Shown here piece after piece: positions 1 through 64,000 of a stretch of 64,000 nt of DNA. The position numbers and the translations under genes were made by a program. Every line of letters begins with the position of its first letter. Position 1 is the first letter of the stretch. A model generated the notes under the pieces. That model searched no databases, was not told the DNA's origin, and saw only the letters and a list, made by a program, of their open reading frames with translations. The DNA comes from an uncultured delta proteobacterium (GTDB taxonomy: Bacteria > Myxococcota_A > Polyangia > Fen-1088). The stretch is from the NCBI GenBank assembly GCA_963767925.1, contig CAVYGB010000002.1:1088001-1152000 (forward strand). The letters run 5' to 3'.

Positions 1-266
1 AGGTCGGCAAGGCCGCCGACTTCATCGTCATCGACGCCCCCGACGAGGATCACTGGCTCTACCACTTCCGGGCCAACGCGACCCTGCTGACCGTGACCGG
101 CGGGGTGGCCCGCTGGCGCGCCCCCCGCTTCCGGGAGACCGACGGCCCCCGCGGCGAGTCGGCGAGCGAGCGGCGTCAGCGGGCGCGCGAGCGGCGGCCC
201 CCGGACGCGCGCGGCGGCGGCCGGGGCGGCGCGGGGCGGAGCGCTTCCCGGCAGGCCGACGAGTAG
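1..266 (+). CDS. hutI: Imidazolonepropionase, 3' end (partial)
   Basis: Frame from nt 3 reads VGKAADFIVIDAPDEDHWLYHFRAN..., the amidohydrolase C-terminal GKxAD motif typical of HutI. Stop TAG at 264-266; a hutG-like gene lies downstream. Confidence 0.7.
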   Translation, partial: VGKAADFIVIDAPDEDHWLYHFRANATLLTVTGGVARWRAPRFRETDGPRGESASERRQRARERRPPDARGGGRGGAGRSASRQADE

Positions 267-975
267 CCCTCGAGGCGCAGGGCCAGGGGGGCCACCTCGA
301 TCCAGCGCGTGCCGTCGCCCTGGCCGAGGTCCCCCTCGCGCTTGATCCGCAACACCTCGATGCGGCCGTCGGCCGGCGCCAGCACCAGCGGGCGCAGCAT
401 CACGGTGAGCCGCGGGTCGTGGGTGTGGTAATCGGAGATCTCGCTGCCCGAGACCGCCCCGAGATCCTCGACGGTCATCGTCACCCGCACCAGCCCGGCC
501 GGCACGGCCGTGAAGCGAAAGTTCCCCTGCCCCGAGGTGAACACCGGGCTGCGGGCCGCGCCGCCCGCGCCGGTCAGCTCCACGCAGGCCCGCTCCACCG
601 GATTGCCGTCGCGATCACGCACGAACCCCGCGATCTCCGCCTGCCCGGGTGGCTTCACCCGCACCTCGAAGGCCACCGACGCCACCCGACCGGGAAACGG
701 CCGCTCCGCCGCCGGCGCGGGCACGGCTGGCGGGGCGGTCGCGGAGCCCGGCTTTGCCCCGGCGTCGCCAGCCAACACGGCGGGCGGCTGAGCCCCGTCT
801 GCGCCTGACTCCTTCGTTCCCGTTCCCGCCGGCGGCGGCGGGGCCGGCTCGACGGCGCCGCCCACCCAGGCCTCCGACTCCGGCGCCGCCGCGGAGCCCG
901 CCGGTCGGGCGGGCGCGCCCGCGCAGGCAGCGGCGAGCACCGCCAGCGCAGCGAACGCTTCGAACCGCAGAACGC
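176..975 (-). CDS. Putative lipoprotein with carboxypeptidase-regulatory-like domain (start uncertain)
   Basis: FAALAVLAAAC lipobox-like segment, Pro/Ala linker, then IAGFVRDRDGNPVERACVEL...TSGQGNFRF. No clear start codon between the signal peptide and the repeat at 980. Confidence 0.55.
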
Positions 976-979
976 GGGC

Positions 980-1155
980 AGACCCCTCACCCCTCCCTCT
1001 CCCCGCTGCCGCGGGGCGAGGGCGAACGATTGGCCGGATGCCGGGATCATCCTTCGAACCGACCGCTCGAGAGCGGAATCGCCCCGAGCGCTCGACTTCA
1101 CCCGGCCCGTTCGCCCTCGCCCCGCGCAGCGGGGAGAGGGAGGGGTGAGGGGTCT
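980..1155. repeat. Palindromic REP/BIME-like element (inverted pair)
   Basis: AGACCCCTCACCCCTCCCTCTCCCCGCTGCCGCGGGGCGAGGGCGAAC ... GTTCGCCCTCGCCCCGCGCAGCGGGGAGAGGGAGGGGTGAGGGGTCT; the same family recurs at 16913, 25601 and 38226. Confidence 0.9.
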
Positions 1156-1334
1156 CCGACTTGACCGGACCGTGCTCTTGCGGCGCCGCCCACCGCCGGG
1201 TGCTCTCCAGAACGGCGGATCGGCTCGCGCGCCTCATGGTCCCTCCACCGCCGGCCCGCGCCCGCGGGCCTTGGCTATTGACTCTCCGCCGCGGATCTTG
1301 CCCCATGATGCCGAGGTATCAAGCAGGAAACGGG

Positions 1335-2312
1335 ATGACGGTCTTCCGGCCGGCCGAGATCGCGCTGCCCAGCACCGCGCCCGACGACCCGCGCGTCGGC
1401 CATCTGCTCGGACGCAGCCTGGCCGGTCGCAGCTCCGCGCGCGCCGTGATCATCGGCTTCCCCACCGACGAGGGCGTGCGCCGCAACGGCGGTCGCCCGG
1501 GCGCCTCCGCGGCGCCGATGGAGATCCGCCGCCTGCTCTACCGGATGACCCCCGACGCCGCCAACCCGGCGCCGTTCATCGAGCTGCTGCGCCACACCCT
1601 CGACGTCGGCGACCTCGACACCTCCTCCGATCTCGAGGCCGACCAGCAGCGCCTGGGCGACGTGGTGGCCGACGTGCTCGCCGCCGGCGCCTTTCCCATC
1701 GTCCTCGGCGGCGGACACGAGACCGCCTACGGCCACTTCCTCGGGTACGTCAAGATCGGCCGCGCCCTCACGCTGCTGAACTGGGACGCCCACGCCGACG
1801 TGCGCGAGCCGTCCGGCGGGCTTGGCCACTCCGGCTCGCCCTTCCGGCAGGCGCTGATGCACCCCTCGCGCCTGGCCCGTCGCTACGTCGTCGCCGGGCT
1901 GCTGCCCCACTCGGTGGCCGCCGCCCACGTCGAGCTCGTGCGCAGCCGCAAGGGCGACGCCATCTTCCGTTCGGCGCTCACCGTCGCCCGCGTGCGGGCG
2001 CTCTACAAAGCCCTGCGCGCCCCGGCCCTGGCCAGCTTCGACATCGACGCCGTCGATCAGGCCTTCGCCCCCGGCGTGAGCGCCCCGGCCGCCGGCGGGC
2101 TGCCCCCCGACCTCTGGCTGGAGGCCGCCTTCGAGGCCGGCCGCACCCGCGCCGTGACCTCCTTCGACCTGGTCGAGCTCAACCCGACCTACGACCGGGA
2201 CCACCAGACCGCCCGCCTCGGGGCCCTGACCGTGTGGTCGCTCTTGCGGGGTCTCGCTGCGCGCGGGCCCGCTGCGCGTCGAAACCCTGCCGCAACAAAG
2301 CGGATACCTTAG
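1335..2312 (+). CDS. hutG: Formimidoylglutamase (arginase/ureohydrolase family)
   Basis: DEGVRRNGGRPGA, LGGGHE, NWDAHAD, HSGSPF, SFDIDAVD..APGVSAP, ELNP motifs; AGGA upstream of ATG 1335; near hutI. Confidence 0.9.
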   Translation: MTVFRPAEIALPSTAPDDPRVGHLLGRSLAGRSSARAVIIGFPTDEGVRRNGGRPGASAAPMEIRRLLYRMTPDAANPAPFIELLRHTLDVGDLDTSSDLEADQQRLGDVVADVLAAGAFPIVLGGGHETAYGHFLGYVKIGRALTLLNWDAHADVREPSGGLGHSGSPFRQALMHPSRLARRYVVAGLLPHSVAAAHVELVRSRKGDAIFRSALTVARVRALYKALRAPALASFDIDAVDQAFAPGVSAPAAGGLPPDLWLEAAFEAGRTRAVTSFDLVELNPTYDRDHQTARLGALTVWSLLRGLAARGPAARRNPAATKRIP

Positions 2313-2585
2313 CTGGATACAGCAAGATCCCGATTTCGGGAGTTCTCCTCTAGTTTCCGGGGCTTGCCGTCATTTGCGACGAAACCGGAGCTTGTAGTGA
2401 ATCGTGGGCTGGGGTACGAAAAGACACGACAACGCAGGTTGTAAACCCGAGCACCGCGTGAACAGTGCGCTGGAATACTAAAAAGGTGCACGTGGGGCGC
2501 GCGTTCAACCACTATCACTCACGTTGACGCCTTCATCGGGTCCCACCCGCAAGGCCCCAAGTCCCGCTCCAGGAGGCACTACACC

Positions 2586-3539
2586 ATGTCATTTTCGTCG
2601 CTGAGGATGGGGGCCCTGATGGCCGTGTTGGCAATCTCGGCCTGTGATACGACAGGCGCCGTCGAAGGACCGCGCCTCCCGCCCGGTGCTGCCCCGCCGA
2701 GCATCGCCGAGATGCCTCCGGTGAGCGCGCCCGTTCGCAACGATGCCCTGTACCGCCGGCTCGGCGGCGACGGCGGCATCCGCACCGTGATGAACGACTT
2801 CGTGAACCGGGTCGCCGCCGACCCGCGCATCAACGGCTACTTCCTCAACGCCCGCGTGAGCGCCACGCGCGTCGTCGAGTGCCTCGTGCTCCAGGTCGGC
2901 TTCCTGACCGGCGGTCCTTACGGCTACCCCTCGGCCGGCTGCCGGGACATGCGGACCGTCCACACTGGCATGAACATCTCGAAGGCCGACTTCGACGACA
3001 CCGCCGGTCACCTCATCGCCGCCCTCAACGCCGCCCGCGTCTCGACCAGCGACGTGAACACCATCGTCGGCGCCGTGGCCGCGACCGCCCCCGAGATCGT
3101 CGAGGATCCCGCGAACAACCGCAGCGTCTACCACCGCGTCGGCCGCAAGCCCGCCATCGAGGCGGTCGTGCTGGCCTTCATGCGCGACGTGTTCAACGAC
3201 CCGCGCATCAGCGGCTTCTTCGCGGGCGGCAACGCCGAACGCCTGCGCACCTGTCTCATCCGCCAGGTCTGCAGCATCGACGGCCCCTGCAAATACGGGG
3301 AAGAGGTCGACGGCGAGCCGGGGGTGGCGCGCGCCAACCCCTGCAAGGACATGATCTCGAGCCACCGGGGCATCGCCAGCCCACGCGCCATCACCAAGGC
3401 CGACTTCGACGCCCTGGTGCAGGTGCTGGTGGGCGTGCTCGATCGGGCCGGCGTCCCCGCGGCCGACAAGATGGCCCTGCTGGGCGCCCTCGGCCCCCTG
3501 TGCCGGGACATCGTCGCGGGCGGCACCGGCTGCCCCTGA
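2586..3539 (+). CDS. Lipoprotein with two tandem group I truncated-globin domains
   Basis: AGGAGG RBS; lipobox LAISAC; two repeats LYxRxG...DPRI..F...GP..Y...M...H...I(S/T)KADFD. Confidence 0.85.
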   Translation: MSFSSLRMGALMAVLAISACDTTGAVEGPRLPPGAAPPSIAEMPPVSAPVRNDALYRRLGGDGGIRTVMNDFVNRVAADPRINGYFLNARVSATRVVECLVLQVGFLTGGPYGYPSAGCRDMRTVHTGMNISKADFDDTAGHLIAALNAARVSTSDVNTIVGAVAATAPEIVEDPANNRSVYHRVGRKPAIEAVVLAFMRDVFNDPRISGFFAGGNAERLRTCLIRQVCSIDGPCKYGEEVDGEPGVARANPCKDMISSHRGIASPRAITKADFDALVQVLVGVLDRAGVPAADKMALLGALGPLCRDIVAGGTGCP

Positions 3540-3621
3540 CCCCCCCGCGTCTCCGAGGATCCGATCGCCGAGGGTCCCCTGCCGTGAAGTCGCCCCTGAT
3601 CCCTGCCGCGCCGGAGGCCCG

Positions 3622-4431
3622 TTGAGTCGGCTGTCCGGCGTGCGCCCCGTCCTGGTGCCCGTGCTGGTGGGCGGCCTCGTCGCCGTCCTCGTCGGGCTCG
3701 GCTGGGCGAGCTGGTCGTACCGGCGGATGGCCGACGCCGCCATCGACGCCCGCTTCGCCCCCTTGCTGGCCGATCCGCCGCCCGGCCCGCGCAGTCCCCG
3801 CTCCGACGCCTTCGGCGTGCAGGTCGGCCGCACGACAATGGCCGAGGCGCAGGCCCTCGCCCGCAAGCTCGGCGTGGACTGCCCCGACACGAGCGCGCGC
3901 GCCCTGATGGCCGGGGCCCGCGCCCACCGCGAGCGCGAAGCCGAAGAGCGCAAGCGCAAGGGCCTCCCCCCCGACGCCGTCAGCGGCGCCTCAAAGCGCA
4001 AGGGCCCCAGCCCGATGGAGCGCAACCCGCAGGTCCGCCTGAGCTGCGAGGGCCTGGCCACCTCCCTCCTCACCGACCGCACCCGCGCCGCCATCGCCGA
4101 AGGCCGCCTGCTGTTCGTGTTCGACCGCCCCGACCAGCCCCTGCGCCACGTCTCGTACCAGCGCACCCTCCCCGATCCCGACCTGGCCCGCCGCGAGCTC
4201 GACGCCGCCGTCGCCGACTACCGCAAGCTCTACGGCCCCCCCACCAAGACGCCGACCACCCCCTCCGGCCCCCTCCCCTGGCTCTCCCCCGTCGACTACG
4301 AGTGGAACTTCACCGACCTCACCGTCCGCCTCGCCGCCCTCAACTTCGGCGGCACCCGCGGCACCATGCTCACCGAGCTGGTAGAAGTCCCCCTCCCCCT
4401 CCGCCCCAACGCCCCCACCGACCCCCGCTGA
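3622..4431 (+). CDS. Hypothetical protein with N-terminal membrane anchor
   Basis: Hydrophobic VLVPVLVGGLVAVLVGLGW segment; GC3-biased codons. Confidence 0.65.
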   Translation: MSRLSGVRPVLVPVLVGGLVAVLVGLGWASWSYRRMADAAIDARFAPLLADPPPGPRSPRSDAFGVQVGRTTMAEAQALARKLGVDCPDTSARALMAGARAHREREAEERKRKGLPPDAVSGASKRKGPSPMERNPQVRLSCEGLATSLLTDRTRAAIAEGRLLFVFDRPDQPLRHVSYQRTLPDPDLARRELDAAVADYRKLYGPPTKTPTTPSGPLPWLSPVDYEWNFTDLTVRLAALNFGGTRGTMLTELVEVPLPLRPNAPTDPR

Positions 4432-4593
4432 CGCTGGGGTTGATTTGGAACGGCCCGAGCGCGGCAGTCCTGAGCCGCTCCTTTTGTCGCCTCCTAAGAG
4501 CAAGCCGCAGAAACCTGTGAAAATCTGCGGTGGCCTTGGACGTGAGATGCGGAGATCGAGACGCGTGGTCGTGTGCGAGCCCGTGTTCGTGTT

Positions 4594-6618
4594 GTCGGGT
4601 AGCCCGAGGCAGTTACCCACCCCGGGCCCCCACCGGAACCGGACAAGGAGATTTCCACCATCCGGCTCTTCCGCCGAGACGTCTCACGTCAGCTTTGCCC
4701 AGAGCTGAACTTTCAGCCGTGGGCGCGGCAGCGGGAATGCTCGAAGAAGGTCCCCGAAGCGCTGCCAGTTCAGGCGCGTGCGGTTGCTCCGGCGTCGCAG
4801 CCACCGGTACCAGATTCTCTCCGCGGCCCTCACGAGCCGGGAAATGCAGGCCAGGTTGCCGTTGACGCCGAAGTAGTTGATATGTCCGCTGATGCGCCTG
4901 CAGAGCGAGGCGTGCTGCTCCTTGACCGGCTCGTGTCGGTGGCGCCGACAGAAGTCGTTGATGGCTTGCTTGGCCCTCTGGAGCCTCGCCTTTCGGGTTT
5001 TGAAGTTCTGCCCCCAGTGTCCCTTCCGGGTCTTCTGCCACAAGAGCGTGAAACCCAGAAAGTCGAAGCTTCCCGGTCCCTTGCCTCCATCGTGCCGTGA
5101 TGACGGCCTTTTGAAGGGCACGAGCCGTGTCTTCTCTGGATGCAGTCGCAGGCCGTTCTCCGCCATCCGCTGTCGCAGCATCGCCATCACCATCTCGGCC
5201 TCTTCGGGTCGCTCGAAGCCGATGACCAGGTCGTCCGCGTACCTGACGAGGCAGGTTTTGCCTTGCAGCCGCGGCCTGACCTGTCGGTCGAGCCACACGT
5301 CCAGGACGTGGTGCAGGTAGATGTTGCCCAGCATTGGCGAAAGCACCGACCCTTGTGCCGTACCCACGTCCGGCTCGGTGTAATCCTCGCCGTCGAGCAC
5401 TCCCACGTGGAGGCACTTGCCCACGAGTCGCATGAACGACTCGTCGTTCACCCGCAGCCGGAGCATCTCCATCAGCTTTTTGCGGTCGATGCTGTCGAAG
5501 AAGGACTCTATGTCAGCCTCCAGCACCACGTTCACTTCGCCTCGCATGCACGCCGCGTTCAGGGTCCGCAGCGCATCGTGCGCGCTTCTTCCGGGTCGGA
5601 AGCCATACGAGCAGTCCAGAAAGTCCTGTTCGTAGATAGCTCCCAGCACCATCGTCAGCGCGTTTTGCACGACTTTGTCCTCAATGGTCGAGATGCCGAT
5701 CGGACGCGTTTTCCCCGGGGCTTTCGGGATGTGCACCCGCCGAATCGGTTGGTGGCGATATCGCACCTCCTTCATCCGCGTGTGCAGCCCCCGGATGTTG
5801 TCATCCAGGTGCGCTCCGTACTGCTCCTTGGTCACCCCATCGACGCCCACCGCCGCATCCTTGCGGATGCGGCCGAACGCCTCCTTCATCAGCTCCTCGT
5901 CCATCAGGTATGCCAGCGCGAGCAACCGGGCTTCGGGTTCCCGTTTCGCTCTCTCCGCTACCTTCATCAGTTTCGGTGACAGGTTCGTCGACGTCTTGGC
6001 GCCGCTCATGTTCCCCCTCTGAAGTTCGTCTCGACACGGGCCCCCTTTGCTCGGCCGGGTCCGGGTGCCTTCCGTTCCCCGACGTCTTCGCTCTTATTGG
6101 GCCCTCCGACGCCTCGCCTTCTTCAGCCGCCGCTCCGGTCGTCCCTCGCTGCGCGGCCCACCTCGGTCGGGCGCTTCTTCTGTACCGGCCGTCGGTGCAC
6201 CCTCGACCCACGGCGCGTCGGAGATTCTTGGGCAGGCTCCCCGTTTGGCCTGAGTTGCCCGAGGAAGGGCGAGGCTCTCCCAGGTTGCTGGGTCGTCCTC
6301 TTGATACGTGCCGCGGTCCGAGACCCCGCCGAGCGCGCAGTCACCTGGCCCTTTATCGGTGACGGCGCTGCTGCCTTCAGAGAACACGAGCTCCTGGGCG
6401 CTCGGGAACCAACAGTTTCGAGGCTGTACTCACGCGGCCCGCGTCCTTGCGTGCCTACGCATCATCCGGTGACATCGCTGCCCCCGAAGCAAGGCTCGCT
6501 ACCGGCCTGCCGGGCTCGGCTCTTGCCGGGCGGGTTTCACACCCGCTGGACGACGATTCGGAATTTCATGAATCACCGCATGATTCAGTCCTTTCCGACC
6601 AGCCTTGCCTGGTCGCAC
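4594..6618 (-). mobile_element. Group II intron, full length (bacterial class E/F-like)
   Basis: 5' end GTGCGAC at 6618; domain V GAGCCGGATGGTGGAAATCTCCTTGTCCGGTTC; domain VI with bulged A ending ..CTACCCGAC at 4594; RT ORF inside; EBS1 CGTGTT (6383-6388) matches the 5' exon end AACACG. Confidence 0.93.
4684..6009 (-). CDS. ltrA: Group II intron reverse transcriptase/maturase (no endonuclease domain)
   Basis: AVGVDG, RRVHIPK, RPIGI, SYGFRPGRSAHDA, ADIESFFD, GTAQGSVLSP, RYADD, FDFLGF, then domain X; 441 aa with no HNH. Confidence 0.95.
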   Translation of the reverse strand: MSGAKTSTNLSPKLMKVAERAKREPEARLLALAYLMDEELMKEAFGRIRKDAAVGVDGVTKEQYGAHLDDNIRGLHTRMKEVRYRHQPIRRVHIPKAPGKTRPIGISTIEDKVVQNALTMVLGAIYEQDFLDCSYGFRPGRSAHDALRTLNAACMRGEVNVVLEADIESFFDSIDRKKLMEMLRLRVNDESFMRLVGKCLHVGVLDGEDYTEPDVGTAQGSVLSPMLGNIYLHHVLDVWLDRQVRPRLQGKTCLVRYADDLVIGFERPEEAEMVMAMLRQRMAENGLRLHPEKTRLVPFKRPSSRHDGGKGPGSFDFLGFTLLWQKTRKGHWGQNFKTRKARLQRAKQAINDFCRRHRHEPVKEQHASLCRRISGHINYFGVNGNLACISRLVRAAERIWYRWLRRRSNRTRLNWQRFGDLLRAFPLPRPRLKVQLWAKLT

Positions 6619-6823
6619 CGTGTTCGTGTTCGTGTGAGACGAGCGGCTAGCGGTTGGCGGTTCTCGTGCCAGAAATTTCGCTAGCCGAGGCCCGCGAGCC
6701 GAGACACGCGTACCACCCACGAACTCGAACACGAACACGCGCTCGACCACGCGCTCGACCACGACCACGGCACGACCACGCGCTCGACCACGCGCTCGAC
6801 CACGACCACGGCACGACCACGAC
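6619..6823. repeat. Inverted hexamer microsatellite arrays (CGTGTT-type vs AACACG/ACCACG/CGCTCG-type)
   Basis: (CGTGTT)n at 6619-6636, central inverted pair CGGCTAGCG (6644-6652)/CGCTAGCCG (6679-6687), opposite-sense array 6718-6823 including a 41-bp tandem duplication (6736-6817). Confidence 0.85.
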
Positions 6824-6837
6824 AGCCGCGGCAGTGA

Positions 6838-7244
6838 TCAGGGCTGGTGGCGGTGCATGCCGGCGAGCCGGGTGAGCATCGCGCACAGGCGGTCGAGCAG
6901 AGACATCACCGCGTCGACCTCGGGATCGGGCGCAAGGCGAAGGATTGCGACGGCCTCCAGCGCGGCTGCAGCTTCGGACACTTCACCTCTGGCGGTGCGG
7001 AACCGTGAGATCCTATCGGCGCCCGTTCGGCTGGATGCCTCGGCGATGCCCAGGTATGCCGACAACAGCGGGGGGGGCGGGCGGCATGCCCCCGCCGTTA
7101 CAGCGCGCGCCGAAGCTGGTCCTGTAACGTCGCATACCCGCGTGGCATTCTCCGCGCAAGAGCGTCGCCCAAGCGTAGAGCATCGCGGGCCACGCAGAAA
7201 GCGTCGAGCCGATGATGGTCAAAGCTGCGGGGGCCCGGCGACAT
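6838..7244 (-). pseudogene. Four-helix-bundle protein (23S IVS-protein/Avd-like), disrupted by a 35-bp insertion
   Basis: MSPGPRSFDHHRLDAFCVA...LQDQLRRAL | LSAYLGIAEASSR..DRISRFRTARGEVSEAAAALE...LCAMLTRL; removing 7071-7105 restores one frame. Confidence 0.85.
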
Positions 7245-7501
7245 AACCAAGTTATCGGCGGGGTTGGCGCTTGGTTGCGCCCGACCAGACCAGCGGCCGG
7301 GACATGCAGGGCTGCCGCCGACGGTGCGCGAGTACCAATCCAAGCGAAAATTTTCCGAGCCCGTCAGGCCGTGATCTCTACTGTCCATGACGGCACAATT
7401 CGAAGACATCCCCGAAGAGGTTTGGGAACGCACGCGCGTTTGGATTCCCAAGCGAGCACGCAGTCCCAAAGGCGGCCGACCACCGATCGGACGGACAGAA
7501 C

Positions 7502-7540
7502 AAAAAAAAGGAAGGCGGCCACCCCGCTGGGTGACCGCCT
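7502..7540 (-). terminator. Rho-independent terminator of the SOD-like gene
   Basis: AGGCGGTCACC-loop-GGTGGCCGCCT followed by TCC-T8 on the minus strand. Confidence 0.85.
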
Positions 7541-7562
7541 GTTTGTCGAGCTGAGTGGATGA

Positions 7563-8324
7563 TTACTGGGCGACGCGGATGATGCCGCAGCCCTGGAAGG
7601 TGTCGGTGCTGGTGCCCTGGTGGATGATGAGCGGACGGCCGTTGAGGTTCGAGGCCCCCGGGCCGCCGATGGTCCAGCTCACGTTGGCGGGCATGTTCGG
7701 GCGGATGTAGGTCAGCGTTCCCTTGCCGTCCTCGCCGCACATGATGCGGGCGTTGCCGCCGATGTTCTCGCCACGGGGCCAGTGGTTCGTGAAGTTCTCG
7801 CAGGTGGTGCCGTTGTGGATGTGGGTCAGGTTGGGACCGGGGCGGCAGCCCTCGACGGTGTAGGTCATCTCGACGCCGTTGGCGACCTGCTTGAAGGTCA
7901 CGGTTCCACGGATCGTGGCGCCCTGGAGGCCACCGACCATCGCCAGGGCGCTGGGGCCGGCGGCGGCGTTGGCGCCGTCGGAGCCGCCGCCGTCGCGGCG
8001 GACGGCGCCGTCAGCGGGGCGGACGTCGGAGGGGCGGCCGGCGTCGGCGGGGCGGGCGCTGTCGGGGCGGCGGCCGTCGGCGGGGCGGGCGGCGTCGGGG
8101 GCGCGGCCGGCCGAGCCGCCTGCGCCACCGGAGCCGGCGCTGCCGCCGGTGCCTGCGGAGCCGCCGGTGCCGGCGCTACCGCCGGTGCCTGCGGAGCCGC
8201 CGGTGCCGGCGCTGCCGCCGCGGCCACCGGTGCCGCCGCCGTTGTCCATCTCGGCGGGGCAGCCTGCGCTGAGCAGGGTGATGAGTCCTAATGAAACTAA
8301 GGCGCCTCGGGCTACGTGCTTCAT
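7563..8324 (-). CDS. Cu/Zn superoxide dismutase-family lipoprotein with Gly-rich linker
   Basis: Lipobox LLSAGC; GTVTFKQ, THIHNGTTC, NHW, LIIHQG, CGII; (GGSAGT)n linker; AGGAG RBS. Confidence 0.8.
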   Translation of the reverse strand: MKHVARGALVSLGLITLLSAGCPAEMDNGGGTGGRGGSAGTGGSAGTGGSAGTGGSAGTGGSAGSGGAGGSAGRAPDAARPADGRRPDSARPADAGRPSDVRPADGAVRRDGGGSDGANAAAGPSALAMVGGLQGATIRGTVTFKQVANGVEMTYTVEGCRPGPNLTHIHNGTTCENFTNHWPRGENIGGNARIMCGEDGKGTLTYIRPNMPANVSWTIGGPGASNLNGRPLIIHQGTSTDTFQGCGIIRVAQ

Positions 8325-8806
8325 TCGATTGCTCCTGACTTCTTTCGCTATCAGCAGGGCCGCGGGCCCCGGCTGGTGGTTGAGTAGGTGGTGTGCCTAG
8401 TTGTGGCCTGACCACGGTTCCGCACATCGCAACCGCTGCACGCAATGTGACGAAGGCGCGCAGTTTCGGCACTGCGGCATGTATGAAGTCTCCTACATTG
8501 CCGTTTTTTGGCCACCTCTGTCAACCCAAAGGGACGAGCAACATCAAGGCGCAGCAAAGCGTCGCGGCCCGCTCCCGCTCGGGTGTGCTCCCCTCATCTA
8601 GAGTCGGGCGCCCGGCCGAGCCTTCCCGGCGGACCTGAGAAGCGACGCCCGCGGCCACGTGACCGCGCTGGTGGCCGACCCGGGCTTCCCGCCTTCCGAG
8701 GCGGTGACCGACGCCGACTGCGTGCCGGTCCGCTACGCCTGCGGCCGGAGACCGGCGAAACGAGGGTGCGACGACGACGGAAGAGCCCCGCAGACGTTCG
8801 CGCGCG

Positions 8807-9916
8807 CTACGGGGCGCCGGCGTCGGGGCGGGAGGGGGCGTAGGGGTCGAAGGGGGGGCGGGAGACGCGGCGGCGGTTGAGGGTGGCGAGCTCGGCGGGG
8901 GTGAAGGCCTGGGGGCTGCCGGCGGGGAAGACGCGGCGGATGAAGGCGACGATGCTGGCGCGGGCGGCGGCGCCGAGGTCGGGCTGGCCGTCGGCGGCGC
9001 CCTCGACGCATTCGTCCCACATGTCGAAGAGCAGCTCGCGCTTCTCGCTGCCCGAGAGATTGGGGAGCTGGTTCACGTGCTCGAGCCGCTCCTTGAGATG
9101 GAACAGCCCCGCCTGCTGGCGGCGGAGGGCGGCTTCCCGGGCCAGGCAGAGGCGCTCCTCGAAGGTGGCCTCGGCGACCTTTCGCTTCTCGTGGGAGAAG
9201 GGATCGTTGCCCGCCACCCGCTCGGCCAGCGCGGTCAGGTCGGGGAGCGGCTCGCGGAAGCGCATGCCCCCTTCGGCGTCGACGGCGACGCCGAGGCCGG
9301 TGCCGGTCTCGCGCTTGCCCTGGGCCCGCTCGGCGATGGGGTTGAAGACCACGTCGGGCAGGGGGATCAGCGGCAGGCCCATGGAGTCGCGGGGCGGGCC
9401 GCTCGGGAGGCGCTCGCCGGGGGGCATGCGGGTGAGCGGTGTCGATTCCACGGGCGAGCGCATGCGCAGCCAGAAGCGGCTCTTCGGCGCGGTGGGGTCG
9501 GCGGCGTCGGATGGGGCGGCCGGCGGCGCGGTGGCTCGCGGCGAGAGAGGGCGGTTGCGGCGAGCGGGGCGGTTCGGCGGGCTCGAGGGTGGGTGGCTGG
9601 CAGCGGGGGCGCCGGCGCGGTTTCGTGGGCGGGGGGCGGGAGGGGAATTTTTGCCGGTGGGTGGCTGGGCCGTGGGCGGGGGGATAGCGGGAACGGGAAC
9701 GGGAGATAGCTGGGGCGGGGGAACGGCGGGAACGGGAGAAACCTGGGCGGGATCGGGGACCGTTCGGATGTCGAGGTCGAGGATCTCGCTCGACCGGGGC
9801 GGGGGCGGCCAGGGGGGAGTGGACGGCGCCCGCAGGAAGAGCAGCAGCGCGAGCAGTCCGTGCGCCGCCAGCGACAGCAGCAACGGGCGCACGAGAAATC
9901 GGCGCTTGCCGGCCAT
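8807..9916 (-). CDS. Proline-rich membrane-anchored protein (TonB-like N-terminus, myxobacterial type)
   Basis: LLLSLAAHGLLALLL (SxxxH anchor), long Pro-rich linker, C-terminal DPFSHEKR...LFDMWDEC...FDPY domain. Confidence 0.7.
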   Translation of the reverse strand: MAGKRRFLVRPLLLSLAAHGLLALLLFLRAPSTPPWPPPPRSSEILDLDIRTVPDPAQVSPVPAVPPPQLSPVPVPAIPPPTAQPPTGKNSPPAPRPRNRAGAPAASHPPSSPPNRPARRNRPLSPRATAPPAAPSDAADPTAPKSRFWLRMRSPVESTPLTRMPPGERLPSGPPRDSMGLPLIPLPDVVFNPIAERAQGKRETGTGLGVAVDAEGGMRFREPLPDLTALAERVAGNDPFSHEKRKVAEATFEERLCLAREAALRRQQAGLFHLKERLEHVNQLPNLSGSEKRELLFDMWDECVEGAADGQPDLGAAARASIVAFIRRVFPAGSPQAFTPAELATLNRRRVSRPPFDPYAPSRPDAGAP

Positions 9917-10008
9917 GGGCGGAGATCTTACTCCGCGCGCGGAGCCGGTCGAGCCGACCGGGCGCACTCGCCGCAACCGCCCGCCGTGTTTGTGGCTACA
10001 TTGCTCAC

Positions 10009-10332
10009 ATGCTGCACGGTGACTTGCTGGCCGGCATTCCCGCCGACCTGCCCGACGAGCTGATCACGCCCCTGCTGGTGCGGTCGGGGATGCGCGTCGA
10101 GCGGATCGTCTCGCGGGGGCACCGCTCGCCACCGGGCTTCTGGTACGACCAGGATGAGCACGAGCTGGTGCTGCTTGTCGCTGGCGAAGCCCGCCTGCAG
10201 CTCGAGGGGGCGCCCGAGCAGACGCTCCGCCCGGGACAGTGGCTGGACATCCCGGCCCACGCCCGCCACCGGGTGACCTTCACGGCGCCCGACGCCGATA
10301 CGGTCTGGCTGGCGATCTTCCACACGACCTGA
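10009..10332 (+). CDS. Cupin domain protein
   Basis: RVERIVSRGHRSPPGFWYDQDEHELVLL...IPAHARHRV...TVWLAIF. Confidence 0.85.
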   Translation: MLHGDLLAGIPADLPDELITPLLVRSGMRVERIVSRGHRSPPGFWYDQDEHELVLLVAGEARLQLEGAPEQTLRPGQWLDIPAHARHRVTFTAPDADTVWLAIFHTT

Positions 10333-10508
10333 AGGACCCGCCACCCGTGATCCCGACCGCGCCGCGCCCTCCTTCCCGCTCCAGCTACCGGGCGACCGCG
10401 CCAAGCGCCCCGGCCGACTCGCCTGGTTGGTCCAGGGTCCATGCGCACCCAGGCCCACAGCGCGCCCGGACAGGCACGCAGCGTCTGCCCCCCGAGGGCG
10501 AGCCCCGA

Positions 10509-10663
10509 GGCGCGACCGGCGCATTCGAATATCGACGAGGACGGTGGACGGCGACCCACGCGGCGCGACCGGCCCACCGGCGTCGACGAGGACGGTGGGC
10601 GGCGACCCACGCGGCGCGGCCGGCGCATTCGGTTTCGACAAGGACGGTGCGCGGCGACCCACG
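10509..10663. repeat. Three ~52-bp imperfect tandem repeats
   Basis: Core TCGAC(G/A)AGGACGGTG..CGGCGACCCACG three times, each preceded by GGCGCG(A/G)CCGGC and a 9-11-nt variable segment. Confidence 0.85.
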
Positions 10664-10680
10664 GTGCGCATAGACTGGTG

Positions 10681-12012
10681 ATGCGCGTGCGGCTCTTCCG
10701 GTTCTTTTCCCGCGTGATCGACCAGGGCGTGACGCCCGTGCTCGATCCGGCCCTGCGCAAGCGGATCCGGCTGACCAACGCCCTTTCGCTGTTCGCCGCC
10801 TTCGTGCTGTTCGCCAGCATCCCCTTCGACTGGGTCACGGCGCCGCGCTGGATGCTGGTCGAGGACGTCGCGGGCGGCGTCGCCTTCCTGTCCCTGTTGC
10901 TGCTCAACCGGGCGGGCAAGCTGACCGCCTCGCGCCTGGCTTGCCTGGCGCTCGCCAACCTGATCGTCCTCGGCAACGCCGCCCTGCTGGGGCCCACCTC
11001 GGGCGCGCCCATGGTGTTCCTGGCCCTGACCGCCCTGCCCTTCGCCCTGTTCGACCTGGGGGACCGGCGGTTCTTGATCCCGTCGGTGCTGCTCGCCCTG
11101 GTCTGCCTCATCGTCGCCGAGTCGGACCTGCTGGCCGGCCTGCGCTCGGTGTCGGAGAACTACTCGCCGGCCGCCTACCGCATCTACAGCGCCGCGGTCA
11201 CGGTGAGCGCCCTGCTGTTTCTGCTCGTCCAGATCTCCCGGGCCAACGCCCGCGCCGAGCAGGAGCTGCGCGAGAACCGGGCCACCGCCATCCACTCGGC
11301 CAAGATGGCCGCCCTCGGGGAGATGAGCGGCAACATCGCCCACGAGGTCAACAACCCCCTGACCGCGATCCGCCTGCGCGCCGACCGGCTGCTGCGCCTG
11401 TCGAGCGCCGGCAAGCTCGACCAGCAGAAGGTGGCGGACAACGCCCGGGAGATCGAGAAGACGGTGGCCCGCATCGCCCGCATCGTGGACTCGCTGCGCT
11501 CCTTCGCCCGCGACGTGGAGCGGGACCCCCTGCGGCCCGAGAGCGTCGCCCAGATCGTCCAGGACACCATCGAGCTGTGCGCCGAGCGCTTCCGCCAGCA
11601 CGCCATCACGCTGGAGGTGGCCGACATCCCGGGCGACCTGCGCATCGCCTGTCGCGGCGTCCAGATCTCGCAGGTGCTGCTCAACCTGCTCAGCAACGCC
11701 CACGACGCGGTCGAGCGGCAGCCCTCCGCCTGGGTGCGCATCGCCGCCCGGACCACCGGCGCCGAGGAGGTGCTGATCACCGTGACCGACAGCGGCCTCG
11801 GCATCCCGCTGGAGCTGCGCACGCGGATCATGGAGCCGTTCTTCACGACCAAGGAGCTCGGCAAGGGCACCGGCCTGGGCCTCAGCGTCTCGCAGGGCAT
11901 CGCCGCGGCCCACGGCGGACGCCTGGCTTACGACTCGGAGTCGCGCAACACCCGATTCGCCCTCACGCTCCGGCGCTGGGCCGAGCCGCCCGGCAGCATC
12001 CGGGCGTCATGA
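10681..12012 (+). CDS. Membrane sensor histidine kinase
   Basis: About 6 TM segments; [36 protein letters not shown] boxes. Confidence 0.93.
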
Positions 12013-14493
12013 CCCCGGCAGGGGCAGCCCGGCCTCGCGCCCCTCGGTAGCCGGTTCGTCGGGCAAAGCCGCGGGAGCAGCGGGGCTCCCGGAGGGGCGC
12101 CCGGCGGTCGGGCCGTCGGACCCCTCGGTCTCCTCGACGTCGCGCACGGCGCGGTGGATCTGCTCGAGCATGCCGGTGCTGCGCCGCTCGAGGGGGCCCA
12201 TCAGCAGGCGGCGCTCCTCGTCGCTGCCGAACAGCCGGGCGAACTCCCGCCGGTCGCGCAGCTTGGCCTCGAGCACCCGCGTGAGATCGGCCGGGTCCTC
12301 GATGACGTAGGGGGTGAGGGCGAGGATGATGTTCTGCTTCTCGGTGACCTTCTGGGTGTTGCGAAAGAAGAAGCCGATGAGGGGGATGTCGCCCAGCAGG
12401 GGGACCTTCTGGGCGGCGTCGCTGACCCGCTCGCGGGTGAGCCCGCTGATGACGATGGTCTGCTGGTCCCGGGCGAACACGGTCGTGTGGGTGGTGCGGC
12501 GGCTGGTGGAGGGGCCGAGGTTGTTCTCGTTGGTGCCCAGCTCCGACATCTCCTGGTCGATCTCCAGGCGGATGAGGCCGTCCTCGTTGACGTGGGGGAT
12601 GAGCTTCAATTTCAGATCGACGTCCTCCCGGTTGACCGACACGGTGGGGACGAAGCTCCCGGCGGCGCCGCCGAGCGACTGGGTGAAGGCCCCGGGGACC
12701 GAGACGCGCTGGCCGACCGAGATCTCCCCCTCGTGGTTGTTGGTGATGAGGATGGCCGGGTTGGCGATGAGGTCGACGTTGTCGTTCTTCTGCAGGAGCT
12801 GGATGAAGGCGCCCACCGAGGGGACGTTGCGGGTCGACATGCCGAGCGCGCTGGCCAGGGCCTGCAGGGGCGCGCCGAGGGCCACGCCCGACAGGCCCAC
12901 CAGGGCTGACCCCAGCGTCGATTCGTCGAGCAGGAGGGTGCGACCGGCGTCGAACCCGCCCGCCAGGACGGCCCCCTCGCCGACCGGCCGTCCGGCGACG
13001 TACGAGATGCCGATGTCGCGCTTCTTGGTGCGCAGCACCTCCATGATGCTGGCCTCGACGTAGACCTGCTTGCGGGGGGTGTCGATCTCCTCGATCAGGC
13101 GGCGCAAGGTGCGAAAATCGTCGAGCGACGACAGCACGAGCAGGCCGTTGGTGCTGGGGTCGGAGGTCACCCGCACCTCCCCGCCGAACAGCGGCGCGGC
13201 CCCCGCGCCGGCGCGGGTCCCCCCGGCGGCGGGCGCGGCGGGCGCTGGCATGGCGGCGGCGCCCGGGCGGTTGCGCGCCCCCTCGGGGGCGGGCCCGCGC
13301 GCGACCTGCACGTCGGCCAGGGTGGCCAGCATGGTGGCGACCGCGTCGCAGTCGGCGTGGCGGCAGCGGTAGCCGTGCACCTTGGCGGCGCGGGTCTCGG
13401 CGGGCACGTCGAGCCGCGCGGCGAGCGCCGCCAGCCGGGCGAAGGCCGCGTCGGTGGCCACCACCAGCAGGCGCCCCGCCCGATCGTCCGGCTGCAGCCG
13501 GGCCACCCCGGCCAGGGTGGCGCCGCTCGCGGCACCGCCGCCGCCCGCGGAGTTGCTGGCCGGGGCCAGGGCCGCGGCCGGGCCCCCGCCGCGACGGGCG
13601 CCGCCGCCGGCCAGGCCCGCGGGCAGCCCCGCCAGCTCGGACAGCGTCTGCGCCAGATCGACCGCCGACAGGTGCCGGGCGGGCAAGGTCCACAGCCGCA
13701 TCTGCTCGCCCGGCACATCCAGCGCCGCCACCAGCGCCACGAGCCGCTCCAGCGACGCCGCCCGATCGGTGATCAGCAACATCCCCGCCGGCGGATAACC
13801 CGTGACCACGCCGTGTTCGCCCCGGTAGCTCTGCAGCACCAGCACCAGGTCGGTCACGGCCACGTGTTTCACCCGCACCAGCCGCGTGACGTACCCCTCC
13901 TCCCGCCCCGCCGACGCCCCCTCGGACAGCACCGGCAACATCGCCCGCGGGCTCTTGCTCGCCTCGATCACGCGCAAGAACCGCCCGAACGGCTCGACGG
14001 TCAGCCCCACCGTCTCGAGCAAGGCGAGGAACAGCCGGTACGCCTCCGCCGGCGACACCACCTCCGGCGAGAACACGGTGACCTTCCGCCCCGCGAGCTG
14101 CAACCCCGTGGCCACGATGAACCCCCGGCAGGTCGCCCCGCTGATCCAGGCGATCACATCCGTGATCTCCGACTCCGGCTTCAAGGTCACCCGGATCCCC
14201 TTCACCGCCACCTTCAAGCAGCCGCCAAACTCCCGCTCCCCCACCACCTCCACCGCCCCCAACCCCGCCACTCCCGCCCCGACGGAGGGCACCGCCGCCT
14301 CCGGCTTCGTCGATCCCACCGCGACAGCCGGCTCCTCGCGTCGCCCCTTGGCGGCAGGCTCCGCCGTCACACCCGCCTCGACGGCCTTCGCCGGCGGCGA
14401 CGCGCCGACCGCCTTCGCCGGATCCCCCACCGCTCCCCGAGGAGGAACACCAGCCAGGATCGCAGCGAGCAGCAGGGCCATCGACGTCCGCAT
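12007..14493 (-). CDS. gspD: Type II secretion secretin (GspD-like)
   Basis: Signal peptide, N0/N1/N3 domains, IDTPRKQVYVEASIMEV, LKLIPHVN, KVPLLGDIPLIGFFFR, ILALTPYVI. Confidence 0.88.
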   Translation of the reverse strand: MRTSMALLLAAILAGVPPRGAVGDPAKAVGASPPAKAVEAGVTAEPAAKGRREEPAVAVGSTKPEAAVPSVGAGVAGLGAVEVVGEREFGGCLKVAVKGIRVTLKPESEITDVIAWISGATCRGFIVATGLQLAGRKVTVFSPEVVSPAEAYRLFLALLETVGLTVEPFGRFLRVIEASKSPRAMLPVLSEGASAGREEGYVTRLVRVKHVAVTDLVLVLQSYRGEHGVVTGYPPAGMLLITDRAASLERLVALVAALDVPGEQMRLWTLPARHLSAVDLAQTLSELAGLPAGLAGGGARRGGGPAAALAPASNSAGGGGAASGATLAGVARLQPDDRAGRLLVVATDAAFARLAALAARLDVPAETRAAKVHGYRCRHADCDAVATMLATLADVQVARGPAPEGARNRPGAAAMPAPAAPAAGGTRAGAGAAPLFGGEVRVTSDPSTNGLLVLSSLDDFRTLRRLIEEIDTPRKQVYVEASIMEVLRTKKRDIGISYVAGRPVGEGAVLAGGFDAGRTLLLDESTLGSALVGLSGVALGAPLQALASALGMSTRNVPSVGAFIQLLQKNDNVDLIANPAILITNNHEGEISVGQRVSVPGAFTQSLGGAAGSFVPTVSVNREDVDLKLKLIPHVNEDGLIRLEIDQEMSELGTNENNLGPSTSRRTTHTTVFARDQQTIVISGLTRERVSDAAQKVPLLGDIPLIGFFFRNTQKVTEKQNIILALTPYVIEDPADLTRVLEAKLRDRREFARLFGSDEERRLLMGPLERRSTGMLEQIHRAVRDVEETEGSDGPTAGRPSGSPAAPAALPDEPATEGREAGLPLPGS

Positions 14494-14689
14494 GTTCACC
14501 ACCTGTGCAACGCCGATGCCGCCGCTCCTCGCACCGCGAACCAGCGGATCCAACCGCCGAGGACGCCCCGCCCAAGCCCCGTCGCCTGCCACTCTGACGA
14601 TCACCGGCCCCGCCCCACGCCAAACCGACGCCTCACCGAATGTGATCGCGCCCGCGCGCACATGCTGTTCAGGCAGGCCCCCCGCTCCC

Positions 14690-14860
14690 TGTTTGCCCCC
14701 TCCCCGGACGTCTGCGGCCGTGGGGAGAGGGTGAAGGGTGAGGGGCGGTTGCCTCGCCGGAGGCCCCTCACCCGGCGCGCAGACGCGCCGACCTCTCCCC
14801 CGGCAGACCGCGGGGAGAGGTGATGACCTGCGACGCGCGGCGGGGAGAGGTGATGAGAGA
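14690..14860. repeat. Divergent REP-like palindromic cluster
   Basis: CCCCTCCCC..GGGGAGAGGGTGAAGGGTGAGGGG, CCCCTCACCC, CCTCTCCCC..GGGGAGAGGTGATGA (twice). Confidence 0.7.
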
Positions 14861-14972
14861 GGGGGCGCCGCGCGAGCGCGTGCGAAGGCGGGGGCAGCGC
14901 TGCGGGGGGCGTGTCATGGCGGGGGCGGGGCGGGTTGTGACGGGTGGGGGGGATTCGGGCATACTCCGCGGC

Positions 14973-15833
14973 ATGCCGGGGCGGTCTGACCTGCATGAAG
15001 CCAATCGCCGGAGCTGGAACGCGGCGACGGTTGCCCACAACAGCCACAAGCAGGGGCAAGCCGGCTTCCTGCGCGGGGGTGGCACGACCCTGTTCCCCGA
15101 GGAGGTGGCGCTCCTCGGGGAGGTGCGCGGCGCGCGCGTCCTGCACCTGATGTGCAACGCGGGGCCGGATACCCTCTCGATCGCCGCGCAGGGCGCGCGG
15201 GTCACCGGCGTCGACATCAGCGACGAGGCCATCCGCTACGCCAAGCACCTGTCGCAGGAGGCCGGGATCCCGGCCGACTTCCTGCGCAGCGACGTCTACG
15301 ACTTCCTGTCGACCGCGCTCGAGCGCACCTGGGACGTCGTCTTCATGTCTTACGGGGCCTACATCTGGCTGTCCGACCTGGAGACCTACCTGCGCCAGGT
15401 GGCGCGGGTGCTGGCGCCGGGCGGACGGCTGGTCATCATGGAGTTTCACCCGTTCTTGCAGATGTTCGACGAGCGGTGGACCCCCGTCGACGCCTACTCG
15501 ACCGCGGGGCGCCCGGTGACCTCGAACCCCGGGGTGCACGACTACGTTGGGATGTCGGGCAGCGGGCTGGTGCCCTGGGGGCCGAGCGCGGGCGTGGCGG
15601 GGTTCAGCAACCCGCACGAGTGTCACCAGTTCAACTGGAGCCTCGGCGACATCGTCGGCGGGGTGATCGGGGCGGGGCTGCGGCTCGAGCACTTCCGGGA
15701 GTACCTCTACGCCAACGGCTGCAAGCTGTTCGAGGACATGGAGCAGGTCGAGGGCCGCCGCTACGTCCCCGCCCCCGGCCGCCCGGTCATCCCCCAGATG
15801 TTCAGCCTCGTCGCCCGCCGCGACACCGCCTGA
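14973..15833 (+). CDS. Class I SAM-dependent methyltransferase
   Basis: VLHLMCNAGPDTLS, VTGVDIS, WLSDL, LAPGGRLVIMEFHP. Confidence 0.88.
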   Translation: MPGRSDLHEANRRSWNAATVAHNSHKQGQAGFLRGGGTTLFPEEVALLGEVRGARVLHLMCNAGPDTLSIAAQGARVTGVDISDEAIRYAKHLSQEAGIPADFLRSDVYDFLSTALERTWDVVFMSYGAYIWLSDLETYLRQVARVLAPGGRLVIMEFHPFLQMFDERWTPVDAYSTAGRPVTSNPGVHDYVGMSGSGLVPWGPSAGVAGFSNPHECHQFNWSLGDIVGGVIGAGLRLEHFREYLYANGCKLFEDMEQVEGRRYVPAPGRPVIPQMFSLVARRDTA

Positions 15834-15888
15834 TCGCCGACCGCCCGGGCGATTTCCCGACTACCCGTATGATAGCGGCTCTCCCGCC

Positions 15889-16842
15889 ATGACCACCCGT
15901 CCTGACCTCGCCGAGGTTCGCGCCGCCGCCGACCGCATCGCTCCGTTTGCCCACCGGACGCCGGTCGCCACCTGCGCGACCCTCGACCGGATGGCCGGGC
16001 GGCAGCTCTTCTTCAAGTGTGAGCACCTGCAGAAGACCGGGTCCTTCAAGTTCCGGGGCGCTTGCAACGCCGTCATGAAGCTGCCCGCCGAGGTGGCGGC
16101 GCGCGGGGTGGTCACCCACAGCTCCGGCAACCACGCCGCGGCGCTGGCCCAGGCCGCCCGCCTGCGCGGCACCTCCGCCCACGTGGTCATGCCCACCAGC
16201 GCCTCGTCGCTCAAGCGCCGGGCCACCCTGGGCTACGGGGCCGAGGTGATCGACTGCGCCCCCACCCTGGAGGCGCGGGAGAGCACCGCCGCCGCCACCC
16301 TCGCGCGCACCGGCGGCACGCTGATCCCACCCTTCGATCATCCCGACATCATCGCCGGCCAGGGGACCGCCGCCCTCGAGCTGCTGGCCGACGTCCCCGA
16401 CCTGGACGCGATCGTCGGCCCGCTCGGCGGGGGCGGGCTGATATCGGGCCTGTGCATCGCCGGACACGGGCTGTCGCCGCGCCTGCGCGTCGTCGCCGCC
16501 GAGCCGAAGGCGGTGGACGACGGCGCCCGCTCGCTGGCCGCCGGGCAGCTCGTTCCCCAGCCCGGTGGCCGCAGCATCGCCGACGGCCTGCTCACCAGCC
16601 TCGGCGCCCAGACCTGGCCGATCATCCGCGAGCAGGTGGATCGGGTGATCACCGTGTCGGAGGAGGAGATCGTCGCGGCGATGCGCCTGCTGTGGGAGCG
16701 GGCCAAGCTGATGGTGGAGCCCAGCTCCGCCGTGGTGCTGGCCGCCCTGCTGTCACCGGAGGCAGCAGCCCTCACCGGCGTGCAGCGGGTGGGGCTGGTG
16801 CTCTCGGGCGGAAACGTCGATCTGGATCACCTGCCCTGGTAA
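15889..16842 (+). CDS. PLP-dependent serine/threonine dehydratase (serine racemase-like)
   Basis: KCEHLQKTGSFKFRGA, SSGNH, PPFDHP..AGQGT, GGGGL, VLSGGNVD. Confidence 0.92.
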   Translation: MTTRPDLAEVRAAADRIAPFAHRTPVATCATLDRMAGRQLFFKCEHLQKTGSFKFRGACNAVMKLPAEVAARGVVTHSSGNHAAALAQAARLRGTSAHVVMPTSASSLKRRATLGYGAEVIDCAPTLEARESTAAATLARTGGTLIPPFDHPDIIAGQGTAALELLADVPDLDAIVGPLGGGGLISGLCIAGHGLSPRLRVVAAEPKAVDDGARSLAAGQLVPQPGGRSIADGLLTSLGAQTWPIIREQVDRVITVSEEEIVAAMRLLWERAKLMVEPSSAVVLAALLSPEAAALTGVQRVGLVLSGGNVDLDHLPW

Positions 16843-16912
16843 GGGCGGAAGCGCGGCGGGCAGACGCCGGCCTCATCCTGTCCTGGGGCGGGCGATCAAG
16901 ATCGCCCCGGAG

Positions 16913-17083
16913 GCCCCTCACCCCTCCCTCTCCCCGCTTCGCCGGGCGAGGGCGAACAATCACCGGGATGCCCCGGCATCGTCCCGAGCGAGGGATCCAC
17001 GGTCGGTTGATCCGAGATTTTCCGCGACCCGTTGCCTGTTCGCCCTCGCCCCGCGGCAGCGGGGAGAGGGAGGGGTGAGGGGC
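16913..17083. repeat. Palindromic REP/BIME-like element (inverted pair)
   Basis: Same arms as 980-1155; lies between convergent genes. Confidence 0.9.
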
Positions 17084-17088
17084 TCTGG

Positions 17089-19207
17089 TCAGCGCTTCAG
17101 CGCCTGTTCGGTCGCGCGTAGCAGCGGGCCGGCGCTGACGGGGGCGCCGGTGGCGTTTTGCATCCAGAGGTCGGGGGTGACGGCGCCGAAGCGGGCCATG
17201 CGCTCGAACTCGGGGCCCAGCTTGCCCGCCTTCTTCATGTGCTCCTCGATCTGGAAGGCGATGAGGTGGCCGAGCGGGTAGTTGAACAGGTACAGCGGGT
17301 AGCTGATCATGTGCGAGTAGATGCCGAGCAGGACCGAGTCCTTGCCCGCCCAGCACCGGCGCGTAGTACTGGTTCCAGACCTCGCGCGGCGATCTTCATG
17401 GTGGCCTCGCGCAGCTCCTTGGGGCTGGCGTTCGGGTGGTCGTACATCCAGTGCCACACGGCGATGTCGACCAGCGCGACGCCCGCGATCTCCCAGGTCA
17501 TCCAGAAGTCGTTGAGCACGCGCAGCCGCTCGCTCTCGGCGTCCGGCTTGGGGTAGCCGAGCAGCTCCAGGTCCTTGGCCTGGAACACGAACGCCAGCGC
17601 CTCGGTGAAGGCCGTGTTGGGCACCCCCGCCAGCAGGGTGTGGTCGACGTCGTACAGCGAGAAGACCTGCTCGACGTTGTGCCCCAGCTCGTGGACGGCG
17701 ATGTTGTAGCCCTTGTAGTTCATGCCGTCCTTCTCGACCCGGGTGCGCAGGTGGGGGAAGTCGCCCCGCCGCGCCGCCTGCAGGGCGTGCCCCGCCCCGC
17801 GCGACGGATCGACGACGATGTGCGCCGCCAGGTACCTGGCCCGGTCCTCGGAGAAGCCCAGGTCCTTGAGGAGGCGGGGCATGTCCTTGGCGAAGGCCGT
17901 CGGCGTTGGGGTAACGGGCCCGCGTCTTGGCGTCGAGCTCGGGCTCGGGGATCTTGCCCCGGGCCACGAAGCCGTTGAACCACAGGTCGTGCGGCTCGAG
18001 CTTGCGCCCGAGCTTCTTCTCCGCCTCCGCCGCCACCTCTGGCACCAGCGGTGAGGCGAGCACCTCCGTCAGCAGCGCCTTGACCCGCTCCTCCGGCATC
18101 TCGGCCCCCAGGTCGAAGGCCCGGGCGATCTGGGTGGGCGCCACCGGCGAGTAGGGGTCGGCCTTGCGCGCGGCCTGGAAGTTGCCCGAGCAGCTTGCTG
18201 TAGCGGACGTCGGGCTCGGGCACGTCGGGCTTCGGCTCGGGCTTGCCCGACGGCCTGGGGGCGTTGTCCTCGATCGCGCCCGCCGGGGCCGGCGTCACCT
18301 GGTTGGTGACCGGGTTCCAGTCGACGCGCGGGTTGTCGATCACGACCTGGGGGATGGTCTGGGTGACGATCCGCTCCATCACCCGCAGGATCATCCGCTG
18401 CTTGGCCAGCCCCACCTTGCTGTCGGCGTAGTTGCCCTTCAGCTCGTCGCGCAGGTTCCAGTGGCTGATGAGGCGCAGGCCCTTGGGGAACAGGCGCTGC
18501 CCGTTGTCGTCGAGCAGGTGGTGCATCCAGATGTTGTATTCGGAGATGTAAAGCTCAGCGGCGGCCGCCGCGGCGGCGATGTCCTGCTGGACCTCGGCCG
18601 GGACCCGCCGCCCGAAGCGCCCGGCCAGCCGGGTCTCGGCCCAGGCCCGCCGGCTGAAGCCCTTGCCCTGCTCGAGCTTGTCCTTCAACGTCGTCAGCGG
18701 AAAGTTCAGCAACACGACGAACCCCAGCTTGTTGCGAAACAGGTCCTCGATCATGTGGGCGCTCGGGATCGTAGCGCCGCGAACAGCGGGTCGACCTTCA
18801 GCAGCGGCCCCACGTCCAGGTCGGAGGGGCGCTCGCAGCTCGCGCGCGATCTCGAGCAGGTGCCCGTCGAGCTGCTCGAAGTTGGTCTGGAAGCGGGCGA
18901 ACACCCGGTCCAGCTCCCTGGGGTCGGCCAGGAAGTGCTCGCGGACGAAGGCCTTGAAGTCGGCCTCGCTGCCGTCCGCCTTGCGCCACAGGGCGGCCAC
19001 CTGGTCGATCCCCCGCTCGATGCGGGCGCGGCTGGCCTCGCCGTGTTGCTTGACCAGCTCGGCCTTGAGCGCGGCGAGGTCCTTCGGTTTCATCATCGGT
19101 TTGCCGGTCCCCCCGGGGCGCGGCCCTTGCGCCTGCGCCAGCGGCGCCGCCGCCAGCACCACCGCCAGCCCCAGCACCACGGTCTCGAGCAAAGTCGCCT
19201 TTTTCAT
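17089..19207 (-). CDS. Secreted gluzincin-like metallopeptidase, multiply frameshifted in this sequence
   Basis: Signal peptide ..PLAQA; AVHELGH plus downstream NTAFTEA; coding frame switches near 18835, 18775, 18185, 17895, 17385 and 17350. Confidence 0.7.
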
Positions 19208-19680
19208 CGTGCGTCCCTTCGGGAAGAATACCCCCGTCGCGCCCCGCCGTCAGTCGTAGACAATGCGCGCGCGCCCGTCCAGGCCGGCGGCCAAGGCGAC
19301 GCCGAAGGCGACCGCGAAGACGACGGCCAGGCCGGCGCAGCCCGCCCGCGCCTCATCGCCGTCGCGCGCGGCGGTCGGCGGGACCCGAGACGTTCCAGCG
19401 GGCCGCCGGGCGGCGCAGGCCCGATTGCGGGCCCGCGGGCCGGTGGCCGCGCCACTGGCGCTCGCGCGGAAAACAGGTCGGACAGGGGCCGATCTTCGGG
19501 CGTTTTCCCGGGCGGGGCGGCTCGGCAGGACCCGGGCCCGAGCCAACCCGGCACACCCCGCGGGGGGGAAGGATCCGCCACTGGTCGCGGTGGCCCGCCT
19601 GATCACAGGCGGTTCCCAGCACGTAGCGACCGCGAACATAGGTTGTCGATCGAAAGCGCATCGCCGGTCCTGCCCGCCCG

Positions 19681-20112
19681 TCAGGGGCTGTCGATCGCGG
19701 GCTTCTTGGGGGTCTCGCCGCCGCCGGGGTCGGGCGCCTTGCGGGCCACGTCGACCTCCTCGTGGCGCGGGTGGTGCGCCCGCGGCTCGTCCAGGCTCGA
19801 GAGGATGTACGTCGACTCCATCATGTCGAACCCGGCGCGGTCGAGCTGACGCCGGAGCTGCTCACGGACCACCAGCCTGCTCGGTTCCGGGACGTCGTGG
19901 GTCTTCTGCATGATCTGGACGCGGAGCTGCTCCATCAGCGATGATCGAGCGGCTGGATCATGTTTCACCTCGTCGGGGATCCAGAGCGGCTCGGTCTCCG
20001 CCGCCACGTAGCCACCGGGGTACGGCTGTCCGTGCCGCCCATCACCAAGCAGCGAGGGTGCGCAGCTTGCCAGCGCGGGGAATAACAACAGCGTCAAACC
20101 GATTCGGGTCAT
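19681..20112 (-). CDS. Hypothetical lipoprotein
   Basis: GAGGAG RBS, MTRIGLTLLLFPALASC lipobox. Confidence 0.7.
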   Translation of the reverse strand: MTRIGLTLLLFPALASCAPSLLGDGRHGQPYPGGYVAAETEPLWIPDEVKHDPAARSSLMEQLRVQIMQKTHDVPEPSRLVVREQLRRQLDRAGFDMMESTYILSSLDEPRAHHPRHEEVDVARKAPDPGGGETPKKPAIDSP

Positions 20113-20305
20113 GCTTGGCTCCTCGGTGATGGGGTCGGGAACCACCCCCTGGATGGTCCCGGGAAGGGCGATGCAGGAGCCGGACTGGTTGTGACGGATA
20201 ATCGGACGCCCGAATGGGCCTGGGTGGCTGGACGTGGCGCGGCTGGCGCGTCGCGTGCGTCGGGGCGGCCGCGATAACTTATTCAGAGGTCGAGTGAGGG
20301 GGCCA

Positions 20306-22978
<2,673 letters not shown>

Positions 22979-22991
22979 CGAGCGTGCGGCA

Positions 22992-23642
22992 ATGAAACCA
23001 ACCGAGACCGTGCCCACCCCGGCGGAGGCGCCGGAGGAGCGGATCGCCGCCTGCCTCGCGGAGGGCCGCCTGGGGGACGCCGCCACCGCCGGGCTGCGGG
23101 CCTACGGCGCCGAGATCGGCGGCTACCTGGCCGCCGTGCTGCGCGACTCCACCGCCGCCTCCGACGTGTTCTCCGACGTGTGCGAGGACATCTGGCGGGG
23201 CATCGGCCGCTTCCGGGGCGACAGCTCGTTTCGCACCTGGGCCTACGCGGTAGCCTGGAACGCGGTCAAGATGTACCGACGCGATCCGTTCCGGCGGCGC
23301 GCCCAGCGGCTGCAGACCAGCGACTACTCCCGCCTGGCCGATCGCCTGGCGAAGAGCTCGCTGCTGCACGCCGACCCGCTGGCCAAGGACCGCCTGGCCC
23401 GCCTGCGCGCCAGCTTGACCCCGTTCGAGCAGTCGATGCTGATCCTGCGGATCGATCGCGGCCTGCCCTGGCGCGAGATCGCCCTGATCCTCGCGGAGGA
23501 GGGCGACGGCACCCCGGTCGATCCCGCCAGCGTGCCAGCCACCTTGCCCGCCACCTTGCGCAAGCAGTTCGAGCGCCTCAAGGATCGCCTGCTGGCCCAG
23601 GCCACCCTCGAGGGCCTCGCCGACCCCGCCCGCGGCCCGTAG
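22992..23642 (+). CDS. ECF sigma-70 factor (myxobacterial, kinase-linked)
   Basis: YGAEIGGYL, FRGDSSFRTWAYAVAWN, LILRIDRGLPWREIA, LRKQFERLK. Confidence 0.88.
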   Translation: MKPTETVPTPAEAPEERIAACLAEGRLGDAATAGLRAYGAEIGGYLAAVLRDSTAASDVFSDVCEDIWRGIGRFRGDSSFRTWAYAVAWNAVKMYRRDPFRRRAQRLQTSDYSRLADRLAKSSLLHADPLAKDRLARLRASLTPFEQSMLILRIDRGLPWREIALILAEEGDGTPVDPASVPATLPATLRKQFERLKDRLLAQATLEGLADPARGP

Positions 23643-23668
23643 CCGTTACCGGCGCACGGGCGGCGCGG

Positions 23669-24355
23669 TCAGCTCCGGCGCAGCCGGCGGGTGACGACGA
23701 TGTGGCCCGCGAGGGCGAACACAACCGGCCCCGCGGCCAGCCAGACGTAGGGGAAGTGGGTGACCCACAGGTTCAGGTTGTGGGGCTCGGAGCCGAACGC
23801 CGCGACGATCGGGGTGGTGGCCACGGCGATGGCGGCGATCATCGCCAGGGTGGCGAAGCCGAGGAGGTTCCAGGCCCAGATCGCCCAGCGCGGGCAGCCG
23901 CCGCGGGCGATCCACCAGGCCAGCGGCACCGCCAGGATGCCGACGAGGATGTCGAGGTTGAAGCCGGAGTAAGAGAGCTGCATCGGCATGATCCGCTCGT
24001 TGGCCGCGTGGTGCATCACCAGCTCGAGCGGCAGCCGGAAGGCCTGCGCCCCCACCAGCGCCACCAGGGAGAAGGCCTCCGCCACCCGCGCGCCCAGCGG
24101 CGACAGCCCCAGCCCCAGGGCCAGCGCGATCACCGCCGCCATGAACAGCAACATCGGCGGCGGGCGCAGGTCGAACCGCCCGAGCACGCCGGCAACCGCC
24201 AGCACGGCGGCCAGCCCGTACCAGCCCACCACCCCCGCCACCCCCTCGGCCATCCGCCCGGTCGATCGCGCCACCGCCAGGACGAACATCACCGCCACCA
24301 GCAGGGCCAGGCCGGTGATGCCGGCGGCGACGATGGGATCGTGGTCGAACCGCAT
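23669..24355 (-). CDS. Integral membrane protein
   Basis: About 6 TM segments; QAFRLPLELV, SGFNLDILVG, FPYVWL. Confidence 0.8.
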   Translation of the reverse strand: MRFDHDPIVAAGITGLALLVAVMFVLAVARSTGRMAEGVAGVVGWYGLAAVLAVAGVLGRFDLRPPPMLLFMAAVIALALGLGLSPLGARVAEAFSLVALVGAQAFRLPLELVMHHAANERIMPMQLSYSGFNLDILVGILAVPLAWWIARGGCPRWAIWAWNLLGFATLAMIAAIAVATTPIVAAFGSEPHNLNLWVTHFPYVWLAAGPVVFALAGHIVVTRRLRRS

Positions 24356-24492
24356 GCCCCGAACATACCCCGACTGCCGGGAGCCCGATCGCGCGGCGCC
24401 GGCTGCGCGCCGGACCCACATGCTCACACCCGATCCCGGCGCATCGCCGGCGGCGGGATCGCCCTTGTGGTCCGCGGCGGCGCCGTGGCCAA

Positions 24493-25536
24493 ATGGAGAA
24501 GATGAAGAGGGTACTGAAGGTCGTGGGGGTGATCCTGGGGATGGTCGTGGGAGGTGTGGTGGTGTTCGTGGCCACCTTCGAACCCAAGCAGCGGCCGCCG
24601 CTGAGCGAGACCATCGAGCGGACCCCGGCGCGGCTCGAGCGCGGCAAGTACCTGGTCGAGGCGGTGCTGGGCTGCATGGACTGCCACGCGGCCAAGGATC
24701 CCACCCGCTTCGGGATGCCGGTGACCGGCCCACCCGGGGCGGGGGCGCCGTGCCTGGGGCCGGAGATGGGGATGCCGGGGTCGATCTGTCCGTCCAACAT
24801 CACGCCCGATCCAGAGACCGGCATCGGCGCCTGGACCGACGGGGAGATCCTGCGCGCCATCCGCGAGGGGATCAGCCGCGACGGACGCGGGCTGTTCCCC
24901 TTCATGCCCTATAGCTCGTACAAGGGCCTCTCGGACGAGGACGGGCGCGCGGTGGTGGCCTACCTGCGCACGCTGGCCCCGGTCAAGCAGGTGGTGCCGA
25001 AGTCGGTCGTCGATTTCCCGGTCAGCTTCTTCGTCAAGATGGCGCCCAAGCCGCTGCCGGGGCCGGTGCCCGAGCCAGACACCGCCGACAAGGTGGCCCA
25101 CGGCAAGTACCTCGCGCAGGTGAGCGGCTGCCAGTTCTGCCACACGCCGGTCGACTCGCGGCACGTCCCGATCGCGGCGCAGGAATTTTCGGGCGGGCAG
25201 GAGTTCAAGGGGCCCTGGGGCGTCGTGCGCTCGGCGAACCTGACCCCCCACGCCACCGGCCTCGGCGATCGCGACGAGGCCGCCTTCGTGGGGCTCCTCA
25301 AGGCCTTCGCCCTCGCCGCGGCCGACGTGCCCCAGGTGCCGATCGATCAGAACACCGTGATGCCCTGGCTCACGCGCGCGCACATGACCGCGCCGGACCT
25401 CGGCGCCATCTACGCCTACCTGCGCACGCTGCCGGGCATCGCGCGCATCGTCGAGAAGCGCCTGTTGCCGAAGGTCCCCGGCCTGCCCGTCGAGGGCGAA
25501 GAGGCCACGCCGCCGGCCGCCCCCGCCACGCCCTGA
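24493..25536 (+). CDS. Membrane-anchored diheme cytochrome c
   Basis: CMDCH and CQFCH; NITPDPETGIGAWT, MPY, SANLTP, MPW. Confidence 0.92.
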   Translation: MEKMKRVLKVVGVILGMVVGGVVVFVATFEPKQRPPLSETIERTPARLERGKYLVEAVLGCMDCHAAKDPTRFGMPVTGPPGAGAPCLGPEMGMPGSICPSNITPDPETGIGAWTDGEILRAIREGISRDGRGLFPFMPYSSYKGLSDEDGRAVVAYLRTLAPVKQVVPKSVVDFPVSFFVKMAPKPLPGPVPEPDTADKVAHGKYLAQVSGCQFCHTPVDSRHVPIAAQEFSGGQEFKGPWGVVRSANLTPHATGLGDRDEAAFVGLLKAFALAAADVPQVPIDQNTVMPWLTRAHMTAPDLGAIYAYLRTLPGIARIVEKRLLPKVPGLPVEGEEATPPAAPATP

Positions 25537-25600
25537 CGATTTCGTGCGCCGAACGGCCCGGATCGCCCGGATGGCGGATGACCGTGGCTTCTCCCCGCTC

Positions 25601-25650
25601 GTTCGCCCTCGCCCCGCGGCAGCGGGGAGAGAGAGGAGTGAGGGGTCTCC
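25601..25650. repeat. Single REP-like arm
   Basis: GTTCGCCCTCGCCCCGCGGCAGCGGGGAGAGAGAGGAGTGAGGGGTCT. Confidence 0.85.
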
Positions 25651-25652
25651 GC

Positions 25653-26615
25653 TTACAACATCAGCCAGTCGATGGCCGCGCCGAGCAGCTTGAGGCCGTT
25701 GTCGTTGAGATAGAGCTGCGTCACCGGGGGCGGGGCGTGTACGGCGAAGAAGAACTGCAGGCGGCGGGCCGGCGCGGGCCGGTCGACCATCATCGCCCCC
25801 GCGGGGTACCCGAACAGCACCCAGCGCTCCGGCTTGCCTTTCACCGTCGCGATCTTCACCGCGCCCGGCCCGGGCGTGCCCCAGAACATCTCCTGGGTGC
25901 GGGCGTACACCGTGAGGTCGCCCGCGGGAAAGCCCGCCGTGAGCACCGGATCGGTGGCGGCGATATTGAGCTGGGTGAGGCCCTGCTCGAAGCCGTGGCC
26001 GGCGTCGCTGGTCATGCCGAGCACCGGCAGCAGGAAGTGCTCGAACACGATGATGGGCGCCTTGACGTCGGCGAAGGCCGCCCGGGCGGCGAAGCTCCCG
26101 CTCTGCATGCTGCAGGAGAGCACGACGACCCGCTTGCCGGCGGCGTCGGCCGCGGTGGCGTCGACCTCCCGGACCTCCTGCACCTCGAGCTTGCGGGCCA
26201 GCAGCGCATCCCGGATCTGGACGTCGGTGCCGACCAGCGGAATCGTGCCCACCACCATGAGCGCCTTGCCGCCCGCGGCCGGTGCGCCAGGCTCGGAGGG
26301 CCGCGGGGGTTTCGTCGCCGCCGCCCCGTCGGTGGGTGGCGGCGGCTCGACCGGCGGTCCACCGGCACCGGGGGCGTTGCCACCCCCGCCACCCGCCCCC
26401 GCCGGGGGAGCCGGAGGCGGAGCGGGCGCCGGCGCGGCCGCGCCAGGCGCCGGGGCGCCCGGGCTGGCCGATCCGCCCGGTCCGGGGGCAGCCGGAGCCG
26501 CGCCACCGGCCCCCTCGCTGCTCGGGGCGGGCGCGCCGGACGACCCCGACTTGCACGCGGCAAAGGCACACATCACCAGGCTGGCGAGCAGCAAAGGCCG
26601 GGTCGCGGTGTTCAT
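25653..26615 (-). CDS. Hypothetical lipoprotein, Pro/Ala/Gly linker plus globular C-terminal domain
   Basis: MNTATRPLLLASLVMCAFAAC lipobox; KALMVVG...MFWGTP...LLGAAIDW. Confidence 0.75.
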   Translation of the reverse strand: MNTATRPLLLASLVMCAFAACKSGSSGAPAPSSEGAGGAAPAAPGPGGSASPGAPAPGAAAPAPAPPPAPPAGAGGGGGNAPGAGGPPVEPPPPTDGAAATKPPRPSEPGAPAAGGKALMVVGTIPLVGTDVQIRDALLARKLEVQEVREVDATAADAAGKRVVVLSCSMQSGSFAARAAFADVKAPIIVFEHFLLPVLGMTSDAGHGFEQGLTQLNIAATDPVLTAGFPAGDLTVYARTQEMFWGTPGPGAVKIATVKGKPERWVLFGYPAGAMMVDRPAPARRLQFFFAVHAPPPVTQLYLNDNGLKLLGAAIDWLML

Positions 26616-26764
26616 GGATCCACCATCTCCCGCGAAACGCCCGTCAGGGGAAGCCGTTTCAACCCGCACAACCCCCAGCCGCCCTGCCCCCCGCCACCAA
26701 CCCGAGGACAGCTCCAATCAGGAGCTATCCAGCGCCGGCGCAGCCGCACCGGTTGCACGCGTAG

Positions 26765-27124
26765 TTACATCGAGCCCTCGGCGGCGCCACCCTTCTCGTT
26801 GGGGCCTCCGCCGCTGGCGGTCGGGACGGGCAGAGGGGCGCGCGGGCGGCCGTTGTTGACCCGCTCGCGCAGCTCCTTGCCGACCTTGAAGAAGGCCAGC
26901 CGCTTGGGCTTGACGTGGACCGTCTCACCGGTGCGCGGGTTGCGGCCCTCGTAGGCCTCGTACTCGCGGATGGTGAAGCTCCCGAAGCCGCGTATCTCGA
27001 TGCCCTCGCCCCGCTTGAGCGCCTCGATCATCGCCTCGAAGATGTGGTCGACGACGAGCTCGGCTCGACCCCAGGGGAACTTCAGCTTCTCGGCGACGGC
27101 CGCGATGAGATCGGCTTTCGTCAT
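26765..27124 (-). CDS. ihfB: Integration host factor beta / HU-family DNA-binding protein
   Basis: MTKADLI, IEIRGFGSF, GRNPRTGE, FFKVGKELRERVN. Confidence 0.88.
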   Translation of the reverse strand: MTKADLIAAVAEKLKFPWGRAELVVDHIFEAMIEALKRGEGIEIRGFGSFTIREYEAYEGRNPRTGETVHVKPKRLAFFKVGKELRERVNNGRPRAPLPVPTASGGGPNEKGGAAEGSM

Positions 27125-27260
27125 GGCCCGTCCCGAGCCTTATAGCACGGGTGTAACTGTCCGTGGAAACGGAGGTTTTTAGCACCCCCAGGTTGACGAC
27201 CTGTAACCATACCGGCAGGGCCCTGCCACCTCCTCGCCACCGTCCGCTCGCCATACTCGA

Positions 27261-28490
27261 ATGGCCATGTCAGCGGATGACGCAATCTCGACCATCCTGT
27301 GGGCCCTGGGCGGGCTGGCTCTCGCCGGCCTGGCGGTCAATCTGCTGGCCGACCGGGCCCTGCGCCGCTGCCTGCGCGGCCCGGCCCCCGGCCCCGGGGT
27401 CGCCCCCGGCCCCTCCCCTGCCGTCAGCATCCTCAAGCCGGTCAAGGGCCTGGACGACGGCCTCGAGGAGAACCTGCTGTCCCTGGCCGACCAGGCCTAC
27501 CCGACCTTCGAGATCCTCGTCGGGGCCGCCGACCCCGACGACCCCGCCCTGGCCGTCGCCCGCCGGGTGGCCAGCCAGCGCCCCGCCGCCGCGATCCGGG
27601 TGGTGGTCTGTCCCGCCGACGGCGGCCTGAACCCCAAGGTCTCGATCCTGCGCGTGCTCGGGGCCCGCGCCCGCCACGACCTGCTGCTGATCTCCGACTC
27701 CAACGTCCGGGCCGACCCCGGCTACCTGACCGCCACCACGCGCGAGCTGGACGACCCCGCGGTCGGCCTGGTCACCAACCTGGTGGCGGGCAGCGGCGAG
27801 CGCAGCACCGGCGCCACCCTCGAGGGCCTGCACCTGGTGACCTTCGTGGCCCGGGCCACCGCCTTCGCCGCCGCCCACCTGGCGCGCGCCTGCGTGGTCG
27901 GCAAATCGATGCTGTTCCGCCAGTCCGACCTGGCGCGGGTAGGCGGCTGGAGCTCCGTGCGCGACGTGCTCGCCGAGGACTACGTCATCGGCCAGGCCTT
28001 CCAGCGCGCCGGCTACCGCGTGGTCTGCTCGGGCCACGTCATCCACACCTACAACCGCGACTGGCCGGTCTCCCGCTTCGTCAACCGCCACCTGCGCTGG
28101 GGCCAGATGCGCCGGCGCGTGCACCTGCCCGCCTACCTGCTCGAGCCGGTGCTCAGCCCGACCTCGCTGCTGATGGTGATGGTGATGCTGTCGCTCTGGG
28201 CCGGCACCGCCGTCGACCTCGTCGTGCCGCTCGGCCTGCTCGGGATCGGGATCCGGCTGCTCGCCGACCGCGCCCTCTGGCGGCTCATGCGGGGGACGCC
28301 GCCCCCCCTGTCGACCCTGCTGCTGGGGCTGCCGAAGGACCTGCTCGTCCTCGGCGTGTGGCTGGTGGCTGGCTTCCGCCGCACCATCCACTGGCGCGGC
28401 AACATCGCCACCATCGGCCCCGGCACCCGCCTGCAGGCCAAGCCGCCCCGCCCCCAGCCCACCGCCGCCCCCGCCCTGCGTCCTTCCTGA
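27261..28490 (+). CDS. Ceramide glucosyltransferase/HpnI-like glycosyltransferase
   Basis: SILKPVKG, GLNPKV, ISDSNV, GKSMLFR, LAEDY, RHLRW, WRG. Confidence 0.88.
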   Translation: MAMSADDAISTILWALGGLALAGLAVNLLADRALRRCLRGPAPGPGVAPGPSPAVSILKPVKGLDDGLEENLLSLADQAYPTFEILVGAADPDDPALAVARRVASQRPAAAIRVVVCPADGGLNPKVSILRVLGARARHDLLLISDSNVRADPGYLTATTRELDDPAVGLVTNLVAGSGERSTGATLEGLHLVTFVARATAFAAAHLARACVVGKSMLFRQSDLARVGGWSSVRDVLAEDYVIGQAFQRAGYRVVCSGHVIHTYNRDWPVSRFVNRHLRWGQMRRRVHLPAYLLEPVLSPTSLLMVMVMLSLWAGTAVDLVVPLGLLGIGIRLLADRALWRLMRGTPPPLSTLLLGLPKDLLVLGVWLVAGFRRTIHWRGNIATIGPGTRLQAKPPRPQPTAAPALRPS

Positions 28491-28633
28491 CCGGCGGCCC
28501 GCGGCCACCCTCCCTCGGGGGATCCCTGGAAAGGGGGCCTCCGCACCTGGGTGTCACCTGGGTGAATCCATATTGGGTATGCGTGCCCGGGCCGCGCCAC
28601 GTAGCGCCCCAGTCGGCTGCGGGCCCGCACCGC

Positions 28634-29890
28634 ATGGAACCTGCCCAGACGACCGCGCCGGAGCTCGACCGGAAGGGACGCAGCCGCGTCCTCGACATGC
28701 TCGAGAGCCTCCTGGCCCTGCCGTCCGCCGAGCTGAAGGCGACGCTGACCTCGGCCTGCGACCTGGTGGCGAAGGCCCTGCGCGCCGACAAGGTGGACGC
28801 GTTCGTGTACGACCCGGCCAGGAGCAGCCTCGACGCCATCGGAACCAGCAACCAGCCGCTGTCGGCGCTCGAGCGACGCCTGGGCCTCGACGTGCTGGCC
28901 CTGGCCAACGGCGGGCGCGTCGTGCAAGTGTTCAGCACCGGCAAGACCTTCCTGACCGGCGCGCTCGAGCGGGACCCCGAGGAGCTGCGCGGGATCAAGG
29001 AGGGTCTGAAGGTCCGATCCTCGCTCGGCGTCCCTCTCGAGGTGGGCGGCGCGCGCCGGGGCGTGTTGATGGTAGCCTCGCAGACCCCCGACTTCTTCAC
29101 CGCCGAGGACGCGCGCTTTGCCGAGCTGGTCGTGCGCTGGGTGGGCATGGTCGCCCACCGGGCCGAGCTGGTCGAGACGATCACCCGCGCCGCCCACGAG
29201 CAGGGCCGCCAGATCGCCGCCGAGGAGCTGGTCACCGCCCTGGCCCACGACCTGCGCAACCTGCTCGCGCCGCTGAAGGCCCGGCTGTACGTGCTGCAGA
29301 CGCGCGCCGGGCAGCAGGGACGCGCCGACGACGCCCGCGACGCCGAGTCGGCCACCCGCATCGTGCAGCGGCTGGCCGGCATGATCGGCAACATGCTCGA
29401 CAGCGCCCGGATCGACAGGGGGATCTTCCAGATCGAGCAGCGCCCGCTGTCGATGGTGGCCTTGTGCCGCGAGGTGGCCCGCCTGATGGCCACCGACGAC
29501 CAGCCGGTCGAGGTGACTGCCGCCGAGGATCTTGCCGTCGAGGGGGACGGAGAGCGGCTGCGCCAGTGCCTGGAGAACATCGTGGCCAACGCCGTTCGAC
29601 ACTCACCGCGGAACACCGCCGTGCAGGTGAACGTGGGACAGGAGGCTCGCGCCGAGGGTCCCAGGGTCAAGGTGGTGGTCCGCGACGAGGGCCCCGGCAT
29701 CCCCGCCGAGGTGTTGCCCCGCATCTTCGACCGCTTCGCCACCGGCGAGCGCTCGATCGGCCTGGGCCTGGGCCTGTACCTGGCCCGGCAGATCGTCGAG
29801 GCCCACGGCGGCCAGCTCACCGTGGAGTCGACCCTCGGCGAGGGGGCGCGCTTCATCATGGTCCTGCCCGCGTTCGTCTCCGCGGGCTGA
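28634..29890 (+). CDS. GAF-domain sensor histidine kinase
   Basis: SSLGVPL GAF; AHDLRN, NIVANA, DEGPGI, GLGLGL. Confidence 0.92.
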   Translation: MEPAQTTAPELDRKGRSRVLDMLESLLALPSAELKATLTSACDLVAKALRADKVDAFVYDPARSSLDAIGTSNQPLSALERRLGLDVLALANGGRVVQVFSTGKTFLTGALERDPEELRGIKEGLKVRSSLGVPLEVGGARRGVLMVASQTPDFFTAEDARFAELVVRWVGMVAHRAELVETITRAAHEQGRQIAAEELVTALAHDLRNLLAPLKARLYVLQTRAGQQGRADDARDAESATRIVQRLAGMIGNMLDSARIDRGIFQIEQRPLSMVALCREVARLMATDDQPVEVTAAEDLAVEGDGERLRQCLENIVANAVRHSPRNTAVQVNVGQEARAEGPRVKVVVRDEGPGIPAEVLPRIFDRFATGERSIGLGLGLYLARQIVEAHGGQLTVESTLGEGARFIMVLPAFVSAG

Positions 29891-29935
29891 GCCCTTGTCG
29901 GGCGGGGCTACCGGCCGCACCTTGCCCCCGGCTGC

Positions 29936-30445
29936 ATGGAATCTTTTGGTGACCGCGCCTGGGCCACGCTGAAGGACGAGTTCTCGGACCTCGGCGAAGG
30001 CCTGCCGCTGATCCGGCTGCTCGTGCGGCTGGTAGTGGCCGCCCTGCTCGGGGGGCTCATCGGCTACGAGCGCAAGCAGGCCGGCAAGGACGTCGGCCCC
30101 CGCACCCACATGCTGGTGGCGGCCGGCTCGGCCCTTTTCGTGATAGTCCCGCAGCAGGCCGGCATGCCGATGTCCGACCTCAGCCGCGTGCTGCAGGGGC
30201 TGCTCGCCGGCATCGGCTTCATCGGCGGCGGCGCCATCCTGAAGTCGCCCGAGCAAGGCCGGGTCCAGGGCATCACCTCCGCCGCCGGCCTCTGGATGGT
30301 CGCCGCGGTGGGCGTGGCCGTCGGCCTGGGCCGCACCGCCACCGCCATCGTCGCCGCCCTCTTCTCCTACGCGGTCCTCTCCCTGATGTACCGCCTCGAA
30401 CGCCGCATGGACATCGGCAAGGACCACCACCCCCTGCAGCCGTAG
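29936..30445 (+). CDS. MgtC/SapB family membrane protein
   Basis: LGGLIGYER, GPRTHMLV, GIGFIGGGAI, GITSAAGLW. Confidence 0.92.
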   Translation: MESFGDRAWATLKDEFSDLGEGLPLIRLLVRLVVAALLGGLIGYERKQAGKDVGPRTHMLVAAGSALFVIVPQQAGMPMSDLSRVLQGLLAGIGFIGGGAILKSPEQGRVQGITSAAGLWMVAAVGVAVGLGRTATAIVAALFSYAVLSLMYRLERRMDIGKDHHPLQP

Positions 30446-30464
30446 GCGCCGGGAGGGGCGGACC

Positions 30465-30887
30465 CTACCGGGTGTGCTTCCAGATCCGGATGACGTCGCC
30501 CACGCGCTCGTACGAGAGCTGCTTGGCCTTGACGACGATGTGAAGCGCCTGCTCCCAGGGGACGTTGCGCATCTTGATCGTCACCTCGCCCGTGACGCCA
30601 TCGGTGGTCTCGAGGGTCACCTGTCCGGCGTCGGCGAGCAGGCGCAGGACGCGGTGGATATCCGCCCCACGGAAGTCGAGATCGATCCGCCGGCCGGTGA
30701 ACGTGGACGGATCCGGCTCGGTCGCCTCGACGCGCGGTCGCACGGTCCCCTCGGGGAGGGCCGGGGGGAGCGGCGCTTGCCGCGCGCCCGCGGGGCGAAG
30801 GGTACGGGTCGGCTCGACCGGGGGGATCCGCGATGCGAACGCGGGACCCGCGGCCAGCAGGACGACGATCACGCTGAAAGACCGCAT
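30465..30887 (-). CDS. Secreted stand-alone secretin N0/STN domain protein
   Basis: Signal peptide ..PAFA; FTGRRIDLDFRGADIHRVLRLLAD...VTIKMRNVPWEQAL (PilQ N0-like). Confidence 0.8.
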   Translation of the reverse strand: MRSFSVIVVLLAAGPAFASRIPPVEPTRTLRPAGARQAPLPPALPEGTVRPRVEATEPDPSTFTGRRIDLDFRGADIHRVLRLLADAGQVTLETTDGVTGEVTIKMRNVPWEQALHIVVKAKQLSYERVGDVIRIWKHTR

Positions 30888-30959
30888 CGTGCGCCGGGGT
30901 ATCGGCGGGTCCTGGCGATCGGTTGAGGCGCGCCCGCTGCGAGGGCGAAAGCGCGCCGA

Positions 30960-31475
30960 TCAGGCTCGGGCCCAGGGGGGGGCGCAGAGGTGGCACCAGG
31001 CGTTGCGGCCTTTGCGTTGCCACTCGGCCTCGCCGAAGTGGAGGGGCCGGGGCGGGGCGTCGGGGGGGAGGACGCGGTGGACGTGGGGCGCCGGGGGGAC
31101 GTCCTCGGCAGAGGGCGCAGTAGCCGCGGGGATCAGCGGCTCGACGCGGGCGGTGAGGGGTGGGTTCAGGAACAGGGGGAGAGAGACGCGCGTTCGGGCG
31201 AGCGAGGGGTTGATCACCCGATGCGGGGTGGCGGGAAAGGCGCCGCGGCTCGCGACCTGCAACAGCTCGCCCGGGTGGACCCAGAGGCCGCCGGGGACGG
31301 GATCGACGAGCGCCCAGTCGCCGCCGGGGTGGCAGATCTCCAGGCCGGGGCTGTCCTGCAGGGTGAGCGTGACCCAGCTGAAGTCGACGTGGGCGGCCAC
31401 ACCCGGTCGCTGCACGTCGGCCGCCGGTTGCGGGTGGTAGCCGATGAGCTTGAGCAGGAGGTACCCCTCGCGCGC
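30960..31475 (-). pseudogene. C-terminal half of an isopenicillin-N-synthase-like 2OG-Fe(II) oxygenase
   Basis: LKLIGY, AHVDFSWVTL, PGL, ATPHRV, RVSLPLF; N-terminal half absent. Confidence 0.75.
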
Positions 31476-32209
31476 CGGGCCGTCGCTCTCGGCGAGGATG
31501 CTGCCCCCGAGCCGCTGCACGAGGTTGCTCACGATGGCCAGGCCGAGGCCCAGGCCGCCGCCGAGCGCGTCCCGCTCGCGGTCGACCTGCCCGAAGGGCT
31601 CGAAGATGCGGTCGAGCTGGTCGCGGGCGATGCCGCGCCCGTTGTCCCGGACGGTGACCCGGACCCGGGCGGACAGGCGTTCGATGGCCACGTCAATCTT
31701 TCCCCGGGGGGGCGTGAACTTGGCGGCGTTGGTGAGCAGGTTGGCGAAGACCTGCGCCAGGCGCACGGGATCACCCTTGATGGTGAGGAAGTCCGCCCGG
31801 TCGACCCGCAAGGCGTGGCCGTGACGGGTGATCAGCGGGGAGGCCAGCTCCAGCGCTCGCTCGAGGACCGAGAAAGGGAGACCTTCTCGCTTCGTAGCTC
31901 GACGTGGCCGGTTGTCACGCGGGAGATGTCGAGCAGGTCGTCCACCAGCCGCGCGAGATGCCGGGTGTGCCGCTCGATCACCTGCTTCTCGCGGGCCACC
32001 GAGGCGTGGCGCCCCAGCAGCTCGACGGCGGTCAGGATGGGCGCCAGGGGGTTGCGCAGCTCGTGCCCGAGCATGGCCAGGAACTCGTCCTTGCGGCGCG
32101 CGGCCTCGAGCACGTTCGCCGCTTCCAGGGTCGCGCCGACCAGGTTCGCGGCGCTGCGGACCAGGACCCTGTCGGTCTCGGGGTCGAGCGGGGAGCGGCG
32201 GCCCAACAT
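31476..32209 (-). pseudogene. Histidine kinase fragment (HisKA + most of HATPase), frameshifted and truncated
   Basis: KDEFLAMLGHELRNPL; frameshift near 31872; NLLTNAAKF, DNGRGI, GLGLGL; ends at ESDGP. Confidence 0.75.
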
Positions 32210-32284
32210 TCCCGAGCGCCGCCGTCGGATGTTCTGTCCGACCGAGGTCGTCGAATGGCGGCGCGGGCTGGCTGCCCGCCGGGG

Positions 32285-33448
32285 TCACGGCTCCTGCAGC
32301 AGCGGGTGGAGCGTGACCTCGAAGATGGCCGGCCATCGCTTGCCGGTGAGGAGCCAGGTCCCCCGCTCCGGTACGTGGGCGATCCCGTTCAGGTCGGCTG
32401 CCCGCGATCGGTCGGCGCCGGCGCCGGCCTGGTCGAGCAGGAGGCCGGTGTCGATCCAGCCCGTCACCGTCCCGGAGGCTAGATCGATGCGCGCGATGTG
32501 GCGCTGCTGGTGGACGTTGGCGTAGACGTCGCCGCCGAGGCATTCGAGCTCGTTGAGCAGGGGCAAGGGGAGGCCCCGCTTGCGCACTGGAACCCGCCTC
32601 ACCACCTCGAAGGTCACCGGGTCGCGCACCTGCAGGACGTCGGTCCCGTCGCTCATCACGAGGTGGGTGCCGTCGTGGCACAGGCCCCAGCCGGGCCCGT
32701 CGTAGGTCAGCTCACCCAGGCGAGCCAGCGCGCTCTTGCTCCAGACGAACGCCCGACCCCCCTGGTACGAGAGCTGGATCAACCGATCGCCGACGACCGC
32801 GAGGCCCTCGCCGAACACCCCGGCCGGCAGGCTGACGGTAGCGTCCACCCGGCCGGTCTCGAGCTCCACCCGCCGCAGCGACGACTGGCCCAGCAGGCCC
32901 GTGCTCTCGAAAATCCAGCCGCCACTGTCGTAGACCAGCCCCTCCGTGAAGGCGTCGATCGCGTGGGGGTAGACGCGCCTCACCTCCACCCGGAGCTCCT
33001 GATAGGGCAGGCTCACCCCCGGCTCGGTGCGCGGTGGCAGCGTGTTCACGGCGCTGTAGTTGCCGCAGCGGTTGCCCGGCCACCCGGGGTTCTGCCGACA
33101 GGTGGAGGAGGGAAGGTTGCTGGCCTCCCGGCACTCCCGGTCGGACCGGCAGGACCGGCAGCGCCCGTCCACGCAGAAGTAGGCCCCGCAGGAATGCTCC
33201 CGGCCCATCACCAGCCCCGCCGGCGTCACCGGCGCCGGCTTGCAAGCCGTCCCGAAGCGGGTGGTGACGTCCACACCTCCACAGACGCCCGAGCTGTCGC
33301 AGAACCCTTCGGGACAGTCCACGTCCTCGGCGCACCGTCGCTCCCCGCTCGCTGGCGCGCCCGCCCGCGCCCGGTCGTCTCCGCAGGCCGTGGCCCCCAG
33401 GACCACGCCCCCCAGGACCACGCCCGCGTACCACCAGCGATGTTTCAT
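32285..33448 (-). CDS. Glutaminyl-peptide cyclotransferase (type II) lipoprotein with Cys-rich N-domain
   Basis: Lipobox LGATAC; YPH..AFTEGL, ESTG, FGEGL, GWGL, MSDG, LNELE, LNGIA, TGKRWP. Confidence 0.9.
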   Translation of the reverse strand: MKHRWWYAGVVLGGVVLGATACGDDRARAGAPASGERRCAEDVDCPEGFCDSSGVCGGVDVTTRFGTACKPAPVTPAGLVMGREHSCGAYFCVDGRCRSCRSDRECREASNLPSSTCRQNPGWPGNRCGNYSAVNTLPPRTEPGVSLPYQELRVEVRRVYPHAIDAFTEGLVYDSGGWIFESTGLLGQSSLRRVELETGRVDATVSLPAGVFGEGLAVVGDRLIQLSYQGGRAFVWSKSALARLGELTYDGPGWGLCHDGTHLVMSDGTDVLQVRDPVTFEVVRRVPVRKRGLPLPLLNELECLGGDVYANVHQQRHIARIDLASGTVTGWIDTGLLLDQAGAGADRSRAADLNGIAHVPERGTWLLTGKRWPAIFEVTLHPLLQEP

Positions 33449-33582
33449 GCCCAGCCCGTGCTGGCCGGCCCCGAATCGCCCCCGAGGTACCGGTCGGCCA
33501 CCGCCGCCATCTTAAACCGCCGGACGGTTGGTTTCACGCCGGGAGGCGAAGATCGGCGGGCCTCTCGGATGCCCGCCCTCAA

Positions 33583-34957
33583 TCAATCACAACCCGGGGC
33601 ATCTCCCCCAGGTCCCCCGTAGGTGAACCACACATCGAACCCCGGCGTTATCGATGTGTTGACGCCCGACACGGAATAGCAGGCCGGGTCGATGTCCCCG
33701 AGGGCGCCGGCTTCAGTCGAGAACCAGACGTTCCCGGCCATCCGCTCGACGATCATCTGACGCAAGTAGGCCGGCTCCGGGGTGTTCGGGTCGGCGTCGG
33801 CCGCCGTGCCGGGGATGCCGTTCCCCATGTTGGCGGGCGTCCAGGAAGGCGTTACCTCGGTGTCGTCGAACACCTCGCCGTACCAGAGCGCCTCGCACGC
33901 GGAAGAATCGATCAGGTCGAAGGGGATCTCGGCGTCTCCCTCGCCAGTCGGAAAGTAGCCGAGCGTGGTGGTGGTGGTGCCCACCGTGTCCTGGATCCAC
34001 CACACGCCGCCGGAGAGGACCGTGCGGATCTGGCGCTCGCTTCCGCCGGCCCCCACCGGCAGGACGCTGCCCGGCGGGAAGCCGCCGGCCGAGGGGACGA
34101 AGCCCTGGATGCGGCGATCGTAGCCACGGGTCAGGTCCTGCTCGGGTCCGTCGTAGCCCGCCGTCGTGAAATAGACGAAAAAGTGAACATTGAAGTCGCC
34201 GTACAGTACCGGGTTCTTCGTCATGCCGACCTCGATCGACTCCAGCGTCGTGCCGGGGTCTGCGCCCCGGCAGATGGCCGCGAGTTGGGCGAGCGAGAAG
34301 TTGTCCGACTCGACCCCCTCGAAATCGAAGAAGCTCGCGAAGCCGCTGGTCCCCTGGTTGCTGACCTCATGCGTCCGGCCGGCGTAGAGCCGCCTGCGCC
34401 CCTCCGGCTGAGGAAACGGAATCGATCGCAAGAACGCGTCCAGGCTCGTCGCCTGGCTCCTGCCTTCAACGTAAAATGCGAAACTGGGGCGAACGATCGG
34501 GACCGTGCCTTCGGGCCCCCGATACTTCGGATCGGACCACAACGCTGCAAGGTCGACACCCGGGGCTACCGCCCTGGGCGGTGGAAGCCCAACGCCGTCC
34601 GCTGCCGCCGGTCGCGCTGAGGCTGGGCGCGCTGGCGGGGACGGTGGCATCCTGGTTTCGAAGCGAGGATCGAGATCGTGCGGGTCTACCCAGTCGACCA
34701 TCTCACCAAAGGGCCCCTCCTTTGTCACCACCGGCCGGACCTTTGCGAAGTAGGTGCGATTCAGGTGGTCACGCACCTCTGCCTCCCGTTCTGCCCGTCG
34801 GGCCGCGGCCCTCGGATCCGGGAGGGTACCAGCCGGCGCCTGTACCTTGAAGGTCGCCGCTACCCGCGCGCCCGTCTCTTCGTCACACCCCATGCTTGCG
34901 CAGACGAGCCCCGCGCAGACCGACCCGATCATGTCTCTGCCGCAAAAACGCATGCGC
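33583..34957 (-). CDS. Neprosin-like glutamic peptidase with pro-domain (start uncertain)
   Basis: GEMVDWVD and PEGTVPIVR pro-domain; SIEVG and WYGEV catalytic Glu motifs; LGYFP, MGNG, CY, FTYGGPGG. Confidence 0.85.
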
Positions 34958-35285
34958 ATCTCCCTTCCTCGCGCCACCCGGGCCGCCAGCGAGTTGCACA
35001 CTCCCGAGCGGATGGCGCCGCCAAGCCTCGAGCCGCATCTGGCTGCCGAGTGGAAGTGGCCTTGACCCCTCCAGATAGGGTCAAAAATTCTTGTATCACA
35101 GCGACATGGAGACCTCCCCCGACTCTGCGGTGTCTCCTCAGCCAGTCTCCACCGACGGCCCGATCGTCGGGATCTCGGGGATCGACCTCCGTCGGTGCCG
35201 GCCAGCTCGAGGTGCGCGCGAGAGGCCCACGACCGCGTCAGCTACCCTCACCCACCATCCGGTGGCAGGATCGCACGACGATGGT

Positions 35286-36108
35286 TCACCGGCCCTCCCT
35301 GGCGAGCACCAGGCGAAGCCGATGCAGCCGTCGTGGGCGTCTTGCGCGATCCCGTAGCGGAACCAGACCGTGCAGTGGATGTCCCAGTTGTGGTGGCAGC
35401 CGCCGCGGAGCCGGCGGTCGGTGCCGGGGCCGAGCCAGGGCGTGCCGTCGAGCGGTACCCCGGCGAGGTCGTCGGTGCACGAGTCCTGGCACCACTCCCA
35501 GACGTTCCCGGACATGTCATGGAGACCGAGCTGATTCGGCGCCTTCGTCGCGACCGCGTGGGTGCGGGGGGGTTTGCGGCGGGGGAAACGTCCCAGGAGG
35601 CGCCAGCCGATCCGCCAGCCGAGCACCCGCAGACGAGGCGGCGGGCGCGGGAGAACCGGGGGCCATACCAGGCGACGTCGTCGGCGGCGTCGCTGCCGCT
35701 GAAGGCAAAGCCATCCCTCCAGGCCGGGCCGCCGCGCGCCGCGTACTCCCACTCCGTCTCGGACGGGAGGCGAAACCGCAGGTTGCGATCCGGGCCGGCG
35801 ACGGCGCCGAGGACGTCGCTCGCATTGATCCGGTCGAGGAAGCCGCCCGGGCCCGTGATGTCGTTCCAGGAGACGTTTTCGACCGGAGCGCGAGCTTCCT
35901 GGCGCTCGGATGGATTCACCCCCATCCCGTGTCTCCAGAGCGCCTGCGTGACCGGCGTGGTCATCATGTGGAAGTCGCGAATCTCGACGGGGCGCCGCCT
36001 GGGCTCCGCGCCGAACAGGTACGGCCTGCCCGCCGTCCCCGCGACCGGCACGAAATGCACCTCGTGTTCCTCTTCGCCGACCCACCAGCGATAGCGCAGC
36101 CCGCTCAT
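35286..36108 (-). CDS. FGE-sulfatase (SUMF1/EgtB/PvdO) domain protein, two frameshifts
   Basis: PVTQALW, FRLPSETEWEYAARGG, PNQLGLHDMSGNVWEWC, RGG, CIGF(R)LV; shifts near 35630 and 35315. Confidence 0.8.
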
Positions 36109-36205
36109 GCTGGGACCCATCCGTCAGAGAACCGGCGGGAGCGGGCCCGGCGGGGAGAGCGCGGCCCGCTCGCGCCACCGGAGCTCGACGTCACCACGCC
36201 GCCCG

Positions 36206-36850
36206 TCATCTTGCGCTCGACCGCCGCGGGCCGTCCCGGGTGGCCGCGATCGCGGCGGCTGCCGCGAGCTTGTGTCTGGCTTGCCAGGGAGGCCCGATCG
36301 AACGACCCATCTCGGACAGGAAGGCGTTGATGTCCTTTCGCCCGAGCGCCGCTGCCGCCTCCTGGAACACCCGCTCCCGGTCGTACCAGACCACCACCCA
36401 GCCGCGCGCCGCGGCCGCCGCCGCGAGGGCCTGGCGGTACATGACCGTGTCGGCGAAGGTCTGCGCACGGTTGTCGGTGATCCGCTCTTCGACCGTCGGC
36501 GGCAGCTCCGGGCAAACACGGAGCGCGATGCGCGCGATCGGCACCGCCACCGCCGCGGCCAGCGCCGCCAGGCTCTCCCGCGCGCCCCGCGCCGCCGCCA
36601 CCCGCACCCGCTCGACCAGCGCCACCGCCTCGGCGAGCGAGAGCACGCGCGCTCCCGGCGTGTTCAGATAACGCCCCACCGCCCACGACCCCTCGTGATG
36701 ATGTGGATGCGTCGGCATCCCCCGCTCGGTGAGATCGACACGCCGACGATCGAGCACCTCGCCCCCGACATCAACCGTGACGAGCTCCGCCGAGTTCCCA
36801 TTCTCGGCAACACCGACCGCCGCCGCTGCCTGCGTTCGCGCTCTCGCCAC
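36206..36850 (-). CDS. Hypothetical protein
   Basis: VLDRRRVDL...PTHPHHHEG...GPPWQARHKLAAAAA; coding-like codon bias. Confidence 0.7.
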   Translation of the reverse strand: MARARTQAAAAVGVAENGNSAELVTVDVGGEVLDRRRVDLTERGMPTHPHHHEGSWAVGRYLNTPGARVLSLAEAVALVERVRVAAARGARESLAALAAAVAVPIARIALRVCPELPPTVEERITDNRAQTFADTVMYRQALAAAAAARGWVVVWYDRERVFQEAAAALGRKDINAFLSEMGRSIGPPWQARHKLAAAAAIAATRDGPRRSSAR

Positions 36851-36973
36851 CCGTTTCCTCTCGTGGCAACGGTACTGCCGTTACCTGGCAGAAGGAAGAG
36901 GGGGAAAACCGCGCGAACGTCGTCTGGCTGGCCCGGAAGGAGAAGCTCACGCTATCGATGTCGAGAGGGTACG

Positions 36974-38098
36974 TCATGCGGGATCGAAGGGATCCTTCTT
37001 GCCGCCGATGTTCCTCGTGAGCGGCCTGGGGATGTCTTCCTTCCAGGAGCCGAGACGTTCCGGGTCGGCGGCCTTCATCGTGTGGGCGCGGACGTAGGCG
37101 CCGACCTCGTCGATGCCGCGCTGGCCTTCGGGGGTGGTGGCGCGCAGCAGGTGCCAGGCGTGGACCATGTCGTCGTACACCGAGAACTGGAGGTCCACGC
37201 CGGCGGCGGTGGCGCGCTCGGCGAAGGCGCGGATCTGGTCGAGCAACGTCTCGGCCGCGCCGGCCTGGACGAGGAGGGGGGGCAGGCCGGCGAGGTCGGC
37301 GAAGAGGGGGGAGATGGTCGGCTTGCGCGGGTCGACGCCGGCGAGGTAGGCGGCCGCGGCCAGGCGGCAGTGCACTTCACCGACGAAGTCGTAGCGGGCG
37401 TTGGTCTGGAAGCTCGCGCCGGAGCAGGCGAGGTCGACCCAGGGGCAGATGGCCACCGCGGCGGCCGGGAGGGGCTCGCCCCGGTCGCGCAAGGTCAGGA
37501 GGGTGTTGAGGACCAGGGTGCCGCCGGCGGACTCGCCGGCGACGACGATGCGGCTGGCCGGGATGCCCTCGCTCAGCAGGTAGCGGTAAGCGCTCAGAGC
37601 GTCCTCCAGGGCGGCCGGGGTCGGGTGCTCGGGGCCCAGGCGGTACTCGAGCGCGAAGGTGCGGGCCCGGGCGGCGCGGGCCAGGCCGCCGATCAGGTTG
37701 CCGTGCGTGCGCAGCGAGCCGAAGACGAAGCCGCCGCCGTGAAAGTACAGCAGCACGGGGCCGTCCGCGCCAGGCGGCTCCAGCCAGACGCCGTGGATCG
37801 GGACGGAGGCGCCCTCGTGGCGTACGAAGCGGGGCGTGAGGCCATCGGTCTGCAGCGGGCTCAGGTTCTCCGAGACGCTCCGCCAGCGCACGATCCCGAT
37901 CTTCGGCATGACCGACCAGACGCCCCGGGTGGCCGCCAGCATCACCTCGAAGCCGGAGCCCCACGCCGGCCGGCGCCGGCGGCCGATCAGCCGCCGCAGC
38001 GTCGCGAGCAACGCGTACAGCAGGCACGCGCCGAGCACGCGAGCCATGTCGAAGAAGCGGGCACGTGTCCTCTTCAGCGCGGGGTGCTGGGTGCTCAC
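36974..38098 (-). CDS. Alpha/beta hydrolase, HSL-family esterase
   Basis: HGGGF, YRLGPEHP, GESAGG, ISPL, E.LLD, MVHAW. Confidence 0.92.
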   Translation of the reverse strand: MSTQHPALKRTRARFFDMARVLGACLLYALLATLRRLIGRRRRPAWGSGFEVMLAATRGVWSVMPKIGIVRWRSVSENLSPLQTDGLTPRFVRHEGASVPIHGVWLEPPGADGPVLLYFHGGGFVFGSLRTHGNLIGGLARAARARTFALEYRLGPEHPTPAALEDALSAYRYLLSEGIPASRIVVAGESAGGTLVLNTLLTLRDRGEPLPAAAVAICPWVDLACSGASFQTNARYDFVGEVHCRLAAAAYLAGVDPRKPTISPLFADLAGLPPLLVQAGAAETLLDQIRAFAERATAAGVDLQFSVYDDMVHAWHLLRATTPEGQRGIDEVGAYVRAHTMKAADPERLGSWKEDIPRPLTRNIGGKKDPFDPA

Positions 38099-38225
38099 GG
38101 CAGCGAGCCTAGCCGATCTGCCCTATCCGGCCGTCACCCACAACGTGATGCTCGGGCCCGGACACGACCCTCGCTGTGCGCGACCGCTCGCTGCGAGAGC
38201 ACGATGGGTGACCGGCGAACCCCGA

Positions 38226-38407
38226 AGACCCCTCACCCCTCCCTCTCCCCGCTGCCGCGGGGCGCGGGCGAACAAGCTAGGAGATGCAACGATCATCTAC
38301 GGTCCGGGCGGGATTTGTCCGAAACTTCCGCTACGGTCCGGGCGGGATTCGTCCGAAACTTCCGCGCCAGGTTGCCCGTTCGCCCTCGCCCCGCGAAGCG
38401 GGGAGAG
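38226..38407. repeat. REP/BIME-like element with internal 34-bp tandem duplication
   Basis: Same arms as 980; CTACGGTCCGGGCGGGATT(T/C)GTCCGAAACTTCCG twice at 38297-38364; right arm truncated. Confidence 0.88.
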
Positions 38408-38681
38408 TCTTCGTGACGCCGGAGACGGCCTCACCCCCACTGACGGAAATGGTGAGATCAGTGATCTCGAGCGGTTACGCCATTTCCATAGCAGGGAGGG
38501 GCTCCGGCGGCGATCGGTGGTGGCGGGAAATGCACGGATTCCTCGCGCGCCCGACCTGACCGAACAGGCGCGCAGGTGGGGCGGCCGGGGCCCGCGCCGG
38601 AACGTGTGTGACCTGCTCCACCCCCACCGACCCTGCCCCGAACCGCCCCCGTGCACAAGGGGGCCGCCGCCCCCTGGGCGG

Positions 38682-39275
38682 TCAGTTGCAGCGGTAGACG
38701 GTGAAGGTGCCGTTGAGCGTGTTGCTGGCGTCGGCCTGCACGACCATCGACCCGGTCAGCTCGAGGGCGGTGGGCCAGGGGCCGATCGTCACCTTGGCCC
38801 GGTCGGTGCCGAGGGTGTTCAGGCTGCCGTCGGTCTTCAGCGAGGCCAGGGTGACGCTGTTGAAGCCGGAGATGCTCTGGCCGCCCCCCCAGGTGAAGCT
38901 GCCGCCGGTGCGCGGGACCCGGAAGATCACCCGCAGCTCGAGGTCGGGGTTGGAGCCCGCCGGGGGCTGGTTCCAGCAGGGGCCGTTCAGCTCGGGGGAG
39001 AACGCCAGCAGCTCAACGTCCATGGCGCTGGCGTCGCCGGCCACCGCCTTGACGAACCCGGTGACGAACTCGAAGGTCTTGCCCGCGATCTTGCCCTTGG
39101 CGTTTGTCGTCTGGTAGGCGGGCAGCTCGGTCGCCGAGCCATCGGCCCCCCCGCCGCCGCCCCCGGTGCCGCCGCTGCCCCCCGAGCCGCCGGCGCCGCC
39201 CTGCCCCCCCGGGCTGGTGCCGGCCGCGCAGCCGATCAGACAGGCCACCACGAACACCCACCGGCTCCGCTTCAT
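38682..39275 (-). CDS. Hypothetical lipoprotein with Gly-rich linker
   Basis: MKRSRWVFVVACLIGC lipobox. Confidence 0.75.
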   Translation of the reverse strand: MKRSRWVFVVACLIGCAAGTSPGGQGGAGGSGGSGGTGGGGGGADGSATELPAYQTTNAKGKIAGKTFEFVTGFVKAVAGDASAMDVELLAFSPELNGPCWNQPPAGSNPDLELRVIFRVPRTGGSFTWGGGQSISGFNSVTLASLKTDGSLNTLGTDRAKVTIGPWPTALELTGSMVVQADASNTLNGTFTVYRCN

Positions 39276-39365
39276 CCGCATTCCCCCCGGCACATGGCTC
39301 CGTCTCCTGTTATCGGAGGCGCGCCTACCTTCTTGAGCTGACCCGCGGCGGCGGGCCAGCGGGCC

Positions 39366-40232
39366 TCACTCCAGGGGGCGAGCGGGCAGGGGCGCGCCGG
39401 GATCGGTGCGGAAGCGGTAGCCGACGAAGAAGGCGTACTCCTCGCAGTTGTGGCGGGCGTAATAGTCGATCACATCGCGCCAGCCGATGCTCTTGCTGTC
39501 GATGCCGTCGCGCACCTCGCGCCAGGAGAAGGTCTGCGGGCAGAGCGCCCCCCGCAGCGGCACGTGCCCGGACGCCGTGCGCGAGTCGTACAGCACCGCG
39601 CTGGCCGGCAGGCGCGAGGCGTACACCGCGGCCAGCGCCGGCAGCTCGATGATCTCCACCCGCGACACCTCTATCTCGGTGTTGTGGCGGTAAAGGCACT
39701 CGGTGCGGCGGAGGGTCTGCTTGGGCTCGATGACGATGGCGTTGTGGGGGATGTCCCCCTTGCTGGCGCACTTCTTCCGGTTGGGCACGTCGGTCTGGAT
39801 GCGGTAGGCGAGATAGCGCGCGGTCCTGTTCTCGATGCGCAGCACGAGGTGATCGAACTGGAAGGTCTGGCCGTCGAGGGAGGCCCGGTTCTTCTCGACG
39901 TCGAGCGACAGCCGCAGGTGGGGCGTCTCGATGGGCGTCTTGACGCCGAGCCGCTGCCGGTCGCGCACCTCCTCGACGTAGAGGAAGGGGGCCTGGAACT
40001 CCTCCAGGGTGGGGGGCGTGACCCCCAGCGTGCGCGCGTCCTGCTCGAGCTGGCCCCGGTACACCACCGGGGAGAAGCGCAGCTCCTGGTTCATCATCGA
40101 CTCGGGCGGCGGGGTGGAGCGCGGGCGCTCGGGCGTGGGGGGCGGTCCGCCGGCGTACAGGGCGGCCATGCCGATCCCGACCAGCACCACCGCGGCCATC
40201 ACGGCCACCCCGCCCATCGTCCTCCCCTCCAC
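39366..40232 (-). CDS. Hypothetical membrane-anchored/exported protein
   Basis: N-terminal hydrophobic segment; follows serS in the same orientation. Confidence 0.75.
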   Translation of the reverse strand: MEGRTMGGVAVMAAVVLVGIGMAALYAGGPPPTPERPRSTPPPESMMNQELRFSPVVYRGQLEQDARTLGVTPPTLEEFQAPFLYVEEVRDRQRLGVKTPIETPHLRLSLDVEKNRASLDGQTFQFDHLVLRIENRTARYLAYRIQTDVPNRKKCASKGDIPHNAIVIEPKQTLRRTECLYRHNTEIEVSRVEIIELPALAAVYASRLPASAVLYDSRTASGHVPLRGALCPQTFSWREVRDGIDSKSIGWRDVIDYYARHNCEEYAFFVGYRFRTDPGAPLPARPLE

Positions 40233-40258
40233 CCCCCGAACCCTTCTTTCTGACTAGG

Positions 40259-41527
40259 TCATCCCAGGACCGTCGCGCCCCCGAAATATGGACGCAGGGC
40301 CGCGGGGACGTCCAGCTTGCCGTCGGCGCGCTGGTAGGTCTCGAGCACCGCGATCAGGGTGCGGGGCAGGGCCAGGCCGGACCCGTTGAGCGTGTGGACG
40401 AAGCCCTTTTCCTTGGTGGCCGCGTCGCGAAAGCGGATCTTCGCCCGGCGCGCCTGGAAGTCGCCGAAGTTCGAGCACGAGCTGACCTCCAGCCACTCGG
40501 CGCAGCCAGGGGCCCAGACTTCGAGATCGAATTTCACCATCGCGGAAAAGGAGAGGTCGCCCGTGCACATCTCGACAACCCGGTAGGGCAGCTCGAGGTG
40601 CTTGATGACGTCTTCGGCATCTGACAGGAGCCCCTGAAGCTCGGCCATCGAGGTCTCGGGCCGCACGAACTTCACCAGCTCGACCTTGTCGAACTGGTGG
40701 CCGCGCTTGATGCCGCGCGTGTCGCGGCCGGCCGCCATCTGCTCGCGCCGGAAACAGGCCGAGTAGGCGACGTGTTTGATCGGCAAGGTGGCGCCGTCGA
40801 GGATCTCCTCGCGGTAAAGGTTGGTCACCGGCACCTCGGCGGTGGGGATGAACCAGAAGTCCTCGACCGCGTCCCGGTAGAGATTGTCTCCGAATTTCGG
40901 GAGGTTGCCGGTGCCGACCAGGGCCTCGCGCCGCACCATCACCGGCGGCAGGATCTCGGTGTAGCCGTGTTTTGTCGTGTGCAGGTCGAGCATGAAGGTG
41001 ATGAGCGCCCGCTGCAGCCGGGCCCCCCAGTCCTTCAACATGTAAAAGCGGGAGCCCGACACCTTGACCCCCCGGTCGAAGTCGATGACCCCCGCGCGCG
41101 GGCCGAAGTCCCAGTGCGGCAGCGGGGTGAAGTCGAAGGTGCGCTTCTGCCCTTCCTCGCGGGCCACCCGGTTCTCGCTGTCGTCCTTGCCGACCGGCAC
41201 CGAGGGGTGCGGCAGGTTGGGCAGGTCGAGCAGGCTCTCGTCCCGTTTGGCCTCCCCCTCGGTCAGGCGCACCCGCAGGCCCTCCAGCCGCTGCTTGAGG
41301 GCGGCGCCCTGGGCCTTGATCTGCTCGCGCGCCTCGGGCGTGGCCGCCCGGGCGATCTCCTTCGAGAGGCGGTTCTGCTCGGCGGCGATCCCCTCGGACT
41401 CGCCCTGCAGCTTGCGCACCTCCTCGTCGAGGCTGATGAGGGCGCTGAGGTCGATGTCGGCGCCGAGGCGGGCGAAGCCGGCCCGGACCTCGTCGGGTTT
41501 CTCTCGGATCAGGCGGATGTCGAGCAT
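40259..41527 (-). CDS. serS: Serine--tRNA ligase
   Basis: MLDIRLIRE, LPNLPH, IPTAEVP, CFRRE, HQFDKVE, EVSSCSN, HTLNGSGLA. Confidence 0.98.
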   Translation of the reverse strand: MLDIRLIREKPDEVRAGFARLGADIDLSALISLDEEVRKLQGESEGIAAEQNRLSKEIARAATPEAREQIKAQGAALKQRLEGLRVRLTEGEAKRDESLLDLPNLPHPSVPVGKDDSENRVAREEGQKRTFDFTPLPHWDFGPRAGVIDFDRGVKVSGSRFYMLKDWGARLQRALITFMLDLHTTKHGYTEILPPVMVRREALVGTGNLPKFGDNLYRDAVEDFWFIPTAEVPVTNLYREEILDGATLPIKHVAYSACFRREQMAAGRDTRGIKRGHQFDKVELVKFVRPETSMAELQGLLSDAEDVIKHLELPYRVVEMCTGDLSFSAMVKFDLEVWAPGCAEWLEVSSCSNFGDFQARRAKIRFRDAATKEKGFVHTLNGSGLALPRTLIAVLETYQRADGKLDVPAALRPYFGGATVLG

Positions 41528-41545
41528 GTCGGGAAACTTGTCCGA

Positions 41546-43834
41546 TCAGGCGGCCGGGCGGAACCAGCCCGCCGCCAACGCGCGTTCGCGAACGAGGAAA
41601 AACAGGATGGTGGTCAGCGCCGCGAACAGGACGGCGCTGGTGAGATAAAAGTGCAGGACCAGGTCGGGCACCAGCACGGTGCCGTACTGGACGACGCACA
41701 TCAAGAGCAAGGTGGCCCAGATGCCCGCCCCGGTGGGGGAAAGGGGTGGGTCCCCGCCGGTGGCCGACCGCTCCTCCACCAGCAGCGGCAGCAGGAAGAC
41801 GAAGTGGATGTAGTAGTTGCCCGGGTAGAGCAGCACCGGGATGAGGGGCAGGCCCAGCAACATGGCCTGCTCGGCCCGCTTGCCCCGGGCCGCCACCGCC
41901 ACCATGCCCAGGTAAAACAGGATCCCGGCGATGAACACCGGCAGCCGGGCCCGCAGCACCAGGTGCTGGTTGCCGTCCGAGCCGGCGATCAGCGAGCGCA
42001 GGCTGAGGTGGCTGGGGTGGGGGTCGGAGGAGAGCTGCGCCACCTTGTGCAGCCAGTCGCCCCAGGCCTGCACCGGCAGCACCGCCGCCGAGAAGGCGAA
42101 CAGCAGCACCATGGCGATGCCCCCACCCAGCAGGATGCGCACGGTGTTGCGGTGCTGCTCGAGGATGGCGCGCAGCCCCGGGAAGGCGCCGTGGGTCCGC
42201 CGGTGCTCCCAGATGCGCCACAGGCCGGGGATGCACACCGCCACGAAGGCCAGGCCGGGGAAGGCGCGGATCATCGTGGAAAAGCCGATCAGGGCCCCGC
42301 CGAGCAGGAAGTTGTTGCGCTTGAGGGCGCAGGCGGCCAGCCCCAGGTAGGCCAGCCAGTCGTGGCGCAAGGTGGACCCACCCCAGTTGGTGCCGTACAT
42401 GATGAAGTCGTTGGCCCCGAACACGGCCGCCGCCACGAACATCGTGCGCAGCCCGAAGGTGCGGCCGATCATGGCGAACATGAACAGCAGCAGCACCAGG
42501 TCGATCATCCCGGTGGCGAGGAAGGCGCCGTTGCTGGGGGCCAGGTTGCTGAACATCAGGTAGGCGATGCTCATCCAGACCGGGGTGGCGTTGCCCCCCA
42601 TGTCGTGCATCGTGTCCAGCCAGTGGGGCGTGCCCATCACCTCCCGGAAGTAGCGGGCGTCCTCCTTGTAGGCCGCCCAGCGCTCGGGGGAAAAGCGCGC
42701 GCGCACGGCGTCCACCGCGTCCTGCTTCTCGCCGACGGTGCTCATGCGCAAGGTCTGTAGATCCCGCATCGGCAGGCGGTAGATGGCGTCGAGGTTGGCG
42801 TCCTTCTCCTCGCGGTAGGCGGCCATGTCGGCCACGTAGACGTCGCGGTAGCCGATCTCCTCGAAGTACTTGGCGGTGGGGTAATACTGCCGCAGGTCGA
42901 GGTAGTGCACGAAGGTGTCTTCCCCCCGGCGCTCGTCCCGAAACTGCGGCTGCCCGAGGTTGTAAAAGGCGAGAAAGCCGAGGGCCCCCATCAGGCCGAG
43001 GGTGCCGAGCACGACGCCCCGGTGGGCGGGGAACCGCACCGGCGGGAAACACTCGCGCAAGACGGCGACCGCCGCCACCAGGCCGATGATGGCCCGCCCC
43101 AGCCCGACCGAGCGCGGGTCGACCGGCATGCCGCCGCGGAACACGATCAGGCACCACAGGCCGCTGCCGGCCGCCAGCAGCACCAGCAGCCCCAGCCAGG
43201 GCAGGCGCGCGCCCCGGTGGGAGAAGACAACCAGCAGCAGCAGGGCCAGCCCGAACCACAACATCGCGTCGCGCACCTGCTGCTCGGACGAAGCGCTGCG
43301 CACCCGCTCGATGCTGGGCGGGAAGCTGGGCGGGACCGCGGCGAAGAGCTGCACCTCGCTCAGCGAGTAGGCGCCGTCTCCCCCCTCGGCGCGGATGCGC
43401 ACGAAGCGCCCGCTGGCCTCGAGCTTGTCGCTGCTGCGCGCGCGCAGGCCGGCCTCCGGCTCGGGGCCCGCCCGCCAGGCGGTCTGCCAGGTCAATCCGT
43501 CGGGCGACACCTCGACCAGGTAGACGTCGTTGTTGTCCCCCTGCAGCCAGGCTGCTGCCAGGCTGGTGGTGGCGCCGAGGTCGTAGACCACCTGGGCGCT
43601 CGCCGCTTCGAAGTGGGCGGTGGCGCCGGTGCGCCAGAAATCTCCCTCGCGGCCGGCCCGACCATCGGTGAGCACCTCGGCGCGCCCGACCCCCCGCCCG
43701 CTGCTCGGGCTCTTGCCGGCCAGCAGATTGCTCTGGGCCAGGGCGGGGCCGCTGGCGAGCGCGACGGCCAGCAAGGCGGCCACGGACACGGCCCGGACAG
43801 CCGGGAGAGCCGGCAGACGCAACGCCCCAATCAT
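41546..43834 (-). CDS. Polytopic membrane protein with N-terminal discoidin-like domain and GT-C-like membrane region
   Basis: Signal peptide; LTDG..YDLG..VEVSPDG..RFVRI..LSEVQLF; many TMs; HYLDLRQYY, GGNATPVW. Confidence 0.75.
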   Translation of the reverse strand: MIGALRLPALPAVRAVSVAALLAVALASGPALAQSNLLAGKSPSSGRGVGRAEVLTDGRAGREGDFWRTGATAHFEAASAQVVYDLGATTSLAAAWLQGDNNDVYLVEVSPDGLTWQTAWRAGPEPEAGLRARSSDKLEASGRFVRIRAEGGDGAYSLSEVQLFAAVPPSFPPSIERVRSASSEQQVRDAMLWFGLALLLLVVFSHRGARLPWLGLLVLLAAGSGLWCLIVFRGGMPVDPRSVGLGRAIIGLVAAVAVLRECFPPVRFPAHRGVVLGTLGLMGALGFLAFYNLGQPQFRDERRGEDTFVHYLDLRQYYPTAKYFEEIGYRDVYVADMAAYREEKDANLDAIYRLPMRDLQTLRMSTVGEKQDAVDAVRARFSPERWAAYKEDARYFREVMGTPHWLDTMHDMGGNATPVWMSIAYLMFSNLAPSNGAFLATGMIDLVLLLFMFAMIGRTFGLRTMFVAAAVFGANDFIMYGTNWGGSTLRHDWLAYLGLAACALKRNNFLLGGALIGFSTMIRAFPGLAFVAVCIPGLWRIWEHRRTHGAFPGLRAILEQHRNTVRILLGGGIAMVLLFAFSAAVLPVQAWGDWLHKVAQLSSDPHPSHLSLRSLIAGSDGNQHLVLRARLPVFIAGILFYLGMVAVAARGKRAEQAMLLGLPLIPVLLYPGNYYIHFVFLLPLLVEERSATGGDPPLSPTGAGIWATLLLMCVVQYGTVLVPDLVLHFYLTSAVLFAALTTILFFLVRERALAAGWFRPAA

Positions 43835-43984
43835 GGTCTGGTTCACGGCCGCGCAGCATAGCCCGCAGGCCGGAGCGCTCAAAGGTTGGGCCAGCGGGGG
43901 CTGACCGCGTCGGTGGGGGCTATCGCGCCGGCCGCTCAGGGCCGGGGCCCGGGGCGGAGGCGGCGCGCGATCGAGGTGAAAGCT

Positions 43985-44194
43985 CTACCCTTCGGAGGTG
44001 AGCAGGCGGGCCGCGCGCTGAGCCTGCGCGGCCGCCAGGATCCGCGCGAGGGCGGAGGTGGCGAGCCGGGTGGCCCGCCGCGGATCGGCCGTCAGCCGGC
44101 CCGCTTCGTCGAACAGCGCGACCACGATGTCGCCCAGCCTGGCGGTGGCCGTGGACGCCTTGCGCTGGGTGGTGCCGTCTCCTGCGTGTTTCAT
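43985..44194 (-). CDS. Small hypothetical protein
   Basis: MKHAG...RLGDIVVALFDEAGRLTADPRRATRLATSALARIL; amphipathic, 69 aa. Confidence 0.55.
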   Translation of the reverse strand: MKHAGDGTTQRKASTATARLGDIVVALFDEAGRLTADPRRATRLATSALARILAAAQAQRAARLLTSEG

Positions 44195-44709
44195 TGGGAC
44201 CTTGCTCTGTGAACCCCCGCCGGGCTCCGGTTTATTCCGGCGGAGGCCGAACCGTTGCACCCGCGCCCGGGAGTGAAGTTCCAACGTCAGGAGGCATGTC
44301 TTCCAGCGTCCCGCTGACGCTTCGATCGGCGTGACGGCGCTCGCTTGCGGCGCGGGGGACACGGACGCTTCGTTTGACGGGGGCCGCGTTTTGAAGGTCG
44401 ACGCGCCACCCGCTTCTTCCAGCCGCGGACCGTGACGGCTCGGTGACGGACCGGGCAACGACCGAGAACCACAGGCCAACTGGCGGGGGCACTTCGACGG
44501 GCGTGTGCCAGCGGCGGCGCGCGCGGTGACGTTGTGGCACCCGCCGTAAGCAGAACGGTCACCGGAGGTTCGTTCTCGCGCTCGAACCGGCGAACGTCGT
44601 GCAACGGCGCGACCGCGCCGTCGCCGGACCGTCACATTGTTCACAGGACAGTTCTCCCAGAGTTCACCTGGCGCGAGATCGGACCGGATATAAGCCCCGA
44701 TCAGGGCAG

Positions 44710-45393
44710 ATGTTCGAGGATTTCGACAGATCACGGGCCTCCCGCGAGGGGCGTGGCCGCATGGGGGTCTCCTTCCTGATCTCGGGTGGGATCTTCGTCG
44801 GCATCGCAGCCGCGCTGGCCGCGGCCATCGCCACCGCCCACGTGGTGGTCAAGCGCCAGCAGCGCGACGTGCAGGTGGCCTTCGCCAGCTTGCCCCGCGC
44901 GCCCAAGCCCCGCCCGCTGGTCAAGGCCCAGCCCGGCCGGCGCAAGGTCGCCACGCCGGTGGCCCGCCCGCCCAGCGCGGTCCCCCAGGCCCGGCCCGAG
45001 GAGGCCGAGGGCGAGCTGACCGAGGCGGGCACGGTCGGTCCGGTCGAAGGTTTCACCGACGGACAGGGTGGCAACGGCAACAGCCGCGGCATGTCCCCCC
45101 AGGTGACCGAGACCATCGCCGAGCCGAAGTTCCTGTCGGGCTGCCGGGCCCCCGAGGTCCCCGAGGCCCTCACCGCCACCGCGGCGACCATCGAGATCGA
45201 CGTGCGCATGTTGATCGACGTGCGCGGGCTGGTGCGGACGGCGGAGGTGTTGCGGGCCCACCCCCTGGTCCCCAACGACGTGATCCTGAGCTGCGCGCGC
45301 GCCCAGGTGTTCAAGCCCGCCCACCTGCCCGACGGAACGCCCGTGCCCTACCCCTTCCGCCGCCGCTTCGTGTTCCTGCCCGCGCGGGTCTGA
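44710..45393 (+). CDS. TonB-like energy transducer
   Basis: TM anchor, Pro-rich linker, C-terminal IDVRMLIDVRGLV...FKPAHLPDGTPV; first gene of the Exb operon. Confidence 0.75.
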   Translation: MFEDFDRSRASREGRGRMGVSFLISGGIFVGIAAALAAAIATAHVVVKRQQRDVQVAFASLPRAPKPRPLVKAQPGRRKVATPVARPPSAVPQARPEEAEGELTEAGTVGPVEGFTDGQGGNGNSRGMSPQVTETIAEPKFLSGCRAPEVPEALTATAATIEIDVRMLIDVRGLVRTAEVLRAHPLVPNDVILSCARAQVFKPAHLPDGTPVPYPFRRRFVFLPARV

Positions 45394-45429
45394 GCGCGGG
45401 CGACGAGAACGAGAAAAGGAAAGACCAGC

Positions 45430-46173
45430 ATGCACTTCAATCTGATCGAGCTGTGGCAGGGGATGAACAACCTGGTGCGGATGGTTGTCCTCGTGCTGAC
45501 CATCCAGGCCGTGCTGTGCATCGCGGTCACGGTCGACCGGATCATCATGCTGATCGGGGCCTACCGGAAGGGCCGCCGCTTCGCCCGCGCCGCCGGCCCG
45601 CTGCTGGCCCGGGGGGATCTGCCGGGCGCGCTGGCGGTGGCCCGCCAGGACAAGGGCAGCCACCTGGCCGGCTTCATCCGCACCGGGGTGGAGACCTTCC
45701 TCGATCGGCGGCGCCGGGGCCTCGACCAGAGCAAGGCGGCCGAGCTGAGCGCGCGGGCCCTCGAGCGCAAGGCCGACAGCCTCAGCGACTCGCTCAACAA
45801 GGGCCTGAACATCCTCGCCTCGACCGGGTCGACCGCCCCCTTCATCGGGCTGCTCGGCACCGTGCTCGGCATCCTCAACGCCTTCAAGCTGGTCGGCCAG
45901 GAGGGATCGGGCGGCATGGCCACCATCGGCACCGCCATCGCCGAGGCCCTCGTCGTCACCGGCTATGGCCTCATGGTGGCCATCCCCTCGGTGCTGCTGT
46001 TCAACTGGCTCAGCCGCCTCATCTCCCGCTACGAGGCGGGGCTGACCCACGCCCGCAACGAGCTGGTCGATCACCTGGCCGGCGGGGGCGACACGAGCGA
46101 CGACGGCATCGAGGCCGAGCGCGACGTGGCCAGCCCGCCCATCGGGCGCGCCCCCGCCGTCTCCTCCGCCTAG
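45430..46173 (+). CDS. exbB: MotA/TolQ/ExbB proton channel protein
   Basis: LASTGSTAPFIGLLGTVLGI, IAEALVVTGYGLMVAIP. Confidence 0.92.
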   Translation: MHFNLIELWQGMNNLVRMVVLVLTIQAVLCIAVTVDRIIMLIGAYRKGRRFARAAGPLLARGDLPGALAVARQDKGSHLAGFIRTGVETFLDRRRRGLDQSKAAELSARALERKADSLSDSLNKGLNILASTGSTAPFIGLLGTVLGILNAFKLVGQEGSGGMATIGTAIAEALVVTGYGLMVAIPSVLLFNWLSRLISRYEAGLTHARNELVDHLAGGGDTSDDGIEAERDVASPPIGRAPAVSSA

Positions 46174-46212
46174 CGGCCCGACGCCCCCAGAACCTCCGAA
46201 GGACCCCCCAGG

Positions 46213-46653
46213 ATGGGCTGCTCTGCCACCCCCCTCTCGCCCCGGGCGCGCCCGCGGCCGGTCATGAACGTGACCCCGCTGGTCGACGTCGTGCTCGTGC
46301 TGCTCATCATCTTCATGGTGGTGATCCCCGCGATGGAGCAGGGGATCGACGTGGTGGTGCCGGGGATCTTCAACGTCGATCAGAAGACCGAGGAGAAGAC
46401 CAAGCCCTTCCTGCTGTCGCTCACCGGCGACGGCAAGATCTACCTCGACGAGGACACCGTCGCTCCGGGCGCGCTGGAGAGCCGCTTGCGCCAGGTCAGC
46501 CGGCGCGAGCCGAACCGGCGCCTGGTCCTGCGCGGCGACGGCGGGGTCCCCTACGGCAAGGTCCGCAGCGTGTACCGCTCGGTGCAGGAGGTGGGCTTCC
46601 CCGGGGTCTCATTGCGGGTCAACCAGCGCAAGGGCGACGGCCAGGGAGAGTGA
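46213..46653 (+). CDS. exbD: ExbD/TolR family protein
   Basis: MNVTPLVDVVLVLLIIFMV, LRGD..VPYG. Confidence 0.92.
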   Translation: MGCSATPLSPRARPRPVMNVTPLVDVVLVLLIIFMVVIPAMEQGIDVVVPGIFNVDQKTEEKTKPFLLSLTGDGKIYLDEDTVAPGALESRLRQVSRREPNRRLVLRGDGGVPYGKVRSVYRSVQEVGFPGVSLRVNQRKGDGQGE

Positions 46654-46657
46654 CGCC

Positions 46658-47104
46658 ATGGCGATGGACCTGACCGACCCCCGCAGCGCCAAACACGGCA
46701 AACGTGGCCGGGCCCACCCCGAGATGAACGTCACCCCCCTGGTCGACGTCGTGCTCGTGTTGCTGATCATCTTCATGGTGCTGACCGCGGTGCTCAACGA
46801 GCACTACTGGGTCAACATCCCCGAGAAGGAGAAGCCCGGCGAGATCGAGCCGCCGCCGGGCGACGGCGAGGAGCCGCTGGTCGTGCTGGTGAACCGCCAG
46901 GGGCAGATCCAGATCAACATGGACATCTACCCGGACCAGGAGTTCGCCGCCCGCCTGAAGCGCATGCTCGTCGCGCGCGGCGACCGCCGGGTGTACTTCG
47001 ACGCCGAGGACGGCGTGGCCTTCGAGCGGGCCGTGCAGGTCCTCGATATGGCCCGGGGCGGTGGGGCCGCCCACGTCGCCGTGCTGACCGAGAAGCTCGA
47101 ATAG
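46658..47104 (+). CDS. exbD: ExbD/TolR family protein (second copy)
   Basis: EMNVTPLVDVVLVLLIIFMV. Confidence 0.92.
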   Translation: MAMDLTDPRSAKHGKRGRAHPEMNVTPLVDVVLVLLIIFMVLTAVLNEHYWVNIPEKEKPGEIEPPPGDGEEPLVVLVNRQGQIQINMDIYPDQEFAARLKRMLVARGDRRVYFDAEDGVAFERAVQVLDMARGGGAAHVAVLTEKLE

Positions 47105-47117
47105 ACGAACTTTCATC

Positions 47118-49973
47118 ATGCTGATCGCGAGATCCCTGCCGGGGCGGGCGCTGGCCGCCGCCCTCATGGCCACCGCTCTGCTCGCGCTGCCCGCCCGGGC
47201 GGCGCGGGCCCAGGCGCCCGCGGGCGTCGCCGCCGAGCTGGAGGCGGGCGCCGACCGCCAGACCGGCATCGCCGGGCGCATCGTCGACCGGCGCAACAGC
47301 CGCGGTCTGGCCGACGCCCCCGTGCTGGTGCAGGGCGGAGGGCGCGCGCGCACCCTGATCACCGACGGCGAGGGCGTGTACCGGGTGGCGCTGCCCCCCG
47401 GCGTGTACACCGTGCGCTCGTACTTCGACCTCTACCACGGGGCCCGCATCGAGGGCGTGCAGGTCGAGCGGGGACGCGTCCAGGTTGTCAACCTGGTGCT
47501 CCGCCGCATCGACGAGGACCGCGACGTCGCGGTGGTCGAGCTGGAGATCCCCTACCGCGCCGACACGACCACCGCCGCCGCCCAGGACCAGCTCCGCCAG
47601 GCCTCGAGCGGCATCGGCGAGGGCTTCGGGGCCAAGCAGATGTCGCAGGTGGGGGCCAGCGACGCGGGCAGCGCCGCCGCCCGGGTGGTGGGGGTGAGCA
47701 TCGAATCGAGCCAGCTCGTGATCCGGGGGCTCGGCGGCCGCTACACGCGGGTGCTGCTCAACGGCATCTCGGTGCCGAGCATCGACCCCGACGTGCCGGG
47801 GGCCGACCTCGACCTGTTCCCCAGCGGCGTGATCGACAGCCTCACCGTCTCGAAGACCTTCTTGCCCGACATGCCGGCCGACTTCGCCGGCGGGGTGATG
47901 GAGATCCGGAGCATCAGCTTCCCTCGCCAGTTCACCCTGGAGATCGACACCTCGGTGGGGCTCGACACCCAGTCGAGCTTCCGCGAGCGCCTCGACTACC
48001 AGGGCGGGCGCTACGACAGCCTGGGCTTCGACGACGGCGGCCGGGCCTTACCCGCTGCCATCGCCGCCGACCGCCCGGTCAACGCCTACCCCACCGAGAC
48101 CCGCTACCAGGCCGCCCGCACCCTGCGCAACAACTGGCAATACGACCGCCGGGCGGCGCTGCCGAAGATGGGCATCGACGCCACCTTGGGCAACTCGATC
48201 AAGCTGCCCGGGCAGCGGCGCTTCGGCTACCTGCTGACCGCCGGCTACGAGAACGACAGCGTGCGCCGCCTGGGCTCCACCCGGGCCAACCCGATCATCG
48301 GCGAAAACGGCCAGCTCATCGCCCGCAACGACTACCGGGTGGAGAACGGGGTCGAGGAGGTGCGCCTCTCCGGCCTGGGCACCGCCAGCCTCGACCTGGG
48401 GGTCGATCACTCGATCAGCGCGCTGTCGCTGCTCAACCGCAGCGCCTCCGACGAGACCTCGCTGCAGACCGGGAACAGCTCCGACTTCGGGGGGGCCTAC
48501 CTCGAGAAGTGGCAGCTCCAGTACCTGGCCCGCACCCTCTGGTTCAACCAGCTCTTCGGGGACCACCGCAACCTGGGGGGCACCCGCTTGCGCCTGCGCT
48601 GGGCAGCCTTTCAGGCCTACGCCGAGCGGGACGAGCCCGACCGCCGTACGGTGGCCTACGGGGACAACGGCGGCACCTTCGAGTGGCTGGTGCGCTCGGG
48701 GTCGGGCGAGCGCTTCTACAGCAACCTGCGCCAGGACGACGTGGGGGCCAACCTGAGCCTGCGGGCCCCGCTCTGGTCGGCCGCCTGGGTCACGCTGGGA
48801 GGGCAGACCCAGCGCTCGGATCGCAGCTTCAGCAACCGCCGCTTCCGCATGACCAAGAACCAGAGCAACGCGGACAGCACGGTCTACCAGCGGCCGATCG
48901 AGGAGCTGCTGAGCGCGCAGGCCATCGGCGACATCACCGACATCGGCGAGTTCACCCGCAACGACGACAGCTACCAGTCGCGCCAGGTCCTCTACTCGGG
49001 CTACACGTTGTTCGAGACGCCGATCTGGGGGCCCCTGTCGTTCGCCGGCGGCGTGCGCACCGAGATCCTGTCGCAGCAGGTGGAGTCGCGCAGCCCGTTT
49101 TCCACCCAGGTCGGCGCCAACATCAAGCGCACCGACCGCACCGACGTCGACTACCTGCCGGGCGGGGCCCTGAAGTACCAGCTCGGCGAGCGGATGTTGT
49201 TCCGCACCGCCTACGGCATGACGGTGGCCCGCCCCCAGATCCGCGAGCTGGCGCCCTATCAGTACTACGACTTCTTGCGCGACCGGGGCGTGGAGGGGAA
49301 CCCGGACCTCGAGCGCACGCTGGTGCACAACGCCGACCTGCGCTGGGAGTGGTTCTTCGCCGACGGGGAGATCCTGGCGGCCTCGGCCTTCTACAAGCGC
49401 TTCAGCGACCCCATCGAGCTGACCATCCTCGACCCGGTCACGGGCGGCTCGCAGTTCCGCAACGGCGAGCGGGCCCAGAACCTGGGCGGCGAGCTGGAGC
49501 TGCGGCTCAACCTGGGACGGCTGGGATCGGCCCTGCGCCCGCTCAACTTCGACGCCAACGTGGCCCTCGTGCGCTCGCGCATCGAGCTGCCCGACGAGCT
49601 GTCCCGGGCGGTGCGCGGCGATCGCCCGCTGGCCGGGCAAGCGCCCTACGTCGCAAACCTGTCACTGAGATTTTTCGAAGAGCAACGGGGTGTCACAGCG
49701 GCCCTCGTCTACAACGTGGTAGGTCCTCGCCTAGCAGACGTGGCGACCGTGGTTGCGACGGCCGCCGGGAACATCATCCCGCCCGACATCGAGGAGCAGC
49801 CGTTCCACTCGCTCGATCTGGTTGCCAGCCTGGAGACCGGCAACCACGTGAAGCTGAAGCTGAAGGTGCGCAACCTCCTCTGGCAACACCGGGAGCTGCG
49901 GCAGGGCGACTTTCTCATCCAGCGGACCGAGCCCGGCCTCAGCGTCTCGCTCGGCGCGACCATCTCCTACTGA
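47118..49973 (+). CDS. TonB-dependent receptor with N-terminal carboxypeptidase-regulatory-like domain
   Basis: IRGLGGRY, LDLFPS, KTFLPDMPADFAGG plug; GNPDL, DLRWEWF, FYKRFSDPIE barrel; C-terminal Tyr. Confidence 0.93.
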   Translation: MLIARSLPGRALAAALMATALLALPARAARAQAPAGVAAELEAGADRQTGIAGRIVDRRNSRGLADAPVLVQGGGRARTLITDGEGVYRVALPPGVYTVRSYFDLYHGARIEGVQVERGRVQVVNLVLRRIDEDRDVAVVELEIPYRADTTTAAAQDQLRQASSGIGEGFGAKQMSQVGASDAGSAAARVVGVSIESSQLVIRGLGGRYTRVLLNGISVPSIDPDVPGADLDLFPSGVIDSLTVSKTFLPDMPADFAGGVMEIRSISFPRQFTLEIDTSVGLDTQSSFRERLDYQGGRYDSLGFDDGGRALPAAIAADRPVNAYPTETRYQAARTLRNNWQYDRRAALPKMGIDATLGNSIKLPGQRRFGYLLTAGYENDSVRRLGSTRANPIIGENGQLIARNDYRVENGVEEVRLSGLGTASLDLGVDHSISALSLLNRSASDETSLQTGNSSDFGGAYLEKWQLQYLARTLWFNQLFGDHRNLGGTRLRLRWAAFQAYAERDEPDRRTVAYGDNGGTFEWLVRSGSGERFYSNLRQDDVGANLSLRAPLWSAAWVTLGGQTQRSDRSFSNRRFRMTKNQSNADSTVYQRPIEELLSAQAIGDITDIGEFTRNDDSYQSRQVLYSGYTLFETPIWGPLSFAGGVRTEILSQQVESRSPFSTQVGANIKRTDRTDVDYLPGGALKYQLGERMLFRTAYGMTVARPQIRELAPYQYYDFLRDRGVEGNPDLERTLVHNADLRWEWFFADGEILAASAFYKRFSDPIELTILDPVTGGSQFRNGERAQNLGGELELRLNLGRLGSALRPLNFDANVALVRSRIELPDELSRAVRGDRPLAGQAPYVANLSLRFFEEQRGVTAALVYNVVGPRLADVATVVATAAGNIIPPDIEEQPFHSLDLVASLETGNHVKLKLKVRNLLWQHRELRQGDFLIQRTEPGLSVSLGATISY

Positions 49974-50016
49974 TTTGCAAAGAGAACGAAAAGAAAGCGC
50001 GAACAGGAGAATGACG

Positions 50017-51447
50017 ATGAAACCCAGGAATGTCAGTGGTTGGGTGAAGCTCGCGGCCGTATTGCCCCTGCTGGGCGCCGGGATGCTGGGAGCTTGCGAG
50101 GACGAGACCGAGCCGACGCCCCCGGTGGGCGGCCCGGGCGGCAGCGGCGGCAGCGCGATGGTGATGGGCGGCGCCGGTGGCAGCGGCACCTCCACCGAGG
50201 TGGCGGTCACGGCGGACATCACCGCCGACACCACCTGGAGCCAGCCGGTGTACGTGCTCAAGCAGAAGATCTACGTCACCAACAACGCCAGGCTGACCAT
50301 CGCCGCCGGCACCAAGGTGCTGGGCGACGCCGGCACCACCGCCGACAACAAGCCGGCCCTCATCGTGTCCCGGGGCGCGCAGCTCATCGCCGTCGGCACC
50401 GCCGACAAGCCCATCGTCTTCACCTCGGGCGCGGCCGACGGCTCGCGCAAGGGCGGCGACTGGGCGGGCGTGGCCCTGCTCGGCAGCGCCCGTATCAACA
50501 CCGGCATGCCCTGCGCCAGCGGCGCGGCCGGCTGTCTGGAGAGCGGGATCGAGGGCATCCCCGCCAGCGAGCTGAAGGCCAAGTTCGGCGGCACCGACGA
50601 CGCCTCCTCCTGCGGCGAGCTCGAGTACGTCCGCATCGAGTTCGCGGGCGCCGAGCTCGAGCCGACGCGCGAGCTGAACGGCCTCACCCTCGGCGGCTGC
50701 GGCGAGGGGACCAAGCTCAGCTACCTGCAGGTGCACCGGGGCACCGACGACGGCATCGAGTTCTTCGGGGGCAAGGCCAGCATGGACCACGTGGTCCTGT
50801 CGGGCAACGAGGACGACAGCCTGGACTGGGACTTCGGCTGGTCGGGCAAGGTGCAGTTCCTGGTCATCCACCAGCGGGCCGGCTTCGGGGACAACGGCAT
50901 CGAGGGCGCCGGCTCGCCCTCCTCGGAGACCGCCGAGCCGCGCACGGCCCCCGTGCTGACCAACGTGACCATGATCGGCCGCGAGGGCGGCGGTCGGGCC
51001 ATGACCCTCAAGGAGGGGACCCGGGGCAAGATGACCAACTTCATCGTCCAGGGCTTCAAGGGCGACGTCATCGACTTCCAGGCCAGGACGGTCGACCTGG
51101 CGATGGAGTGGCCGGCCCAGCTCAGCGTCGAGAGCAGCCTGTTCTGGAACAACGCGGCCTACAGCAACGAGACCGGAACCAACGCCATGGGCCAGTCGCT
51201 CGACGACGACAAGGGCTTCGATGACAAGGCGGCCATCGAGTCGGCCGAGCGCAGCAACAAGCTCGACGTCGATCCCCAGATCACGGTGAGCGACACCGCC
51301 CCCAACTACGTGCCCAAGGCCGCCGGCGCCGACGGCCCCTTCGCCACCCCCACCTTCGGCGTCACCGCCGCCACCTACGCCGGCGCCTTCAAGGCCAACG
51401 ACCCCGCCCCCTGGACCGCCACCTGGACCGCCTTCCCGGCGAATTGA
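50017..51447 (+). CDS. Beta-helix-like lipoprotein partner of the TBDR
   Basis: Lipobox LGAC; PIVFTS, GDWAGV, YVRIEFAG, ELNGLTL, DDGIEFFGG, DDSLDWD, WTATW. Confidence 0.85.
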   Translation: MKPRNVSGWVKLAAVLPLLGAGMLGACEDETEPTPPVGGPGGSGGSAMVMGGAGGSGTSTEVAVTADITADTTWSQPVYVLKQKIYVTNNARLTIAAGTKVLGDAGTTADNKPALIVSRGAQLIAVGTADKPIVFTSGAADGSRKGGDWAGVALLGSARINTGMPCASGAAGCLESGIEGIPASELKAKFGGTDDASSCGELEYVRIEFAGAELEPTRELNGLTLGGCGEGTKLSYLQVHRGTDDGIEFFGGKASMDHVVLSGNEDDSLDWDFGWSGKVQFLVIHQRAGFGDNGIEGAGSPSSETAEPRTAPVLTNVTMIGREGGGRAMTLKEGTRGKMTNFIVQGFKGDVIDFQARTVDLAMEWPAQLSVESSLFWNNAAYSNETGTNAMGQSLDDDKGFDDKAAIESAERSNKLDVDPQITVSDTAPNYVPKAAGADGPFATPTFGVTAATYAGAFKANDPAPWTATWTAFPAN

Positions 51448-51454
51448 TTGTCCT

Positions 51455-51475
51455 CGGGACCCTCGAAGGGTCCCG
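51455..51475 (+). terminator. Stem-loop just after the lipoprotein stop codon
   Basis: CGGGACCCT-CGA-AGGGTCCCG, perfect 9-bp stem, no U-tract. Confidence 0.5.
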
Positions 51476-51613
51476 CCCCCCCCGCGAAGCTCCGCGCCGA
51501 GCAAGCTCGGCGGCTCCGCACGCGATGGTAGCGGCAGTCCGCGGCGTTCCGCGAGCTCACCGAGCCAGCTCGGGGCTCCGCAAGCACTGACCACCTCCGA
51601 CCACGCACCCTTC

Positions 51614-51663
51614 ACGCGGGCAACGGCCGCCTCCCACCAGGCGGCCCTGCCCGCGTTTTTTTT
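51614..51663 (+). terminator. Rho-independent terminator
   Basis: ACGCGGGCA..GGCCGCC-loop-GGCGGCC..TGCCCGCGT followed by a T run. Confidence 0.8.
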
Positions 51664-51665
51664 GG

Positions 51666-52253
51666 TCAGCGCGCGGGCGCGGCCGGGGCGGTGGGATCGC
51701 GGTAGAGATCGTCCACCGAGAGCTCGACCTCGACCGACGCCAGGTGGACGCTCTGCCCGGCGGTGGCCTCGGCGAAGGTCCAGCGGCCGTCGGAAAGGCG
51801 GCGGAAGACCTCGATCCGGCGCTCCTTCTGCGAGACCAGCACGTACTCTTGCAGGGATTCGAGCTGGCGGTAGTGGGCGAACCTCTCGCCGCGATCGCTG
51901 GCCTCGGTCGAGTCGGACAGCACCTCGAGCAGCAGGGTGGGGTTGGCGATGGACTCCGGATCTTCCGGGGTGGACGCGGCGGGACCACAGACCACCGTGA
52001 CGTCCGGATAGGTCGTGCGGTCGGTGGCCGCCACCCGCACCCGCACGTCGGAGGAGTAGACCACGCAGGGTCGCCCCCGCAGGGCGATCCCCAGGGCGAC
52101 CGTGGAAGCTGCGGTGAGGCGCGCGTGCTCACGGGTGCCGCCCGCCATCGCCCAGACCTCACCGCTCAGGTATTCGTGCTTCTCCTCGCTCTGCGCTTCG
52201 AGCGTCAGGTAGGCGGGATAGCTCATGCGCGGCAAGGGCAAGGGCTGGCCCAT
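51666..52253 (-). CDS. Uma2/DUF820 family PD-(D/E)xK protein
   Basis: HEYLSGEVWAMAGG..H, YPDVTVVC, EVLSDSTEASDRG, SLQEYVLVSQ. Confidence 0.92.
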   Translation of the reverse strand: MGQPLPLPRMSYPAYLTLEAQSEEKHEYLSGEVWAMAGGTREHARLTAASTVALGIALRGRPCVVYSSDVRVRVAATDRTTYPDVTVVCGPAASTPEDPESIANPTLLLEVLSDSTEASDRGERFAHYRQLESLQEYVLVSQKERRIEVFRRLSDGRWTFAEATAGQSVHLASVEVELSVDDLYRDPTAPAAPAR

Positions 52254-52451
52254 GGCGGGAGGATACCAGCCCGGCCAGGAGGTATCAGGCGGACGTACCA
52301 GCGGGGCGGGGCGGGTGGGGCGCGGACGGGGCGGCGCGGGCGGGGCGGCGCGGGTGGAATCGACGCGATGACTTTGGGGTTGTGAATCGGGGTGGGCGGA
52401 ACTTTTTGGGGGGGTGGGGGTAATTGGGGGGTGAGGGTGGTTACGCCAGGC

Positions 52452-53021
52452 ATGTCGACCGAGGTTGCTCCCGATGACGCCGCGTTGTGGCGGCGGATCT
52501 GTGCGGGGGACGAGGCGGCGTTCGTGGGGATGTACCGGCAACATGCGCCGCGGCTGTTCCGGTTCGCGGCGCGGCTGACCGGGTCGGGGGCCCTGGCCGA
52601 GGACGTCCTGCAGGACGTGTTCGTGGGGCTGATGGACGCCGCCGCCCGGCCGGGGTCCGGGTACGACCCCGCGCGCGGGGCGCTGCGGTCGTACCTGTTC
52701 GGGGCCGTCCGGAACCGCGCCAGCAAGGGCCTGCGCGAGGCGAGCGTGCGCAGGCTGGACGCGGGTGAGCCTGTCGCCATCGGGCGGCGAACCGACGACG
52801 ACGACAAGGCCCTCAAGGACGCCCTGCTGCAGCTCTCGCCCGACTTCCGGGAGGTGATCCTGCTGTGCGAGCTGGAGGGCCTGCGCTACGAGGAGGCCGC
52901 CGAGGCGCTGGGCATCCCGGTCGGCACCGTGCGCTCGCGCCTGGCGAGAGGGCGCGCGCGCCTGGTCGCGCTGCTGGCCGACGAGCCCGAGACCGATCAC
53001 GTGCGCAAGGAGGCGCGATGA
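52452..53021 (+). CDS. ECF sigma-70 factor
   Basis: GDEAAF, AEDVLQDVF, YDPARG.LRSYL, YEEAAEALGIPVGTVRSRLARGR. Confidence 0.93.
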   Translation: MSTEVAPDDAALWRRICAGDEAAFVGMYRQHAPRLFRFAARLTGSGALAEDVLQDVFVGLMDAAARPGSGYDPARGALRSYLFGAVRNRASKGLREASVRRLDAGEPVAIGRRTDDDDKALKDALLQLSPDFREVILLCELEGLRYEEAAEALGIPVGTVRSRLARGRARLVALLADEPETDHVRKEAR

Positions 53022-53776
53022 GCGCGACGACCCGACCGATGACCTGCGACGATCTCGACCCCCTGGCCCGGGACGCCGCCCGCGGCGCCCTGGACGACGC
53101 GCTCCTGGCGCGCGTGCACGCGCACCTGCGCGGCTGCGGCACCTGCGCCGACCGCCTCGAGCAAGAACGTCGCCTCGACGCCCGCCTGACCGCCCTGTCG
53201 GCCAGCGCGCCGCCCAGCCCGCCCCCCGCGCTGGAGCAGCGCCTGACCCACAGCTTCCGCGCGCGCTTCACGGGGCCGGTTCCGGCGGCCCCGGCGGCTC
53301 CGGACGGCGTTCGGCCCGAGCGCGCGACCGGGGCGCGTGGCGGGACCTGGGGGTGGCGCGCGTGGCTGGCGGTGGGGAGCTTTACGCTGGCCGCGGGGGT
53401 GATGGCGCTGCTGGTGCTGGCACCCGGGCGGGAGCCGGAGCGCGCGGTCGTCTCGCATGAGCGGTCCGGGGTTCCGGCGGCGGTGGAGGAGCGGCCGGCC
53501 GTACCGGTGCGGGCGCCGGGGGAGGTGGGGCGCGTGGCGGCGGGGCCTCCTTTCGTGGCGCTGGGGTGGGATGGGGCCGACCGGCCGATCGAGCTCGGCC
53601 GCATCACCCGCGTGCACATGCCGACCGCGCTGGCCGTCCGCTTCGGCTGGCCGCTGCTGCCCGATGCGCCCGACGCGCGGATCGCCGCCGACGTGCTGGT
53701 CGGCGAGGACGGCACCGCCCGCGCCCTCCGCTTCCTCCCCGCGACCTTCACCCCCCTCGCCCACCCGAGGCCCTGA
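53018..53776 (+). CDS. Zinc-binding (ZAS) anti-sigma factor
   Basis: ATGA overlap with the sigma gene; HLRGCGTC; TM; ADVLVGEDGTARALRF. Confidence 0.88.
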   Translation: MSATTRPMTCDDLDPLARDAARGALDDALLARVHAHLRGCGTCADRLEQERRLDARLTALSASAPPSPPPALEQRLTHSFRARFTGPVPAAPAAPDGVRPERATGARGGTWGWRAWLAVGSFTLAAGVMALLVLAPGREPERAVVSHERSGVPAAVEERPAVPVRAPGEVGRVAAGPPFVALGWDGADRPIELGRITRVHMPTALAVRFGWPLLPDAPDARIAADVLVGEDGTARALRFLPATFTPLAHPRP

Positions 53777-53895
53777 GCCGGAGCCCCAGCCGGACACACC
53801 GTCCCCGCCATCGACACCGCCGTGCCGTCAACCCCAGCACCATTTCCGATAGCGACAGCGCTTTCCTGTCCATCCCATCTGCAAAAGGAGCGACC

Positions 53896-54966
53896 ATGAA
53901 ACGAAGCACCCGGCGAAAGACGCTGTTCCTCTCTCTCGTGATCCCCGGCCTGGCGGTCGGCAGCGGCGAGCTGCTCGCCCAGAGCGCGACGCCCGGGCCC
54001 GGGCTGCAGCGGCGCCAGGTGATCGACGACGTCACGGTGACCGCGGGCGACGGCGCTCCCGGCGAGCGGGTGGAGCGGCACGTGCGGGTCATCGCTGGTC
54101 CCGGCGGGGGCGACAACGCCCTCGGCTTCTCCTGGCTGGGCCAGGCCCTCGACGGCAAGCCGATGAAAGGCGCCCCCTTCTCCGCCACCGCGGTCACCGA
54201 GATCGAGCAGCCGCTCGCCGACGGCAACCGCATCCGGCAGAAGTCCAGCGCGGCGCTGGCCCGGGACACCGCCGGGCGCACCCGGCGCGAGGTCGCGCTC
54301 GGCGCGGTCGGCCCCTTGCTGGCCACCGGCACGCCCCACCGGCTCGTCCACCTCCACGACCCGGCCAGCGACACCAGCACCACCCTCGACCCCGAGCGCA
54401 AGCTCGCCTTCCGGATGAAGCGGGGCGAGGGCAAGGTCCGCCGCCTGCGCGTCCCGGGCCCGCCCCCCGCCGGCGCCCCCGCGACCGCCCCCGCCCCGGG
54501 CGTCGACCTCGAGCAGGACGTGATGTTCAACCTGCCCCTGCCCGACCCCACCGCCGGCATGGACGCGCGCATGGCGATCAAGGTGCTGGACGCCCTGCCC
54601 CCCGACGCCCCCAGACCGGTCCGCGAGGACCTCGGCACCCAGACCGTCGAGGGCGTCGCCGCCCAGGGCCAGCGCACCACCGTGACCATCCCCGCCGGCA
54701 AGATCGGCAACGAGCGCCCGCTGGTGACCGTCAGCGAGCGCTGGTTCTCGCCCGACCTCGGCGTGGTGGTCATGAGCCGCCACAGCGACCCCCGCTTCGG
54801 TACCACCACCTACCGCCTCACCAACCTCGACCGCCGCGAGCCCCCCACCGCCCAGTTCGAGGTCCCCCCCGACTACAAGCTGGAAGACGGCCCGGTGGTC
54901 ATCGAAAAGCGCATCATCCGCGGGGGTAAAGCCGGGGACAAAAGCGACAGCAAGGACCTGCGCTAA
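53896..54966 (+). CDS. Secreted hypothetical protein (likely ECF target)
   Basis: AAGGAG RBS, signal peptide; KGAPFSA...LADGNRI...RD.AGRTRRE...EDLG...IPAGKIGNE...DPRFG...FEVPPDY. Confidence 0.82.
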   Translation: MKRSTRRKTLFLSLVIPGLAVGSGELLAQSATPGPGLQRRQVIDDVTVTAGDGAPGERVERHVRVIAGPGGGDNALGFSWLGQALDGKPMKGAPFSATAVTEIEQPLADGNRIRQKSSAALARDTAGRTRREVALGAVGPLLATGTPHRLVHLHDPASDTSTTLDPERKLAFRMKRGEGKVRRLRVPGPPPAGAPATAPAPGVDLEQDVMFNLPLPDPTAGMDARMAIKVLDALPPDAPRPVREDLGTQTVEGVAAQGQRTTVTIPAGKIGNERPLVTVSERWFSPDLGVVVMSRHSDPRFGTTTYRLTNLDRREPPTAQFEVPPDYKLEDGPVVIEKRIIRGGKAGDKSDSKDLR

Positions 54967-54977
54967 CATCGAGGGGC

Positions 54978-55718
54978 GTGAGCAGGTCGAACTATCGGGC
55001 CGACCTCGCGGCGATTCACCACGAGGGGTTCGGCGAGCTGGTGCGCAAGGCGGCGCCCGTCCTGCTCGCCGCCCTCCGCAAGGCGGGTCTGCGGCGGGGC
55101 CCCGTCATCGACCTGGGGTGCGGCAGCGGCCTCCTCCTGCACGAGCTGGCCCGCGCCGGCTACCAGCCGATCGGCATCGACCCCTCGGCCGCCATGCTCG
55201 ACCTGGCCCGGAGGATCGAGCCCCGGGCCAGCCTGCGCCGGGCCTCGGCCCACCGGGCGGCGTTGCCCCCCTGCCAGGCCGTGACCGCCCTCGGCGAGGC
55301 GCTGCAATACCTCCCCTCCGAACGCTCCCCCGCCCCCTCCTTCCCCGCCCTGTTCGGCAAGGTCGCCCGCGCCCTGCCCCCCGGCGGGCTGTTCGTGTTC
55401 GACCTGCTTGTCGCCGAGGGCGGACCACCGATGGCCTACCGCACGTTCCGGCAGGGGCGCACCTGGGTGGTGCTGATCGAGGTGGAGGAAGACCGCGAGC
55501 GCGGCCGCCTGTACCGGAACATCACCACCTTCCGCCGGGAAGGCTCGCACTACCGCCGCGGCCAGGAGCGCCACGTCCTGCAGATCCCGGAACGGGCCGC
55601 CATCGAAGCGGCCCTGCGCGCCGCCGGCTTCGAGGTGCGCACCCGCCGCGCCTACGGCACCGCCCGCCTCCTCCCCCGCCGCCTCGCCTTCTGGGCAAAG
55701 AAGCCGCCCCGGGGTTAG
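54978..55718 (+). CDS. Class I SAM-dependent methyltransferase
   Basis: IDLGCGSG, GIDPSAAM, LPPGGLFVFD. Confidence 0.9.
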   Translation: MSRSNYRADLAAIHHEGFGELVRKAAPVLLAALRKAGLRRGPVIDLGCGSGLLLHELARAGYQPIGIDPSAAMLDLARRIEPRASLRRASAHRAALPPCQAVTALGEALQYLPSERSPAPSFPALFGKVARALPPGGLFVFDLLVAEGGPPMAYRTFRQGRTWVVLIEVEEDRERGRLYRNITTFRREGSHYRRGQERHVLQIPERAAIEAALRAAGFEVRTRRAYGTARLLPRRLAFWAKKPPRG

Positions 55719-55767
55719 CGGAGGTCAGGCCAGGCGCCCCCACCCGATGCGCGACCGAGCGCGCACA

Positions 55768-57000
55768 TCAGCGGCGGGGTTTGGCCTTCTTGCGGCCGGC
55801 CCGGCGGGCGGGCTCCTTCTTCTTGGCGTCGGCGGGCTCGGGCTGCGCCTGCAGGGGGCCCTGGTCCTTTTTCAGGGCATCGACCGCCTGCTTGACCACA
55901 CCCTCCTTCTTCGGCGCGGTCTGCGGCGGCAGGTGGCGGAAGCCGGACTGCAGGCCGATGACGAAGGCGTTGCGGACCACGCCCAGCAAGGTCGGCACGA
56001 GCTGCACCTCCGGGCTGTCGATCGTCCCCTTGATGGGGATGATGGTCGCCACGGCGTCGCGACCGGGCTCGTCGTCCGAGAGCAGCTCGATGGCGGCGTC
56101 GGCGAAGAAGGTCTTGAGCCGGGTGCCGAGATCCTCCTTCGCCGCCGCGAGCTCGATGTTCTCGAAGACCGGCTTGACGCCCCCCTTGAGCACGCCGTTC
56201 TTGGCCTGGACCTCGACGAACACGTTGATCTCCCCCGCCACCGGGCGCATCTCCGCGTTCTCGGCGAGGAAGGCGTACAGCTCCTGCACCTTCAGGTTCT
56301 CGAGGGACCCCTCGGCGGTGAAGGTCGGCTTGAGGGACCAGGGATCCATCGCCCCGGTCACCTTCAGCACGCCGCTGCGCTGGACCTGACCGCTGACCCG
56401 CAAGGTGGCCGGCTCACCCTCCATGAGGGCTTTTCGGGTGGCCAGGTTGGTGGCGACCAGGTCGATGCCGTGCAACCAGAGCTGGGGCGCCTTCTTCCCC
56501 TTGCCTTGCGCGAGCAGCACCTCGCCGTCCTCGATCTCGATGCGGTCGATCTTCAGCGGCGCCACCCCTTCCATCTGCCTGGCGATCGAGGGCGCCTTCT
56601 CCGCCTTCTCCTCGTGGCTGCGCACCGCCACCGCCTTGGGCTTCTCCAGCACCACCCGCCCCACCAGGTGGCCGCGCAGCAGCTCGCGCCACAGGACGCT
56701 CACCCGCGCCCGCTCGACGAAGGCCAGCGGTTCGTCCCAGCGCCCCCCCGGCTCCTCGATCAGCTTGAAGCGCGTGATCTCGTAGGCCGGCGGCAGCACC
56801 GAGACGTGGACGTCGGAGAACGCCGCCTTGAACCCGGGCGACCTGGCCAGCGTCCGCGCGGTGAACCAGGCCGCCACCGGGTCGAGCACCACGCGCACGA
56901 CGACGAGGAGCACCACCAGCGTCCCCACCACCCAGAGCAACCGCCGCACCCCCCGCCTGCGTCGCCGGGGCGGGGTCCCTGCTGGTTCTTGCCCATCCAT
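55768..57000 (-). CDS. DUF748/AsmA-like protein
   Basis: N-terminal TM; GGVKP, VATIIPIKG, GVVRNAF; AAGGAG RBS. Confidence 0.8.
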   Translation of the reverse strand: MDGQEPAGTPPRRRRRGVRRLLWVVGTLVVLLVVVRVVLDPVAAWFTARTLARSPGFKAAFSDVHVSVLPPAYEITRFKLIEEPGGRWDEPLAFVERARVSVLWRELLRGHLVGRVVLEKPKAVAVRSHEEKAEKAPSIARQMEGVAPLKIDRIEIEDGEVLLAQGKGKKAPQLWLHGIDLVATNLATRKALMEGEPATLRVSGQVQRSGVLKVTGAMDPWSLKPTFTAEGSLENLKVQELYAFLAENAEMRPVAGEINVFVEVQAKNGVLKGGVKPVFENIELAAAKEDLGTRLKTFFADAAIELLSDDEPGRDAVATIIPIKGTIDSPEVQLVPTLLGVVRNAFVIGLQSGFRHLPPQTAPKKEGVVKQAVDALKKDQGPLQAQPEPADAKKKEPARRAGRKKAKPRR

Positions 57001-57202
57001 ACTCTCCTTGCAATTCAGGATCCGTGCCCGCGGCCAACCCAATGTTTGAGCGGGTTTTTCGCATTTTTCGGGCGCGCGCCGTTACGCATGGGTAACGGGC
57101 CGCCGTTGCAGTCACCTTTGCGCCCCGTCACCTGCGCGCTGGCTGGACCGGGGCTGCCCCCGGGAGCACGCACCCCGGGAGCCCGGATGGCGCCCGCCGG
57201 CT

Positions 57203-58840
57203 TCACGAACCTTTCTCGTCCAGCTCGATCGCGCCGGTGTTGAGCAGCCGGACGAGGAAGCGACCGTTGCCTCGAAGGGCCTCGGCCGGGTCCTCGGGGG
57301 CAGCCGCCCGGGTCTCGACCGCGGAGAGGGCGAGGGCGAGCTCTCCGAGCGCGAGCGACCGCCCCCCCTGGAGCGCGCCGCTCACGATCTCGATCCGCCG
57401 CGGGTCCTCCGGGCTGCGGCCGCCGAGCAGCGTGGCGATCGACAGGGGATCACCGAGCCGCACCCGCTCGCCGGCCCGCAACGGGCGTGACCCCTGCGCG
57501 TCGAGCACCCGATCCAGCGGCACCAGCGGTCGGAAGGTCGCTTCACCCGGCCAGCGGGCCTGGGCCCGGGTCGCCACCTCGCCAAGAAAGTCGCCGTGGC
57601 GGCGCGCCACCTTGTCGATGCTGCGGGCCTCGGCGTCCCGGCGGGCGGCCTGACCCATGCGCTGGCGCAGCTCGGGCGCGCGCAGCTCGACCGCCCGCCG
57701 CACCAGCTGATCCCAGCGGCAGGAGACCAGCCGCCCTGCCGCCCGGGCCAGCGACACATGGGCCGTGCCGAACAGCGCCGAGGACAGGTGGGCCGGAGCA
57801 GGCGCCCAGCGCGTCTCGAGGACGAAGCCGTTGTCTCCGTCGCGCACCACCTCCGCCAGGCCCGCCCAGTCGGACACGACGACCGGCAGGGCGTGGGCCA
57901 TGGCCTCGTGGACCACCAGCGACGAGGTCTCCTCCACCCCGGTCGAGAGGTGCAAGAAGACGTCGGCCGCCGACATGAGCGCCGAGCGGGGGTCGGGCAG
58001 CAGCTCGTGCGGATCTTCGACGATGAGGACGCGGTTGGCCACCCCGGCCGCCCGGGCCGCCGCCCGCAGGTCGGCGAGGAAGCCGCGATCGACGGCCGCC
58101 CCCGAGAGCAGCAGGACCGCCTCCGGGAAGGCGGCGCTCACCTCCCGCCAGCGGCTGATCAGGGCCAGCGGATCGCCCTTGGTGCCCGGGCTGAGCCGGC
58201 TGTAGGCCAGGAAGACGACCTCGTCGTCGCGCAGGTGGAGCTGCCGGCGCGTGCTCTCCCGCAGCGCGGGCGACCGGCGGTTGGCGTCGACGTCGACGCC
58301 GTTGGGGATGACGGTGACCGGGTCGGGGAAGGCGGGCGCCTCGCGCAGGCGCTGAGCCCAGTCGGTCCACACCTCCCGGAACAGCTCCCGGGCGGCGATC
58401 GACTTGAAGATGAACCCGTCGCTGCCCCGGATCGCCCCGCTGGCCAGGCCCACCAGCAGGTGCGACCACTGGGCCGCGCTGTGGGCCGTCCCGATGCTGC
58501 AGACGACCGGCGCCCAGTCGTGCGCCGGGCGCAACACGTGGGGCGACGCGCTCATCTGCTCGCCGTTGGCGACGTAGATGGCCCGGTAGCGCTGGTCGGT
58601 GATCGTGAGGAACGGCTTCTGGAAGAGGCGCGTCGGCACCTCGGAGGGGAGCGCCAGCTCGCCCTCCCGGGCGATCAGCCGCGGCTCCTCCTGGAAGACG
58701 TGCAGCTCGGCGTAGTCGCCGAGGCGGGCGATCGCCCGGCACATGAGATAGGACGCGTGCGGCGTCCCGTAGGGCTCGCTGCCGCGTGGGCGCACGAACC
58801 CACCGATGATGGCCAGGTGGTCGCGGCGTTCTGCTGGCAT
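57203..58840 (-). CDS. Glycosyltransferase family 4 with C-terminal winged-helix-like extension
   Basis: VIPNGVD, SRLS..K, AADVF..EETSSLVVHEAMAHALPVVVSDW. Confidence 0.88.
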   Translation of the reverse strand: MPAERRDHLAIIGGFVRPRGSEPYGTPHASYLMCRAIARLGDYAELHVFQEEPRLIAREGELALPSEVPTRLFQKPFLTITDQRYRAIYVANGEQMSASPHVLRPAHDWAPVVCSIGTAHSAAQWSHLLVGLASGAIRGSDGFIFKSIAARELFREVWTDWAQRLREAPAFPDPVTVIPNGVDVDANRRSPALRESTRRQLHLRDDEVVFLAYSRLSPGTKGDPLALISRWREVSAAFPEAVLLLSGAAVDRGFLADLRAAARAAGVANRVLIVEDPHELLPDPRSALMSAADVFLHLSTGVEETSSLVVHEAMAHALPVVVSDWAGLAEVVRDGDNGFVLETRWAPAPAHLSSALFGTAHVSLARAAGRLVSCRWDQLVRRAVELRAPELRQRMGQAARRDAEARSIDKVARRHGDFLGEVATRAQARWPGEATFRPLVPLDRVLDAQGSRPLRAGERVRLGDPLSIATLLGGRSPEDPRRIEIVSGALQGGRSLALGELALALSAVETRAAAPEDPAEALRGNGRFLVRLLNTGAIELDEKGS

Positions 58841-58891
58841 CGGTCCTTCGGGCCCCGATCGCACCGGGGCCGGACGAACGCGCGCTGTCGG

Positions 58892-59170
58892 CTACGAGGA
58901 CTCCAGGTTCCACTGCAGCGACGGGGGAACCTCGGGGACGCTGATCGGCTCGATGTTGTCGATGAAGTTTTGCACGACATCCCCCAGGTAGTCGCACATC
59001 GAATCGGGCAGCTTGAGGTCCTCCTGACAGCCCTTCTCGATCAGGTCGTGGATGCCGTTGTTCTCGATGTCGCTTTCCTTCTGCTCGAGCGACTTCTTGT
59101 CGCTGGCGTCCTCGGGCGCCACGCACATGTTCTGACTACCGCTGCTGCCGCTGACTGCTCCTGCTCCCAT
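58892..59170 (-). CDS. Small acidic protein (92 aa)
   Basis: AAGGAG RBS 6 nt before ATG; GC3-biased codons; MGAGAVSGSSGSQNMC...WNLESS. Confidence 0.75.
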   Translation of the reverse strand: MGAGAVSGSSGSQNMCVAPEDASDKKSLEQKESDIENNGIHDLIEKGCQEDLKLPDSMCDYLGDVVQNFIDNIEPISVPEVPPSLQWNLESS

Positions 59171-59417
59171 CGTGTGCTCCTTCTCGGGTTTGGCGCCGAG
59201 GGTCTCGGCCTGCCCGCCCGACAGTTGCGCAACGATGCCCGAATCCCGCCGCTTCCCCCCGTAGCGATTGGTGACAGCGGCGCCGACGGCAGCGCAGGAC
59301 AGCTCAGCCGACAGTTTCGACAGGCGCGGATGTGGGCAAGACCAGGCGGTCTTCTCACCTCCTGCCACCGGTTTTGCGCCTTGTGCCCTGGCGTTCGATC
59401 CTTTCTAATAAAGGCGG

Positions 59418-60692
59418 GTGCGCCGTATTTCCAAGCTCGCGTGGGTCCTGGGGTTTGCTCTGGTTGGTGGCGGCTGCCGGGCGAACGGCGGCGGCGAGAG
59501 CCGCGTCCCTTCTGCGCCGGTCGCCGCGCCGAGCGCACCGGACACCGCCCCGGCCGCGCCACCTCCCCTGCCGCCGATGTCCTGCCGGCCCGACCCGACG
59601 CGCCCGCTGACCGTGGAGCCGGGGCGCGCCATCCACTGCGCCATCGACGTCGGCAGCCGCAACGTGAAGCTGGTCGTCAGCTCGGTCGTCGAAGGCCGCC
59701 CCACAAGCTTGCAGAACGAGCGGCAGTGCCGGGTGCGGCTGCAGCTCGCCGACAAGACCTACGACGCCCGCACCGGCAGCGCCCGGCCGCTGTCCCCCGC
59801 CGACCAGACCGCGCTCGCCACCCTGTTTCGCACCTACCGCACCCAGTGCGAGACCGACGGCGGCCGCCTGCACGGCGCCGTCGCCACCGAGTGGGCCCGC
59901 CGCGCCCCCAACGCCCAGGCGGTCAAGCGCGCCCTCGAAGAGGAGACGGGCGTGCGCATGGACATCCTCGACCGCGCCGCCGAGGTCCGCTACGGCTACC
60001 TCGCCGCCACCCGCGGCCTGCGCGGCCGGATGGTCCTCGACTTCGGCAGCCGCAGCCTGCAGCTCGCCTTATGGCCGCGCGGCCTGCCAGCGCCCGAAGG
60101 GGTCAGCGCCCAGCTCGGCATCGATGAGGCCGGCGATCGCTACTTCGCGCCGGCCGCCGCCCGCACCTACGCCGAGGGCCGCCGCGCGCTCGAGCCGGTG
60201 CTGCGCGCGGCCCTGGCCCCCGTGCTGGCGAGCGCCCGCACGGGCCTGCGCAAGAAGGTCCTGGCCCCCGAGCTGGTCTCCCTCGGCGAAAACGGCGACC
60301 TGGCCCTGGCCGTCGCCGGCAAGCTGTGGAGCGGCTCGCCCGTGCGGCCGGTGAGCGAGAGCGCCTACGCCTCGGCGGTGAAGGCCTGGAGCCTGCAGGC
60401 CGACCCCCGCTACGGCAAGGTCACCGCCGTCCTCACCGCCGCGCCCGTCCGGGCCATCGAGCGCGCGCTGGAAGTCAACCAGGGTCTGTTCGACGAGCTC
60501 CGCAGCCCCAACCTGAGGCGGGCCTACGGCAACAAGCTGCTGGTCTTCCCGGTGCTGGCCCGCCTGCTCGAGCAGGAGCTGGGCATCACCACCATCGTGC
60601 TGGTCCCGCAAGAGATGGCCGACGGCTTCCTGATCGACAGCGCAGCCACCAGCACCCCCGACGCCGGCCCCCGCCCCACCGTCGCGCCCTAG
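59418..60692 (+). CDS. Ppx/GppA (ASKHA) family protein with lipoprotein signal
   Basis: LVGGGC lipobox; IDVGSRNVK, VATEWARRAPN, ILDRAAEVRYGY, LDFGSRSLQ. Confidence 0.8.
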   Translation: MRRISKLAWVLGFALVGGGCRANGGGESRVPSAPVAAPSAPDTAPAAPPPLPPMSCRPDPTRPLTVEPGRAIHCAIDVGSRNVKLVVSSVVEGRPTSLQNERQCRVRLQLADKTYDARTGSARPLSPADQTALATLFRTYRTQCETDGGRLHGAVATEWARRAPNAQAVKRALEEETGVRMDILDRAAEVRYGYLAATRGLRGRMVLDFGSRSLQLALWPRGLPAPEGVSAQLGIDEAGDRYFAPAAARTYAEGRRALEPVLRAALAPVLASARTGLRKKVLAPELVSLGENGDLALAVAGKLWSGSPVRPVSESAYASAVKAWSLQADPRYGKVTAVLTAAPVRAIERALEVNQGLFDELRSPNLRRAYGNKLLVFPVLARLLEQELGITTIVLVPQEMADGFLIDSAATSTPDAGPRPTVAP

Positions 60693-60750
60693 CCGGGATT
60701 ATTCACCAGCGGGGCGCCGCCGTCGAGACGCCGCGAACAGGGTGTCTGGC

Positions 60751-60795
60751 CCCGATTCGTTCCCGTTCCCGTTCCCGTTCCCGTTCCCGGACCCG
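60751..60795. repeat. Left inverted repeat, (CGTTCC)5 core
   Basis: Reverse complement of 62725-62768 with one indel. Confidence 0.9.
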
Positions 60796-60913
60796 TGCCC
60801 CGTACCCGCAACCTTAGAGCCAGCCGCTGAAACCTGTGGAGAATTTGCGCCGATGGGCGAAACGAGGTATCGAGGCCGGGACGCGTGCTCGTGGGCGTGT
60901 TCGAGCCCGTGTT

Positions 60914-62388
60914 GTCGGGTAGCCCGGGGCAGTTACCCACCCCGGGCCCCCACCGGAACCGGACAAGGAGATTTCCACCATCCGGCTCTTCCGCCGAGAC
61001 GTCTCACGTCAGCTTTGCCCAGAGCTGAACTTTCAGCCGTGGGCGCGGCAGCGGGAATGCTCGAAGAAGGTCCCCGAAGCGCTGCCAGTTCAGGCGCGTG
61101 CGGTTGCTCCGGCGTCGCAGCCACCGGTACCAGATTCTCTCCGCGGCCCTCACGAGCCGGGAAATGCAGGCCAGGTTGCCGTTGACGCCGAAGTAGTTGA
61201 TATGTCCGCTGATGCGCCTGCAGAGCGAGGCGTGCTGCTCCTTGACCGGCTCGTGTCGGTGGCGCCGACAGAAGTCGTTGATGGCTTGCTTGGCCCTCTG
61301 GAGCCTCGCCTTTCGGGTTTTGAAGTTCTGCCCCCAGTGTCCCTTCCGGGTCTTCTGCCACAAGAGCGTGAAACCCAGAAAGTCGAAGCTTCCCGGTCCC
61401 TTGCCTCCATCGTGCCGTGATGACGGCCTTTTGAAGGGCACGAGCCGTGTCTTCTCTGGATGCAGTCGCAGGCCGTTCTCCGCCATCCGCTGTCGCAGCA
61501 TCGCCATCACCATCTCGGCCTCTTCGGGTCGCTCGAAGCCGATGACCAGGTCGTCCGCGTACCTGACGAGGCAGGTTTTGCCTTGCAGCCGCGGCCTGAC
61601 CTGTCGGTCGAGCCACACGTCCAGGACGTGGTGCAGGTAGATGTTGCCCAGCATTGGCGAAAGCACCGACCCTTGTGCCGTACCCACGTCCGGCTCGGTG
61701 TAATCCTCGCCGTCGAGCACTCCCACGTGGAGGCACTTGCCCACGAGTCGCATGAACGACTCGTCGTTCACCCGCAGCCGGAGCATCTCCATCAGCTTTT
61801 TGCGGTCGATGCTGTCGAAGAAGGACTCTATGTCAGCCTCCAGCACCACGTTCACTTCGCCTCGCATGCACGCCGCGTTCAGGGTCCGCAGCGCATCGTG
61901 CGCGCTTCTTCCGGGTCGGAAGCCATACGAGCAGTCCAGAAAGTCCTGTTCGTAGATAGCTCCCAGCACCATCGTCAGCGCGTTTTGCACGACTTTGTCC
62001 TCAATGGTCGAGATGCCGATCGGACGCGTTTTCCCCGGGGCTTTCGGGATGTGCACCCGCCGAATCGGTTGGTGGCGATATCGCACCTCCTTCATCCGCG
62101 TGTGCAGCCCCCGGATGTTGTCATCCAGGTGCGCTCCGTACTGCTCCTTGGTCACCCCATCGACGCCCACCGCCGCATCCTTGCGGATGCGGCCGAACGC
62201 CTCCTTCATCAGCTCCTCGTCCATCAGGTATGCCAGCGCGAGCAACCGGGCTTCGGGTTCCCGTTTCGCTCTCTCCGCTACCTTCATCAGTTTCGGTGAC
62301 AGGTTCGTCGACGTCTTGGCGCCGCTCATGTTCCCCCTCTGAAGTTCGTCTCGACACGGGCCCCCTTTGCTCGGCCGGGTCCGGGTGC
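60914..62388 (-). mobile_element. Group II intron, 5'-truncated copy
   Basis: Matches 4594-6068 (offset 56320); one difference noticed, in domain VI (60927 vs 4607); lacks the 5' 550 nt. Confidence 0.93.
61004..62329 (-). CDS. ltrA: Group II intron reverse transcriptase/maturase (same protein as copy 1)
   Basis: Translation matches 4684-6009; YADD. Confidence 0.93.
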   Translation of the reverse strand: MSGAKTSTNLSPKLMKVAERAKREPEARLLALAYLMDEELMKEAFGRIRKDAAVGVDGVTKEQYGAHLDDNIRGLHTRMKEVRYRHQPIRRVHIPKAPGKTRPIGISTIEDKVVQNALTMVLGAIYEQDFLDCSYGFRPGRSAHDALRTLNAACMRGEVNVVLEADIESFFDSIDRKKLMEMLRLRVNDESFMRLVGKCLHVGVLDGEDYTEPDVGTAQGSVLSPMLGNIYLHHVLDVWLDRQVRPRLQGKTCLVRYADDLVIGFERPEEAEMVMAMLRQRMAENGLRLHPEKTRLVPFKRPSSRHDGGKGPGSFDFLGFTLLWQKTRKGHWGQNFKTRKARLQRAKQAINDFCRRHRHEPVKEQHASLCRRISGHINYFGVNGNLACISRLVRAAERIWYRWLRRRSNRTRLNWQRFGDLLRAFPLPRPRLKVQLWAKLT

Positions 62389-62828
62389 AGGCGGGAAGCG
62401 AGTTCGTCGCCAAGGCGGACGACATCGTGGAGCAGCTGCCGCGTGGACGAGCCTACCTGGCGGACCAACTGCAGCGCGCGGCGACCTCGGTGCCGCTCAA
62501 CGTGGCCGAGGGGGCCGGGGAATTCGGCAGGAAGGACAAGGCGCGCTTCTACCGAATGGCACTGCGGTCGGCGACGGAGTGCGCTGCACTACTGGATGTC
62601 TGCCGCAAGGTGAAGCTCAGCGACGAAGCTACGTTGGGGGCAGGACGCGATCTTCTACTGCGCATCGTCTCGATGCTGACGAAGATGGCGAAGTCGCCCA
62701 TGCGTGGGCCCCAGTCCGAAAATCCGGGTCCGGGAACGGGAACGGGAACGGGAACGGGAACGATCGGGAACACGGCGCCGGTGGCCGCGCGACCGCCAGC
62801 GTTGCCGCCTGATGATAGTCCCGGCTAG
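62388..62828 (+). pseudogene. Four-helix-bundle protein (23S IVS-protein/Avd-like), 5'-truncated
   Basis: LPRGRAYLADQLQRAATSVPLNVAEGAGE...KARFYRMALRSATECAALLD...IVSMLTKM; the native N-terminus is replaced by intron sequence. Confidence 0.85.
62725..62768. repeat. Right inverted repeat, (GGAACG)5 core
   Basis: CGGGTCCG(GGAACG)5ATCGGG. Confidence 0.9.
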
Positions 62829-62961
62829 CAGCACCGAACGGTCTGACCGCGCCGCGGAGGCCCCCTCCGGGCAGACCGTTCGGTGTTCTCGGAGCGCGTC
62901 GAACGGTGCTCCAGGGCGGCGGGCTTTGCGCCCCATTGAACCTCGTTCATTATAGGCCCCC

Positions 62962-64000
62962 ATGGAGAGCCTGCGGCCGCCCGCCCCGGTCAAACGGATC
63001 CTCGCCGCCCTGACCGCCGCCGGCGCGGTCGCCACCGCCGCGTTGATCACCACCGCCGTCAGGGCCGCCGCGGAAGCTCCCACGGGCGGAGCGACCCCCG
63101 CCGCGGAGCCTCGCGCCGGGGCGACCGCCGCCACCGCGGCCACCGCGCCGCTCGTGCCCCTGCCCCCGCAGCCGCCCGACGTCCCCTGGCCCACCCGGCA
63201 GTGGCCCACCGGTCCCTTGCCCGAAGGCGTCGCCGCCGCCGCCGACCGGGAGCTGGGGGTCGTCGATCGACTCGAATCCCGTCCTGGGCCAGACCCGGGC
63301 GGTGCTGATCGTCCACCGCGGCCGGCTGGTTGTGGAGCGCTACCGGCCCGGGTTCGGACCGGATACGCCCCTCATCTCCTGGTCGGTCGCCAAGTCGATC
63401 ACCCAGGCTCTGGTGGGCATCGGCGTGCGCCAGGGGCTCGTCGACATCGACCGGCCGATGGGCCACCCCCGCTGGGCGGCGGGCGATCGGCGGGCGGCCA
63501 TCCCCTGGCGGCAGTGGATCAACATGATCGACGGGCAGGCCTTCGACGAGATCACCGCCACCAGCCCCACCGAAAACGACTCGGCCCGCATGCTGTTCGG
63601 GGAGGGGCGGCGCGACGTGGCCGCCTTCGGCGCCAGCCTGCCGCTGGTCCACCCGCCCGGCACCCACTGGAACTACAACTCCGCCGGGGTCAACCTGGTC
63701 GCCGATGCCCTCGGCCGGCTGCTGGCCCCCGGCGCCGCCCCCGCCGAGCGCCGCGCCCGCATGCTCCGCTTCATGAAGCAGGAGCTGTTCGACCCGATCG
63801 GCATGACCACGGCGCGCCCGCTGTTCGACGCCGCCGGCACCTTCATGGGCAGCGCCATGTTCTACGCGACCGCCCGCGACTACGCCCGCTTCGGGCTGCT
63901 GTACCTGCGCGACGGCGTCTGGGACGGCCGGCGCCTGCTGCCCGAGGGCTGGGTCGACTTCGCCCGCAGCAGCCCCCCCGTGAAGACGGGATCGCTGGCC
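62962..64000 (+). CDS. Serine hydrolase, beta-lactamase family (partial, frameshift near 63250-63290)
   Basis: Signal-like N-terminus; TRAVLIVHRGRLVVERY, SWSVAKS, WNYNS, LFDPIGM, ARDYARFG.LYLRDGVW. Confidence 0.85.
   Translation, partial: MESLRPPAPVKRILAALTAAGAVATAALITTAVRAAAEAPTGGATPAAEPRAGATAATAATAPLVPLPPQPPDVPWPTRQWPTGPLPEGVAAAADRELGVVDRLESRPGPDPGGADRPPRPAGCGALPARVRTGYAPHLLVGRQVDHPGSGGHRRAPGARRHRPADGPPPLGGGRSAGGHPLAAVDQHDRRAGLRRDHRHQPHRKRLGPHAVRGGAARRGRLRRQPAAGPPARHPLELQLRRGQPGRRCPRPAAGPRRRPRRAPRPHAPLHEAGAVRPDRHDHGAPAVRRRRHLHGQRHVLRDRPRLRPLRAAVPARRRLGRPAPAARGLGRLRPQQPPREDGIAG

Follow-up and report, generated by a model that had tools for sequence, protein, structure and literature searches.

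The window, by which we mean the whole stretch of 64,000 nucleotides analysed here, contains a complete group II intron of 2025 nt on the minus strand at positions 4594–6618. It was recognised from its sequence, from matches to the Rfam models RF02005 and RF00029, and from a second full copy elsewhere in the genome that is 97.4% identical. The intron starts with GUGCGAC at 6618 and ends with CUACCCGAC at 4594, thereby showing the GUGYG...AY pattern of intron ends (GUGCG at the 5′ end, ...GAC at the 3′ end). On the minus strand, RF02005 (group-II-D1D4-6; 118.3 bits, cut-off 49) matches the core of domain I, including the EBS1 hairpin, at 6314–6539, and RF00029 (42.0 bits, cut-off 40) matches domains V and VI at 4594–4670. 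An intact reading frame at 4684–6009, also on the minus strand, encodes a reverse transcriptase (RT)/maturase of 441 amino acids. Its translation contains the YADD motif (RYADDLV) and matches the group II maturase-RT model TIGR04416 with 337.7 bits (cut-off 300); by sequence it is an ordinary group II maturase-RT. Pfam identified RVT_1 only in this protein, with no HNH or D/En region, and the protein stops about 35 residues past the TIGR04416 match. Judged from this domain content, with nothing of D/En type after domain X, the intron is endonuclease-less. Endonuclease-less introns are found in classes A, C, D, E and F/g1-g4. When the RT was compared with plasmid records by tblastn, identities of 43–47% (maximum 46.6%) to rhizobial and other ltrA genes were obtained, a level that assigns no intron class. 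A preliminary description of this DNA had proposed a group II intron at this position, and the Rfam matches to domains I, V and VI together with the RT bear this out. Public reads, in the form of soil-metagenome contigs with a best share of 0.36, yielded no contig joining 4593 to 6619 as spliced exons or an empty allele would, while the sole RNA run gave short pieces of 90–95% identity inside the RT gene, which most likely come from other introns.

The intron is inserted between two units of a hexamer array. Its 5′ exon carries CACACG AACACG AACACG (6619–6636, minus strand; IBS1 is 6619–6624) and its 3′ exon AACACG AACACG GGCTCG CACACG ACCACG CG (4562–4593, minus strand), which is the rest of the 3′ arm of a hairpin. 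As the preliminary description had noted, excision of 4594–6618 rejoins these units, from CACACG to ACCACG, into one CACGNN array. In 60 nt of rejoined sequence the self-match at period 6 was 0.63, whereas the junctions of 49 related introns had 0.26 as their median and did not exceed 0.46. The loop region of the hairpin, which contains an inner GGCTAGCG/CGCTAGCC stem, was placed at 6637–6716 (minus strand) by a DNA fold of the rejoined exons, and the 5′ arm, an array of CGTGNN hexamers that includes a tandem duplication of 41 nt, was placed at 6717–6823 (minus strand) by Tandem Repeats Finder and the fold. The target site is mirrored on the other strand of the hairpin. For an empty copy of the hairpin, DNA folding gave −84.9 kcal/mol (z = −9.9), and in the predicted fold the insertion point is nearly fully base-paired inside the 3′ arm, which should hinder EBS pairing unless the DNA is unwound. 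The array is therefore one arm of an inverted repeat, and the fold together with a PF05635 match confirmed the earlier placement of this arm downstream of a four-helix-bundle (4HB) gene. The gene concerned, 4HB-A (6838–7244, minus strand; PF05635 on the C-terminal part, alignment to intact copies), is a pseudogene here. An insertion of about 35 nt with a TAA at 7065–7099 (minus strand) interrupts it in this copy only, and read contigs from two public runs omit this insertion, joining 7064 to 7100.

The intron, the hairpin and 4HB-A all lie within a copy of IS-A, a multi-copy insertion sequence of about 1.6 kb with terminal inverted repeats (TIRs) and 3-bp TWA target duplications. One strand of IS-A carries a two-frame transposase, and the other a diverging 4HB gene followed, near the right end of the element, by the hairpin of about 200 nt with its CGTGNN/CACGNN arms. 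The transposase comprises DUF4096 and DDE_Tnp_1, and its DDE part matches NF033580 (IS5 family) with 134.7 bits (cut-off 110). The TIRs are of about 22 nt, and 42 ends were found in the genome (15 left, 27 right); the ends that could be paired define 14 elements of 320–3232 bp, four of them of about 1.6 kb with a transposase, and TWA duplications flank 11 of the 14. On the strength of its transposase, TIRs and target duplications, as read from the sequence, IS-A is an IS5-family insertion sequence. BLAST aligned the window copy to IS-A nt 783–1663, where the intron separates nt 1563 from nt 1564. Its right TIR (...CACAGGTTTCTGCGGCTTGCTC; 4498–4520, minus strand), identified through the 42 matching ends and the TWA duplications, is followed by TTA at 4495–4497. 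At the other side, what is left of the transposase orfA, a piece of its 5′ end, is located on the plus strand at 7387–7489 (ORF 7387–7554; BLAST 7489→6771 = IS-A 783–1462), and beyond it the remainder of the element is missing.

A second copy of the intron is present in the window at 60914–62388 (minus strand; blastn, 99.9% identical to the first). This copy comprises nt 551–2025 only and, having lost nt 1–550 and domains I–III, is a dead intron fragment. It is followed by sequence from another IS-A copy, namely the 3′ exon and the right end (60814–60913, minus strand; BLAST, 98% to IS-A nt 1564–1663), and this flank belongs to a different IS-A subfamily from that of the first intron. Around it lie the ends of a further element, IS-B, on the plus strand, both identified by BLAST and Tandem Repeats Finder: the left end with a (CGTTCC)7 array, the target of the IS-A insertion, at 60686–60818, and the right end with a (CGGGAA)5 array at 62693–62826. 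The 4HB-B gene of IS-B (62388–62801, plus strand; PF05635, 66.8 bits; 98.7% to other IS-B copies) has lost its N-terminal part where it meets the intron fragment. Very likely, an intron-bearing IS-A landed in IS-B, a second 4HB-carrying element, and a later deletion removed the sequence from intron nt 550 to where the 4HB gene of IS-B begins. The preliminary description was right that this copy has a homologous 3′ exon and adjoins a PF05635 gene, but the intron is truncated and the gene is a different 4HB paralogue on the opposite strand. Its worry about a misassembly can be laid to rest: the second locus is real, with junctions consistent with nested IS elements.

Pairing between the intron and the array was examined through the exon-binding sites. 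EBS1 (CGUGUU; 6383–6388, minus strand) reads CGTGTT from 6388 to 6383 and, in the Rfam alignment, occupies the 8-nt loop of a GGAG/CUCU hairpin immediately 5′ of GAAGGCAGCA. It forms 6/6 pairs with the exon unit AACACG. Across seven aligned introns, compensatory changes were observed (CGUGCU/AGCACG, UGUUC/GAACA, UAACCG/CGGUUA and others), and of 66 relatives, 48 show EBS1–IBS1 pairing, whereas permutation gave 22% on average and 36% at most. The EBS1 loop, which the preliminary description had proposed as complementary to the repeat unit, is thus confirmed by covariation among related sequences. A candidate EBS2 (UGUU; 6411–6414, minus strand) directly 3′ of the conserved CGAAA probably pairs with the AACA of the preceding unit (exon −12 to −9), the match of 4 bp being weak for this intron. 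In relatives, EBS2 matches of 5 bp just after CGAAA numbered 33/46, compared with 27.3 ± 2.6 after permutation, a modest signal. The proposed check of domain I therefore secured EBS1, placed and covarying, but gave only this weak EBS2. A third contact, which the preliminary description had suggested between the U before EBS1 and the A at exon position +1 and which would be of the IIA style, did not hold up: the base 5′ of EBS1 is a T in most relatives regardless of the +1 base and pairs with it in 11 of 30 distinct cases, against 13.5 expected, and a near-invariant U of this kind gives no evidence for a δ–δ′ contact.

Besides its two full copies, the intron is represented in the genome by three 5′-truncated copies, whose first nucleotides are 551, 1527 and 1826, and one 5′ stub of 58 nt. 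It is conceivable that the intron is immobile now and that its copies were spread passively, via transposition of IS-A or recombination between IS-A copies. Consistent with this, the RT frame is intact in the window copy only, the other full copy having a 1-nt insertion at nt 676, and one full copy lies within a TIR-bounded element of 3232 bp with a TTA/TTA duplication, implying that IS-A is movable with the intron inside. In addition, every intron-bearing 3′ exon contains GGCTCG, whereas most empty copies contain CGCTCG, and the AACTCG unit is absent from the insertion context of both full introns (CACACG AACACG AACACG|A). The shared GGCTCG leaves room for IS transposition or recombination as a partial means of spread. 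However, the two full introns are nearly identical while their flanks are just 59.8% (5′) and 68.4% (3′) identical, and the 99.9% identical truncated copy sits in the flank of the other subfamily. Furthermore, the 58-nt stub lies on the complementary strand of the opposite hairpin arm, and a 200-nt 3′ fragment of the intron sits outside IS-A. The 5′-truncated copies also argue against purely passive spread, as such copies of a retroelement are the product of aborted reverse transcription. Together these sequence comparisons support an origin of the copies by intron mobility, not by passive copying alone, and make it unlikely that the intron spread solely as a passenger.

Occupancy of the array proved to be rare. 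When 23 right arms of IS-A were parsed, 22 were empty, nine of which read CACACG AACTCG AACACG AACACG CGCTCG... From this occupancy table we infer that most IS-A copies escape because of AACTCG before the site or a C after it. The 13-mer AACACGAACACG|A was found unoccupied just three times in 9.3 Mb, in two IS-A arrays and at one non-IS site. Most arrays thus lack a full match, contrary to the earlier suggestion that they offer many in-register sites, and the empty sites that do carry the full 13-mer indicate that pairing alone does not explain occupancy. Judged by GC skew, which is too noisy in this 13-contig assembly for a conclusion on the expected strand bias, the orientation fitted at 1.09–1.15 Mb, did not fit at 0.50 Mb and was ambiguous at 1.85 Mb.

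Related introns in other genomes were compared next to their flanks. Their boundaries were called by nhmmer, with profiles built on the intron ends, since motif-only calling was too strict and found 8 in 80 loci. The closest relative, G008 (85.6% nucleotide identity), occupies a non-repetitive site with the IBS1 AGCACG, at the junction between the loop and the 3′ arm of another long inverted repeat (z = −3.3), and the nearest relatives occupy unrelated sequences. The fold z of the relatives' sites, computed from 20 mononucleotide shuffles per site and without matched control positions, had a median of −0.9 and was ≤ −3.3 in 6 of 47, a median that suggests no general preference for structure. 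These data bear on the idea that the hairpin structure is recognised and the sequence is secondary, as for class C introns at terminator stem-loops or attC sites. The very stable hairpin around the target, the position of G008 and the six strongly folding sites would be in keeping with such recognition, but the low median, the insertion inside a paired arm rather than downstream of a stem-loop, the full 6-bp covarying EBS1 pairing and the match of the RNA to Rfam D1D4-6 make it decidedly improbable.

The preliminary description had envisaged an intron lineage specialised on the hexamer arrays of 4HB cassettes, possibly with an RT/Avd-like partnership. All hexamer-array insertions in this genome do adjoin a 4HB gene or remnant, EBS1 is the complement of the repeat unit, and intact frames of 4HB-A (2 of 21 copies) and apparently of 4HB-B (four copies) would allow a protein acting in trans; yet none of the 49 related introns with both flanks had a hexamer-periodic junction, and a search of 106 related loci with three tblastn queries, of limited sensitivity, returned a single weak 4HB match (E = 0.006) with two stops in frame, so that the proposed tabulation of flanks showed no enrichment for either feature and has already largely refuted this very doubtful reading. 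In this genome the intron has a 4HB neighbour because every target is a copy of IS-A, which carries the gene. The suggested coupling of RT and Avd fares no better: the RT is a standard TIGR04416 maturase-RT, 4HB-A is frameshifted in all four transposase-bearing IS-A copies as well as interrupted in the window, and two further IS types of the genome hold 4HB genes with no RT nearby.

Having weighed these alternatives, we consider it very likely that the locus holds a mobile, endonuclease-less group II intron whose natural homing site lies within another mobile element, IS-A. The intron RNA would pick its site by pairing EBS1 CGUGUU with an AACACG unit, and reverse splicing would take place between two hexamer units of the 3′ arm of the hairpin. 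Lacking an endonuclease, the intron presumably relies on priming from replication-fork DNA, by analogy with RmInt1. As it is inserted in the sense of the 4HB transcript, it should be able to splice out again.

Each of the elements IS-A, IS-B and IS-C carries a PF05635/TIGR02436 gene beside repeat arrays or hairpins. IS5-, IS1380- and ISNCY/IS5-type elements thereby join the transposons that carry unexplained "23S rRNA intervening-sequence" 4HB genes. A literature search for 4HB genes inside IS elements found no description of them; one paper (PMC5524665) does no more than name "four helix bundle protein" genes that lie among housekeeping genes. It is a highly speculative thought that the 4HB gene and its hairpin of repeats make up one module, which at least three mutually unrelated IS families of this genome would have acquired, and that an Avd-like protein, made from the few copies still intact, binds the hairpin nucleic acid in trans. 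If true, a hairpin-binding 4HB protein would aid RT- or transposase-based mobility, and the intron's choice of a hairpin would be no accident. A milder form of this thought takes the palindromic microsatellite as a tunable landing pad for the intron: it might be usable on either strand, and units gained or lost, or single-base variants (AACTCG before the site, C at +1), would switch it on and off. Compared with passenger-gene cassettes, the 4HB gene of IS-A travels beside an apparently complete transposase instead of replacing it, and the hairpin lies downstream of the gene instead of enclosing it and serves as an intron landing site as well. As in diversity-generating retroelements (DGRs; Avd plus RT), a PF05635-family protein and an RT are encoded less than 1 kb apart. 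Unlike in DGRs, the RT is of group II type, and the 4HB gene belongs to an IS and is interrupted here by a stop-bearing insertion, so that the window locus has no DGR-type Avd–RT pair. The IS-A locus accordingly reveals neither a new kind of retroelement nor an RT/Avd partnership.

Robart, Seo and Zimmerly reportedly found in 2007 that class C (IIC) introns insert after intrinsic terminators. Class C introns are also associated with integron attC sites (PMC7923331). The window intron resembles class C in having no endonuclease and in its association with stem-loop-forming DNA, but it differs in its insertion within the paired 3′ arm, its covarying IBS1 of 6 nt and its D1D4-6 type of RNA. The marks of class C, a short IBS1 and an insertion point that follows a stem-loop by a few bases, were not found for it.

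The closest parallel is RmInt1 of Sinorhizobium meliloti, a class D (IIB3) intron that homes into ISRm2011-2 (PMC1802570, PMC8914252, PMC4496777). According to these accounts, both introns encode an RT/maturase with neither a DNA-binding nor an endonuclease domain, both have their natural homing site inside a multi-copy insertion sequence, both are present as full, truncated and fragmentary copies beside many empty sites in the genome, and in both the target is chosen by EBS/IBS pairing. They differ, on the same accounts, in that the host of the window intron is of another family, IS5, and in that its site lies in a non-coding hexamer-array hairpin and not in the IS body. Class D membership requires a C-terminal signature and a phylogeny with reference intron-encoded proteins (IEPs), according to PMC3552965. 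The likeness to RmInt1 is accordingly one of habit and domain content, not an assignment of IEP class. By this analogy, the intron in IS-A clearly adds a new case to a habit already known from bacterial introns, that of RmInt1 in ISRm2011-2. With occupied, empty-matching and empty-mismatched versions of one site in a single genome, it provides a natural data set on target choice by endonuclease-less introns, and this set together with the mirror-image site makes the rules for EBS2, the +1 base, the hairpin and replication direction testable in a homing assay.

The intron is a complete group II intron on the minus strand of the window (6618 to 4594), as judged from Rfam matches and from the ends of this copy, GUGCGAC at the 5′ side and CUACCCGAC at the 3′ side. 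The same strand carries its domain I core (6539 to 6314; RF02005, 118.3 bits against a cut-off of 49), domains V/VI (4670 to 4594; RF00029, 42.0 bits against a cut-off of 40) and a 441-aa reverse transcriptase (RT)/maturase ORF (6009 to 4684; TIGR04416 equivalog, 337.7 bits against a cut-off of 300). Since a Pfam search of this protein returned RVT_1 only, the intron ORF lacks an endonuclease domain. Removal of the intron joins CACACG AACACG AACACG to AACACG AACACG GGCTCG CACACG ACCACG, and the rejoined junction had a period-6 self-match of 0.63, compared with a median of 0.26 and a maximum of 0.46 for 49 related junctions.

The 3′ exon runs on into sequence that recurs across the source genome (G000). 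A 23-nt motif ending in GGCTGGCTCT, searched with up to 4 mismatches allowed, was found 42 times (left ends, 15; right ends, 27), and 14 paired elements of 320–3232 bp were delineated, with TWA duplicated in 11 of them. Four elements of ∼1.6 kb each contain a two-frame transposase on one strand and, on the other, a gene for a four-helix-bundle protein (4HB; PF05635, Avd-like fold family) followed by a hairpin. The transposase matches DUF4096, DDE_Tnp_1 and the IS5 family profile NF033580. This element, IS-A, is an IS5-family insertion sequence, and the 4HB gene (4HB-A) adjoins the intron because it is part of IS-A. The hairpin consists of ∼200 nt of CGTGNN/CACGNN hexamers (predicted DNA fold −84.9 kcal/mol, z = −9.9), and the intron sits within its predicted paired 3′ arm, between IS-A nt 1563 and 1564. 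Of IS-A, the window copy retains nt 783–1663; its left end is missing, as is most of its transposase. An example of IS-A lies at G000:C2:283915-285515 (locus L031), with 13 further TIR-bounded elements; 4HB diverges from the transposase and the TWA duplications span 3 bp. Derivatives of 320–1216 bp lack one or both of the transposase and the 4HB gene.

PF05635 matches occur at 20 places in the genome. Only 2 of the 21 copies of 4HB-A are intact, and loss of 2 bp in a (GC)n run frameshifts the gene in all four transposase-bearing IS-A copies (G000:C2:285225, C8:2217239, C8:3084782 and C10:1776419). As this frameshift is common to these copies, the most recently active IS-A elements seem not to need the 4HB protein in cis. 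In the window the GC run is kept, but an insertion of ∼35 nt (7065–7099), which contains a TAA and a GC-rich internal palindrome, breaks the frame in this copy alone; 32 nt of it match G000:C8:3038275-3038306 exactly, and contigs of two public runs lack it. Two more element types, IS-B and IS-C, each contain a separate 4HB gene next to repeat arrays. In IS-C (G000:C6:352600-355700, L033) the 4HB gene (130 aa) lies directly upstream of an ISNCY/IS5-like transposase (475 aa), with GTGCAC-type arrays upstream; GTGCACG-type arrays are also present at ∼8 other genome places without a 4HB gene. This pattern of 4HB genes within insertion sequences is confirmed for the source genome, and a literature search found no publication on it.

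The second intron copy in the window does abut a 4HB gene, as was described before, but this gene is a different paralogue, 4HB-B of IS-B. By BLAST, the locus is composed of the IS-B left end (60686–60818), the IS-A right end (60814–60913), intron nt 551–2025 (60914–62388), 4HB-B from about codon 13 on the strand opposite to the intron fragment (62388–62693) and the IS-B right end (62693–62826). In the simplest history, an IS-A element bearing the intron would have inserted into IS-B, and a deletion would then have taken out the stretch between intron nt 550 and the beginning of 4HB-B. IS-B itself is a 1.43-kb non-autonomous derivative with four full copies (G000:C2:1078119-1079574, C2:1552745-1554170 [L032 1545-2970], C2:1805194-1806620 and C8:638760-640178). 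It contains an apparently intact 124-aa 4HB gene and a short IS1380-type transposase remnant (DDE_Tnp_1_4), and its inverted ends of ∼110 nt include the (CGTTCC)n/(GGGAAC)n arrays.

The 9.3-Mb genome holds two full introns (the window copy and C2:1846951-1848979), three 5′-truncated copies starting at intron nt 551, 1527 and 1826, and one 58-nt 5′ stub. The RT frame is intact in the window copy only; in the other full copy one nucleotide has been inserted at nt 676. Several independent insertions are suggested by four observations. Sequence identity is 97.4% between the full introns versus 59.8% (5′) and 68.4% (3′) for their flanks, because two IS-A subfamilies host them; the truncated window copy lies in the flank of the other subfamily despite its 99.9% identity to the first intron; the stub is located in the other hairpin arm; and one 200-nt fragment lies outside IS-A. 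Conceivably, intron copies could instead have been spread passively by the IS. GGCTCG is common to all intron-bearing 3′ exons, with CGCTCG in most empty copies, and one intron-bearing element is TIR-bounded with a TTA/TTA duplication; IS-A may therefore have carried some copies along. Near-identical introns in diverged flanks, the stub and the outside fragment nevertheless argue for independent insertion. The stub (G000:C2:504740-504797) is on the complementary strand, at AACTCG with one mismatch to EBS1, and is followed by unrelated DNA; the mirror-image site of the palindrome was therefore used as well.

The preliminary description had proposed that the array offers many in-register sites. 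This was not the case. Of 23 IS-A right arms, 22 were empty, as parsed with a pattern outside which the window copy and truncated copies fall. In the commonest empty arm (9 copies; CACACG AACTCG AACACG AACACG CGCTCG AACACG CCCACG) every AACACG is either preceded by AACTCG or has C next, and both full introns follow CACACG AACACG AACACG and precede A. The 13-mer formed by AACACGAACACG and this A has only three unoccupied occurrences in the genome (two in IS-A, one outside it), so that matching sites are few and partly unfilled.

In the Rfam alignment, EBS1 (CGUGUU, 6388 to 6383, minus strand) occupies an 8-nt loop of a GGAG/CUCU hairpin just before GAAGGCAGCA. Indeed, in a domain I alignment with relatives of the same order, this loop varies together with the last exon bases (EBS1/exon CGUGCU/AGCACG, UGUUC/GAACA, UUUUC/GGAAA, CAUAGG/CUUAUG, GGAGAC/GUCUUC and UAACCG/CGGUUA), which bears out the proposed placement. 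Of 66 relatives in public MAGs whose 5′ boundary could be called, 48 contained a hexamer at intron nt 191–300, mostly at nt 220–235, that pairs in full, against a mean of 22% and a maximum of 36% when exon hexamers were permuted among introns. EBS2 of the relatives directly follows a conserved CGAAA (33/46 versus 27.3 ± 2.6 permuted); at this position the window intron has UGUU against AACA, 4 bp only. The suggested δ–δ′ pairing of the base before EBS1 with exon +1 is unsupported, since this base is T in most relatives regardless of the +1 base, and pairing is seen in 11 of 30 distinct cases, with 13.5 expected.

A related RT was detected (E ≤ 1e-60) in 20 of 89 genomes of the order, source genome included, and, with one genome per species scanned, at 80 additional loci in MAGs spanning many phyla (46–66% aa identity). 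The closest relative (85.6% nt identity) lies between TTTGAGCACG and GACCCC, at the loop/3′-arm junction of a different inverted repeat; other relatives lie between TTTCCGCGGAAR and CG. With boundaries called by nhmmer and 30 nt on both sides of each scored junction, 0 of 49 relatives had a hexamer-periodic junction. Across 106 related loci, a tblastn search with the three 4HB proteins of the source genome gave one weak match, interrupted by stops (E = 0.006), and at 47 related sites the predicted DNA structure had a median z of −0.9, six sites being ≤ −3.3. The claimed specialisation of the lineage on hexamer arrays or 4HB genes was not seen, nor was a general preference for structured DNA. 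One sub-lineage (L049, L052, L054 and L092, with variant targets in L051, L057 and L077; 57–66% aa identity, MAGs of several phyla) has a palindromic-looking target, ATAGGA(A/G)AAACA before and AGC...GTTTTC after the intron. A CGTGTT/AACACG-type hairpin just past a gene's stop codon in a further genome of the order (L043, G076:C659, locus nt ∼1500–1700) is accompanied by neither IS nor 4HB gene; such hexamer hairpins thus occur as free-standing intergenic elements too. Long pure hexamer microsatellites outside IS-A are (AGCACG)21 (G000:C10:325047-325178), whose unit is identical to IBS1 of the closest relative, from another genome, (TCCACG)16 (C2:998189-998284) and (TGCTCG)8 (C2:1207958-1208009).

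Overall, the preliminary observation was real and well described, while its interpretation over-reached. The value of the system lies in the occupied and empty sites that it offers as a natural series, the 4HB genes riding in insertion sequences being a side observation. A DGR was rejected as its identity, and a class C-like intron was ruled out by the insertion inside a hairpin arm and an IBS1 of 6 nt. Endonuclease-less intron classes are distinguished by C-terminal signature and phylogeny, according to PMC3552965. RmInt1 of Sinorhizobium meliloti is described, in PMC1802570, PMC8914252 and PMC4496777, as an endonuclease-less intron with its homing site in ISRm2011-2. The window intron is likewise endonuclease-less with a homing site inside an IS, a likeness of habit that does not assign it to class D; by analogy with RmInt1, homing of such an intron in an insertion sequence is an already known habit.
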